A stretch of DNA of 63,063 nt, the filler included, from Hyphochytrium catenoides (lineage: Eukaryota > Protista > Hyphochytriomycota): the NCBI GenBank assembly GCA_900088475.1. It is 9 parts of 9 records of this genome, joined end to end, with 100 filler letters (N's around TTAATTAATTAA, not from the genome) between each part and the next. Parts side by side here need not be neighbours in the genome. Positions count along the whole stretch, not along the records: positions 29,015 to 49,891 come from FLMG01003331.1; 8 more parts are not named here. One strand, 5' to 3'. Each line of letters begins with the position of its first letter. The first letter of the stretch is position 1. A program made the translations under genes and the position numbers. Of this stretch, positions 1-63,063 are shown piece after piece. Under the pieces are notes generated by a model that did no database searches, was not told the DNA's origin, and saw only the letters and a program-made list of their open reading frames with translations.

Positions 1-283
1 TTCCTTCGCTCCCTCCCTCTGCAGCCTAGTCTCTTCTTGCTTGGCAATCCTGCTGTGTAACCTCATCATCCAGCGCCTTCCAGACCGTTCAGGGCTTGGC
101 TACTCTCTAAAGCAAACCAGGACTTTCCGGCTACATCTTGGAGGCTTCCTTCGCTCCCTCCCCCTACAGCCTGGTCTCTTCTTGCTTGGCAATCCTGCTG
201 TGTAACCTCATCATCCAGCGCCTTCCAGACCGTTCAGGGCTTGGCTACTTTCTAAAGCAAACCAGGACTTTCCGGCTACATCT
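1..283. repeat. 145-bp-period direct tandem duplication (first copy may be truncated by the window edge)
   Basis: 1-138 (ttccttcgctccc...ggctacatct) recurs at 146-283 with only a few substitutions. The period is not a multiple of 3. Confidence 0.9.
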
Positions 284-359
284 GTTTCTCTCTCCTTGCT
301 CAGAGTCACCGTATCATCAACAGTCATCCTGAGCGCTTGGAGGGCGTCGATAATCAAGA

Positions 360-1685
360 ATGGCTGAAGAAGAGGCAATCCCGGTAAAATGCGTTGCTTC
401 GCTCCCTGGTCTCAGCCAACTTTCTCCATTTATGTCCCGATCCCTTATTCAGCTGTCCTCTCTCTCTCGATGTCTGTCTTCTGCTTTACATCCCTACTAC
501 TGCCTCTCTTTTCTATCGCGATATCTGTCTCTCACTGCTGTTTCTGACAGTACAAGGTGGAGTACACCGATGAACCTCAGGAGGAGCTGAACTGGCTGAA
601 GAGGGCAGGAAATGTGATCATTTCCTATCCAAACGGTGCCAAGTTCACTGGCTACGTTGATGACGCCAAAAGGAAGCATGGCACAGGCTCGCTGGTCTAT
701 TATAGCACTGAGGACCCAGGTATGCAGAGAAGAGTACGGAATGAGAGAGTAGGAAAAAGGAGTGACAGGAAGCGCAAGAGAGTGAGACGCATCAGGCACA
801 AAGTGGCTTACAGAAAGAGAGCGCGCGAGAGAGAGAGAGAGAGAGAGAAATATAGAGAAGAAGGCGGAGTGGGTGATTAGTTCCGATAGCAATTAATCAC
901 TGCTGAGCTGTCCTGGCGACTCCTAAACCTCTTGCTGTCCTCTCCTGTCATATCCAGAGGCAGAGAAGGCGCGCTACGACGGAGAGTTCAAGGATGGGAA
1001 ATTCCACGGGACAGGGAAGATGAAGTATCCTAATGGAGATGTTTACCACGGTAAAGAGCTTTCCTGGTTTCGTCTACGTAGGATCAGCACCTTGGGTTTG
1101 GCGCCAGTGCCCGTGGCGTATAAGTCTTTATCGCATTCTTCCTCTCCCTCCTGACTGATGGCTCAGTCCACCGATCCTTCTGCTAACGTCTCCTTTCTCT
1201 CTTGCCTCACCTCTCGATGTTGATGCTTTCACTTCCTATCTGTCTGCCATAACAACTTTGCGTTTGGTCAATCCTTTTTCTCACGCCGCGTGGCCCCGAT
1301 GTTGCTTGGTCTCTCCTGTCTCACAGGCCAATGGGTAGGAGGCCGGAGAGAAGGAGAAGGCTCCTTTATCTATGCCAATGGAGACATCTACAGCGGCAGT
1401 TGGACCGACAATGTCAAGTCTGGAGAGGGAACCTATGAATATGCTGCTGACAAGAGTAAACTGACTGGGAAATGGCTCTACGGTGCCTTCCAAGAAGGAA
1501 AATGGTTTTTTGCGGACGGCAGCTCTTACACAGGAAGGTTTGAAGGTGGTCTACCGATAGGAGTGGGAGTGCACCAGTTTGCTCATGGCTGCAAGCAGGA
1601 AGGGAAGTACGTAGCTGCTTCGGGAGGAGAGGGAGAGAGACTCAGCAAATGGGAAGGTGAGACGTTGAAACTGATGAGAGCTTGA
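360..1685 (+). CDS. RSPH1: MORN-repeat radial spoke head protein (RSPH1/RSP10-like), 4 exons
   Basis: GT-AG exons 360-383, 551-719, 958-1050 and 1327-1685 join in frame: MAEEEAIP|YKVEY...YPNGAKFTGYVDDAKRKHGTG...|EAEKARYDGEFKDGKFHGTGKMKYPNGDVYH|GQWVGGRREGEGSFIYANGDIYSGSW...GKWFFADGSSYTGRF...GCKQEGKY. It has several MORN repeats and an RSP10/RSPH1-like C-terminal pattern. Confidence 0.82.
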
Positions 1686-3098
1686 GAGGAAATATAGCAG
1701 GAGACAGACTTTGAGGTGTAGCGACCACAAGACGTAGGAAGAAAGACGAGGTAGTTCTTAATCTCTCGCGGACTGACGGAGGACCGACACGCAGACTTCA
1801 TCAACCTGCGTTCGTCGGATAGGAGTAGCGCAGTGTTGCGTAGGAGGAAGTAAACGGGAGAGGAGGCTGCCTAGTGACTTAAAGAAAATGAATAAACTAG
1901 CCGAGCATTTTGGAAGAACGAAGGTGGGTCTTCCCATCGGCATTTACTCTTCTGAATCACCAGCGGCGGTTCTTAGACCACCAGCGGTTGCATGGCTATG
2001 CATGTTTGGATGGACTATCTATTGGTTGTGCCGCTGGCGCTGCTGGCCGAGGGGGTGATGAGTCACCAAGCCAACACAGAGGAGACGACCAAATTTCCCA
2101 TTCCAGCTTTCTAGCAATCTCTTCCTGAAATATCTATTGTTCTAAGGCACCATTCTTTGACTCCTAAGAATGATTTAAAGTTACCTTGCTCTCAGTAAAA
2201 GAACAGGTCCACGCAAGGTAGAGGATCTAAGAGAGGGGCCTAAGGGGTAAAGATCCAGCGTAGGTCACAGTGAGCTTCGAAGGCGATGGCTTTTCTTTTA
2301 AAGAAGAAAGATAAGATAACTTCTTCATCTCACCGACAGACGCATCAGTCAACCATCATGTCCCCATGTCATCTACAATCAACAATAGAATAAGTCATTC
2401 AAGACAAGGGTAAATCAGATACACAAGCTCCTTCTCACGTTCCACAGATAGCATATCGAGGATGATCGGTCTGATGAAGATATTCGCACCCAAACCCAGA
2501 ACGCGACAGCAGCAAGGCCAAGAGCTCCTCGCTCTCACCAGCAAACCGCCAAAACCTCCACAAGTTCCCTCAAGGCCAAGCCAAGCTGCTTTGGTAGACC
2601 GCATATCACAGTTTAGACAAGGAGTCAAACCCTTCTCAGAAGCCAACAGGGCTTATGATCCAGATCTAGGTTCTAAAGGATGTGAGATCCCAGACGTGCG
2701 TCAGAGCTGTCATCAAGCACAAGCCCTTCCCTTCCACGGAAGATCGGAGGAAGATGCGCTCCCAGGCAACAGCTCATACATGGTAAGGGTTACAGGGCGG
2801 CAGCAGATGATGATGAGCGGCCGATGATGAGATGAGAAACTCATTCTCCTCATCTACGGAAAAAGCTCCGGGGGGCTGACTGTGTGTTGTGTAGCAAGTA
2901 CAAAAACTAGAGTAAGTATCTCAGCTGCAAGTAGTTCTACTGTACTTTTATTTAGTTACTTTTATTTAGTTACTGTACTGAATAAACAAGTAAATAGTGT
3001 GTGTGAAGTGTGGATGGATCTTGTGGGGATGAGAGTGAGGTGGTGGCTTTTTGGACGGAACATAATGTATGGGAAAGGGTGTAAGAAGGAGGCTAGGA

Positions 3099-3238
3099 TA
3101 CAAGTTAATATACTTGGAACTTGAGTACTTGAATGCTTTTCGGTGTTCGTTCTTTATTCATAGGAACACCCTAGTTCCCTTTGTACAAGTAGAGATACTT
3201 GGAACTTACAACTTGAATGCTGTCGTTTGTTCGTTTTT
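3099..3238. repeat. Imperfect direct repeat, about 55 bp, period about 85 bp, in an AT-richer segment
   Basis: tacaagt...atacttggaactt....acttgaatgct.t..gt..gttcgtt at 3099 and again at 3184. Confidence 0.6.
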
Positions 3239-3917
3239 CCTCACATCAGTCCGCGGTAGGCGCAAGGGCAGGTGAGCGCGAGGGCAACAGCTTCTCTTCC
3301 CTCGACAGCAGCAGCAACCAGGCAGCTTCTCCATTCTCCATAGACAGAGTTTGGGCTTTGTTCCTCTTCTCTCTTCATTCTCTCTGCGCTGGTTGTTGGA
3401 GAGCTTCGTCACATCAGGGCTTGTTCTCTCCTCCTCCATCCTGTCGTCTGGGCTTGATAAGAGACAAGGAGGAGCAGTGGCAGGGACTGATACAGGGCCC
3501 TAGACCAGATGCCATTGTTCTTCTTCCAAGCGGGACTTTGTACCTAGAAGAGCGCGAGGGCCATGGACGTCATCATCCTGGATCCTTGGCAGAATGATGG
3601 AGAGAGGGGTTGAGAGAGAGAACTTGGAAGGAATTGATGATGCTTTGCAGCCAGGAAGATTTTAACGTTGCTGCCGCGGGCGGGGGTTGAATTGGAGTTC
3701 GCATCGTCCTGCAGCTCTCCTCCTGCTGCGGCCTGGAGCTTGACCTTTCCAAGTGCAGCTCCGCCTTTAGCGAATGCGCCCGTCATTCAGAGAAAAGCAG
3801 CCTAGTCGACAAGAAGTAATAACTCATCGATTGGTCATCAAAAAGTTTAACATAAAGAGAGCATACCCATCACACAGCAGCAGTTAAGAAAGAAGATCTC
3901 AACCCAGCCATCTAACA

Positions 3918-4670
3918 ATGCCAGCTAACAAGAAAGTCCTCATCATCCTGTCCGATGCACACTCATTCCAAGTGCGCAAAGGAGAAGATCAAACAGTTCA
4001 ACAGCCGACGGGCTTTTTCCTTATGGAACTAGCCAAACCTCTATCTAAACTTCTCGAAGCTGGATATGAAGTCACCTTTGCCTCGCCAGAAGGTAAGACG
4101 CCACAACCGGATCCCAACAGCGAGACTCTCCTGGCATTTGTCGGCAACTTCTACGAGCGCAGACGTGAGAATGCTCTGCTTGATCGCATGCGCCGGGAGA
4201 ACGGATTCGACCATCCAAGACCATTCTCCTCCATCTCTGACGATGAGCTCAGAACCTACAGTGGAGTCTTCATCCCTGGAGGCCATGCGCCTCTGACAGA
4301 TCTGGGAGATAACCCAGAGCTTGGCCGGATCTTGAGTCACTTCCACGCCCAACAAAAGCCCACAGCGGTGATCTGTCATGGTCCTTATGCCCTCCTGTCT
4401 ACGAAGTATGGACCTGACCGGAACTTTGCTTACAAGGGCTACAAGATCACAAGCTGGTCTGATGCCGAGGAGAAGGTGATGGAGACTCTGTTGTGGGGCG
4501 AGATCGAGAAGGTCGAGAGCCGTTTGAGAGAGAACGGCGCGGAGATGGTGGAGGGGGTAAGGGAGAAGGTCGGGGGGATCACTGTCGACAGAGAGGTCGT
4601 GAGCGGCGCTAACCCGTTAGCTGCGGCGTCACTGGGTGACAAATTTGTGGAAATGCTGGCTGCTCAGTAA
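3918..4670 (+). CDS. DJ-1/PfpI (Hsp31/glyoxalase III-like) protein, intronless
   Basis: Clean 250-aa ORF with KKVLIILS, TGFFLMEL (conserved Glu), VTFASPEG, FIPGGHAPL, AVICHGP (nucleophile Cys-His) and VVSGANP, all DJ-1/PfpI superfamily motifs. Confidence 0.93.
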   Translation: MPANKKVLIILSDAHSFQVRKGEDQTVQQPTGFFLMELAKPLSKLLEAGYEVTFASPEGKTPQPDPNSETLLAFVGNFYERRRENALLDRMRRENGFDHPRPFSSISDDELRTYSGVFIPGGHAPLTDLGDNPELGRILSHFHAQQKPTAVICHGPYALLSTKYGPDRNFAYKGYKITSWSDAEEKVMETLLWGEIEKVESRLRENGAEMVEGVREKVGGITVDREVVSGANPLAAASLGDKFVEMLAAQ

Positions 4671-5389
4671 GGAGAGCACTAGAGAATAGAGAAGAGAAGA
4701 GATACGTTGTTGCCCTGCCTCTGTTAGAGGAGCAGCTGCGAGGGATCAGTTTATTTGGCAAACACGCTAACAAGGAAGAATAGATAATAAAAGCTGGAAG
4801 GTAAATGGTAGATACGATTGATGGACGCAGCTTTCTGTGCTCTCCTGCTTCCTACGTGTTTCTTGTTTGTCAAGCTTTCTGGTTCCGGGAGAAACAACGT
4901 AGATTCTGACGTCTGAGGTCCCATAGATAGTGGCTCCAGTTTAGTCGGTTCAGCTCTGGTGCTGAAGCTCCTTCCAGATCCTCCCTGCAGCAGGAGGACT
5001 CCGCAGTGTGTGTGCGCCATAGGTCATGACTCTTATGATGTCCGTAGCTCCAGCCAAAGATCTCATGTCAGAGCGGAAGAGTCCGACCTAAGTAGCTGCG
5101 CCTCAGGGCTGACAATGTCTGTTATAATGTATGGTTTATCTTCTTAGGATAGGTCCACCAGAGGGGAGAGAGGAAGGCTTTGCCCTGAGAAGAAGTAATC
5201 TTTTGCTCTATTTCCTTAGATCTTTGGGGAGAGAAGGAAGTGAGGAGTTAGGAAATAGAGAAAAAATGACATGAGGGGAGAGAGGGAAGTGAAGAGTGAG
5301 CGCCATGATAGTGAGAAGGAAGGGAGATGTCAAGAGACAACAGAAGATAGTCGATGGGTCTTCAGTTGCCTGGTCTCCCCGAAGTCAGT

Positions 5390-6443
5390 TCAGGAAGGTG
5401 GGATCTTCCCCGCAGATGACGCGAAAGGCGACTTTCCTGTGGCTGAATAGATATAACAAGGGACATGGAAGAGAGTCAGGACGTGGAGAATGGACCGCTA
5501 GTAGAAAAGAGAACGAACGGAAGAGGTGCAGAGAGTAAAACGAAGCCAAAGCGAACAGTGATGGAGAGAAAGAGACTGTAAGAGAGCGAGAGAAAAGAGG
5601 GACAGGGAAGGGGAAAAGAAAGCGAAGAGAGCGAGAGAAAGAAAGAGACACAGAAGAAGAGAGCGAGAAAGAGAGAGAGAGAGGCTGAAGAGCGACAAGA
5701 TATAAGTCACGGGAGCTAGCGGGTAAGCACTGGAAGAGGTCAGAAGAAGAGAATACGGGACAAGAAGGGTCTTCTATCTTGCCTTCCACATATGTACTTG
5801 CATAGCGAGTGATGTCACAGCTGATCGGGGAAAAAGGAACAGGAGAGAAAAGACGTTATAGACTGTGATGAAGAGAGTTGGAACCAGAGACGGAGAAACA
5901 CTTAAGCGTCGAGGGAGAAAGTAAAGGGACTAATTGATGCCTGTATAGTATGTCATGAGAGGAGAGGCCAAAGAGAGAAAAGGTAGAGACCGAGACGGGG
6001 CGAGCGAGAGAGAGACAGAGAGAGAAAGAGTGAGAGACACAGAGAGACAAAGAGAGAAAGAGAGAGAGCAAGAGAAGAGAGAGCGAGAGATGTGGGGAGA
6101 GAGAGAGAGAGAGAGAGAGAGAGGGGAAAGAGAGACATCGAATGATAAAGTAACATATGGAGAGCGGAATAAAAACAGAAGGAGGAAAAAAAGGAGCCCG
6201 GCGTAGAGCGGCATTACCTGCCCTTAGGATGCTGATGCGTAGCGTTGAACGTTTTCCTTTGGGAGGTTCTGCTCCTCTCTTCCAGCCATCTTTGGGCAGG
6301 AAAGCGAGGAGAGGATGTCAGTTAGTGTCTTCAGGTTATAGTGGAGGTGAAGAGAGGAGACAAAATATCCACACAAGATAAAGGACTNNNNNNNNNNNNN
6401 NCTCTCTCTCTCCCCTCTCTTTCTCTCTTTCTCCTTCACTCTC

Positions 6444-6478
<35 letters not shown>

Positions 6479-7728
6479 TCCTCTCTCGTCCTCTCTCTAT
6501 CTCCCCATCTCTCGTCCTCTCTGTGTGTCTCTTCTGCCTCTTAGCTCCCTTCCTATCATCAGAAATATCGTAACGGACCCAATCTCTTGCGCCGAAGTCA
6601 AGGGCATGTCAGGCTTGCTCCGGGCAACCTTAAGCTTAACCTCTCCAGCGTCTCCATCACCTACGGGCCAGAAGGGGTAGCCGATAAAGAGCAGACCAGA
6701 TGGGAAAAAGGGAGAGAGAAAAGAGAGAGAGAGAGAGTTATTACACCTCACTAATAGATAATTAAGAAACAGAAAGAGCAGGGTGTTTTCAGTCATACCG
6801 TCTGAGGATGTTGGGGCAGCGTTCTCTGCGTGCTGGAAGTATTGAAAAGGATTGTGCTTGGTCGGCTTATCCGCCAGACATTCAGCTGCAATCATGCGAG
6901 ACGTAAGAAGAGAGAGGAAAAGAGACAGAGTGGAAGATGGGTAAGGGGAGGGTAAGAAGGTGACAAGAGACAGGGTTAAAGGAGAGAGGATGAGAAAGAC
7001 CGGAAGAGACAAACAAAGAGAGAGAAGGAGAGAGAGGGTGAAGAGGGGAGAAAAGAGAGAGAGGAGGAGAGAGAGGCAGAAAGAGAAGAGAGAGAGACAG
7101 AGACAGAGCAAGCGGGAAAGACGGAAGGAAGCAAGATAGAGAGACGACAACGCACAAAGCATACGAGTGAAGGAAGTAAGAACAGGGAAAGAAAGATGGG
7201 AAGAGATAAACTGTTGGACAAAGGGATAGTCACGCTTTCTCTCTAGCAGAGGATGACAGACTTGCTGTGCGGCTGGGTTGGAAGGGCGTGGGAGTTACTG
7301 CTATCTTCGTCTCCTTCTTCAACTGTTCCCTCCAGANNNNNNNNNNNNNNNNNNNNNNNNNNNNNNNNNNNNNNNNNNNNNNNNNNNNNNNNNNNNNNNN
7401 NNNNNNNNNNNNAGAGAGGAACGACGAGGGTGAGGTAGCGAGCGAGAGAGAACCAAACCGTGCGAAGGAAAAGAGAGGGGAACAGAGGGAGGTGAAAGGA
7501 CTAAAAAGAGATCTTATGAGAAAGAGATAAGAACGAGGCAGAGAGTTGAAAGAGAAAGAAGGGGACTCATCAGACGTAAACGGAGAGAGTGAGATCAGCA
7601 GAAAAGAGGAGTTGGAGGGAGTGCGATCAGCAGGAAGAAGAGACAGCTAGGACCAGAAGCGAAGTAAAGGAGATCACCTGATCTTCAGCATTCTTCTTTC
7701 TCTCGCCACCAGCCGCAGCAGCAGACAT
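5390..7728 (-). CDS. CFAP144: CFAP144/FAM183-family ciliary microtubule inner protein, 7 exons (exon 2 starts in an N gap)
   Basis: Exons 7728-7678, (gap)7337-7262, 6885-6799, 6660-6579, 6289-6218, 5820-5783 and 5442-5390 join to MSAAAAGGERKKNAEDQ..WREQLKKETK...ECLADKPTK...PLTSAQEIGWLEE...HQHPKGSCDITRYASTYVEATGKSPF. This matches FAM183 motifs (WRE..KE, P.T..QEIGW, HP...DIT.Y). The ORF track misses it. Confidence 0.78.
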
Positions 7729-7736
7729 CCTATATT

Positions 7737-7775
<39 letters not shown>

Positions 7776-8189
7776 TCTGGACTGCGGAGAGACGGAAAAG
7801 AGCAAGAAGATCCGTTGGGGACAGCAGCAGGATAGCCTGAAGAAAAAAAAGAAGAGGGAGTTTGACCTTCGAACTGCGGCTTCGGGAATAAGAACTCACG
7901 GACCGCAAGTGGCGAGACGGGCGGGCGTCGGCTTGTCAGAGAGCAGAGAAGCTAGAGGGGACACAGGAGAGAGGTTAGGGAGAGAAGGAGAGAGAGAAGC
8001 AAGGAGAAGAAGAGAGGAGAAGAGAGAGAGAGAGAGAGACACATAAGGGTGCCATAATGCCATAATAGTAGCGAGAGACAGGAAGACGTAGATGACTATG
8101 ACCTCAAGAGAAGCCTAAGACCCTCATCATTAGCGCTGCGTAAAGCAGGAGGAGTGAGGCACTAGCGAAGGGGAGGACGGAGAAAGCCA

Positions 8190-8302
8190 GCGTCTGAGGA
8201 AAGAGAGGGAGAGAAGAGAGGAGAAGAATGGAAGAAAGAGATTGAGAGAAAAAAAAGAGAGAGAGAGTGAGAGAGAGAGAAAGGGAGAGAGCAAGAAAGA
8301 GA

Positions 8303-8335
<33 letters not shown>

Positions 8336-8370
8336 TGAGAGAGAGAGAAAGGGAGAGAGCAAGAAAGAGA

Positions 8371-8408
<38 letters not shown>

Positions 8409-8421
8409 AAGAGAGAGAGAG
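8190..8421. repeat. Long imperfect (GA)n microsatellite
   Basis: About 230 nt of almost pure G/A. Similar tracts occur at about 5960-6135, 22026-22390, 22910-23030, 23270-23720, 48460-48680, 49100-49310, 55660-55720 and 56705-56860. Confidence 0.9.
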
Positions 8422-9014
8422 CTCGTAGGTAGAATGGGGGTTACATCCTTTCTCTATCCCAGAAATAGCCGCTTTTCTATTTTGTAACGACCTGAGACTG
8501 TCGCTTTTCTTCTAGAGACTGAAAGTAATCGGGGCTAATCTTTAAGGTTTATTGTAGCAGCGTTTATACCACTGCACTGGACCATATATGCGTCCGACTT
8601 ATTACGTATAATGGTCAATGTAACGTGAACGACGCATCCCGGTTGGCTGTATCATAAACAGAGCGATCCTCTCGTCGCAGGGGAGCTCTGGAAGGTGAAA
8701 CGGAAAAGAGCAGCTGTTCGGGTCGGAGTCTCTCTCTTCTCATCTCTCTCTCTCCCTCTCTTTCTTGCTCTCTCTCTCTCTCTCTCAACTCTCTCTTTCA
8801 CTATCTCTCCTCCCCTCTTTTCTCTGCTCTCTCTCCTGCCTCTCTCCGTCTCTGTCTGTCTCTCTTTCTCCATAGAGACCGTTAACAGTCGCACACACGA
8901 ACCGTTCCAAGAACACCGTCTTGGGCATCGGCAAACGACAGCGGAAGAGATAGCTACCCTCCAAGAACTATGAGCAAGAGGAGAGACAGAGGGAGGCGAC
9001 AGAGAGAGAAAGAA

Positions 9015-9049
<35 letters not shown>

Positions 9050-9250
9050 AAGAAGAAACCCTGCCAGTCGAGGATGATAACTCTGCTACTTACTAGAACG
9101 CGGACTGGGTGACGCTGTCTCTCCTTAAGTTGAAAGCCAAAGCAGAAGACAAGCTTGTTCCTCTGATCCTGCTAGGAGAGGCTACGGAAGAAAGAGAAAG
9201 ACACCTTCACTTCAAAGAAACTGCAAAAAGCTTAAACTCAATCTGCGCTC

Positions 9251-9293
<43 letters not shown>

Positions 9294-9671
9294 TCTCTCT
9301 CTCTTCCTGGAAGAGTGTGAGGCTTAAGAGAAAGGGAGACAAAAGGACCCGCCTCATAACTTCATTCTCCTCATCTTCGCTTCGGAGATGTGCCTATTAG
9401 AAACGAAGAGAAGAGAGAAGGTGCAGGATGTCTGAAGACGGGAATCGGAAGCCAATGATCTTCATCTCTTTCTCTCTCTTGGGCGACTCTAACGTTGACT
9501 GTTTCCCTGGAGAAGAGGGAGAAGAGGAGTTACGGGCTGATGCTATAGAAGTGGCCTTGTATTGGCCCACGCAGGCTACCATCTCAGCGGAAAGAGTGTG
9601 CTGACAGTAGCCTTTTCCCTCCCTCTCTCTCACACTCTCTCTCTCTCTCTCTTTCTCTCTCTCTGCCCTCC

Positions 9672-12600
9672 ATGACCCTTCTTGAGGAGCTGGTTGGGAG
9701 CCGTCTACCTGCCACTGATTCAGAGCGGCTTGCAGCCCTAGAGCGACTGCGGTTGGCTATCGAGAGAGAAGGCGTGCAACCTACGTTCTCTCTCTCTCGT
9801 ATAGGTGAAGGAACTGAGCCTATTCTCTCTCTTCTTGAAGGATGTCTCTCTTCTGGAGCGTGGGCTGTAGTTCTCGATGCTCTCTCCTGTCTTTCGCTCC
9901 TTGTCAAGCCCCGATATCGAGAGAGAGAGAGACGAAAGATAGACCCCTCTCTCCCTCTTCTACTCTTTTTACCCCGCCTTTTCCCTCAGATCGTGCACTA
10001 TCTCGCGGACATCAAGGTCAGTCCCTTAGCCAAAGAGTTCTTCCTCCTCACGGCGACCAGGGAAGAGGCCGTGGAGAGTATATATGACAGTCTTATCTCA
10101 CAGGGAATGCGGAGTAAGAGGAGCGAAGTATGCGAAGCGTCAATCTTGACTGTCTCTTCTCTTCTCTCTTCCCGGCCCCCCGTGCTGCCGTCTCCTACAC
10201 TGTGTACGGAGCTTCTCTCTGCATTGGCAACCTGTCTGTCTTTCCCGGAGGAGAGAGTCCGTCTGTCTTCTCAGCATTGTATGGCTTGGATGAGAGAGGT
10301 AGTGCCTGACTATGAGAAAGCGCTAGTGCGTTTAGAGAGAGAGAAGAAAGAGAGAGTCGAAGCAGAGAAAGAGAGGATTGCCTCGCATTCAGGACTCTAC
10401 ACGCCTATGAAGCGACCAGGAAGCTCTTCGGGAAAGACCTTTGCTTTTTCTCAGCCTCCTGCTTCGTCTCGATCTTCTTCTGCCTCTTCCAAGAGCCTGG
10501 AGGATGTTCTCTCTCTTCTAGAAAGAGAAGAGGTCTCCGGGGAGGAGAGAGTGAGGGCGACTGAGGAGCTAACAGGCTTGACAGCAAGAAAAGAGGAAGA
10601 GATAGCTCAGCTGATAGGTAAGAAGCTCGTCTCTCTCTCGGAGATTGGGAGAAGAGGACTGCTGGAGGCACACCATCGAGTGAACGAAAGCACTCTTTCT
10701 CTTCTCTCTCTTCTTGCGCAGAAGCTAGGTGTCTCTTCCTCTTCTCTCTTTCAGTCTCTCTTCCCTCTCCTGATGGAGAAGTTAGGAGAGAGCCGCAGCG
10801 TCAGACAGAAAACTATCATTCTCTTTCGCTCTCTCATGCGTCTGTTTGGCTCGTCTCTCTGTCTCGAGATTCTCAAGGAAGCTAGGATGCACAGCAGCAG
10901 CAAAGTGAGAGAGGAAGCACTGAAGCTCATTATGCTCTTCTCTCTCTCTTTCCAAGAAGAGAAAGAGAATCTCCTCTCTCTGGCAGCAATAGCGTCCGGT
11001 TTCCTCCTGGATCCAAGTCCCACCGTCTCAGCGGTTTGCGTGGATTGTCTGGGAACTCTGCAGCACTTTCTTTCTCTCTCTTTCTCTTCATCCTCTTCTC
11101 CCTCTTTCTCTCTCGCTAGAGAGCTCTCTCGCCTCCAGCCAGAGCTCCAAGGCTATGATTTCTTCTCCCTTGAGACGGCTCTGTCTCGAGTCTCTCTTCC
11201 TTCACTGACAGCAGACAAACTTCTGAACTATAATAGCGGATCGGCCACGCCCAGACCGAGAACTGCTGGAGGGAGAGCAGGAGAGAGAGAGAGAGAGAAT
11301 ACTCGTTCCTTCCTCGCCCCGTCCGTCCCTCTTCCTACTGCTTTGCCCTCTTCGGCTTCTCCCCCTGTGGAGCAAGGGAAGAGGAGAGAGAGGCCCGAGG
11401 ACTATGAAGATCTCAATAAGTCTTTCTTCGAAGAGGAAGAGCCTCTTCCTCCTGGCTCTCTCTCCTCTGGCTTGCAGGGAAAGAGAGTAGAAAGGGGAGA
11501 AGAGAGAGAGCGACGCGAGACAGGATCCCAAACTCCAACGAGACTAGGAGAGGGAACCCCTCCAGATAGAAACTCTATCGCCTCCAAGCTTACAACGCTG
11601 AAGAAGAAGCAGAGCAGCCGCTTTCGGCCTCCTCCAACCTCTTCGTCTTCTGCTGCTGCTGCCTCTCAAAAAGAGGGAGAGATGATAGAGAAAGAGAGAG
11701 AGAATGCAGAGGAAAGAGCTGACCAAGCAAAAACTCCTGGTTCCTTTGCATTTGGCGCAGGGAGACACCCTCCCGTGCAGCACAGCCCCCGCGTAAGACA
11801 AGGGCAAGGAGAAGGAGAAGGAGAGAAAGAAGGAGAGAAAACATATAGAAAGGCGGAGAAGAGGTTAGACGAGAAGCAAGAGAAAGAGCAAAGCGTTAGG
11901 TATGGACGTGAAGAGACAGAGCAAGAGAGGGAAAGACAACGACAAGCTAAACCTTCTCCCGTTTCTGGAGGTGGAGGCAAGTGGCAGACAAAACCTGTTG
12001 CACGGGAAGGAAGAGAAGAGGAGGAGCGGTCAGCATCAGCGAGCCGAGGGTTAGCTCTCCCCGCAGGAGGCGCAAAAATCGGGGAGAGGAGAGAAAGAGG
12101 AGAGAGAGGGTCCCCTGCGCCTGGTCTCTCTTCTTCCTTTGCAGAGCCTGAAGAGCAGCAGGTCCGCCAGCCTTCTCCCGTTAGGTCTATCAGCAAGGGG
12201 GAGAGAGAAAAGAAAAGGGAGAAGGGTCGTGCACCTTCTCCAAGCACTGCCTCTCTCTCCACCTCGTCTTTTCTCTCTTCTGCTCCTAGTTCTTCTTCTC
12301 CCTTAGATCCGAGCGATCGGCCCATCAAAGCCTCGGGCGCGGAGTCCTACCTTGCAATGTTAGAGCAATATGGAGAGGAAGCTTACAGGAGAGAAGACGA
12401 GGGAGAGACAGCAGCAGAAGGACCGTCTGCTGTGACCAAGAAACCGTTTCTGAGGAGAAGGAGTCCGCAGAAGCCAAAGGTAGAAGCAACGAGAAAGAGT
12501 AATGAGACCATGATGGAAGATAAGAGTGACGTGAAGAGACAGAGAGAAACTCTCTCTTCGTCGTCGTCTTCTTCCTCTCTTCCTCCCACTGCAGCAGCAA

Positions 12601-15600
12601 CTCCCGCTCCTCTTTCTCGATCTCTTTCTTCGCCTGCAGAAGGAGAGACATCCACTTTCAAGAGCAGGAGCCAACAGGGCGTAGGGAAGAAGGTTTCTAG
12701 CCAGAGAGAAAGAGAGAGAAATAGAGATAAGGAGAAGGGAAGAGAGAGAGAGAAAGAGAAAGATCCTCCTCCTCCATCCTCGAAAAGTAAGAAATGGGAT
12801 ACGTCCAAGTATCTTAGAGATGAAGAGTTTGAAGCTAGCAGCAATCCGCAGAGTGACCTGAAGGAAGCTCTTCTGTCTCTTGCCAGTGAGGAGTGGGAGA
12901 GAGTCTTCTTAGCCCTCAACACGGTAAGGGGGAGAGTTTACTAAGAAGATAGTGAGAGAAAGAGAGAGAGAGAGACAAGAGAAGCAGAAGAGAAAGATGT
13001 CTAACAGCCGGAAGGTTAGGTCTGAGTGAGACAGGAGAGGGGAAGAGGGAGGCATGGGGATGTATGATTTGGCTCTTTCTTCTTTTGATGGAGTCTCCTC
13101 TTTTTTTGACCCGTTCCCTCTTTCCTTCCCTCGGCTACTCCATCTTGATCCATGTCTCCTCTCCTCTAATCTATCTTCTTCCATTAGCCAATGCCCGCCT
13201 CCACATAACTCTCTCTCTCTCTCTTCTCTCGAGCTCACACACAATGCCTTTGTCTGTCTTCTTGACTTTCCGTTCTGTCTCTCTCTCTCTCGCAGGTTCG
13301 TCAGCTGGCTATCTTCCACCCCGAAATGCTGCTGCCGCACTTGCACTCCATCGTGTTAGAAGTAAAGAAGCAAGTGATGAACCTCCGCTCCTCTGTCTCG
13401 AAAAATGCTCTTCTCACTCTGTCTTCTCTCTTTCTTGGACTGAGAGAGAGGATGGACAGAGAAGGAGAAGAAGTTATTGGGACCATCCTAAAGAGATGCA
13501 GTGACACGAATGCCTTTCTCTCTTCCTCTGCAGACGAAGCGTTAGGCGTTATGCTGGAGTCTCTCTCTCCTTCCCGGTCACTCTCCTCTCTCCTCACACA
13601 AATCTCATCCAGGAACGCGGTTGTCAGGCAGAAGATCGCAGAAGGAGTGTGCTATCTTCTCTCTTCTTCCCCTTATGCTTCTCGTCTTCTCTCAGCCTTG
13701 AGAGAAAGAGAGAGAGAGAGAGACCAATTAGTCAAGGCCGTGAGCTCTCTTCTGATAGATAACACTCCTGACGCGCGGCAAGCAGCAAAAGGCAGTGTCT
13801 GGTTCTTAGTGAAGAGAGGAAATATCGACTCCTCTCTCTTTCTCAAGGTTCTTCCATCCGCTGCACAGAAAGATCTTCTTCGCTTCTTAGATGGCGGAGA
13901 ACCAAAAGTGAAGCCAATGACGAAGAGAACGGAAGGAGAAGGACCAGAAAAGAAAGAGAGAGAGAGACCAAAGAAAGACGGCAGTTCAGGAGTTAGAGGA
14001 ACAGGAAAATCGGAGGGAGACAGAATGGGAAATAGTCCGGAGAAGGAAGTAGGAAAGGAACTGAAGAAGAGGACGAGAACATCGGAGAGCTCCAGAGGAG
14101 GAGGAAGCGGCGGAGGGAACAACAGCGAGCTCCCTGGGAAAGAAGCGGAAGACTTGATGCAGTTTGAGAAGGTGACTCTCTCTCTTCTTCTCTTTTTTTC
14201 ATTTCTTCCCACTCTTTCTCTCTTCCTTCTCTCTCCCGCTCGCGGTTTACCTGTCTCGGCCCGCTCCTTTGCCAGCTTTGCTACGTGCCACAGTGACCTT
14301 TGCCAAGTCTTGGTCTCTTTCTTTCTTTAGAGTTCCCTTTATGCTTTCCTCAAGTCTCTCTCTCTCTCTCTCGTGGTGGTCCGTCTTGCAAGGGTATAGT
14401 CGTGCTCGCTAGGTCTGCCGCTTTGTCTCTTTCATTGTGCTCTTGCCATAGGAGAAGCCTTAGATTCTGTTGCTCTCCTTTTCTCTTTTCATCGTAGGAG
14501 TTGCATGCCTCGGACTGGAGAGAGAGGTTGGACGCCTTCCAACGCTTTCAAAGCTTTTTGGTGGCCAATGGCGCAGCGCTTGCTCGTGGCTCCAGAGCCC
14601 AGCAAGTCCTTGATCTTCTTATTGAGAGGCTTCAGGATGGAAACATGAAGGTTCTCTCTCTCCCTCTCTCTCCCTCTCTCTCTCTTTCTCTCTCTTTCGT
14701 TATCCACTGCTATATCCATCCATCTTTTTAATCCTAACGTCCCTCTCTGTCCTTCAAGGTGAATGTGGCTGCTTTAGAGTCTTTGCGGGATATCCTTCCT
14801 CTCTTCCGTGACCACCTCCCGTCGGCCCTTGCCTCTCTCCTGCCTGCTTTGATCACCCACGGGACGGCCACCAACAAACAGGTAAGAAACGAGAGAAAGA
14901 GGAACTAAAAATGAGAGACCAAAGGTCAAGAGACAATTAGATAACGAGATAACAGAGAAAGCCAAAAGGAGTCAGCCAGAAAAGAGGAGGAGTGCGAGTG
15001 ATTTTTCTCCTCCTCAGTCCATGTCTTTCTTCTAACACTTTGCCTCTCTCGGGTCTCTGTCTTCCCCCACCTTCGATCACTAACTTTCTGCGTCCCTCTA
15101 TTGCTTCTATTGCCGTTGATTTTGCGGTCTTCCTCTTCTCCAGCTCCAAGAGCTGTCGTCTCTCTCTCTTTCCCTCCTGCCACAACTTCTCTCTCCATCC
15201 CTTCTCCTTCAGCCTCTGGCGCAGATAGCACAGTTTGGAAATCCTAAAGCCCGAGTCCTGGCCACGGAGAGACTAGCAGAGCTTACCGTCCCAGCCTACA
15301 CTGAGAAGCCGGCCATTGTCATAAAGTTTGTTGCGTCTCTCTCTCTCTTTCGTCCACTCTTGTTGCCCTCCCATGGCCCTGACTGTCTATCTGTCTCGCA
15401 TTTCATGCACACTTGTCTCTCACATGTTCTACGTCCCCGTCCCGCTAAATGTACAATCTCTTCTGACCTCTCTTTCCTTGCTGTCTGTTCTCTACTCCTC
15501 AGGTATCTTATTCCCCTAGCCTTCAAGACTATGGGAGAGCAGAAGAGTGACATGTCGCACGCTTCTTCTCTTCTCCTTTCATCTCTCTGTCGGGCAATGG

Positions 15601-15689
15601 GCTCTAAGATTTTAGAACAGACGCAGGCTCTGTCTTCTGCAGACCAACAGCGGATACAGGCTCTTCTCCAGGCGAGTGGAAGATATTAG
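9672..15689 (+). CDS. TOGARAM1: TOG-array ciliary microtubule regulator (TOGARAM/Crescerin/FAM179B, CHE-12 family)
   Basis: Exon 1 (9672-12923) holds HEAT/TOG segments and a long low-complexity linker. Exons 13296-14171, 14498-14650, 14759-14881, about 15213-15325 and 15503-15689 give SEEWERVFLALNT|VRQLAIFHPEML...VMNLRSSVSKNA...DTNAFLSSSADEAL and ASDWRERL...RLQDGNMK|VNVAALESL, typical of the TOG3/TOG4 domains of this family. A small exon within 14882-15212 may be missed. Confidence 0.8.
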
Positions 15690-15991
15690 AGAGAGAGAGA
15701 GAAGAGATGTATACGCGACAGAGGAGAGAAAAAGGAGACCCCTCAAAGTCGTTGGTCAAACCAACTGTCCGAAGAGAGAGCGTGACAACAGAGACGCGAT
15801 TTCGTCCCTCTGGCAAGAGAGAGAAAGCTGTTCATTTGCAAGCACAATCTATCAAGGAGAAGAGCCCCGCTACGAAAGAGAGATGGAGAGAGAGAGAGAG
15901 AGAGAGAGCACCCAAGAGGAGTAGGCCAGAGAAGGTTCTGCGTCTGTCTTTTAGAGTATTTGCCCGTTTTTGTTAACTTATTATTGTTAAA

Positions 15992-18900
15992 TTAGCTGTC
16001 CAGGTCTTGAACATAGAGAACTTCTTGCGATACCAGGTTCTGAATGGGAGATGGCAGTGGGAGAAGAGTGACCGAAAGGGACGGGTTGAGAAAGCAATGA
16101 CAGCGCACAGAGGAGAGCGAGAGGAGGGAAAACTGTTTGAAAAAGAATGAGGAAGAGCGGAAGAGAGAAAGAGCACCAAAAGAGAGCTTGAACAGACTAA
16201 AAGATACAGAAGATGGGCAGCTTCGTGTATGGAAAGAGGGATATAACCAGCGAGCCAGATCAGCAGAGAGAACGAACACCAGGAGACAAACGAAGAGTAA
16301 AGTAAAGAGAAAGAAAGAAGGAAGGAGAGAGAGGGGAGAGAGAGAGAGAGAGAGAGAGGTACAGTGTGCAACCTACCGCCTCCTTCAGTTTGAGTCCATT
16401 CTCTTGCTCGGTGAAGGTCCGCCGGGGAAAGTTGGTTGATAGCTCGTAGTTCACTATGGGAAGATCCTTCTTGTACAGCTCTACGTCGATATAGTCCCGT
16501 ACCAGCTGAGAGAGGCAGAAGGAGGAGAGGAGAATGCAAATGCGGTGAAGCGGAGGTTGAGAGGTGTAGAGAAAGCTGAAGGAGGTAGGCCAAACAAGGT
16601 ATAGGCAGAGCACTGACAATTGCCAAGAGATAGTCCCCAAATAGGGATAAGAAAGAGCCCTTGTGCCTCTTCAGGGCAGACCATAGTTTAAACTCTCTTC
16701 CTCTCTCTCGTTTTTCTCTCTTTCTCTCTTCATGTGGCGTCCAAGCTCGCTAACGTTTCTATCGTCAATCTTTTCCCGGTATTTCTCCCTAAGTGCTTCC
16801 TCCTTCTTGAAGGATCTTCTACCTTCCAGGAGGCAAAAGTCCAAAGACCTAGTTCTCTAGACAGTGCTAACTTTCTTGCCATCTCTCTCCTCTCTCTTTC
16901 TCTCGCGTGTTCTCTCACTGCACACAAAACAAAATATTCTCGAGATAGTCCTGACGCCTTTCTTTCTCTTTCCCACCTCCAGGGTGTCCTCATGATGGAA
17001 GCAACGCTCGACTCTGCTGCCATTGGGGAATATAAACCGTATGTAGGTTGTCCCTGGGGTACCACGCTTGGGTTCCTCTCCCAGCTTCAACTGCTTTGAT
17101 TCGAACACCGAACGTCGCTCCTGTCAAAGAGGCAGGGTAAGATTAACAGGAGATTAAAGGCAAATCGATGAGCGACAATCTGAGTAGTTTGGCCTTTCTC
17201 CTGGTTGAAAAGTTAATGAGAAGGAACCAAAAAGGCAGAGTTTCCTTGAAGGAGAACAAATATTCGAAGGAAGAGAAAAAGCGCGCGCGCGAGAGAGCAT
17301 GACAGCGAATAGAGGGAAACAGCAGGTTTCAACCAGCGATTGGTAGCAAAGAGAGAAAGTAGACGGCGCAACTACTCGAGGCAGTCCTCGTGAGACTCTT
17401 ACCTGCTCCTTTTTCAGTCGCTCGCTCTCTTCCCTCTGTTTCCTCTTCTCCTCTTCTATTCGAGCATTTTCTTCTTTCTCGCGCTTTTCCCTCTCTGCTG
17501 CTTCCTATACATGGAGGCAGACACCAGTCAGTATCCTGCTATCTAGGGAAGACGCAGCCACCCATAGATTCTTTGGCTTCTGTTCGTTTTTCCTTTTTTA
17601 GCTTCTTCTGGCTGGTCTCCGTACCACCCTTCTTCTGAACTCTTCCCCTTTCTTTTGTCACTAACCCTCTGTCTGTCAGCCTCGAGTGCCTCCTCATAAG
17701 CTCTGTCCTGCTCCTGACGCAGGCGGCGTGCTTCCTCCCTGATAGATAAGACAAACGAAGAGCGTGCACGGGGCGAGAGGAGGTCAAAAAGGAGCATAAT
17801 CCATGAGAAGGAAGGAAGCGACTCCTTAGCAGGGTAAAATTACGACACGACTGCATAGGCTTACATCTCCTGTCTCTGCCTCCTTGCTGCCTCGTGATGC
17901 TCGCGGAATCGCTCTGTCGCCGCAGTGAGCCTCTGTACCAGAGTCTCAACAGTGACAAGCCCTGTGCATAAACGGCAAAATCCCATTAGCAGAACCGCCA
18001 CTGACCCGATAGCAGAGAGAAGAGAGGGAGTCCGAAGAGAATCTCCGTAGCTTTGTGAGACACATACTGCCTTGTATAAGGTCAAGGACGGACCGGGTGT
18101 CATAGATCTAATTATCGGCACGCGGACGAAGGAGAGAGATAGGCTTACGAAAGCGTGCCTACCCATAAACTTCTCAATGATCGTGACTCCTCTTGCAACG
18201 CATGAGAGAAGGACAAGGTAAGGATAGCCTGCACATCCTAACGCCTCAGCTGTTCCATAGGCGTCAGGCAGCTCGACAGAGCCGCCCCAGACATAGACTG
18301 ACTCGTCCAAAAACTGAATGAGACGGTCATTACTTAGTATGGTCCTGCGAAGAAGCGCGAGTTAAACGGACATACACACCCAGAGCCGGAAGGAGAGACT
18401 ATATTCTGTATGAGAGATAAAAGGCGACCTAGAAAGAGAGAGACAGAGAGATACGATGTCGAAGGAAGTGCCCCGGCCTGTACTCTCATAGCCTCTAAAA
18501 TGACCCGTCATGGAGCTTACAGAGAAATAGAGATAGTGGGGGAACATGTCTGCCAGCAAGGAGGCAGTGACAGGCCATCGCTGAAGAGAACATCTTGCTT
18601 TGACTCACTTGCAGAAGGCTGGCGTGTCCTCATGTAGGTCGCAGTGAAGATAGACAAGCAAGAACTTGAACTCTCTAGTTGCAAGATCAACTGCCTCTTT
18701 ATACCTGTCAACAAAGCGTTTGAATGAGGTGAGACATACTGAGGAACTTAATCAGAAAGAAGATGGAGAAGAGTAAGAGCGCAGAAGCTCTGGAGATGAG
18801 GTCCAAGGCGCCCATACGCACGATGTTAGAAGAAACTTCGGGTGCTTCTTCCCATATTTCTTCTCATAGCTAGTCAGGAATCTCTTTGCGGCTGGGTTCT

Positions 18901-19283
18901 GAGGTAGTCTCTCTCGAGGGTTGACTCCTCCGTCATTGTCATTTGTGCTACTGTTGGACTCAGCTGCAGCTAAGACTCCGTCATCTTGCTCCTGAAGGTA
19001 GGCTTGGACGGCAGCCTGAGCCCCAGAGATAGCGTTCAGTATTGAGCAATGGATAGATACGGGAAAGGATATGACAAGAAGAGTAGTGGAAAGAAGGTGT
19101 GATAGATGGTCGATAGATGCCAGGTAGGAAGTCCGCCCGATCGGTCGTAAGAGCAGCAATCGAGCTTACATCAACATCCCAATTGTGTCTGCGGAGTATC
19201 CTTGCGCCTTCTTGATCATCATTGATCTGTGTGAAGTCCTTAAAGGTCTGCAAGGTCCGTCGCTGCTCCTCTGAGAGACTCAT
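15992..19283 (-). CDS. FAF2: FAF2/UBXD8-type p97 adaptor (UBA-like, UAS, coiled coil, UBX), multi-exon
   Basis: UBA-like: MSLSEEQRRTLQTFKDFTQINDDQEGARILRRHNWDVD|AAVQAYL. UAS: FLTSYEKKYGKKHPKF, REFKFLLVYLHCDLHEDTPAFC, VWGGSVELPDAYG..L...GYPYL. Coiled coil: RLRQEQDRAYEEALEADR. UBX: IRFIFPNGSRVERCF...LSTNFPRRTF...NLVSQEVLYVQDLDS*. Confidence 0.88.
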
Positions 19284-20048
19284 AATGTCCACGTGGACTT
19301 ACGCTTGTCGGGCTGAAGCACCGGGCCCCTGACTAGATGAATGACTTGCGAAAAGAGAGTTCCTCGCCAATCTCACAACTTTAAGGGTGGTCTCCTCCCT
19401 ATAGACTAGCTGCTTACTCACGGCTACTACTGGGAGATCCGGAGCTCTGAGAAAGGCACTGGCAATGGGTCTCTGAAGCTGCAAGATCTCCAGAAATGTT
19501 GGGCATCATCTGCGTCTGCATCTGCCGCTTGGCGCTTCAGCTTCGGCTTTTCTTCTTCGCATCATCACATATCCATAACTTGTACAGAGAAGGCGTCATC
19601 CAGAATAACATAGGTCATGTCCACAATAAAGCTGCAATGGGTTTTAGATACAATTCACTAATGTCATAAATAAAGCGAGCTATTGAAGCTGTCCTCCGGA
19701 ATCGGCATGGCAAGCTCAGTTCTCCCCTGGGAGCCCAGGCCCAGAGGACGTTACACTCTTCATCTCTTTCCGCCCCACTCTGTCTCGTCCCCCTCTGGGC
19801 CCACCTTCTCATCTCTTTGCTGCCTCTCTCCCTCCTAGTGCGCTCTTAGTCGTCAGGCTCTGTCTCTGCCCATGCTATCATCCTCGTCGCTGCCGCGATA
19901 TCTCTCCACTTTCTTTCTGTGCTCTCTCTCTCGGTCCTTTTCTCTCTCATTCTCTCTCTTTTTCTCTCTCTCTCTCTCTCTCTCTGTCTCTGTNNNNNNN
20001 NNNNNNNNNNNNNNNNNNNNNNNNNNNNNNNNNNNNNNNNNNNNNNNN

Positions 20049-20082
<34 letters not shown>

Positions 20083-20481
20083 CTCTCTCTTGGTCGTCCT
20101 TAGCTTACTCTAGCTGCTCCTGATACCTCATCCTTATTACCTTCCTCTGCTTCTGTCTCGGCAGCAGGGTGATGCATCTTCTTAAGCAGAACTGGCGGTC
20201 TGGTCATCACCTTCTTCCTTAGTCATCTCTCTCTCTCTCTCCTTCTTCTGCCCGCTGCTTCTGCGACGGCTACTCAGTATCTCTATGCTTTTCCTTCTTC
20301 CCTATCTCTGCTCCGTCAGGATCCTCTTCTTCGCCTGGCTCTATTATTCTAGAGATCTGCGAGATATCAAGCCGGGGAGCAGCAGAAGAAGATAAGAGAA
20401 GGTTGCCAGTGGAAAGAAGCTAGAGGACAGCGACGTGGGGACAGAAAGAGAAAATAGAGAGAGCGAGAGAGAGAGAGAGAG

Positions 20482-20581
20482 NNNNNNNNNNNNNNNNNNN
20501 NNNNNNNNNNNNNNNNNNNNNNNNNTTAATTAATTAANNNNNNNNNNNNNNNNNNNNNNNNNNNNNNNNNNNNNNNNNNNN
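20482..20581. other. Artificial scaffold linker, 44N-TTAATTAATTAA-44N (first of 8)
   Basis: The same 100-nt linker occurs at 21926-22025, 24033-24132, 28915-29014, 49892-49991, 52695-52794, 56993-57092 and 60849-60948. The 12-mer places stops in all six frames. Confidence 0.97.
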
Positions 20582-21925
20582 CTTACCTTAGCTCGCCCCT
20601 TCTTGGTAACACGTCGCTGTGTCGTCGTAATCTCGACTCCTATATATGTTAATTTGCGACGTGTCTCGTTCATCAGCGCTCGTCGGGCTGTTCTTGGCTT
20701 GGATAAAGAGGAAAAGGAAAAGCTTGACATTCCTGAGCTAGAGACAGAGAAAGAGATAAAAGAAAATGATGCAGACCAGGAAGCACGAGGAGAGGATGTT
20801 GGACAAAAGACTGCTGGCAGTCCAGAAGAGTCTGCTCAGGAGAGGATATTTAGTGGAGAGATTCCTAAGGAAGTCTATAAGCAGGCCATCAAAGGTGCGT
20901 GAGGAAACTTCAAGTTATGGGGGGAGGTGAACGAAGGCACCTGCCATGGTGGCGGTGTGCGCGGCTCGTGGTTAAACCTTTCAGGAAGTTGGTTGTGTGC
21001 CCATGGCTCCCTGGTGGCCGGATTGGGACCGGTGGGAGCTCCGAAGAGAAGGGAAATGGTTAACCAAACCCCCTGTCTGCCGCGGCCTTCTCGTCTCATC
21101 GCTCTTGCATCTCTCTCCAATCTTCAGCTTTCCCCGTAGATGTCCCTTTCAGAGAGAAGTTCTTAGACATTACAAGCAGATTTCCCACATCTGTTTCCTC
21201 TCACGTCGAGGACTTCGTCCTTCAAAGCCTCGAGCAAGACTTTGAAGGGCAGAAGGGTAAAGAAGAAGAGGCTTGGAAGGTGAGAACAGAGTGGCCTATC
21301 AAAAAATTGAAGAGGACTCTGGGTGAGAGCGGAAAGAAGAGCCGAAAGCGAGGACGGAGTAAAACAATCGGAGAGGAGGAGGAAGAGATGGAGGAAGTCA
21401 AGCGTTTGAGGATGGCACTTGAAGAGACAGAGAGAGATTGTCAGCAGCTTCTCCAAGCAGCTGTGGAAAAACTCTCTTCTGAAGCTATCTGGGAGTTCTA
21501 TCTCCTTTGGGTGGAGAGCAGGATTGCAGAGGCGATAGGTGAGGACAGAACCATAATTCTCCTGCCTAATTCTTTGCTGGATCGCAAGCCACTTACGTCC
21601 CTCTGCTTATTTTGATCGCTCCACGTCCATGACCTTAACTTAGGAGGCGCCGATCAGGATCTGGAGCGGACCGCCCGTCTGGCCCAGCATCTTCTCGGAG
21701 AGTATGAGAGAGCAGAAAGCGAGGGAAAGCTCACTTCTCCGTCCCTCTTTCTCCGTTGGATCACACTCCTCCAGCGTACGGGTGCCTTTCCACGGCTGCT
21801 GGAAGTGATAGAGAAGGCGGTCCGACGATTCCCAAGTGATGGAAGAATCTGGGCGCAGGCAGTGGAGGTTTGGGTCACTTCGAACTGCGGTGGACAGAGA
21901 AAGAAGAAGGAACTCAAAAGCAGTG
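20582..21925 (+). CDS. UTP6: U3 snoRNA-associated protein 6 (HAT repeats), internal fragment on a short scaffold
   Basis: Spliced pieces: ARRAVLGL...IFSGEIPKEVYKQAIK|AFPVDVPFREKFLDITSRFP...FVLQSLEQDF|...DCQQLLQAAVEKLSSEAIWEFYL|...VIEKAVRRFPSDGRIW. These resemble the UTP6 central HAT region. Both ends are cut by linkers. Confidence 0.7.
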
Positions 21926-22259
21926 NNNNNNNNNNNNNNNNNNNNNNNNNNNNNNNNNNNNNNNNNNNNTTAATTAATTAANNNNNNNNNNNNNNNNNNN
22001 NNNNNNNNNNNNNNNNNNNNNNNNNGAGAGAGAGAGAGAGAGAGGAGAGAAGGGGGGAGAGGGGAGGAGTGAGTGAGTGAGAGAGAGAGAGAGAGGATGA
22101 AGAAGAAGAGGGAACCGGAGCAAAAGACGGAACACCACTGTTGTAAAAACTGCAGAGACAAGACGAAGTGAGAGGAAGCGCACCACAAAAAGCGAAAGGA
22201 GCCAGAACGAGAGGAGAAAGACAAATTGACAAGAGAGAGAGGAGAGATAAAGAGAGAGA

Positions 22260-22293
<34 letters not shown>

Positions 22294-22350
22294 NNNNNNN
22301 NNNNNNNNNNNNNNNNNNNNNNNNNNNNNNNNNNNNNNNNNNNNNNNNNN

Positions 22351-22388
<38 letters not shown>

Positions 22389-24132
22389 GAGAGTGTGTTT
22401 CTATTCTGCCCATCACAGGTCGTACTATTTTCATTTCTTACCCAAAAGCTTATATATAAGATAAACCTCACTGTATTACCAATCTAGGCGGAGAACATGG
22501 TCCGTAATGGCGGCTTTTAGAAATTTAGGCTTGGCTGTCCAGAGTATTACCTTAGGCTTCCAGTACCCCGACATCGCGCTAAATAATTGGCAGGTGTAGC
22601 TTTTCTTTCCTTTCCCAAGAAGGCGGAGCAGGAGACTATCGAACAGATGAAGTACAGCACATAAACCAGAGACCTTCTATTACGAATAGCGCTCCTTCTG
22701 GCTGGTGTTTTACTTTGAGGGCTAAGTTGCTATTCTACATAATGGCTGTAGATATTTATGATGGTTGACTAACTCATTTTTATACCGTGTTTGGCTCTTT
22801 GTTTTTGACATTCTCTGTCTTTATTAGTAGTAAGCTAGCATCGGAGGACTAAGAGTCCGCATACGAACATCAGCATAGCAACAGCCACGTAAAACGGTAG
22901 TGCTAGGTTCTCTCTCTCTCTCTCTCTCTCTCNNNNNNNNNNNNNNNNNNNNNNNNNNNNNNNNNNNNNNCTCTCTCTCTGTCTCTCTCTCTCTCATTCT
23001 TTTTCTTTCTTTCCCTCTCTCCCTTTTTTACCCTCTTATTCTCTGTTTCCGCTCATCTAGGATATAGTTCTACCTGTTAACCCTTCTTTCTCCCTTCTTT
23101 TTCAAGAAAAAAAATAGCATTGGCATCGCCATCTCATTATCTAACTGTGGCACGTCCCTCCCTCCTCCTTCTCCTCCTCCTTTTCTGCCACGGGAAGTCA
23201 GCGTGCAAGGTCTGGCGCTCGTGACTGGAATTCGATAAGTTCAGAAGAGAGACGGGCCATACGCCATATCAAAGGGAGGGGAGAGAGAGAGAAAGAAAGA
23301 GAGCGAGAGCGAGAGAGAGAGAGAGAGAAAGTAAGAGAGAAAGAGCTCTTTAGTTCTCGAGCTAGACATTTTCACTGTCAAGCTAGCCATTACCCAGCGA
23401 GACACAATATTATACAGATAAAGAAGGCGAGACCGCAGGCAAAGAGAGAGAGAGAGAGCTACGAGAGGGAGAGAGAGAGAGAGAGCTACGAGAGAGAGAG
23501 AGAGAGAGAGAGAGAGCAACGAGAGGGAGAGGAGAGAGGTGGAGGAAGGAGGAGAGAGAGGAGGAGAGAGAGAGGAGGAGAGAGAGAGAGTTGAGAGATG
23601 AGAGAGAGAAAGAGTAAGAAGTGAGAGAAAGAAGTGAGAGAAAGAATGAGAGAAAAGAGAAAAATGAAAGGATCACAGGACACTGTCGAGAGGAAAGAAG
23701 AAGAGAGAGAGAGAGAGTCACCAGTCACCGGACAATCATCGTAGAGTCGGACCAGTCCAAGTAATTTGTGCCTGCTCGGTCTTTTTGAGAAGACGACCGG
23801 AGAAAGGACGGAAGAGGCAAAGAGAAAAGGAGAGAAGAGAGGAAATAATAAAGAGTGGGAAACAGAGAGAGGGAGAAAGAACAAGAGAGAGAGAGAGAGA
23901 GCGAAGAGCGGTAAGGGGAGTCAGAAGACCTTATTAGAGGCAGTGGGAAGGAGAGAGAGAGAGGACAAAATTGAACACGAGAGAGAGACTAGAAGAGAGG
24001 AGCAGGAGAGAGAGAGAGAGGGGGAGAGAGAGNNNNNNNNNNNNNNNNNNNNNNNNNNNNNNNNNNNNNNNNNNNNTTAATTAATTAANNNNNNNNNNNN
24101 NNNNNNNNNNNNNNNNNNNNNNNNNNNNNNNN

Positions 24133-25330
24133 TTCTCTCGCCATCCAGCCTTAGTTTCTCAAGCTGCGGGAGATGGTCCTTGGCCTCCTCTTTATACTTC
24201 TGGGTATCTTTACGATGGTATCTCGATAGGCCGCTGTGGCTCTGCTCGTCAAGTCCTTAATCTCATCAATGATCTTCCCCCTGCTTGGTCTCTCTCTAAT
24301 AAACTTAGCAAAGGGCCACTTCCCGTCTTCTTCATTGAATTGTTTCCTGCCGCGATGAAGCGCGTCTTTCATTGTGGAGTAGAACTTCTTGAAGCCCCTA
24401 CTGGATCCCCTGCCTTCGTTCTTCCTTCTTGTCTTCTCTCTTAGCTCGCCTCCTTCCTCTTGACTCCCTTCTCAATCAGGTGGAAGACCCCCAAATAGGT
24501 CTCGCCTTACTCAGAAGCTGTCTAAGCGTGGTCAACATCTACTTGCTGATCAGCTGCCTGACAATGATCTGGGGGCCAAGCTGTTTCTCGGTCGCCTGGT
24601 GAGTTTGGACTCTTCGGCGCCCCTTCCGGACTCTGCATGGGATCAGGGTTCTCTTCCCATCAAGCTTGGCTGTCTGGGCCTCCTCCTGCTGCCACTGTTA
24701 TCTCTGTTCCTGCCTTTCTTATTAGTTCTTTAGCGCTTTCCCATGAATTTGTGTTCGCACTCTCCGGCCTGCCCTTCCCCCTTTCTCTATTGTCCAACCC
24801 GTCTGCGGCTATTGAGCGCTCTCTATTTTCCTCTATGATGACGTGGGCTTAACAGAGCAGTCTGAGGAGCGCTGGGGCTTTCTTCAGCTGACTTTCGTCG
24901 AGAACTTACAGCTCAAGTTTTGCTCACGTCTTCTCTCGATCCTTCCTCTTCTCCTCGAGCTCGTCTCCCTTCTGTTACTCTCTCACATGCTGGAGCATTT
25001 CTTTTGTTGCAGCCGCGAATGACCTCTGTGGTGCGCAAGTAGTGAGGTCGGTCGGCAGAAGTCTGTCTCTGAAGAGTTAACGATGCTATGGACTGCTGCC
25101 CTTGAGGACAAGCAGTAGGTCAAGGGTCCTGCCACGTCGATGGCAGTGGAGGACTCTTACACTATTTCTCTCCGGCGACAAGAAGGTGCAATCACTACGA
25201 AGGTGCTGCCGTCACGGTCAACGATGCTGCCACGGTAGGCACTGGAGGATTCTCACTAGTTCTCTCCGGCAAAGCTGTTCAAAGACATATATACTCCTCT
25301 GCACTACAAGCTCTGGCTTTATCTCTTGGG
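24133..25330 (-). pseudogene. Decayed coding-like sequence, possibly a transposon relic
   Basis: Protein-like fragments (e.g. GFKKFYSTMKDALHRGRKQFNEEDGKWPFAKFIRE) are broken by stops. An imperfect 45-bp direct repeat lies at about 25129 and 25227. No domain recognised. Confidence 0.25.
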
Positions 25331-25552
25331 GCAAGCGGTGGGGCCAGTAGGAGGTGGATATAGGAGAAGACGCTAGTGGCGGGAGCGGGCCGCGGCCTTC
25401 AGAGGAACTAGCCGACGAGGATAGGTAGTCCGAGTCTCCTGGGCCACCCGTTGGCTATCAGCGTAGCGCTTACTATCACTGAAAGCGGCTCAGCAGTGGG
25501 CTAGTCGTAAAAGCTAACGATGTCTTTTTCCGGTGCCTGGATCTCATTTCTT

Positions 25553-28500
25553 TTATAGAAAATTCCTGCTAACTTTGGGGGCGGCAAATCTACTGTCTAG
25601 CTCTCTTGCCCTCTGCAAAAGGTCATTCACCTGTGACGGCAGCAAAGCCTTTTTACGTTCGAGATCCGTCTCGCGATTCCACCTCTGAGGCATGCTGGCC
25701 TTTCCGGCACTTCTATCCTCTCTGGATTGCTCTTTTGAAGTTCTCTCTTTATGAAGGTCAACCTAGACGCAAACGTTTCTACCGTAAGACCCTCATGAAC
25801 TACGAAGGATCGGATAGTGGGGAGAGGGACCTACCAAAGCCTTCCCTCTGCTTTCTTTCACTTTTTCCATCAGGCTTCGGAGTTTCTGATCGGCCTGAGG
25901 GTTAGCCTTCGGTACGATAGATTCGTCTGGTTTAGGCCCACTTCGTCCCCGGCTGGGGGCAGGTGTGCCTTCATCGTCGTACCCTAGCAGTTCACTAACG
26001 AGAGGGAAGCTTTAGCCCGGTGCTCGGGGACATCAACGGTGAAAAAGAAAGCATAGATCACCATGGAAAGTGCCATAGGACGAGTATGCGGAATATACGA
26101 GAAAGCCTTCCTCGAGGGGGTTAGATGAGAATGAGCTCATGACTTCATACTTTTTAGCTTTTTGTTGGTCCATCTTGGCTCTCTCCATAGGGCTCGCAGT
26201 CCACAGAGATGTATCCACCGGTCCCCCTACCCCACGCCTGGGCAGAAGATAAAAAAGATCAGGTGAGGCCGAGTGAAGCATAATCAGTGATGCTGTAGAC
26301 AGCTCCCAGTGCTGCTGTATACAGATCGGAAACTAAAGTCTGAGTCAATCTTTCACAAAGCAGACAGCCATGTAGCTTAGGAGTTGTCAAGAGATTAGGG
26401 ACATAAGAACTACGTAGTTAGAGTCTGGCTGCCAAAGGACATCTTCACACTTACTTGCTGAATTGTCTGTTTTTGTTCTCTCCTGCATTTTGTAAGGTGG
26501 AGAACATATCACGGCCGCTGGGTGCCACCGTCATCCATTCTTCCCTTCCTCCTCGGTCTTGCGTCGCATCAAGAGATTGCCCACTACGAATTCTCTGCCA
26601 CTGCTCCTTCTCTCTCTACAAACAGAGGAGGAGAACATTTGAAGAGTCAGTGCAGAGCCTGTAAGCTTTTGCCTCCTATTCATATCCTGCCTAATGCTGA
26701 ACCTTCGCATTGTATCTCCTGGATAGCTCATTATCCCATTTTACGCGCCACAAATGTCTGGGAGCTTTATGGTTGTCTCTCCGACCGCTGTCTCGGCGAA
26801 AGTTGCTCTCTTGTTCGTACCTCTTTCTTTAATCTCACTTGTTCTTCATCAACGATAGGTGCTCGATAGCCTTTCATACCAGGCAGAAGCGGACCGACGA
26901 TGTCATCCTCCTCTTCTGCTTGTTCTAACTGAGCTTGATCACGAGCTGCCATGGCCGCCAGCACTGGACCAGAGCACGCATTAGTCGGACGGCAGATCGA
27001 ACTGAGGCTAAGAAACCCTCAATCAAGCCGAATGCGAAATGGACATTTTTGGCTCTTACGCTCTGCTGAAGGTCTTGCAGGACCAATAGCTCGTCCTTGC
27101 GGAGGACCCGCAGCTGGCATCCCTGTTCGGTCGTTCCCAACTGCTCCATTTTCCTCCTGAACGCCAGATTCTGGATGTTCCTCTCTTCCCAGCACGTCCT
27201 CAAACTCGTTCTGTAGTTGGTTACTAGCGTCCCACGGCGAATGAGAGGGTAAGCTGTAGCCCAAGGAGCTGTCGTCGGGATGTTGCTGTCACAAAAATGA
27301 GATGTTGTCATAGTGGTACATTCACAAAGGATTGCAGGCTAATGCATGCTTTTAAGTCATCACAGATACCGGTCATTTCTAAGGTGAGAGACAGGGTAGG
27401 CTGTTGCCCCACCTTCCTTCTTCTCTCTCTCCTGCGATATACTTTGGGTCTCGTTTATCTCTCAAAGTAGCGCGCGTATCGTGCCTTTAAATACTCCGCC
27501 AGCATCATATCATTTCGTTTTCTGGCTGCTTTTATATTCTCACGCATTGCTAATCCTTACCTCCTCAAAACACATTGCCCTAAAGAAGTCAACAAGACTC
27601 TCCTTTACAGTGGGCGAAGAAATACCACTGACTAGGACGACCTCTCCGTTGCCCAAGGCAGCAAGTAAACCGCGTAGTTCTGGTGCGATTGAGGGAAAGG
27701 CTGCTAAGAGGGAGCGAAGATGGCCCTTTGCCGCCTAGAGATGGAAACGGGTAGAGCTTAGACCATTGCCATTGAGCAGTCCTTGATACTCAAACAGAAT
27801 GAGAACCTAGTCGTGCGCGCTTTGCTAAGAAAACTTCGTAGAAACAAAAGCCCACGTCTTACCTTAAGATCAGGTTTGCTGGTCGAGTCTCCTTCGTCTT
27901 GTTTCGAGTCTGTCTCATGTCTCGTCGTCTTTACAGCTTCAACCCCCTCCTCTTGTCCTGCTTCCGAAGCCTCGTCAATCAGTTTAACTATCCTCGAGAT
28001 TAAACTTTCTTCCTCTGTTGTTGCTTTGCCATCTCTATCAAAGCCTTGGCCTTTCGCTGCAAAGCCTTTCTGTCCGCCCTCCACGGACACCTGCGTGACG
28101 GGAAACATGTTAGGAGCTACCCAGGTTAAGCCAGGAAGTCTTCGCGAGGACAGTTGTGAGAGTGGATGTGTTCTAGGGCATGAAAGTGGTGGAAGTTTGG
28201 GAGATGCAACAGTAAAAGAAAGTGCCATGTGTGAGACCGAGAAGAGAGGCGGACCCTGCACCTGGACTAGACCTAGTGACAGGAACAGGCGGGATAACAG
28301 AGAGCTAGGTCCATTTGGTTCCTAATGCAAATAGCTTCTTAGCACGCTTTAAATCGCAAAATGGCAGCATCGGCAAGCCGTCTCTCCACATCTTTATTTT
28401 GCTCTTCATTGCAAGGTGTCAGACCTACGTGCTCTCTCCCGTCGACCTTGTCAATTTCTGGGATCCACTCCCATATCTTTACTTTTTGCAGAGTGCCTTG

Positions 28501-28914
28501 TACTACGCTTGTGCTTCTCACCTTATCCTCTGGCAAAACAGCGACCTGTCCTTCATCTATGGCTCTCACCATAATCATCAATTCCCTGCCAGCCTCAGGA
28601 CCTCGAGCCAGAATGGTTCTCAGGCACCGAAGCGCTTCCTTCTCTCCTATATCTGCATCGTCTCTTGGCTCTCGTTCGTCATGCTGAGCTTTATCCTTCT
28701 TTGCCTTGGCTCGCTTTAAGCTTGACCCTCTTTCCTTCCGTTTCTTCTTCTCTCTTTTGCGTTTTTTCTCCTTCTTCTTAGACCCCTTTCTTTCAGACCG
28801 TCTACTACTACTCCTGTCATCGCCTCTCTTCCTCTTCTTGCTCTTTTTCTTTTCTGACTCTTCCGAAGAGTAAGATGGAGAGGAAGACGAAGGGGAAGAG
28901 GTTACCGAAGCCAT
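25553..28914 (-). CDS. GPALPP1: GPALPP-motif / DUF3752 protein (GPALPP1-like), multi-exon
   Basis: Lys/Ser-rich N-terminus from the ATG at the scaffold edge, then AIGPARP and DIVGPLLP motifs. The DUF3752-like tail reads GREEWMTVAP...DTSLWTASPMERAK...ESRGKAL|VDLHKER...RWNRETDL...RARELDSRFAAPKVSRNFL*, with the stop at 25555-25553. Confidence 0.78.
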
Positions 28915-29205
28915 NNNNNNNNNNNNNNNNNNNNNNNNNNNNNNNNNNNNNNNNNNNNTTAATTAATTAANNNNNNNNNNNNNNNNNNNNNNNNNNNNNN
29001 NNNNNNNNNNNNNNCTACCTCAGCGTTACTCTTTCTCTCTTCTTGAAGCCTTCATCTCTCTCGGCACGTGCCGCTCGTCCATCAGCGCCGCAGGCACCCC
29101 ATCAAAGCTGCATCTGAGAGCTCAGACGCAGCCCTGGCAGAGATTTTGTTCTTCCAGACAGGACAAGAAAACGCTGAAGCCTTTGTAAATACTGCCACGG
29201 GAAAG

Positions 29206-32103
29206 ATGCAGCGGTTTCTGGCTAGCCGGACCTTGGCCACGACGAGGTGAGTGACTCAATCGGCCTGTAAAGCTGGTGAATCCGTCTTTCGACTAGGTTT
29301 CTCTTCCCACTGACTGCAATATGTAGGCTTCCCCTACTGTTGAGGCACAGCTCCACCTCGACACAGAGCAAGCTTGCTCTCTTCGACAAGATTCTGATCG
29401 CCAATAGAGGAGAGATCGCCTGCAGAGTCATCAGGACGGCCAAGAAGCTTGGAATCAAGACTGTGGCTGTTTACAGTGATGCAGACCAAAATGCGATGCA
29501 TGTCAAGATGGTATGAAGAGAAGCCAACAGAGACGAAGAAATTGAATGACGAAGAGAGAGAGGATGCTCTAATCTCCTCTGACATCGTCCCCGTCTGTTC
29601 TCTTCTTTCTGGCCATTCCTTACCCTCTCTTCGGGCTCCTGTAACCGAGGCTTTCAGCATCCATCGCTTCTTCCCTGGAATTTTCTTCCATCACGTTCTT
29701 CCTGCGTATGTGTGCTGTCACACGGCTGTATGCCGCACTGTCATGCCTTTTGCAGTTCGTTGCCGGCCGTTGACTTTCCTCTTCCGCACTCCTGTTCTTT
29801 CATGACCTCTCTCTCACCGGCTGTCTGGTTTTGATCCATAGGCGGATGAGGCTTATCGTCTTGGTCCACCTCCTGCCTCAGAAAGCTACCTGCGAAAAGA
29901 CTTGATCATCGATATTGCGAAGCATAGCGGGGCCCAGGTCTGAGAAAGCAGCTTACGTGCTACCTTGGCTCAGTTCCGGCATCAACCTAGATTCTCTCTC
30001 TTTGCTCTCTCTCCTCTCTCTTCCTCACCTCTTTCTCTCTCTCACACTCTCTCTCTCTCGCACACTTGTGTCTCTCACTCCCTCTCACCTTCATTGCATC
30101 ATAGGCCATACATCCGGGCTATGGCTTTCTCTCAGAGAACTCTGACTTTTGCATTGCGTGTGCGAACGCTGGAATTGAGTTCATTGGCCCACCAGTGAAG
30201 GCTATCGTAGCGATGGGCTCGAAGAGCGCCTCAAAGGACATTATGCTCAACGCGAAGGTGCCTGTCACACCGGGTTACCATGGGGAGGACCAGAGTATTG
30301 ACACTTTACAAAGAGAGGCAGACAAGATGGGCTATCCGCTGATTTGCAAAGCTGTGATGGGAGGAGGTAACATTCTAGCTTCTGCCCTCGATGCCTTTGC
30401 ATCGCTATCTTTCTTATCTGATGGGCGCCCGCACCTCTTAGATAACCGTACACCTTGGACAGCCGGTCTCTTACTCGCCGCGTGGGTTTATGTTGCATCT
30501 GCCTACTCTCCTTTTGCAGTCTCTTCCCTGGTGACTCTATCCATTATAGCATACACTATATAATGAGACCTTACCTGCAGGCGGCAAGGGCATGCGCATC
30601 GTTTACTCAAGCGAAGAGTTCAGAGAAGCAGTAGAGTCCTGTCAGAGAGAGGCAAAATCCTCCTTTGGCAACACACGAGTCCTCTTTGAGCGATTTCTTA
30701 CCAAGCCCAGGCATATAGAGTTCCAGATCTTTGCAGACAAGCATGGGAACGCTGTACATCTCTTTGAAAGAGACTGCAGCACGCAAAGAAGGCACCAAAA
30801 GGTTTTGGAAGAGGCTACTGCCCCTCACATGTCTCATGAGTTGAGGAAGAAGATGGGAGATGCTGCGGTGGCTGCAGCTAAGGCTGTAGGTTACGTCGGA
30901 GCGGGGACGGTGGAGTTCATGCTGGACGAAGATGAATCTTTCTACTTTATGGAGATGAACACACGTCTACAGGTAGAGCATCCAGTAACAGAGATGATTA
31001 CAGGGCAGGACCTGGTGGAGTGGCAGCTTAAAGTGGCAGCCGGAGAGAAACTTCCTCTCACTCAAGAAGAGCTCTATGACGTAGCCGGGGGACATGCGAT
31101 AGAGGCAAGAATTTACGCCGAGAATCCCTACAAAGATTTCTTGCCTGGCACAGGCACTCTCTCCTTCATGGAAACCCCCGAGCCTAGCGAAGTAGTCAGA
31201 GTAGAGACTGGGGTTAGGCAAGGTGACGAAGTCTCCATCTTCTACGACCCGATGATCGCCAAGCTGATAGTGAAGGCAGACACCCGTCTTGAGGCTATCT
31301 CCCTTCTCAAAAAAGCTCTTAATGAGTTCAGGATAGTTGGACTGACGACTAACATTGAGTTCCTCCGCCGCACCCTCACCCATCCCCGGTTCCTGGAGGG
31401 CACAATCACTACGAATTTCTTAGATGAAGAGGGAGATCCTTTAACAACGCCGTTTGGCAAGGTCCCTACGAGTGGGCTTGCATTGACAGCTCTTGGACAA
31501 CTATTGAGGGACAGCAAACAGGCGAAGAAGCATGCAACAGGAGAAGTTTGGGCAGCTGATACTTTGGAGTCCTTTAGAGTGAATCACAATCTTAGCACTA
31601 AACTCTCATTCTTCGACGGAGGCGAGGAGGTGGTTATTGGTGCTGAATACTTAGGAGATGGCCAGTACAAGCTCACCATTCCAGGAGAGAAGGAAGCTCT
31701 GTTGGCAAAAGGAACTCTTTCTGATGATGGTACCCTCGTTGCCCGCATTGGGTGGCACAACTATGAAGGCAAGCTAGTGGCCCACAAGGATTCTCTCTAT
31801 ATGTTCGCCAATGATACGGATCTTAGGCACTTTTACAAGCTTGACCTTCCCAAGCCGACCTTCGGAGACGCCGCAGGCGCTAGCGGCAAGCCTACAATTG
31901 TGACCCCAATGCCTGGCAGGATTGTGAAAATCCTCGTCTCTCAAGGACAGAAGGTAAAGAAGGATCAGACAATGATCATCATGGAGGCCATGAAGATGGA
32001 ACATGCAGTCAGAGCGCCGAGCAATGGCAAGGTTGGTGAAATTTTTGTCGCAGAAGGAAGTCAGGTACCCGACGGGAAGGTTCTAGTGGAGTTGGAGAGC
32101 TAG
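29206..32103 (+). CDS. MCCC1: 3-methylcrotonyl-CoA carboxylase alpha (biotin-containing) subunit, mitochondrial, 5 exons
   Basis: Transit-peptide-like start [14 protein letters not shown], then [42 protein letters not shown]|[18 protein letters not shown] and [14 protein letters not shown]. The C-terminal biotinyl motif is IMEAMKMEH (MCC-type; PCC has MKMQN). Exons about 29206-29246, 29327-29510, 29842-29937, 30105-30366 and 30581-32103. Confidence 0.92.
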
Positions 32104-32879
32104 AGGATGGTGTGAGAATCTGACAGGCTGGTCTAGGAGAGGAGAGACATATGTCCCACTTTCCATCTGTAAGGGTAAATGCCATTCGCAGTCTTTCGTG
32201 CTGTCGCACCGCTTTTTGAGGCTCCGTGACTTTAAATGGCTCAGCCACTTGCCCTATTTTCTCTCATTGCCGGAGCTATGGCCCTTTGAGGGCGGGCATA
32301 CCCTTTGTTCTTGCCGCCTTTGTCCGTTCTTCCGCTTTCTATTCTACGAATCATACAGCCTTTGCCGCCATTGCTTCTATGGAGAAAGAAGCTATCATCG
32401 GCTTTTATGCTCTCCTGATAGTCCTTCGTTCCTCCGTCTGTTCACTTCAAAGGACTAGGACCAAGATCCCAAAAACTTTAGAGAAAAGGGCTTTACTACT
32501 CTTCGCTGGTCTGTCTGTTCTCTATCATCGCTACTCGGCAAGCACTGACTGCCTCGGGACCATGAACTTCATTGACAAGGAACGCTCAACTCTTTGAAGT
32601 AGTCTGACCGTGTTGACTCGCTTTTTATTAACGTTTATGAAGACGTAGAACAATGAGCGATAATGCTACTTTCAGATCGAGACAGACAGTTGAATCTTCC
32701 CCACAGCTCAACTCCAACGTTAAGCCAAACTGCTAGAAGGGGCCTTCACGGCCAACAGCGTCCAAACGCCGCCCGTTGCTTTCCTCCGTTGTCGCCCTTC
32801 CTTATATTAGAGACAAAGCGGAGGCTTGATGATTCAGATAGTTGCCATAAGTGTCAGTCTACCTTGACATCAACGGTGA

Positions 32880-33686
32880 TCATCCCACATCCTCCGCCTC
32901 CATAGTCAGCTCCCGATAAGAAGCCATGAATGGTCCGTTCTTCCATTCCGTTGGGCCTGCCCAGTCGGGAAGAACCTTACCACCATCCCACACAGAGGAA
33001 TAGAGGTATGTGGGCTCCTTGATCAAGTCCAGACCGATCTCCTCTCGAATGAGCTGCCCATCAGCATACCATCGAATAGACTGGGAGGTAACCTCAAGAG
33101 TGTAGGTGTGGAAGTCGTCTCGGGTGTCAAAGCCTAGGTAATGCACCTTCTCCTTCCCACCAACGCCTTTCACATAGTAATTCGTCTGGACGTGGAAAGG
33201 ATCTTTCCCAAGGAACTCAAAGTCTATCTCATTCTGACGACCAGAGCCCTCCAGCGTGCTGGTATACAGCGTAGTTAGAATGCCACTGGTACTCTGTCTG
33301 TTGGCAGCAGCAGCTGCTTTGACCTTTCCGGAGACTCGAAAGGCCCCTTTGAGCCTTCTTGATGAGCGGATACGAGCGCCATCTTCGGCGGGGCTTCTGC
33401 TCATTATGTTTAGCGTCCCGGCGCCTTGAGCAGTGTTCTGGCTCCCGTAGTCGATGGCTAGGTGTTCATTAGGAATTGCTCTTCCCATATCAACGAAGGC
33501 TTTATACCTATACGACGGCGATGACTGTTCAGAAGCTGTTTCCATTGAGGAGATTGGAGCGCTTAGCCCGCGAAAGAGGTGGGAATCTGCGTCTGCAGCG
33601 TTTCCAGACACAAGTAGACATATAACGACCAGTCCGCATTTGGCGATGGAAGGGAAAGAAGACGTTGGGACGGATAACAGCTTCAT
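32880..33686 (-). CDS. Secreted GH16 endo-beta-glucanase (EG16/XTH/licheninase-like), intronless
   Basis: Hydrophobic signal-like N-terminus (CGLVVICLLVSGNAADA). Catalytic QNEIDFEFLGKD, then VQTNYY, LGFD..DDFHTY, IRWYADG and LYSSVWD..DWAG. No XTH C-terminal extension. Confidence 0.92.
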   Translation of the reverse strand: MKLLSVPTSSFPSIAKCGLVVICLLVSGNAADADSHLFRGLSAPISSMETASEQSSPSYRYKAFVDMGRAIPNEHLAIDYGSQNTAQGAGTLNIMSRSPAEDGARIRSSRRLKGAFRVSGKVKAAAAANRQSTSGILTTLYTSTLEGSGRQNEIDFEFLGKDPFHVQTNYYVKGVGGKEKVHYLGFDTRDDFHTYTLEVTSQSIRWYADGQLIREEIGLDLIKEPTYLYSSVWDGGKVLPDWAGPTEWKNGPFMASYRELTMEAEDVG

Positions 33687-36600
33687 GATGGATATTCTTA
33701 TGGCGTTGTTGGGTCTTAGATCGAACTTTCAAAGGCCAGCAGGCAATAGCTAAAAGGAGGACAATCCAAAAGCTGACGACTTGGTACTTGGCGAGGAACT
33801 CTGAAAGTGGTGGTCGGCAGGCATCCTCCCTTGATCAGAGCGATTCACGCTCCTCGCCGCGATCACAGGGCTATGCACTTTGAGTCTTGGCCATGACAGG
33901 TCTCAAGCCAGGAGAATGATGTTACTGCAGCTCTCTACTCCTGAAAATCAAGCATTCAAGCCTTGGTCTTGAGGTTCCTGGCTCAGAAAAGACCATCTGA
34001 GACCTCAGAATAGATGGAGTGAGATGGAGATCGCCTGCCAGAAGCCACTCCTTTTGTCTAATAATAGCGTCCCATTGACCCAGCATGCCGCTATGTGCCG
34101 AACAATTCTGTCTGATGGTCGTGCTGCCTGCAGATATTCTACTGTTTGAAGTTCCGTGCCTATTTTGCGCGAGGAAGGTGCCAATATGACTCCTTGCCTC
34201 ATGTTATATCGCCCTAGTCACCACCTCTTGGTCTCAGACGCTACGTATAAGCCATCATGGAGCTCATAGAAGAATCCATCTAAATCCACTTGCAGATACC
34301 ACGACCTCTTCTCCTGCCCCTGCAGGCGAACCACTGCACAGAGGAAGCTTCACACTACGAAGTCCAAAGTAGACTAGTTCTTCTGATCTTATCCGGAAAG
34401 GTAAGTCGAAGGTTGCCTACTACTAGAACATGACCAGCCTGATGATGATGCTACTGCTATAAGTACTACTGCTACTGCTTCACGCTGCTGCTGGTGGCGC
34501 TGCTGCTCATGCTGCTGCTAGTGCGAGTCGTGCTGGGGCTGCAGCTACTAGCAGTCAGGCGGGACTGGTTGCCCTGCGCCGTGATCTTGCCATCATTGTT
34601 GAAGAAAGGACGGCTTGGCGACATTGGCCTTTATGTGTCGGTTCGACACTGAAGCTTTCACCAGCGACTCATGAATGAAAGCTTCATTGCCTAACTAGAT
34701 ATTAGAGATCCATCGGCAAGGTTTCCAGTAAACAGCCGTTATGACCTTTGGTGAAAAGTATCCATCATGAAAATGGCTGGTCTGTTTGGACAATCTTGAG
34801 ATTCACCAACAAGCAGCAGACTTTCCAAGACAGAAGTCGCAAGAGGCAAGAGGTCAAAGGAAGCTAGCTGCTACGCAGTCGGAGGAGGAAGCTTTTCGAA
34901 AGGAGACTGCTCCACCATGGTGTGGGCATGTAGTAGTTGTAGGGTGTACACAGTGTGAGCTATGCGGTTCAGCATCCATGGTGAAGTAGCAGGTCGCTTG
35001 CCGTCAAGTGCAGTAGGTCGCCCGTCAAGTTCAGTTAGCGGTGGTGAGGAGGAGAAGAATCCATCTAGTTGGTTATCTCCCTGCTTCTTCTTCTTAGTAG
35101 TAGGTCCGTAGTTCTATGAGAAAGCGATAGAAAGAGATTGATTATCAGGAGAATCTCCACTTGTTGTTGTGACAGAACCACATGGTTATGCTGGAAATAG
35201 ATAAAGAAGAGGAAGAAGAAGCAAAAAATGCCAGCAAACCATTACGGATGCCACCACCTGATAACATTCCGCCTATCCATAGCACAATAGCAAAGACCTC
35301 CGACTAGCCCAACAGCGGAAGATTCTCTAGAGAATAATCCATACTACTCGTAGCAAGTAAGCAGATGGCCGCGCTCATAACGTGGCTTCTCTTATCTCCG
35401 ACGATGATAGCAGCCAGAGGCAATAAGGAGCCAGCTTAGCGAGGATGCTTGTGCACAGTAGTACTCAAAAGGATCGCCAGAAACAATGGTTGTATGACTC
35501 TCCTTCACACTTCCATACATACTTCTTCAGTCCTGGACCGTGTGAAGTGTTATTCAAAAGCTTGAAGTGCTCTTCTCCCATTGACTGAAAATGGTCCCAG
35601 GCGATAGATTGTCCTTCTACATCATCCCTTTCATCATACTGTTGGCTGAACATGCCTACATCACCGACTTAAAGTTCCCAGAGCGTTCTGAGTTCAAGGA
35701 CTCTCCTTGCTTCTCACAAACAGCAAGTCAAGCAACAACTAGGGTTGCTGGAAGATGAGTGACAGCAGTTCGGCCCAATTGCCAATGAAATAGCAGCTCT
35801 TTGCCTTTGACTTGCAACGGGGGGATAGCTACTTGGGCAGGAAACTAGCCAGGATCCTATTTTCGACTCCTCTCTCTGATCGGACAGGGTTCCAGCAGCA
35901 GAAGCCTGCCGCTCAGTTACCTGTTCTAGTGAGGCAGCAGCAGAAGAGTGATGGCCTCTACGAACGGTCTGTCAGCCTAAAGCAGATCCAGGTGATGATG
36001 GCTATCTAGACTAATAAATGAAGGCGATGATTGAGCGCTAGAGCAGTGGGTTCTCCTATTTGGTTACTCGCATAGAGTTCCAATATTTGGCTACCCTTCT
36101 TCACGTGATGATGACGTGCCTTCAGTAGCAAGGATTACTCTTATGATTGTTTTTACTTCCCCTCGGTTAACTCTCCGGTTCCGCAAGCAGTAGTTACATT
36201 TGGTCCGTGCTATCCCTGCTGCGTGGTTCATTCCTGCTTTGTAGTGTCACCGTAAGACAATGATACCTCTCTGCCGAACCTTTCAGCTCCAGTATACACC
36301 CGGACCCCACCATACAGCTCTTAGTCGAAAGGTGATGAAGAGAGACAGACAACCCGCTACCGCTCAACTTATTTCCCCCTCACTTATTATATTCCTTCCC
36401 TAGACTTCAGGGCACGCAATACATATGAAGGTGATAACCCAAAGTCATGATGAGCTAGCTCCAAGGCGTCTCCACCAACACCAACCAACGAAAATATATA
36501 AAACTCACACAACTAACGCTCTCCAGGATGATGATCTCTACGTTAGAGGTCGTTCACAGGTCAGCCCTAGTGTTGTTGGGAGCCAAAATGTCAGAACAGC

Positions 36601-37853
36601 AGCATTGTAATCTACGCCAAGAGTGAGGAGCGGAGAGAACGTGATCATCCCTCCGTTTACCTCGATTAGCCCCGCTCACATCAGCGACGTGAAGACGTAC
36701 CAATTTGTAACATGAGCCCAGAAGATGTGGGTTGGCTCCGAGGTTGGCTCCGAGTCTGACAGTTGAAGGAGAGGGAAGCCGAAGCAAAAAGGGATCCTGG
36801 AGGTCAAGTCAGCAGCCTTCTAAGTCTACTTCCTATCAACATCCACGACGACTCATACTTCGGAGTTTCCTTTGCTTTATGATGTGAAGATGTGAAGATC
36901 TTTCGAGCGTTATTATGATTATGATGAGCAGATCTTCCAGACCATGGTCTAAGATAAGCTCGAGCGTTAGCGGCTCCTTGATTGTGTCCAGCCGTCTACA
37001 AGGAAGGGAGAGGAGAACGAAGCTGGACAGACGAAGGCGAAGAGTCACACACCCGCCACCAACACGGGAAAGAAAGAGAGACTGAAATTACCTCTGCCCT
37101 CCCTCAACCCAAGAAGCATACCTCTCAGCACTCACTGAGAGAGCCAGATTCGATTTACTCCTTAGTTAACACGTAAGCTTTTAGGGACAGACATAAACAA
37201 AAATTGTTACTCTGTCTCCGGAGCATGGCCTTTCATTATCTCCCTATAATGAGCGGAATGACCAATAAAGAGAGGAAAGGAAGGAAAGAAAGGACATCAA
37301 GCCTGTGTAAGCACGTGAGTCAGACGGGTAATTTACGCAGCTCGAAAGATTCAATAGATCATCGGGAAAGTTTGAAGTGTCATCCATTTGTTCTGGAATA
37401 AAATACTTAAAGATGGCTTGGCTGGTGATGAAATCTTTCGTCTTGTCTCATCTAAGGGTTTTTTGGGTGTCTTTTCTCGTGCTGTTCAGTTCTGATCTTC
37501 CCTCTATCCTTATTCGAGAGAAAGACGAGGGTTATCCGTTATCGGTGCACTCCTGGCGTACTGTTTCTATTATCTGTACTGTAGGGCTTTAAATGTTTGT
37601 CTTTGCGCATCATCAGAAACCATTTCAGGAGCTTCGAAGACTCTCAGTCGACGAAATTCAGAGCTGCAGATGGAGATTCAAGCATCACGGTTCTGATGGT
37701 GCGGGACTAGCCCCCGTAATAAGGTTCTAACGCTCATTGGCAGAAGCGGATACTCTGCTCATAGGCCTCTTGGGCCGTTTACGTGGTCTCAATCTTGATA
37801 TTGTTGGTTTAGTGGACAGTCACGAGCTGCTGGATGCAGCAACAATAGCAAAG

Positions 37854-40800
37854 ATGAGTAACACATATGTGAAGCAGCATAGTCTGGATAAGTTTAATTT
37901 TGCGGCAGCTGATTTTGACGAAGCTTTGGAGGAAGGTAAGCTGAGAGTGGAGTTTGTTGCCTCTGCTGTTTATCTGACTTTGGGATCTCCGCTTATTTGC
38001 CCAGAGCTGCTTCGGGGTTTATCCGAATCAGACTTGTTGAAGGGTGTGAACGGCGGCATCCCGGAGTACTTGATAGCACACACCTCTCGGACCGCAGAAG
38101 CGGACGGCGGATTTAAGTCACCCCGTACATCAGAGGAAGGGTCGTCGTCAGAAGTCGAAGAACAACTCTCAGAAACAAAGTCTATGCAACTACCAGACCA
38201 AAACTCCCGTTGTGGCAATACAGCTCCCGAGAAAGGGAAGCGGGCGCCCGGAGGGAAGGTAATGAAAGCTGAGGGTTCTGCTCATAAGCTCTTGAAAGAA
38301 ACTCTAACATTTGGCATTCGCCAGACCTCCATCTATCGTGGTGTCACCAAGACAAGTCTAAAGGCTTGGGGCGCCAAGTATAATGCCAAGAGATTGACGA
38401 GTACGTGCAAGACAGAGGAGGAGGCAGCTAGAGTCTATGACGATTATCTCCGGACGAATGTGCCCGACAAGTACATGAAGTATTGCAACTTCTGTCCTCA
38501 GTGTGGCAAATTCAGGAACTCCTTACGCCTTCCCAACGTCCAAAAGGATTGCCGTTGCGAAGATCACATCATGCACGCTGACAATGCCTCTACCTATGGG
38601 AGCGACGGGTTCGAGTCTTCAGGTTACACGACATCGTCACCTGCTTATTCTAGCCCTCCCTATAGCTCGCCGCTGCCACCTCCCTTGGACCCTGTGGAGG
38701 AGAATATGCAGCTGCCCCCGCCTGCTCCATACAATGAGGTCTACAAGTCGGAGGCTGAACCTTTACCCACTCAGGGAATGACAGCAATGGGAAATAATCT
38801 TGGTGGAGCTCTCCCTCAGAATAATAATGCAGAGCGGATATCGGACCTTATAGGGATGCGAGATGACCTGGACGAGCTTCTTTTTAACTCTACTGGCAAA
38901 GCGGAGTACCTCCTGAATATGGTCCCAGCGATGCCATCTTTTCCTGTCTCAGAAACCGTATCATCGTCCGGTATAAACACGACAACGGTGGTGATGGCGC
39001 AGGAGAGAAAGACTTCATATCTTGAGCCTAGTCCGCAGAACGCCATTACAAGTGATCAGCAGGCGTATCCTATCACCGCAGAAGCTCTTTATACAAGCCA
39101 GCTTTACCCTGCGCAGATCCATCCTGATCAGTTATCTACTAATCTCAACAAGATGATCAAGCAGGAAAGCTCAGATGAAATTGATAAGATCATCAGCCAG
39201 ATCACACACTCAGAAACAGGACACCAGGCCCTTTTCGACCAAACTCAAGGTCGAGGAAACGCTGTTGACTGCATCGCACAATCTCAGCCTTCCTTCCCAG
39301 TGGCTCTCGCAACCATCACTTTTACGAACCAGTTCAGGCCCAAATATTGGCGGAATGATCGGAAAAATGTGCAGTGTTTCCCCTATTGCCCTGAGTTTGG
39401 CGATTACTTCAACGCAAGAGTCCAGAACCTGAAGCATGAAAGTAAAGGTGTCTGCAGAGCCGAAGTAACAGTTGACGTTACAATGACCCCAGACCTTCAA
39501 GCCGAAAGACTTGTTGTTCTCGGCCAGTTTACCGCCGAGAATGCGCCTGACCACTTTCAGGGCCAGTTTTGGCCTCCTAACATGCTGGAGCTTCTGCGGA
39601 CCACGTGGATTACCGGCACATGCAAGGCCTCCTTCCTCTCGGAATCAGGCAATATGACGGCGTCCTATGGCTTCCTTGCGCTAAATTGGAAGTATGAGGA
39701 ACAGCTGCCAAAGAACAAGAAGCGGCGGTTGCCTAACGAAGTAGACGAAGATGAAAGGAAGTATGTCTTCCGCGTGGAAGCCTTCTATCTTAGAGATGAT
39801 GGGATGTATGTGTGGGTCAATTGCCGTGATTCTCCAGCGTTCGAGTTCGGCAGTACGCGTACTTTATTGAGACATCGGAACCGGCTGGAGGATGACAAGC
39901 AAGAATTAGCTACAACACTAGCGGGCGTAAGCATGGACGAGAATGACATTCTCGCGATGGACGAGGCTCTGCACGTTCGAGAGAGTACGATGGCTCATAC
40001 GCTATCAGCTGAACCTGTACCATCGAAGAAGAAGATCAAGATGAAGCTCAATCAAGCAGGCGCACAGAAGTCGAGCGGCGAAGGTAGGGCCTATCCATGT
40101 AGCAGAGTAGTAGAAAAAGCCATTTGCTTATTGATTCACCGACCGACTATTGCTCCGCCCGTTGTAGACATTGGAGAACTAGAAGAAGGCATTACTTCAA
40201 AGTATGACGCACACACATCGCCCAAGGAGGTTTTGCCGAAGGCAGCTACGCACTCCACAGGAAGAAACCTTCCGGAGGTTCCTACGGTCAAGTCTGGAGG
40301 AGACAACACAACGAAAGTGGACGGCAGAGGCCCTTCACTTGCGGTGTACGGCCTTCTGCTAAACCCTCTATTCGCGGTGCTTTCTGCAGTAGTGTTTATG
40401 CTGTAAGTAGTTTGACCTTGAGATATATGCTTACTAGTCCCTGAAATGCTGACCATCTCTCTTGCTTTCGCCTCTTCGATTTTACCTTTGAGCAGCTTAA
40501 CACCACTGTCGTTATTGGGCTTGGCAGCCTGCGGGCTTGGACGCAGTTTTGTACTGGTAGAGGTTGATCTGTTGGACACCTTCGGCCAATGGGACCTGCG
40601 GATGATCAATTTCCTTCGATCCAGTTCCCTTGCAGTTCTCGTCTTACGGCGAATAGAGCTTCAAGGGGAAACTTCCCAAGCCCGGAGCAAAAATGCGTTT
40701 CAAGACTCTGTTGTGACAAAGCGCTTGTGGTACTTCATGCTGGGCAAGCTTGTCCTAAGCATAGTGACGTTCTGTCTCTCTGCACCTCTAACTATCCTTT

Positions 40801-40928
40801 ACGTCATCACTTGCTGCATTCCTGGCCTTGGGCGAGCCTCGGAAGGTGCTCTCCGGAGTGCGGTGCTGCTATCCGTAAACTATTCGCTGAAGGCACTGGA
40901 CCAGACGGAAACTGCCCTGCCTGTGTAG
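37854..40928 (+). CDS. AP2-like DNA-binding protein with a second conserved Cys/His-containing domain and C-terminal transmembrane segments
   Basis: AP2-like TSIYRGVTK..KAWGAK...TEEEAARVYD followed by CxxC...CxC at about 38320-38560. Conserved-looking domain KYWRNDRKNVQCFPYCPE...KYVFRVEAF...SPAFEFGSTR at about 39340-39870. Intron 40403-40495 joins ORF 37737-40406 to ORF 40446-40928, giving hydrophobic helices. Probable in-frame introns at 37936-38004 and 40084-40167. Confidence 0.75.
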
Positions 40929-41506
40929 ATCTCGTCTTCCTTAGCCTTGCCCTGGCCCCTATGTTGTCTCAATAGTTGCATTACATCTTATGAACTCTTT
41001 GTCTTTGTATATATTGACTCTGACGCCAATAAATCATCTACTTTTCAGGAGCTGAACACGGCTTCATGAAATCCGCTCACTTTCCTATATCATCTAAGAA
41101 CGGTGCAGACCTTCACTCTAGTATCAGGTTCTAAGTCCTTAAGATTTACCCTTGTCACACATGGCCCGATGCTTGTTCTCTGACAGCGTTCTGGCCGCTA
41201 CCAAGACATTGTGTTGCTTCTAACCCAGTGGTACGATGGGTTGGAAATACAATGGCTGCAGCGAGGACGGGGAAGGAAGACGTAGACTTCACAATTTCTA
41301 ATACACGTCAATGTGACATTAACAGGAACTGGGGTTCTCAGTATCATCATAGGTGCTAAGACTGATAAATAGGTTGATGACATAACAGGGTACGGGTTCA
41401 GGCTTGAATGGTAGCTTTTGAAAAAGGTTGAGAGAACATGAAGACTTCAGACCACCACGGACAGGACAGCGAAGGTAGAGAAGAAACATACGGTAGCAGC
41501 AGCCAA

Positions 41507-42095
41507 TCAAGCTGCTGGTTGAACTCTGGACACACTGAGAGAGAAGAGATTCCCCTGAGGGTTCATGTTGGTGTACGCCACAGGCGCAGGAGGAAGAGAG
41601 AAAGTGAAAGCCTTGGGCTTATACAACCCAGAGTTTGTCCGTAACAGCTCAGCCTTCCTCGGCGTCTTCATTCCAGAGTTCTCTATCGCCTGAACAACAA
41701 GGTTGAACTGCTCTTCGCATTCATCTAAGTCTGGCTTTCTTCGCATGTCGTCTGAGCTTTTGAAATAATACCGCTGCCAAGTGAGGAAAGCAAGGCCCCA
41801 TTCGTTCCTTAGCTTCTTGGTGTATGCACCCAAAACGACTGTCTTTTTGTCCTCCAGACGCACNNNNNNNNNNNNNNNNNNNNNNNNNNNNNNNNNNNNN
41901 NNNNNNNNNNNNNNNNNNNNNNGAGTCTGCAAGTGGTCTGACCTTGGTCTTCGCCCCCGTTAGCTCGATTTCTCCCAACCACACGCCACCGGGCTTGCGA
42001 AAGTAGCGAAATTTGCCGTTGTCAAGCACGCCATACACAGGTTCAGCATACTTCTTTTCCAGGTCATATCGAATAAGATAGCCTTCCTTCACCAT
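41507..42095 (-). CDS. PH-domain protein (spans an internal N gap)
   Basis: MVKEGYLIRY...YGVLDNGKFRYF...LGEIELTG...(gap)...VVLGAYTKKLRNEWGLAF, which has the PH strands and the C-terminal Trp helix. Confidence 0.72.
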
Positions 42096-43558
42096 CGTTG
42101 AGCTTGGGCAGCCTCTCGTCAAGCAGAGACAAATGAGGTTTCCTTCGACACGCGGGCTATACTGCGGGAGCTCTGCACGCCACTTGGATGAATAGAGTTG
42201 GCGGCTGGCAAGTATGCAGAGCAAAGCGCCTCTCTTCCAACAATGGAGCTCTGTGTAACAAAAGGCTCCTATACTTTCCTAGCAGTGTCGCAGAAGAGTC
42301 GAAAGAGATGCAGACTCTGCCTTCGTGTGAAGCTCTGTGACGTGTATCAAAGGCGCAGCAGAAAAAGTGATTGTCTACCCCTGCAACACGGTGCTTCTAG
42401 GAGAGTTCTGTGGGGTATGTTCTCTTTTTTCTTATCTCTTCTGAAGCTGCAGCCTCCTCGTCTCTTGGCGCTGCTGCTTCATGATCTTCTTCCTCCCTCT
42501 GCTTCTGTCTCTCTGAAATCCAAAGTCAGTCTGTCTCTCTCGCAGTATATCTCTTCTCTCTCTCTTTCGCTCTCTGTCTTCTCTGTCTCTCTTCTTAACT
42601 CATCTTATAAACACTTAGTCGGTATCTCGCTCCTCTCTGTTTCGCTCTCTGTCTATCTGTCTCTCTTCTTATCTGTGTCTCTGCACACAAGGCCCAGGGC
42701 CTATCATGACGCGATGTTATTCCTTGTGATGGCGGCGCAGAGTATCTTGGGACTGTGGATGATGCAGGGCGGACCATCACCCCTCGCTCTAAATATAACA
42801 CAGGCATAGACATCAGGAGCCATGGGTCTTGAGTGAGGCCCAAAGCCCCAGTAACAGTCAGAAAGACCACAAGTATACAAATATCTCAGGTAGAATAAGT
42901 GTCTCAATGACTGATATAAATCTTGTCAGTTGTCTGCCCATTGTGAAAAAAACTGACAGAAATGGGCAAGAGAAAGAGGAACAAAATAGAGCGACAATTG
43001 TAGGACAATTCTTGCTGCAAGGTCAGACCAAACTTTTTTTCTTTGTGACCAGTGACCAACCCCCAAACTTTGGACGCTCTTTTTCTCCTGTCCTGCCCCC
43101 TTCCTCTCTCTCACTCTCTTCTCTCTCTGTGTACAAGGCAGTGGTCTGTATCTATAAGCCGAACACCATCGTTTATTACAACTCAGGCACTCTATATAAA
43201 GGACGGCCTTACGCTAAGTATAAGGTCGTATTATTATAGCTAAGAATTACAGAAGGTCGTGAATGGCCTGGGAGCGATACAGAAGCAGTTTCCACACTGA
43301 CTCTTACTGACAACTGTTAGATAACCAGGTATTGTCGTATTATTAGCGCTTGCTCTAGATTCTATGTTTGCTTAACGCTATATACGACCTTCATGGAGAC
43401 TATTGACGGTAGAGTAAAGCATAGTCCTCCCAATATTCTCGCACAGACGGCGCCAATGTTGATCCGTGAATTGAGCTCAGCTCCAGAGCTTCATAGAGAT
43501 TATCGGCAGATCTGTGAAGCTCGACCTTTCTATTTTTCAAAAAAAAAGAGTTTGAGCC

Positions 43559-43780
43559 CAGTATTCCTCTCATTTGGCTTCACGTTGAACTGCTAACTCT
43601 CGCGCTGTTGGAGAGAGAGAGAGAGAGAAATGACGAAGGGAGATTGAGAGATGATGATGTTACTGTTACCAGTATTCCTCTCATTTGGCTTCACGTTGAA
43701 CTGCTAACTCTCGCGCTGTTGGAGAGAGAGAGAGAGAAATGACGAAGGGAGGTTGAGAGATGATGATGTTATTACCGTTA
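43559..43780. repeat. About 111-bp direct tandem duplication
   Basis: cagtattcctctcatttggcttcacgttgaac...gatgatgatgtta at 43559 and 43670. The copies differ by one GA unit and a few substitutions. Confidence 0.9.
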
Positions 43781-45192
43781 CTTAGAAAGGAGGATGTGAC
43801 AGAAGTGGCGAAGTACACAGCGATCTTGCAGCAAGCTAGCTCTCGAGTTAAGAACTGCTGTGCGTCAGGTCTTTGTCCAACACCTACATACTACCGCGCC
43901 TATTCTGCCCTCTCGGGTTGCTTCAGAATTTTCCTGCTACGTAGTGTACACCTCTAAGTGCGTACTAGCACTAGGAATCTCATGTCTTATTTCTCTATTT
44001 TAATCTCCTTCCAGTTCGTGAAGCTAAACGGACCCCGAAGGGAAGACAATAGTGGCTGTCATGAGCTCTTCGTACTAAAACATTGAAATTTATGCTCAGA
44101 CCCATGGCCTGCTAAATAAATTCAATAATCCCATCGACGCCGCCGTCTCTCAGATTGGTTCAGTCTGGATGAAGTTCTAGAGCTAAGGTTCCTGTCCTTA
44201 GATCCTTGACACCTTATTCGCAAGTTGATAGAGACTTTTAGAAGAGGTAATCATCGCGGCCGAACAGACCTAGCAACTGACTGCCGTCGTCACTGCCTAC
44301 CTACAGCTCTCCTCACAAGGCGACCGTGGTACCAGGAACCTCACTGGACCTCTACGGTCATGGCCTGTTCCATTTAGAAGCAGAGGTAAGAATCGTCTGA
44401 ACTGTGTGCGAATGTATCCAAGAGGTCGTCTATTGGCAGAAAAGCTGTTCTGACCCAAGGCGAGCTTTACATCGATCCAGTTGGTGCCCCAGAGAGCTTT
44501 GCGAGCTACGGTCAGGAAAGCCCTGACGGCAAACCTGAGTAGAGTTCCTCTATCATCCTGCAAATGGGCCAACGCAGCTATTCCGGAGTCATTTTAGCTC
44601 TTTATTGACAGAAAATCCATTTTTGCTTTTTTCTATCGGGTGTCACGTTGGTCCGCTAAGCTCTGCCGCACCCAGCCTTTGATAGATTCTATCACAAGCC
44701 TTTCAATTTAATAGTCATCCTCGCTTTAGAGTTGTTCTTACGTTGGATATGAAGTCCAGAAGCTAGCCATCTTCTCTTATCTTTCTAAGGCTTGAGGCCG
44801 CTAAATGGCAGTTTATAGAATGGAGTTCGTGAAGGTCATCTGCTTCTACCGCTCGGGGTTCTCTAGGAGCAGGTGCGATCGGTTCGGAAGAGGAAAACGA
44901 ACAGAGTTCGTAAGGGAAAAATGCCTTCGTCCCTGCTTTGACAGTCATGATATCCTCTTTTAGTGGCCCATCTACATGAAGAGCCCTGTGAATCTTGCTG
45001 CCCTGATGTAACTTGGGGACTTCCATCCATTCCATCGTATCCCGTTCAATGCAAGCCTTAGCACAGTGCTAGCTCATGGTTCAAAATAGGCTGTGACGAG
45101 AGTACACGACCCAATGGTTTGTGGAGGTTGGGTCGCTCTAGCGGCGTTGATGCATTGCCTCGCTGATGGTGTCTTCCTCCTCTATCTTCCTC

Positions 45193-48100
45193 TCATCGTG
45201 AGGTCATGAGCAATGAGCCAACATATCCAATGAGACTTCTGAAGCGAGAGAGGCCATAGAGAAGGGAGAAAGAAACGCCGTAGCAGTAGACTGGCAGCAG
45301 CAGGAGTTTTCCGCTATAGCTTGACCTCTCAGCCATTTTCCACGCAGCAGCGGAGGCAAGAAAGGAAAGCGACCACTTGATCGTCCTTCTCCTTTGTCTT
45401 CTTAGAGCAGGAAGAGTGCTAAGTGCAGGAAGAAGGCCAAGACTCCAAGCCAGGCTACCCGCCTTACTTCGTCTCCCTTCCTTCCTCACTACATTCCTCA
45501 CTACCGTCTTCGACACTTCATATAGGGAGGAGAGGACAATGTACGGAGACGAGACTCTCAGGACCGAGAAGAGAAGGTTGATTAGGACGAACGAAGCATT
45601 CATCACTGAGAGATCGAAGAGGACATATACGGCAACCTCGTTCCATTCCGTCTGGTTGGCCACTTGATCTTTCACGTAGCCCAAGACAATGTTTGGGATA
45701 GATTGAGTGAATAGCCGCAGGATGGTAAGACCTCCGCCCCACGTGAAGATACCTCTTGTTAGGCACGCTTGGATGGTGGAAGGCTGACGCAATACCTGAT
45801 AACGGGAGTGTACGTATGAGCATGACAGAAGAAACGGACGAGAAGAGTAGCTGGACTAGTAGTGATAGAGAGGAAAGACCCTTATACATTGGGCTGTTGA
45901 TACTCAAACAGAGCACTAAGGGCCACCGAGGAAGTCAGATAGAAGAGTAAACATTGGAGTCTATATGGGAACGAAATGTGACTGTTCCGGAAACTGGAAA
46001 CCCTGGGTCCCACAGAGGGAAGAAAACGCAAGGCAGCACTATCAACACAAGGGTAAGGGCATAGCAATCCATACTCGTAGCGTTTCTCGGCACCACTCTC
46101 CCAGGGCCTCCCTCCTCAGAGGTAACGGCATAGAAGACAGAGGAAGCAGATAGCACAAGGGATGCAATTGCCGCTTGTAGGCAACCTTCCAGTACCGACA
46201 GCCAAACTCTGAGACTTCAAAATCAATATCAGTAAGGGCATCAAGACGAAAGAGAGATCTTAAGCAGCGCTGAGAGGAAGCTATCGACAAGCTCAGCCTG
46301 TCTGATGCCAGCACAGAAAGTATGCACGAGCCGCATGGAAAAGAACGTACTAGGCAGCAGGACACAAAACAACAGATCCAAGTGCGGACAGTATGACGAA
46401 GAAAGAGAGCTCTGGATGACACAAAGGTACAATGCAACTGGTGGACGAGTTGGAAAAAGAGAGACCAATACTCCTCACTTAGTTGGTCACTGGACTGTCT
46501 AAGGAATGCAAGCAGTGCTTGAGCAGCCTGTGAACAGAGATCAGAGCAGTGCAGACGTCATGTAGACAAAGGCCCCACAGATCTGACTCTCTCTCTTCTT
46601 CTCAGCGGAGTGAGTGAGGAAATACTTCCTTTGTCGTGCTAGTATATGGAGCTCTCAGGCGGTACCGTCCACTTTATGTTAGCGTATTTTGACTTTGCAT
46701 CTCTTAGATGTCCTAGCGTCTCACCTGAAGGCTCCTATCTCCCGTTTCTTCTTCTGCTGTCCTCAGAAGAAATTCGATGAATCCTCTTCTGAGCAGAGCG
46801 AAACACGTAAGGTTGTCGAATAGTTCTCCCTAACGGGAAGTAACAGCGTTAGCAACCAAGAGTGAGGTTCAAGCGTGGGTTATAAGAGAAGAGACATTGG
46901 GAAGAGAGCGGCAGGAGCAGAACAGACCGTCAGCAACAGCTGGCCAACGACCTCTAGGTCCGCCTCCTCAGCCGATAACGCCGTAAGAGAAAGGTTCACG
47001 GGCGCCAAAGGATTAGTGTCCACAAAAAGCACCTGCATGCGAAGAGGACGATAGACATCAGCGTGCATCGCGCCATCAATAATATCAGGGAGTTCAATCC
47101 CGTAAAGTTGAGTTCTGCCAGCTGCAGATGAGGAAGCTTTGCAAAGCACTGCTAAAACCAGGCATAAGAGAGCTGATTGGCTAGTGCCACTGCGATAAGC
47201 AGTAGGGCGAGGGAAAGGTGTTACCTCAATACCTCACAAGCCGAGGATCAAGAGAGAGTCAGGGAACAGAGAAGTGGGGATAGCCCGCACAGTAGACACG
47301 ACGAACTTCTACAACGAGTAAGGAGAAACCTTGGAGCTAGCGGAGAGAGCAATAGGAGCAACCTGTAGAAAGGTCCTTCCGTCGACTAGATTCTCATGGG
47401 CAAGCTCCCAGCGCTGGTTCCTCAGCGTCAGAGATAACTTCCAGCGACCCAGACTGCGGAAAGAGCGCACAGGGCAAACAATAAAGAACAAATGAAAGCA
47501 GAGATGAGAAGTTGAGCGCCCGAGCGGAAGAGTATATAAAGTACTATAGGAAAAGGAATGGAGAGGGAGTACGAGCGCGCAGTAAAGAGAGCACCGGGAA
47601 GGAAAGGGGATAACCAAGGGACGTATCAAAGGAGTGAGTCAGCATAGAGGCAACGACAAAAGGCGAGAAGCGAGTCAGTGCAACTTACCGGCCTCCAGCT
47701 GTATCAAAGGGCACCAGCTCATGCAAATTGTTCGGTGGAAGCTCGTCATCTCCCCTTACTCCCAGAAGTGAGCCGGAGGTGCACTCCAGTAGATCAAAGT
47801 CCTGAGCCAACGACAAGCGAGAGACAGGGAGAGACAACGAAAGAGATGGGAAACCAGGCGAAGAGAGAGAAAAGGCAGTGCCAGGGAAGTAGGCGTAGTG
47901 AGAGCCAGCGGTGAGGGGAGAGACTGCCGCTGGTGCAGACCTCAAAGACAGACAGAGACTGAGAGAACCTGATGTACCTTCATCTGATAGCCGTCAAATT
48001 CTTCCTGAGCCGCTCTGCCCAATAAAAAAGATAAGCGCTTGAGTGCAAGTTCATGATTGACAAGAGAAAGGAAAGAGCAGGAGAGAAAGAAGCCAGAAGA

Positions 48101-49121
48101 GAGAACAGAAGAGAAAGACGGCGGAAGCCCCACAGAGAGGTAGGCGACAGAGCTTTTGCCATCACGGTTCGCACATTATAGACCAGCATAGCAGGAGAAA
48201 GACCGAGCCTCCACAATGACGAGAGATGGGGAAGAGACAAAAGCAGAAGAGACCTAATCTTCCTCTTGATAGTGTAGCGGTCGTCGCTTATCCTCAAAGT
48301 AACGTTGACAATGCCGCCAGAGAGAAGCAACACCCGGATCGTTGCCTCGCCTCTAACCATCTTTCGTACCATAAGGAACCAATACTTAGCAGGAACTGCA
48401 GAGATGGGGCCAAGGAGGGAATATGATGGCAGGGCAGGAGAAAGAAGGTGAGTACAAAGAGCAAGAGAGAGAGAGAGAGAGAGTAAGAAGGAAAGAGAGT
48501 AGAGAGAGCGCGAGAGAGAAAAAGAGGGAGATTGAGAGAAAGAGAGAAAGATAGCGAGAGAGAAAAAGAAAGAATGAAAGTACCGAGATCGCGAGAGAGA
48601 AAAAGAGGGAGAGAGAGGCTGAGAGAGAGAAAACGAGAAAGAGAGAGAAAGAGTTAGGGGAGGGAGGGAAGAGAAAGGGTGAATGACAGAGAGGAGAACT
48701 GACCAGTAGGGGAGAGGGAGGAAGTCAAAGAAAGAGAAGCATCCGCAGAAACATGAGACAGGAAGCCTCAAAAGAGGCTTCTTCCCATCCCTCGACCCAG
48801 AAGTGAGTGTGACGGAGCAAGAGATAGCAATCTGTCTCCTTATAAGGAGAAAGATCCACAAAGAGAGTTTTCCTGTCCCTCTTTCCTCCTCTTAGACTCG
48901 CCATCACTCACCCTTTTCGTCTTTTCCTTCTCCTCCCTCCACCGCTGGGTAGGAGCAACGGCGGTATAGCTCGTGCCAGACTGAGTTGGAGAGACAAGGG
49001 CTCCGTAGAGCCTGACAAGTTGCCGCCAACCGGCCCAACTCTCGAACTACAGACGCATCGAGAGGCATGAGATGTCAGGGATGGCAAAAGTAAGCAGAAA
49101 GAGAGAGAGAGAGAAAAAGAG

Positions 49122-49163
<42 letters not shown>

Positions 49164-49589
49164 AAGGAGGAGAAGGAGAGAGAAACAGGGAGTAACGGGG
49201 AGGAGAGAGAAAGAAAGAGGGAGAGGGAGAGAAAAGAAAAAAGAGGCAACGCGAAAGAGTGCGGGACAGTTAGGGATAAAGAGGTAGGAGAGAGAGAGAG
49301 AGGAGAGGAGTGAAAGAGACCATAGGGAGAAGGGAAGGCAAGGCGGAAGGAGGCAGACCGTTTGCGGCCAGAGTTGGAGAGGACAGAGCCAAGCGGGCGC
49401 GCTCTTACCTCCACAGAAGGACAGAAGATAGAGGAAAGCATCTTGACAGCTCTCATGCACCTTCTCCAGAGTCAAAGTGCGGCCCTCAACAGCGGCAGCG
49501 CTGTCTCCTAAGGAGGGGAGAAGACACACCGTGGGCGAGAGAGAGACATCGGGCCAATAGACAGCGGCCGAGTAAAGCTCCGCCTCCAT
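45193..49589 (-). CDS. Probable F-box protein with a multi-pass hydrophobic C-terminus (many exons; single-gene model tentative)
   Basis: Exon 49589-49409 spliced to the exon starting at 49046 gives LEKVHESCQDAFLYLLSFCG|VRELGRLAATCQALRSPCLSNSVWHELY (F-box-like). More GT-AG-bounded exons follow at about 48400-48260, 47800-47690, 47150-46960 and 46530-46435. The last segment, 45193 to about 45790, has several hydrophobic stretches. Confidence 0.55.
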
Positions 49590-49991
49590 AGCTCTGTCTC
49601 TGTATGCTCTGTAGGAGAAGAACTTATGACCATATGGAGAGTGCCGCAAGCTCTCTCAGAAGATGGCTCCCAAAGAAGAGACACAGAAGAGATCCAGGAC
49701 GGAAGGCAGAGAGAACGAAGAGAAGCGGCGCTAATAATGTGAGACACATGAGAGACGCTAGCAAAGGGGCGAGCAGGGGCGGTCCTTTTGGAAAGAGGAG
49801 GGTGAGCAAGGGGTATGATGAGAAAGGGTCGGAGAGCACAAGAGTGCAAGAGAGAGAAAGGAGAGAAAGAAAGAGGGAGAGAGAGAGAGAGNNNNNNNNN
49901 NNNNNNNNNNNNNNNNNNNNNNNNNNNNNNNNNNNTTAATTAATTAANNNNNNNNNNNNNNNNNNNNNNNNNNNNNNNNNNNNNNNNNNNN

Positions 49992-51094
49992 CACCTTCTT
50001 TCTCTCACTCTCTTGAGATCTGCATCAGATTCTCATATTACACCTCCTCATCCTTATGCTCTTCCACCACCATTGGGGTCACTTCTTCGTGGTTGGGGGC
50101 CTGTCCTCCTTCTTCTGCATCTTGTACTATATGGCGCAGCTAGAGCAGCAGTAGCTGGGGCTGCCAGATTGGTATCAGCAGGGGAAGAAGGAGGAGGAGG
50201 AGGATCTACAGTCAAAACGGCGGGAGCTGTGACTGTTTTGGCTGGCGGCATCACTGACGGCCTTGCCGCAGAAGAGGGAGGAGCAGCAACACCTTTGTCT
50301 TGAGCATTTTTATGGTTATTTTTCTCTTCGTTTATTACAGCAGATGCGACAAGGGAAGTTGCTGGCCCCAAGTTTGTTCCTTGCTGGGCGATTGGCTCCG
50401 GTTGCTGCTCTTTGCGAAATCTAGTCATTGCGTCCTTCTTCCGTTCCTTCTTGTCTGTTTTCTCGCCTGTGGCGGGATCGGTGGGAGTTGAAGGAGAAAG
50501 AGTCTCCCCTTCTTTTATGCTGGCAGAGAGAGGATGAAACCGAACACGAAGCCTTGTCTGTCTCCAAAAGTTCGGCAGCAGGTAAAGGTGCTGGAGCAGG
50601 AGGACGACGGTCTTTTGCTTGTTCAGAAGATTGAGAATCTGGGTTCTTCAGTTCTTCCTTTCGGCTGCTTTGTGCTGATTGAAGAAGGGACAGAACGAGA
50701 AGGAGGCTGATGATTAAGTGGAAAGGTGGCATTTACTTTTGGGCTTCCCGTCGTCTTCTCCTGGGTAGCAAGAGGAGAGGTGCTGGCTTCCTTGGTCTTT
50801 TTGTTCTCTTCCAGGCGCATTAGAGCTTCTTTTGAGCCTCCTGTCGTCTTCTCCTGGATAGCAGAAGGAGAGGTGCTGGCTTCCTTAATCTTTTTGTCCT
50901 GTTCCAGACCCATTAGAGCTTGAGCCTCCTGTCGACTTCTCCTGGGTAGCAAGAGGAGATGTGCTGGCTTCTTTGACAATTTTGTCCTCTTCCAGACGCA
51001 TTAGAAATGCCAGACGCATTAGAGCTCTGCGCATGCTTCTTAACCCTCTTTTCGGGCCGCGCTGGAGTTGGATTCCTGATGCAGAATTCTTCAA
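49992..51094 (-). pseudogene. Frameshifted Pro/Ala-rich ORF remnant with a 93-bp (31-aa) repeat x3, possibly a retroelement relic
   Basis: The unit ALMRLEE.K..KEASTSPLA.QEKTTGGS occurs 3 times, with spacings of 93 and 88 bp (5-bp loss causes a frameshift). It continues as overlapping broken ORFs 50623-50979, 50421-50732 and 50054-50428. Confidence 0.5.
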
Positions 51095-54000
51095 TTGAGA
51101 CTCACTAAATTCTACAGGGGAAAGTTTGTACGGGGTGATTATAAAGGTGATCCATGGGCACTGTGCTGGTTGTCCGAAGGAGGAATAGAAAGCAGGACAT
51201 GAGCAGGACTAAATGAGAATCCCATCGCGCTGTCTTCTTCCTCCATTGGCGTATGGAACGCACGCAAGTGCACATAGTTGAGGGAGAAAATAGCCTTTTT
51301 GCTTAAGCCGAGAGATAATATTAATTGACCGGTATGAGGACGAAGTGACGAGATTGCACTTAGGGTTAGGAGTGTGATGGACTCTATCGGAGAGAAAACC
51401 GCTAGCTTTGTGACTTGAGCTAGGAGAGCGCTGTGTACAAACGCTACGCTGAGGTGGCCGAGGCCAAAAAAGGGAGAGCGTTCTGTCAATGCATAGTGGC
51501 CTCTTGACTTCCTCCTACTCCTTGAACAAGAAGCATCCACTCTGGGAAAGCCGCCTAACCTTAGGGCTACTAACAAGACTTAAAGAAGGTCACGCGTTGG
51601 GACACAGCAACAAGAGAGATAGGAGGATGGCGTGTCACTGTATGGCGCGCGGTGTAGCAGGAAGATGTCGGATAGATGTCGTGGAACATGCCAGGAAGAC
51701 CTGGAAGCCCTGGCTCTGCGCCCGGGAGGTAGGACTTACTACCGCTTATCACACTCGAGAACCATGTGCACCTTGTGTGAAATTGCGTCGAATCGTCACT
51801 AGATATCCGAAAGCCGACGATCTTGGTAGGTGCGCTTTTTATGCTCTGTATATTAGAGACTTCTGAATATAAGGCGTGCGCGTCTGACTATTTCTGAAGA
51901 ACATAATGAGAGCGAGAGCTCTTTCCTTCACATAGCTCCGTTGCTCCCTTGGCCGTCTGTATATGTTTCCCTGTTGAGCACTGTGCTTCCGGATGTATTT
52001 CCTCTCGAGTTGATGAGAGCCTTATTATCCCTGTCATCAGCTTCTATAAAGCGAGCCGAGTTTACTCTAGAATAACTGATCTAAGAGATAGCTTAAAAAG
52101 GCTAGACTTAATGTTGCCCACCTTCCGTTTGTTTGGGACGACTAGACACGATATAAAGATCCATAGAACTTGCAGTGCAAAATAGTAGTTCACGGTTTTG
52201 CTAATAAATAAACAGTAGTAGATCTAGTCAAGATGCAGCAGAGGTAGACAGTTCGGAACAACTCAGGAGACATAGCACAAGAAGCCCTTAATTATTGGTA
52301 CTACTAATAAAATTATAACGTCGTCATGTCTATCCTTCAAACTTCATCGTCGTATTATTATAAAAGTAACCTGTCCTAGGGTTAGACCCCATACCTCGGA
52401 AAGCCTAAGATAGCTCCCTCAGGGTTTGGATTTCTGGTTGAAGACAGTACCCCAGCAGCAGCCCATTTTACTTCCCTGTAGCTGCTGAACGATGGAAGCG
52501 GAAGGTAGTCCCGGGTCACAACGAACATACGGACGACCACTCATGGGTCTTTATTTAGACCATAGAACCTCAAACAAGAGGAGGACAGTTCCGGCTCCTG
52601 CTTGCGGTCGTTGTTGATGTTTCTTTCCTGGTGTTACAGAGTTCAGAGGTGTTATATGTACATGACAGTGCGCTGCGTATATAACAATTACAACNNNNNN
52701 NNNNNNNNNNNNNNNNNNNNNNNNNNNNNNNNNNNNNNTTAATTAATTAANNNNNNNNNNNNNNNNNNNNNNNNNNNNNNNNNNNNNNNNNNNNAGAGAG
52801 AGAGAGACGGGGAGGGGGGGAGAGAGAGGGAGAGAGAAAGAAAGAAAGAGAGGGAAACTGGGAGGGAGAGCGGAGAGAGAGAGACAGAGAGAGGGAGAGA
52901 CAGAAAAATAAGTCCCCTCGTGAGGGAGAGTAAGGCATGCCTGAGAGAGACTGAGAACTTGGACCAAGAAATGTTACTAAGCCAAGGATCATTGTAAATC
53001 CTCCGTTCTTTCTCCCCCTCAATCATATTTCTCACGCTCTCTCTCTCTCTTCACCATTCTTTCTCTCTCTTTCTCTCTCTCTCCGTCTCCGTAGGCTTTA
53101 CTTCTCTTACATCGGCTCCATTTGAGCTCTTCAAGCTCCACCATCCACTGCTGAAGACAAAGAACTGGGCTCCAGAGTCCATAGAGTTACTGCTAGGAAA
53201 GCCCAAAGAAGCGTGGCAGTCTCCCACTCTTCTTCTCGCTCCTGCTGCTCCTTCTGCTCCTGCCTGGGCAGTCTTTCTTCTCTCTCTCATGGCGGCAAGC
53301 AACTATTTTCTCTCTGCTTCCTACATTATTTCGAGGACGATGATGTGGATCAACATGAGTTTGGACAGGTTTAGAATCGCTGCAGGAGAGGAGAGATACG
53401 GAGGCAGGGAAGAGAAGAGAGAGACCATGGTGGAAGGAGAGAGAGAGACTGCTGGTAACTCCTCTGTAAGGGAAGAGAAAGAAAATGGCACGACCTACCG
53501 GCGGAGAAGTGCACGGAAGACAAAGAAAGCCGAGAGATAGTCTGCCAATAGGTTCGAAGCTGAAATTTCCCCATAAAGAAGAAAAGAGACAGATATATTC
53601 TCTCTCTCCGCCGTCTCTCTTTGACAAGAGGGAAGGAATAAGCAGAACAAGGAGAGAGAAGAGGCTGTCCCTCCAATATAACGGGGTCAAGGCAGAGAAA
53701 GAGAGAGAGAAGAGAAACTAGAGAAGAGAAAGAGAAGCAGAAGACGGGACAGATAAAGTTCTATAGCGAAAGAAACCTTCCAGTCAAAGAGAGAGAAGCC
53801 AAGGAAGAGGTCGTGAGAGCTGGGAAGAGAGACCGCCCTTGTTAGAAATGCTTTAGAAGGAAGAGAAGAGAGAGAACAAGAGATCATTGGGCTGAGCCAC
53901 CAGAGAAAAGGAGCGAGACAGAAAGACAGCTGCAGAAAACCAGATCTTCGCAATTATTGTTGGAGAGACGGGAGTGGAAGCAAGAGAGAGAAAAAGAGAA

Positions 54001-54426
54001 GTAGGAAAAGAAAGGAGAATCGACAGAGTCTTTCCAAAGCACTTCATTTCTGGAGATAATAGCATAGGAGGGAAGAAGGCTCGGACAACACCCTTCGCTC
54101 TCTTTTTCTTTGTTGTCTGTCTCCTTTACTCTTTTTCCCTCTCTCTCGCCTTTGTTCTCTCTAAGCCGTCTGCTGGCATCTCTCTCTCTCTCTCTCTCAC
54201 TTTTGCATAGAGAACAACGTTTCGCTATCATCACTTTCTCCCTTCAGAGAGCCTTTGTCTGTCGCCGAGTCTGCATCTTAATACCTCTTCTCCCAAACCA
54301 AGTGTAGCATCATCTCTCCCTCTTTCTCTCTCTCTTATCGTACAAAGAAGAAGGGAAAGGCTCTTGCCGGGACCTAACTTTTTCACCTTCTCTCTCTCTC
54401 CTCTCTCTCCTATTTGTCTTCCTCCT

Positions 54427-55979
<1,553 letters not shown>

Positions 55980-57203
55980 TGTAGAGATCTGTCACTTTCT
56001 TCTTGGCCCTAATGAGGAGTTTAGCAGTGTTCTGCCAACCGCAACCACTGCTCCTAATGTGCCCTTTGCACGTTGTGACGCCGCTGTCTTGCCAGACTCT
56101 GTCTTTCTATCTCTCAGAGTCTCTCTCTCTCTCTCTCTCTTATGCACACCGCCCTGGTCTCTCTCTCTCTTCTCTATCAATGGTATCAATGTGTGGCTCC
56201 GTCTATTCTTCTTCTCTCTGTGCGTGGGAGAGGCCCTTGCTCGGCTGTCTGCCGGCTCTGGCTCTGGAACTGCAGGAACTGCCGCTGAAGATACTCCGAA
56301 GACCAAGCTTCGGCGGCGCTAAAACGAGTGATCAAAGAACGGTAAACGGACGAGACAGAGTTCTCATGAGCTATATTAACAAGAGCATAAAGATAGGAGA
56401 TCTGTGAAGACAGAGAATGGAAGAGACGAGCAGGCAGGGGGTCCCACATTCTCTTTCCTTTGTCTGCTCACAGTCACACAGATACAGGGGGATTCTATGT
56501 ATTCTGAAACACCACTTTCCGGAGTTTCTCTGATCTGAGAACTAATTAGGGTTAGTTATCATAGTTTGCTTAGGATTAGGATTGGGTCTATGACGGATCC
56601 TCCACATGTTATTCGGAATAAATGGATTGGTCTGCCAACCAGTGAAGAGACTCAATCAGAAGGTGGAGAAAGGTTACAGCCAGCAACCTGACCATCAGAA
56701 CCATCATCTCTCTCTCTCTCTCTCACCTCTCGCTCTCCTCTCGCTCTCCTCTCTCTCTCTCTCTCTCCCTCTCTCTCTCTCTCTCCCTCTCTCTCTCTCT
56801 CTTTTTCCTCTCTCTCTCTCTTTTTTCCTCTCTCTCTCTCTCTCTTGTCTTCTTTCTCCTGCCTGTCTTTATCTACGTGTCTCGAATCGTTCTGCAGTAG
56901 AAGCTCTTGCTCACTCACTTCGATCTGCCATCAACCTCTTCCTCTCTGTTCTCTTCCTCTCCCTCACTGTTCCTGGCAGCTCTCTCTGCCTCNNNNNNNN
57001 NNNNNNNNNNNNNNNNNNNNNNNNNNNNNNNNNNNNTTAATTAATTAANNNNNNNNNNNNNNNNNNNNNNNNNNNNNNNNNNNNNNNNNNNNGTGCATTT
57101 TCTTCGTGAATGGCCAAAGACACTCGCGTGTGAAGGCGTAGGCCCATAGCTAAATAAGCGAGACCAAGGGCCAAGATGCCGAGAACCATCAAGGGCGGAG
57201 CGG

Positions 57204-57500
57204 TCACATTGAAGCTTCACCACCCAGGTGACCCACACAATCAACGACGCCTTGCATAGCTCCCCCAAACGACTCCCAGACGAGCGTAATAAATTGCAGC
57301 CCTACAGCCTTACAAGGAACCTCATATTTCTTGAGCTTCGCCTTCTCAGACAAACGGCCTCGATAGCCAGCGTGGACTGCTGCATAGGGAAGGGTTCTAG
57401 ATTGCAGCGAGTCCGTGATGGACACATGGAAAGCCGTGTGTTGATAAGAGTCCGAGAAGCCACGAACCAACAGGCCTCCCGATTTCAGATTTGACCCTGG
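57204..57500 (-). mobile_element. Degenerate restriction-like endonuclease (RLE) C-terminus of a non-LTR retrotransposon (CRE/R2-type)
   Basis: PGSNLKSGGLLVRGF....TAFHVSITDSL...EKAKLKKYEVPCKAVGLQFITLVWESFGG follows the RLE pattern RPAD.....DV.......K..KY......F.P...E..G. The catalytic acidic residues are mutated and no RT domain is visible. Confidence 0.65.
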
Positions 57501-60500
57501 AAGGAGATGACGAGGTTCACGAGAGACTTTATTTTTTCCTAGCGCTTTACAAGATCCATTTTGGGTATAAGAAACTTAGGACCTTCCTGGTACCATTGTG
57601 ATTGCTCTTAGTAGTGAGTGACCCACTGGGATGGTGGCACAACGTTCCTACTCGCAAGAGTTGACAGTTCAGCAGGTTCATGTCGATGGAGCCAATAAAC
57701 CTACAAAGTGGTAATAATAATGTTGGAACAGTGATGTGTTCTATCTCAATGGGCACACTGAAACTCTCGGAGGGCTTTTTGGCTCGCGAGGTCGCAGTCT
57801 ACAACAAACGGTGAGCACTTGTCTTGTTCCTCATCAGTATTACTCACTCTCTGTGCGGGGTAACATAATAGAAGTTCACCAGTACAGTAATAATAATAAA
57901 GATACATCTTTTATCTTTTTTGGGCCATTCCCTTCTAATTCTATGTGGGTGCGATTGGAAGAGCCCTTCTGTACTTTGGACTCGACATACATAGATAGTA
58001 GTTCTAGTGTGGAACCAGCCACCGCCCTTTGGCTAGCTCTGCTTCTGCTTCTCCGCCAGTCCGTCTTCGGCAAGGAGTAGGAAGTAGGAAGCACTATCTG
58101 TAGAACAACTATAGTTTGGTCAGAACTATCAGCTACTAATAAATGCAGCAGCACTCCAGTTTAGGTTACAAGATCATCAAAAGAAGAAGAGAACACGAGC
58201 ACTCCTTGAGGGAGGGCCTTAGTAGTAGTATCAGTAGAAGAACTCCCTATCTAGGAACTGCAGTACTCTACAATCTACTGGTTCTACGAGAGCATGCTTG
58301 GGTGCCAAGAATGACGTGGGAGAAGTAGTTGTTGGTTGTGTTGGGTGTACGGATTGAGTAAAAAAGGCCTTCATCATTAAAGAAGACGAGAAATCTTCAC
58401 AATTTACTCCTCGTCGGTGGTTGGGTGGGAGGCGGGCGGTTGAGATCAGTCGAGTTATTATCTTTATAGACCAGCAGCAGTTCCCGGCTGCTTGTTGCTT
58501 TAATTCCGACCTCTCATCATCACAAACAAAAGGTACTTCTTCCCAGGCAGCAATCAAGCACTCAACGGAATATCAACAACAAACAGTCATCACTGTAATA
58601 CATCCTGAGTGAGAGGAGCAGCGGTTACTAAGGTCAAGAATTGCAAGGAAGATCCCCTTCATGCCTCTTACAGCTTCCATTGCCTGATCCTCGTTGACAC
58701 ATTTTTAGGTCAGAGTAAGAACCTTCTCAATACTACATGAGTTGCAATCGATCAAGGTACAACAGTAGTTCAGAGCTACGTTTATGGACGACTCAATGAG
58801 GAGACAGAGAAACCTCTGATGACGGCGGGCGCAGAATAATAATGAGCAATTCCCAAATTTGGGTGGAGCAACACTATCATATCCTACACAGAGACTTGGC
58901 CTTCACTAATTCTCAGCTAGACATTGCCTTCGGGACTTGCGATCGATCAAGGTACAACAGCGACCTATTGTAGACGGAAGATGTACAACATGAAGACTGA
59001 TGGCGGTGTGTTTGTTGTGAACCCCGTAGATAAAATGGCTTTTCTGCTCCCACCTCAAGCTCTTCTTCTTCTGCTTGCGACAACCAACGGAACGGAGGAG
59101 AACCTTTTTTTGGGTTATTATGATCTTGTTGACCTTCTTCGCTGCTTCTGATACTACTAATAACTCCTTCTGTCAGCTAACACTCGCTCCTTGGTAGTAG
59201 TGATTGAGTAGTACTGGTTGTTGGGTAGAAGGGGTGGTCTTCTCAGCCGAAGGAGAAGCGCGAGCTCAATCTACCGATTATTCTGATGGAGGATCAGCAG
59301 TGGGACGCTTCAACCTCTTCAGCAACGGTCGCAACATCGTAAGAATAAGATATTTGAGTGTACGAAAATTACGCTCGTCTTCCCGAGATCAAATGTCACT
59401 GTCAGTCTGCCGCGAACCGCAGTTGTCTTCACACAAACTCTCGCGTTTGCAACTGCGTCTTCTCCCTATTTAACCATCAACACTTATTGATGAGGTTTTT
59501 TCTTCTCTTCTCGTTTTAATGTCACTTCAGTTCACCAGCTCAATCAGGCGGCAACTGACTATAGGGGTGATGATCTTGCAACAATAATCGGGTGGCTGGG
59601 AGGAGGCTCCTGATGATGATGGGACAGACATAGCTGTCAGGTTGCCTTGGCTTATATATACATAGGTTCCATGTACATCTTCCGTCTACAACAGGTCGCT
59701 GTTGTACACAATGGGCCATCTAAGTTCTTACTATGCTCGTCGTAGCATCTCAAGGCTGACTCAGGCTTCGAAACCCGTCACGTTCCTACTCTCCATTGCC
59801 CATCAACAAGTTTTCACACCTCTCCACCCTAGTCCTTACCTATTTAGTACCCAACCAACCATTCTGAGTATAGAGGAAGGACGGAGGAGGGTAAATAAAG
59901 CCGATGCCATCAAGCCTTTTACGGTGCGTAACAGCATGACAAACGTTACCATTAACCTCGTCACTACTGCAGAAATCTGTCACGTCGGAAGCAACGAAGG
60001 GCCATGTCATTACACACTGCGTAGAGTCACAGACGGACGATGATGAGAGTATAAGTGGAGAAACCCTTCCTCCTGATGGAATGAACACTACTAAGGGCCC
60101 AAGGCACCAAGGATACTTCCTAATCTTGTCTAGATATAAGCTGCTAGTACTACGTACGGCACTTCGCGCTGCTGTGATGAAGATAATCAATCAATCATCT
60201 GCTGGCTCCTGAAATGGCATCCCTACCTACTATTCCCAACCTTTGAGATCTCTGCAACCTCAAAAACGTGGCTAGAGTTCTGCTGAGCTTTTCTGGGTCC
60301 TAGGGTAGGATCAAAACAGGGAATCGGTCTTCTACCATTGCAGCTTTTTCTTTGCAGTACACCAGCAGATATCAACTCGAATGCGGCACCCTCGCTCTAT
60401 TATTTATAACCTGCTTTCGCGATCTCCAGTTCACTCCTGATGCTGCGATGCTGCGCACTCTGATGATCTTCACGGCATTATCCTTATCCCGTGGTTGTCT

Positions 60501-60981
60501 CCTTGCACCAGCACTGGAGGCGATCATTGATGGGACGTCACGGACTTCAGAATGACAGTGTGTCAAGTTGAAAGCTTCAAAAATCCTCCTCGCGGAAGAA
60601 TTCAGTATCTTCGACTCCATAACCTAGTACAGTATTATTCCTCTGAAGTTGAAAGCTACAAAAGAAAACTGATCCGACTCTTGAATCTTTCAACAAATTG
60701 TGGAGCTTCGAAAAGCTCTGTAACTGTCATCGAAAAGTCACTCTCACACAATTGGCGGGTTGCACCAGCAGGCGGAAGGCCTCTACTGATGTAATCAGTG
60801 ACTCGACCGTCGCGGTGTGTCACATTCAGATTAGGTCCTTATACGTCCNNNNNNNNNNNNNNNNNNNNNNNNNNNNNNNNNNNNNNNNNNNNTTAATTAA
60901 TTAANNNNNNNNNNNNNNNNNNNNNNNNNNNNNNNNNNNNNNNNNNNNTCTTATGCCCTTCCTTCTGTGATGTCTTCTCAC

Positions 60982-63022
60982 CTGGCAGTGTCATCTGCAT
61001 GAAAACCAGCTGCTTCAATCTCGCTATCCCTCTCTTTCTCTCCTCTGCGGCCTTCTTTTTCTCTCTTCCTTGTCTTCCTCCTTCTCCTGCTGCCACATAT
61101 GCGACCCTAGCCGTGTCATGAGAGCCTAACAAGTTCATCTGCGCGCTCCAGACATCCTTCCCAAACTTTCTCTCTGACTCCAGAAGATATTGTGCCATCT
61201 CTGAGGGAGAGAGAGGCTCCCACCGGTGGTGGCGGTGCTGATGGCGATACTCTTCGGGCAGCTCTGACCCTAGAATAAATCGGAAGAGTCGCCTTTGAAG
61301 AGAATAGTTGGTCACGCCATCGAAGCGAGTGCCGGAGAGCCACTCGGTGCAGTCATCAGACCAAATCTCTCCCACGATATAAGCTAAAGATAGCGGCGAT
61401 GTGTATGGAGGCGAGAGGTAACAAGAGAGAGGTAGTACAAGCGGAGAAATGAGAGAGAGAAAAAGAGATGACACAGAGAAAGAGGGGAAAGGAGAGGGAG
61501 AGATGTGAGAAAGAGGGAGAGAGGAAAAGGAGAAACAGCCGCATTGCAGGAAAGTAGGGACAGAAAAAGTTGCGGAGGACCAAGAGGAGAACGACATGAA
61601 GGAAAAGTGGCTTTAAACGTGGGGAAGACAAAGAGGAAGACAATAAAGCGGGAAGCCCATCAAGCTCGAATAAGCGGTGTGTACCCCTCTCACTTTCTCA
61701 GAGACGTGCACCATCGAACTCCTCTCTTTCTCCCTCATCCTCTCTCTTTCTCTCTCACGCAGGCACAAACCTTCAGGATTGATCTCCCTCACAACTTCCC
61801 TGAGCTCGTCAAAGAAAGGTCGGTAGTTCACATCTGCGGGAGCGTCAATCCGCCAGCCGTCCAACCCCATTGATGTCCAATAGCGAACAGCCTATCGGGA
61901 GAAGAGAAGGCGGAAGAGATAAGAAGAATGAATATGTGTGCGTGTGAGGGTGGAGAGAGAGAGTGTGAGTGATTGTGAGAGAAAGACAGGCAGAGAGAGA
62001 CAGACAGACAGACAGAGAGAGAATGAGAGAAAGAGAGAAGAAAGCACGAGAGGTTTACGAGGACTTGCTGCCGTTGAGCGCACTCGCCTGTCTCCCTCCC
62101 TGTCTCTTCACTCTCTATAGATATACAGAGCTTCATTGTCTCTCTCTTTCCCTGATCCGCTCATTCTCCCTCCTGATAGTGTCACCGCAGGCTATCTACT
62201 CCTTGTCACTGACTACTGATCGGCTGCTGAGTCTCTACGCTGTCTCGATCTACTCTCTCCTATCCATAACTCTTCTCCTCATGATTTCTCTCTCTTCGCC
62301 TTTCCTCTTCCATCTGTCTCTCTCCTACTCAGTCTCTTCTTATCTTCTGCTCACCTGCAGGAGATGTCTCCTCACGTCCGGGTTCTCTAAGTTTAGCTGT
62401 GGAAGGTCTCTTATGCCTTCCCAGCACTGGTAGTTGCAGTCTCCCTCACTCGCGTAAGGACGCAAGGGCCAGCCTTGGATGAGGAACCAGTCCACGTAGG
62501 GAGAGGAAGGACCATTTTCTGAGCATGGGAGAGGGACCGGGGAGGAAGAGAGAGAGAAGATGGTGTGTGTGAACACTGGGAGTGACGGTGGAGGAAGAGG
62601 AGACGGAAGAGAAAAATATGTAGATTGCTCGAGAAGTAGGAAGCCCCATCGATGCTGGGTTCGGCAGGAATCGCTGCCTCGGAAAGAGATGAAGCAAAAA
62701 ACCGGAGAAATAATAGCGTCCAAAGCAGGAAGGAAAACAACAGGTGGAGGAGCTAAAGTGTCTTCTCTCTCTCTCTCTCTCTCTGTCCCTATGTCTTCAT
62801 CTGCTTATTGTCTCGGTTGAGCTGTACGCTGCTCCACCTCAGTCTATCGATATGTGTCTCTCCTCTCCTTCCTTCTCTCGTCTGACCTACGACGTGATGA
62901 AAGGGCCAAAAGCCTCTTCCGCAGTGATTGAACACGCCGTCAAGCACAATTTTGATGTTCCTTCTATGTGCCTGCCGAAGCAGCTCCTTGAAAGTCTCAG
63001 TGCTTCCCAGCAATGGGTCAAT
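60982..63022 (-). CDS. GH13 alpha-glucan hydrolase of neopullulanase/cyclomaltodextrinase (GH13_20) type, internal exons (both ends missing)
   Basis: Exons 63022-62887, 62518-62355, 61891-61771 and 61383-60982 give IDPLLG...IVLDGVFNH...|[12 protein letters not shown]...[12 protein letters not shown]|...LDGWRIDAP...|AYIVGEIW...RFDGVTNY...[10 protein letters not shown]...QMTLPG. The catalytic D, E and D are all intact. Confidence 0.92.
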
Positions 63023-63063
63023 CTAAAGTGTAACACACAGAGAGAAAGAGAGAGAGAGAGAGA

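What the first reader, a model, noticed from the sequence alone, without database searches (positions are those of the whole stretch)
37854..40928. Candidate membrane-tethered transcription factor: AP2 + Zn-like motif + uncharacterised domain + TM tail
Seen: one spliced gene encodes an AP2-like domain with an adjacent CxxC...CxC motif. A second globular domain follows with C-x3-C...H-x5-C, a basic KNKKRR NLS and a terminal SPAFEFGSTR strand. The protein ends in hydrophobic helices (SLAVYGLLLNPLFAVLSAVVFMLLTPLSLLGL; LWYFMLGKLVLSIVTFCLSAPLTILYVITCCIPGL). Known: SREBP, ATF6, MYRF and plant NTL/bZIP60 are membrane-bound TFs released by proteolysis or splicing, and S.PF.V.S.R-like endings are typical of Ig-fold DNA-binding domains (velvet/CBP60/CudA-like). 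Inference: a dual DNA-binding, membrane-sensing regulator, possibly an undescribed signalling system. I recall similar proteins only as hypotheticals in oomycetes, and the tail loosely resembles the bacterial putative sensor domain PF13796.
Basis: partly seen in the sequence, partly recalled or inferred. Interest (0 to 1): 0.75.

Follow-up and report, generated by a model that had tools for sequence, protein, structure and literature searches.

The report
Membrane-anchored AP2 transcription factor candidate
This two-exon gene encodes a divergent AP2 DNA-binding domain with a zinc knuckle, a second zinc-type domain folded like NF-kB and velvet DNA binders, and a four-helix membrane anchor; the same layout is conserved across oomycetes, where it is annotated only as hypothetical, so it is a good but untested candidate for a membrane-tethered gene regulator.

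Summary
Exon 1 (37854-40402) and exon 2 (40496-40928) are joined across a 93-nt GTAAGT...CAG intron.

- **Tail.** It has two roughly 40-residue hydrophobic hairpins. The intron splits the first one. Intron-less homologues carry the same tail uninterrupted, so the exon belongs to this gene.
- **Distribution.** Full-length homologues occur in Pythium, Hyaloperonospora, Albugo and Achlya. A separate D2 clade carries an unrelated TM2 anchor.
- **PF13796.** The resemblance is sub-threshold.

DNA binding by D2, membrane sensing and proteolytic release remain inferred. No RNA data were available.

The parts
37854..40402 (+). Exon 1 CDS (850 codons counting the split Leu codon)
   Evidence: Longest ORF in the region. 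First ATG at 37854. The stop at 40404-40406 overlaps the splice donor.
40403..40495 (+). Predicted 93-nt intron (GTAAGT...pyrimidine tract...CAG), phase 2
   Evidence: Read from the sequence. The frames join to give a continuous hydrophobic hairpin colinear with intron-less homologues. A neighbouring gene has a comparable GT...CAG intron. There is no RNA evidence.
40496..40928 (+). Exon 2 CDS (143 codons plus TAG stop)
   Evidence: The ORF frame is continuous from the acceptor. The family's tail HMM hits 40563-40898 at E 1e-30.
38322..38492 (+). Divergent AP2 domain (three strands plus a helix)
38493..38558 (+). CxxC-x15-CxC motif (C214, C217, C233, C235), putative zinc knuckle appended to AP2
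   Evidence: All four Cys are present in 24 of 29 subfamily members. The region is modelled at pLDDT 81-95. Metal binding is inferred.
39309..39893 (+). D2: uncharacterised Ig-like beta-sandwich domain, candidate second DNA-binding domain
39375..39455 (+). C508-x3-C512...H528-x5-C534, putative zinc site of D2
   Evidence: Conservation across 63 D2 sequences: C 98%, C 95%, H 73%, C 95%.
39711..39728 (+). KNKKRR basic loop inside D2
   Evidence: K/R is conserved at aa 620 (84%), 624 (81%) and 625 (95%). This stretch has lower pLDDT (70-82) in the model. It may be an NLS or a DNA-contact loop; either role is inferred.
40020..40046 (+). Linker motif P-S-KKK-I-K-M-K, NLS-like
   Evidence: P-x-KKK-[IVL]-[KR] is present in all 11 full-length members aligned, about 40-150 aa before the anchor. 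The function is inferred.
40218..40226 (+). S-P-K motif in the linker, possible proline-directed phosphorylation site
   Evidence: [VIT]-S-P-[KR] aligns in 7 of the 11 full-length members, and an eighth has S-P-D. Inference only.
40335..40559 (+). Hydrophobic hairpin 1 (about 45 aa, interrupted by the intron)
   Evidence: Kyte-Doolittle maxima of 2.1 and 1.6. It aligns with the 37-44-aa hairpin 1 of homologues.
40560..40721 (+). Inter-hairpin loop with a conserved D...L..N core
   Evidence: L and N of the LD.LSD.EL..AN block are present in >=90% of members.
40722..40841 (+). Hydrophobic hairpin 2 (about 40 aa) starting with the conserved R-x-x-Y...K
   Evidence: Kyte-Doolittle maximum 2.24. 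R, Y and K are nearly invariant.

Best explanation
The gene encodes a roughly 990-residue membrane-anchored transcription factor of an undescribed family centred on oomycetes and related stramenopiles.

Shown:
- The large N-terminal part has no signal peptide and no hydrophobic segment, so it should face the cytosol or nucleoplasm.
- It carries a divergent AP2 domain fused to a C4 zinc-knuckle-like motif, and a second conserved domain (D2) with an Ig-like fold.
- The C-terminus holds two hydrophobic helical hairpins, giving four membrane passes or two re-entrant wedges.

Inferred:
- D2 binds zinc and either binds DNA or mediates dimerisation, as RHD and velvet domains do.
- The protein is held at an endomembrane (ER or nuclear envelope).
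- In response to a membrane-derived cue, the N-terminal part is freed. This would happen by cleavage in or near the poorly conserved linker, or by partial proteasomal processing that stops at the folded D2, as in yeast Mga2/Spt23 and NF-kB p105.
- The conserved KKKxK motif then takes it into the nucleus.
For: - **Architecture.** AP2Zn, D2 and tail lie in one uninterrupted ORF in homologue P0001. At least 9 cluster representatives share the layout, including Pythium insidiosum, Hyaloperonospora brassicae, Achlya hypogyna and Albugo candida.
- **D2.** pLDDT 93. The top structural neighbours are DNA-binding Ig domains (VosA 7.8, NFAT and RelB 7.6, p52 and VeA 7.5, STAT 7.0-7.1), aligned over 113-141 residues. 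Most generic Ig domains align over 83-115. It has a conserved Cys/His quartet and 12 conserved basic positions.
- **Membrane theme recurs.** A separate D2 clade (99/91 support) carries Pfam TM2 domains in 11 of 53 proteins scanned. That anchor is unrelated to this tail (hhalign probability 0.06%).
- **Linker.** The NLS-like motif is conserved in all 11 full-length members aligned and lies on the transcription-factor side of the anchor.
- **Hydropathy.** There are no hydrophobic segments before the tail.
Against: - There is no expression or splice evidence, because no RNA run was listed.
- The window's AP2 region gives no Pfam AP2 hit, and its closest homologue scores far below the gathering cut-off.
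- No protease domain or recognisable cleavage site lies between D2 and the anchor.
- Polytopic hairpin anchors with minimal luminal loops are not classic S1P/S2P substrates.
- About half of the D2 proteins with a C-terminal extension lack any hydrophobic segment, so D2 does not need a membrane.
Confidence: 0.55

Rival explanations
1. It is a permanently membrane-resident DNA-binding protein that is never cleaved. For example, it could be an inner-nuclear-membrane protein that tethers specific loci to the nuclear envelope. It would reach that membrane through an NLS plus a disordered linker ahead of the transmembrane segments, as described for yeast Heh1/Heh2 (from my own knowledge).
For: A conserved KKKxK motif is followed by a poorly conserved linker and then the hairpins. 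No protease or autoprocessing domain was detected in the linker. The polytopic anchor has very short loops.
Against: The distance from NLS to anchor varies from about 40 to 150 aa among members. That range is shorter in several members than the long linkers reported for Heh2-type sorting. There is no LEM, SUN or other nuclear-envelope domain.
Confidence: 0.22
2. It is a membrane-anchored AP2 factor in which D2 is not a DNA-binding domain. D2 would instead be an Ig-like module for protein interaction, dimerisation or ligand binding, and only AP2 would read DNA.
Against: The top-ranked and longest alignments are to transcription-factor Ig domains. D2 has many conserved Arg/Lys residues and a Cys/His cluster. 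About 70 D2 proteins have no other recognisable DNA-binding domain. That pattern would be odd for a mere accessory module, although it does not exclude this reading.
Confidence: 0.2
3. The gene model is wrong. The hydrophobic exon 2 would belong to a separate transcript, and the real protein would end at the TAA at 40404-40406.
For: No RNA data could be obtained. The unspliced ORF is itself complete and ends in a 23-residue hydrophobic segment.
Against: Exon 2 is homologous (E 1e-30) to exactly the part of the family tail that follows the point where exon 1 stops. Homologues encode it in one ORF. The splice signals are canonical and in phase.
Confidence: 0.03

Closest known systems
Plant AP2/ERF domain (Pfam PF00847; AtERF1, TEM1, WRI1 structures)
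   Different: It scores below Pfam's gathering threshold. The canonical LG.F of strand 3 is replaced by T-x-T-C (Cys in 27 of 29). A C4 knuckle is fused to the C-terminal helix. It is combined with D2 and a membrane anchor, a layout I do not know for AP2 proteins (own knowledge, plus literature searches).
Rel-homology N-domain (NF-kB, NFAT, TonEBP) and fungal velvet domain (VosA, VeA)
   Different: There is no sequence similarity, and Z stays below 8. D2 has a Cys/His cluster that those families are not known for (own knowledge). No IPT/TIG domain follows D2.
MYRF / Dictyostelium MrfA (NDT80-type Ig-fold DNA-binding domain, ICA autoprocessing domain, TM)
   Different: No NDT80_PhoG, Peptidase_S74 or MYRF_ICA match was found. 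The anchor is two hairpins, not one helix. An extra AP2 domain is present.
Yeast Mga2/Spt23 and SREBP (membrane-state-sensing tethered transcription factors)
   Same: These are cytosol-facing transcription factors held by C-terminal membrane segments. SREBP uses a two-helix hairpin. Mga2/Spt23 combine an Ig-like domain with processing that stops at a folded domain (own knowledge).
   Different: They have different DNA-binding domains (bHLH-Zip, or IPT plus ankyrin). No homology was detected, and no regulatory C-terminal domain follows the anchor here.
Pfam PF13796 'Sensor' (bacterial putative sensor module)
   Same: The layout of two hydrophobic hairpins separated by a roughly 50-aa segment is similar. 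P0001's tail aligns to model positions 8-124 of 162 at E 4.4e-4.
   Different: The score is 20.8 bits against a gathering cut-off of 28.2. Only 2 of 14 tails reach E<=0.1, and the window's exon pieces give nothing. Membership is not shown.

Membership tests
AP2/ERF domain (PF00847) | Score at or above Pfam's gathering threshold (33.3 bits) | tested here: not met
   The window piece gives no hit. P0001 scores 13-14 bits, E 0.05-0.12. In the wider set found with the family profile, 30 of 68 domains do match AP2, with a best E of 4.8e-13.
AP2/ERF domain (PF00847) | Profile-level sequence similarity to experimentally solved AP2 domains | tested here: met
   The profile was built only from the CxxC...CxC subfamily (A5). 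It hits TEM1 at 3.8e-5, WRI1 at 1.4e-4 and ERF096 at 2.7e-3. Five of the seven chains listed at E<=1 are AP2, including the top three.
AP2/ERF domain (PF00847) | Three-stranded antiparallel sheet packed on one helix | tested here: met
AP2/ERF domain (PF00847) | Sequence-specific DNA binding | not testable with these tools
   Needs EMSA, DAP-seq or PBM.
Membrane-bound transcription factors (functional class) | DNA-binding domain and transmembrane segment(s) in one polypeptide | tested here: met
   Contiguous ORFs in homologues. Hydropathy. In the window, the parts are joined through a predicted intron.
Membrane-bound transcription factors (functional class) | Regulated release and nuclear entry | not testable with these tools
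   Only a conserved NLS-like KKKxK motif was seen.
p53-like / RHD / velvet / STAT Ig-fold DNA-binding domains | Shared fold standing clearly above unrelated Ig domains | tested here: inconclusive
p53-like / RHD / velvet / STAT Ig-fold DNA-binding domains | Sequence or profile match to a member family | tested here: not met
   No Pfam family at E<=10. The A2 profile against PDB sequences gives nothing below E 1.
MYRF family | NDT80_PhoG DNA-binding domain plus Peptidase_S74/ICA autoprocessing domain | tested here: not met
PF13796 Sensor | Score at or above the gathering threshold (28.2 bits) | tested here: not met
   Best score 20.8 bits, E 4.4e-4 (P0001). Only 2 of 14 tails reach E<=0.1.
PF13796 Sensor | Two hydrophobic hairpins separated by a soluble segment | tested here: met
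   Two hydrophobic blocks of 29-47 aa lie roughly 35-60 aa apart in all members with a tail. This feature is not specific to the family.
TM2 domain (PF05154) | Homology of the tail to the TM2 anchors of other D2 proteins | tested here: not met
   hhalign of A4 against A7 gives probability 0.06%.

The most novel reading that the evidence does not exclude
D2 would be a previously unrecognised, stramenopile-centred class of zinc-containing Ig-fold (RHD/velvet-like) DNA-binding domain. Evolution would have fused it at least twice, independently, to unrelated membrane anchors: the four-helix tail here and TM2 domains elsewhere. That would define a lineage-specific set of membrane-to-nucleus signalling factors in oomycetes and their relatives. 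In the AP2-D2-tail proteins, two different DNA-binding domains would be released together.
Probability: 0.35. Interest if true: 0.8.

Novelty: new variant of a known kind. Interest (0 to 1): 0.62.

Why it matters
- **Few characterised regulators.** Oomycetes include major crop and animal pathogens, yet few of their transcription factors have been characterised (own knowledge). My searches of the held library found no membrane-tethered factor described for them. That library does not cover everything.
- **Ancient, conserved family.** The family is conserved from Albugo and Saprolegniales to Peronosporales and to the deeper-branching organism of this window. This points to an old regulatory route that could link membrane state to transcription.
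- **A new domain family.** D2 alone defines about 80 cluster representatives with no Pfam family. If it binds DNA, it adds a new branch to the Ig-fold transcription-factor superfamily, alongside RHD, velvet, STAT, p53 and NDT80.
- **Readily tested.** The hypothesis can be tested directly in transformable Phytophthora species.

Tried and rejected
- **Pfam on the window's exon products and domain pieces.** No family, apart from a chance DUF1525 hit at E 0.13. One search failed because the frame was wrong, and I corrected it.
- **Word-index search restricted to D2.** Nothing came back, not even the known homologue, so that blank is uninformative.
- **RNA evidence.** No run was listed, so read laying could not be used and the junction is unverified by RNA.
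- **Sequence searches against PDB.** D2 and the tail gave nothing significant. A single AP2Zn sequence gave only chance CDC25 hits.
- **Alternative acceptors.** 40492/40493 would add one Ser. 40546/40547 would delete 17 aa and shorten hairpin 1 well below the homologues. The CAG at 40495 with its pyrimidine tract fits best.
- **Tail as a divergent TM2 domain.** Rejected.
- **Tail as a PF13796 member.** Not supported at threshold. The language-model look-alikes scored 0.78-0.83, which is a lead only.
- **Literature.** Four searches and one paper read found only that AP2 domains have been counted in Phytophthora, and nothing on this architecture.
- **Joined two-exon protein.** The tail was studied through P0001 and through the two exon pieces as separate rows.
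Full report
**Observation and gene model**

Between 37737 and 40406 the + strand carries the longest ORF of the piece. Its first ATG is at 37854. The ORF ends in a TAA at 40404-40406 that overlaps a consensus donor, G|GTAAGT, with the exon ending at 40402. Ninety-three bases downstream, a pyrimidine-rich tract and a CAG at 40493-40495 give an acceptor. From 40496 the reading frame stays open to a TAG at 40926-40928. The phases match: CT plus C makes a Leu codon.

Other in-phase acceptors were considered. 40492/40493 would add one Ser. 40546/40547 would remove 17 residues and make the first hydrophobic block much shorter than in homologues.

A neighbouring gene for methylcrotonyl-CoA carboxylase alpha (30195-32103) has a comparable GT...CAG intron of about 213 nt. 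This was shown by aligning its two ORFs with an oomycete orthologue. Introns of this type are therefore normal in this genome.

No RNA run could be listed for this stretch, so the junction rests on sequence signals and comparative evidence. All searches used exon references or homologues.

**Relatives**

The word-index search found one relative, P0001. It is 826 aa, from a Logan assembly, and is encoded as a single uninterrupted ORF at L001 205-2685. It matches the window protein in two blocks:
- 59% identity over the AP2-like region plus the Cys motif.
- 35% identity over about 200 residues of the second domain.

P0001 ends in two long hydrophobic blocks.

A profile built from P0001 and the two exon products as separate rows was run against 1.84 billion cluster representatives. 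It returned 127 proteins at E<=1e-3 and 93 at E<=1e-10.

I built HMMs for the three parts and sorted the hits by architecture:

| Architecture | Representatives |
|---|---|
| AP2Zn + D2 + tail | 9, plus fragments |
| D2 without AP2Zn | about 70 |
| AP2Zn without D2 | about 40, including proteins with 2-4 canonical AP2 repeats |

Named full-length members come from Pythium insidiosum, Hyaloperonospora brassicae, Achlya hypogyna and Albugo candida. All are annotated as hypothetical or "transmembrane protein". D2-only paralogues occur in Pythium oligandrum, Phytophthora megakarya and MMETSP transcriptomes.

The neighbouring carboxylase is only 51-55% identical to every sampled oomycete order, and those are its best named hits. 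The window therefore probably comes from a stramenopile related to, but outside or deep within, the sampled oomycetes. The organism itself was not identified.

**Domain 1 is a divergent AP2 domain with an appended Cys4 motif**

- Pfam does not call AP2 in the window protein, and calls it only at E 0.05 in P0001.
- In the wider alignment, 30 of 68 domains match PF00847. Those are mainly the canonical multi-AP2 proteins.
- To avoid circularity, I built a profile from the 29 members of the CxxC...CxC subfamily alone (A5). Its best PDB hits were TEM1 (3.8e-5), WRI1 (1.4e-4) and ERF096 (2.7e-3), with AtERF1 weaker (E 0.06-0.09).
- The AlphaFold model of the window's domain (pLDDT 88) has three strands and a helix.
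- Foldseek's first seven hits are also AP2.

The subfamily differs from canonical AP2 in two ways. Strand 3 reads T-x-T-C instead of LG.F, with that Cys in 27 of 29 members. The motif N-F-C-x2-C-x15-C-x-C follows the helix, and all four Cys are present in 24 of 29 members. Zinc binding is inferred.

**Domain 2 (D2) is a new sequence family with an Ig-like fold**

D2 spans aa 486-680. It has no Pfam match at E<=10 and no PDB sequence match, even with a 63-sequence profile. With that alignment AlphaFold gives pLDDT 93 and pTM 0.87. The model is a beta sandwich with short helices, ending in a strand (the S..F...STR motif) that runs into a long helix.

Structural matches:
- Foldseek finds nothing at E<=1e-3. 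Its top rows are STAT3/5/1, VosA/VelB velvet, NFAT and p53/Cep-1.
- The ESM-Atlas shape search returns an oomycete hypothetical cluster at TM 0.76, and STAT, NDT80 and MYRF clusters at 0.44-0.51.

D2 is therefore best described as an Ig sandwich of the kind used by RHD, velvet and STAT factors. Homology and DNA binding are unproven.

Two features support a nucleic-acid role. The first is a conserved C508-x3-C512...H528-x5-C534 cluster (98%, 95%, 73% and 95%). The second is a set of twelve positions where Lys or Arg is kept in at least 78% of 63 sequences, including the basic loop KNKKRR.

**The tail**

Hydropathy shows no hydrophobic segment before aa 825. After that there are two blocks of about 40 residues, each with central Pro or Gly, separated by about 55 residues. 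All full-length homologues have the same pattern.

In the tail alignment, exon 1 stops and exon 2 starts inside hairpin 1 of the homologues. The inter-hairpin block (LD.LSD.EL..AN) and the R..Y....K start of hairpin 2 are conserved. The family's tail HMM hits exon 2 at E 1e-30. This is the main evidence that the exon belongs to the gene.

With two hairpins, the N-terminal domains, the inter-hairpin loop and the C-terminus all lie on the same, presumably cytosolic, side. That topology is inferred.

P0001's tail scores 20.8 bits (E 4.4e-4) against a cut-off of 28.2. P0068 reaches E 0.11. The other tails and the window's pieces give nothing. Language-model look-alikes are oomycete "transmembrane protein" clusters in which 10% of members carry PF13796, at scores of 0.78-0.83, which is a lead only.

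**The linker**

Between D2 and the tail, conservation is low except for two motifs.
- P-x-KKK-[IVL]-[KR] is present in all 11 aligned members, 40-150 residues before the anchor.
- [VIT]-S-P-[KR] is present in 7 of the 11, and an eighth has S-P-D.

I read the first as a likely NLS and the second as a possible proline-directed phosphorylation site. Both readings are inferences. No protease or autoprocessing domain is detectable there.

**Membrane association recurs in the D2 family**

Eleven of 53 other D2 proteins carry C-terminal Pfam TM2 domains, with a best E of 7.6e-36. An independent iterative search found the same 11. In a D2 tree, 10 of the 11 fall in one supported clade (99/91). The AP2-D2-tail proteins, including the window's, group separately with weak support (83/48; 100% of bootstrap trees need only one change).

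The two anchor types are unrelated (hhalign probability 0.06%). D2 has therefore been joined to a membrane anchor at least twice. Of the 47 D2 proteins with at least 60 residues after D2, 24 have hydrophobic segments and 23 do not. Soluble forms are just as common.

**Interpretation**

- **Shown.** This is a conserved three-part architecture: a true, though divergent, AP2 domain, a new Ig-like domain, and a polytopic hydrophobic tail.
- **Inferred (confidence about 0.55).** The protein is a membrane-tethered transcription factor. Its N-terminal part would be released by proteolysis, or by partial proteasomal processing in the style of Mga2/Spt23 and NF-kB p105, and imported through the KKKxK motif.
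- **Rivals.**
  - A permanently membrane-resident protein, for example an inner-nuclear-membrane DNA tether (0.22).
  - D2 as a non-DNA-binding interaction module (0.2; this is compatible with tethering).
  - A wrong gene model (0.03).
- **Closest analogues in logic.** MYRF/MrfA, SREBP, Mga2/Spt23 and plant NTL/bZIP28. It is a member of none of these families.

**Novelty**

Membrane-bound transcription factors and AP2 domains are both known. The combination of AP2 plus Cys4 knuckle, a new Ig-type domain and a two-hairpin anchor is not described in the literature I could search. The D2 family also has no Pfam entry. That library is incomplete, so this is not proof of absence. I rate the finding a new variant of a known kind, with an interest score of 0.62.

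Noticed in passing
window 40402-40406: The stop codon of the unspliced frame (TAA) overlaps the splice donor. Intron retention would yield an 850-aa protein ending in a single 23-residue hydrophobic segment, which would be a tail-anchor-like isoform rather than a soluble one. This differs from the plant bZIP60-type situation, where alternative splicing removes the anchor.
   Followed up: no
window 30195-32103 (+): A methylcrotonyl-CoA carboxylase alpha (biotin carboxylase) gene with a GT...CAG intron at about 30368-30580. Its best named relatives are oomycetes, at only 51-55% identity. A 99%-identical copy exists in a Logan assembly (P0141). The 5' part of the gene probably lies upstream of 30195.
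   Followed up: partly
window 32880-33686 (-): A 268-aa ORF with an N-terminal hydrophobic, signal-like start and a glycoside hydrolase family 16 domain (Pfam E 6e-28). It is probably a secreted beta-glucanase.
   Followed up: partly
window 41507-42224 (-): Two overlapping minus-strand ORFs are interrupted by an assembly gap of about 60 N near 41865-41930. No Pfam match was found on either side, and the gene model there is unreliable.
   Followed up: partly
window 47500-49650: A purine-rich + strand (GC skew up to 0.32, AT skew up to 0.5) with imperfect AG microsatellites at 48464-48653 and 49096-49232. The long minus-strand 'SLSLSL' ORFs there are repeat artefacts, not genes.
   Followed up: partly
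L001 2931-4079 (-): The homologue P0001 is followed, convergently, by a 382-aa Ser/Thr kinase gene (Pkinase). The window has no such neighbour, so synteny is not conserved.
   Followed up: no
proteins P0083, P0095, P0101, P0109, P0122: Proteins with 3-4 tandem canonical AP2 domains were pulled in by the family profile. They bridge the divergent AP2Zn subfamily to PF00847. Their organisms were not determined.
   Followed up: no
protein P0068 (318 aa): This protein has the two-hairpin tail but no AP2 or D2 domain. Atlas look-alikes suggest further stand-alone oomycete 'transmembrane proteins' of 228-318 aa with this module, so the anchor may be an independent domain family.
   Followed up: partly
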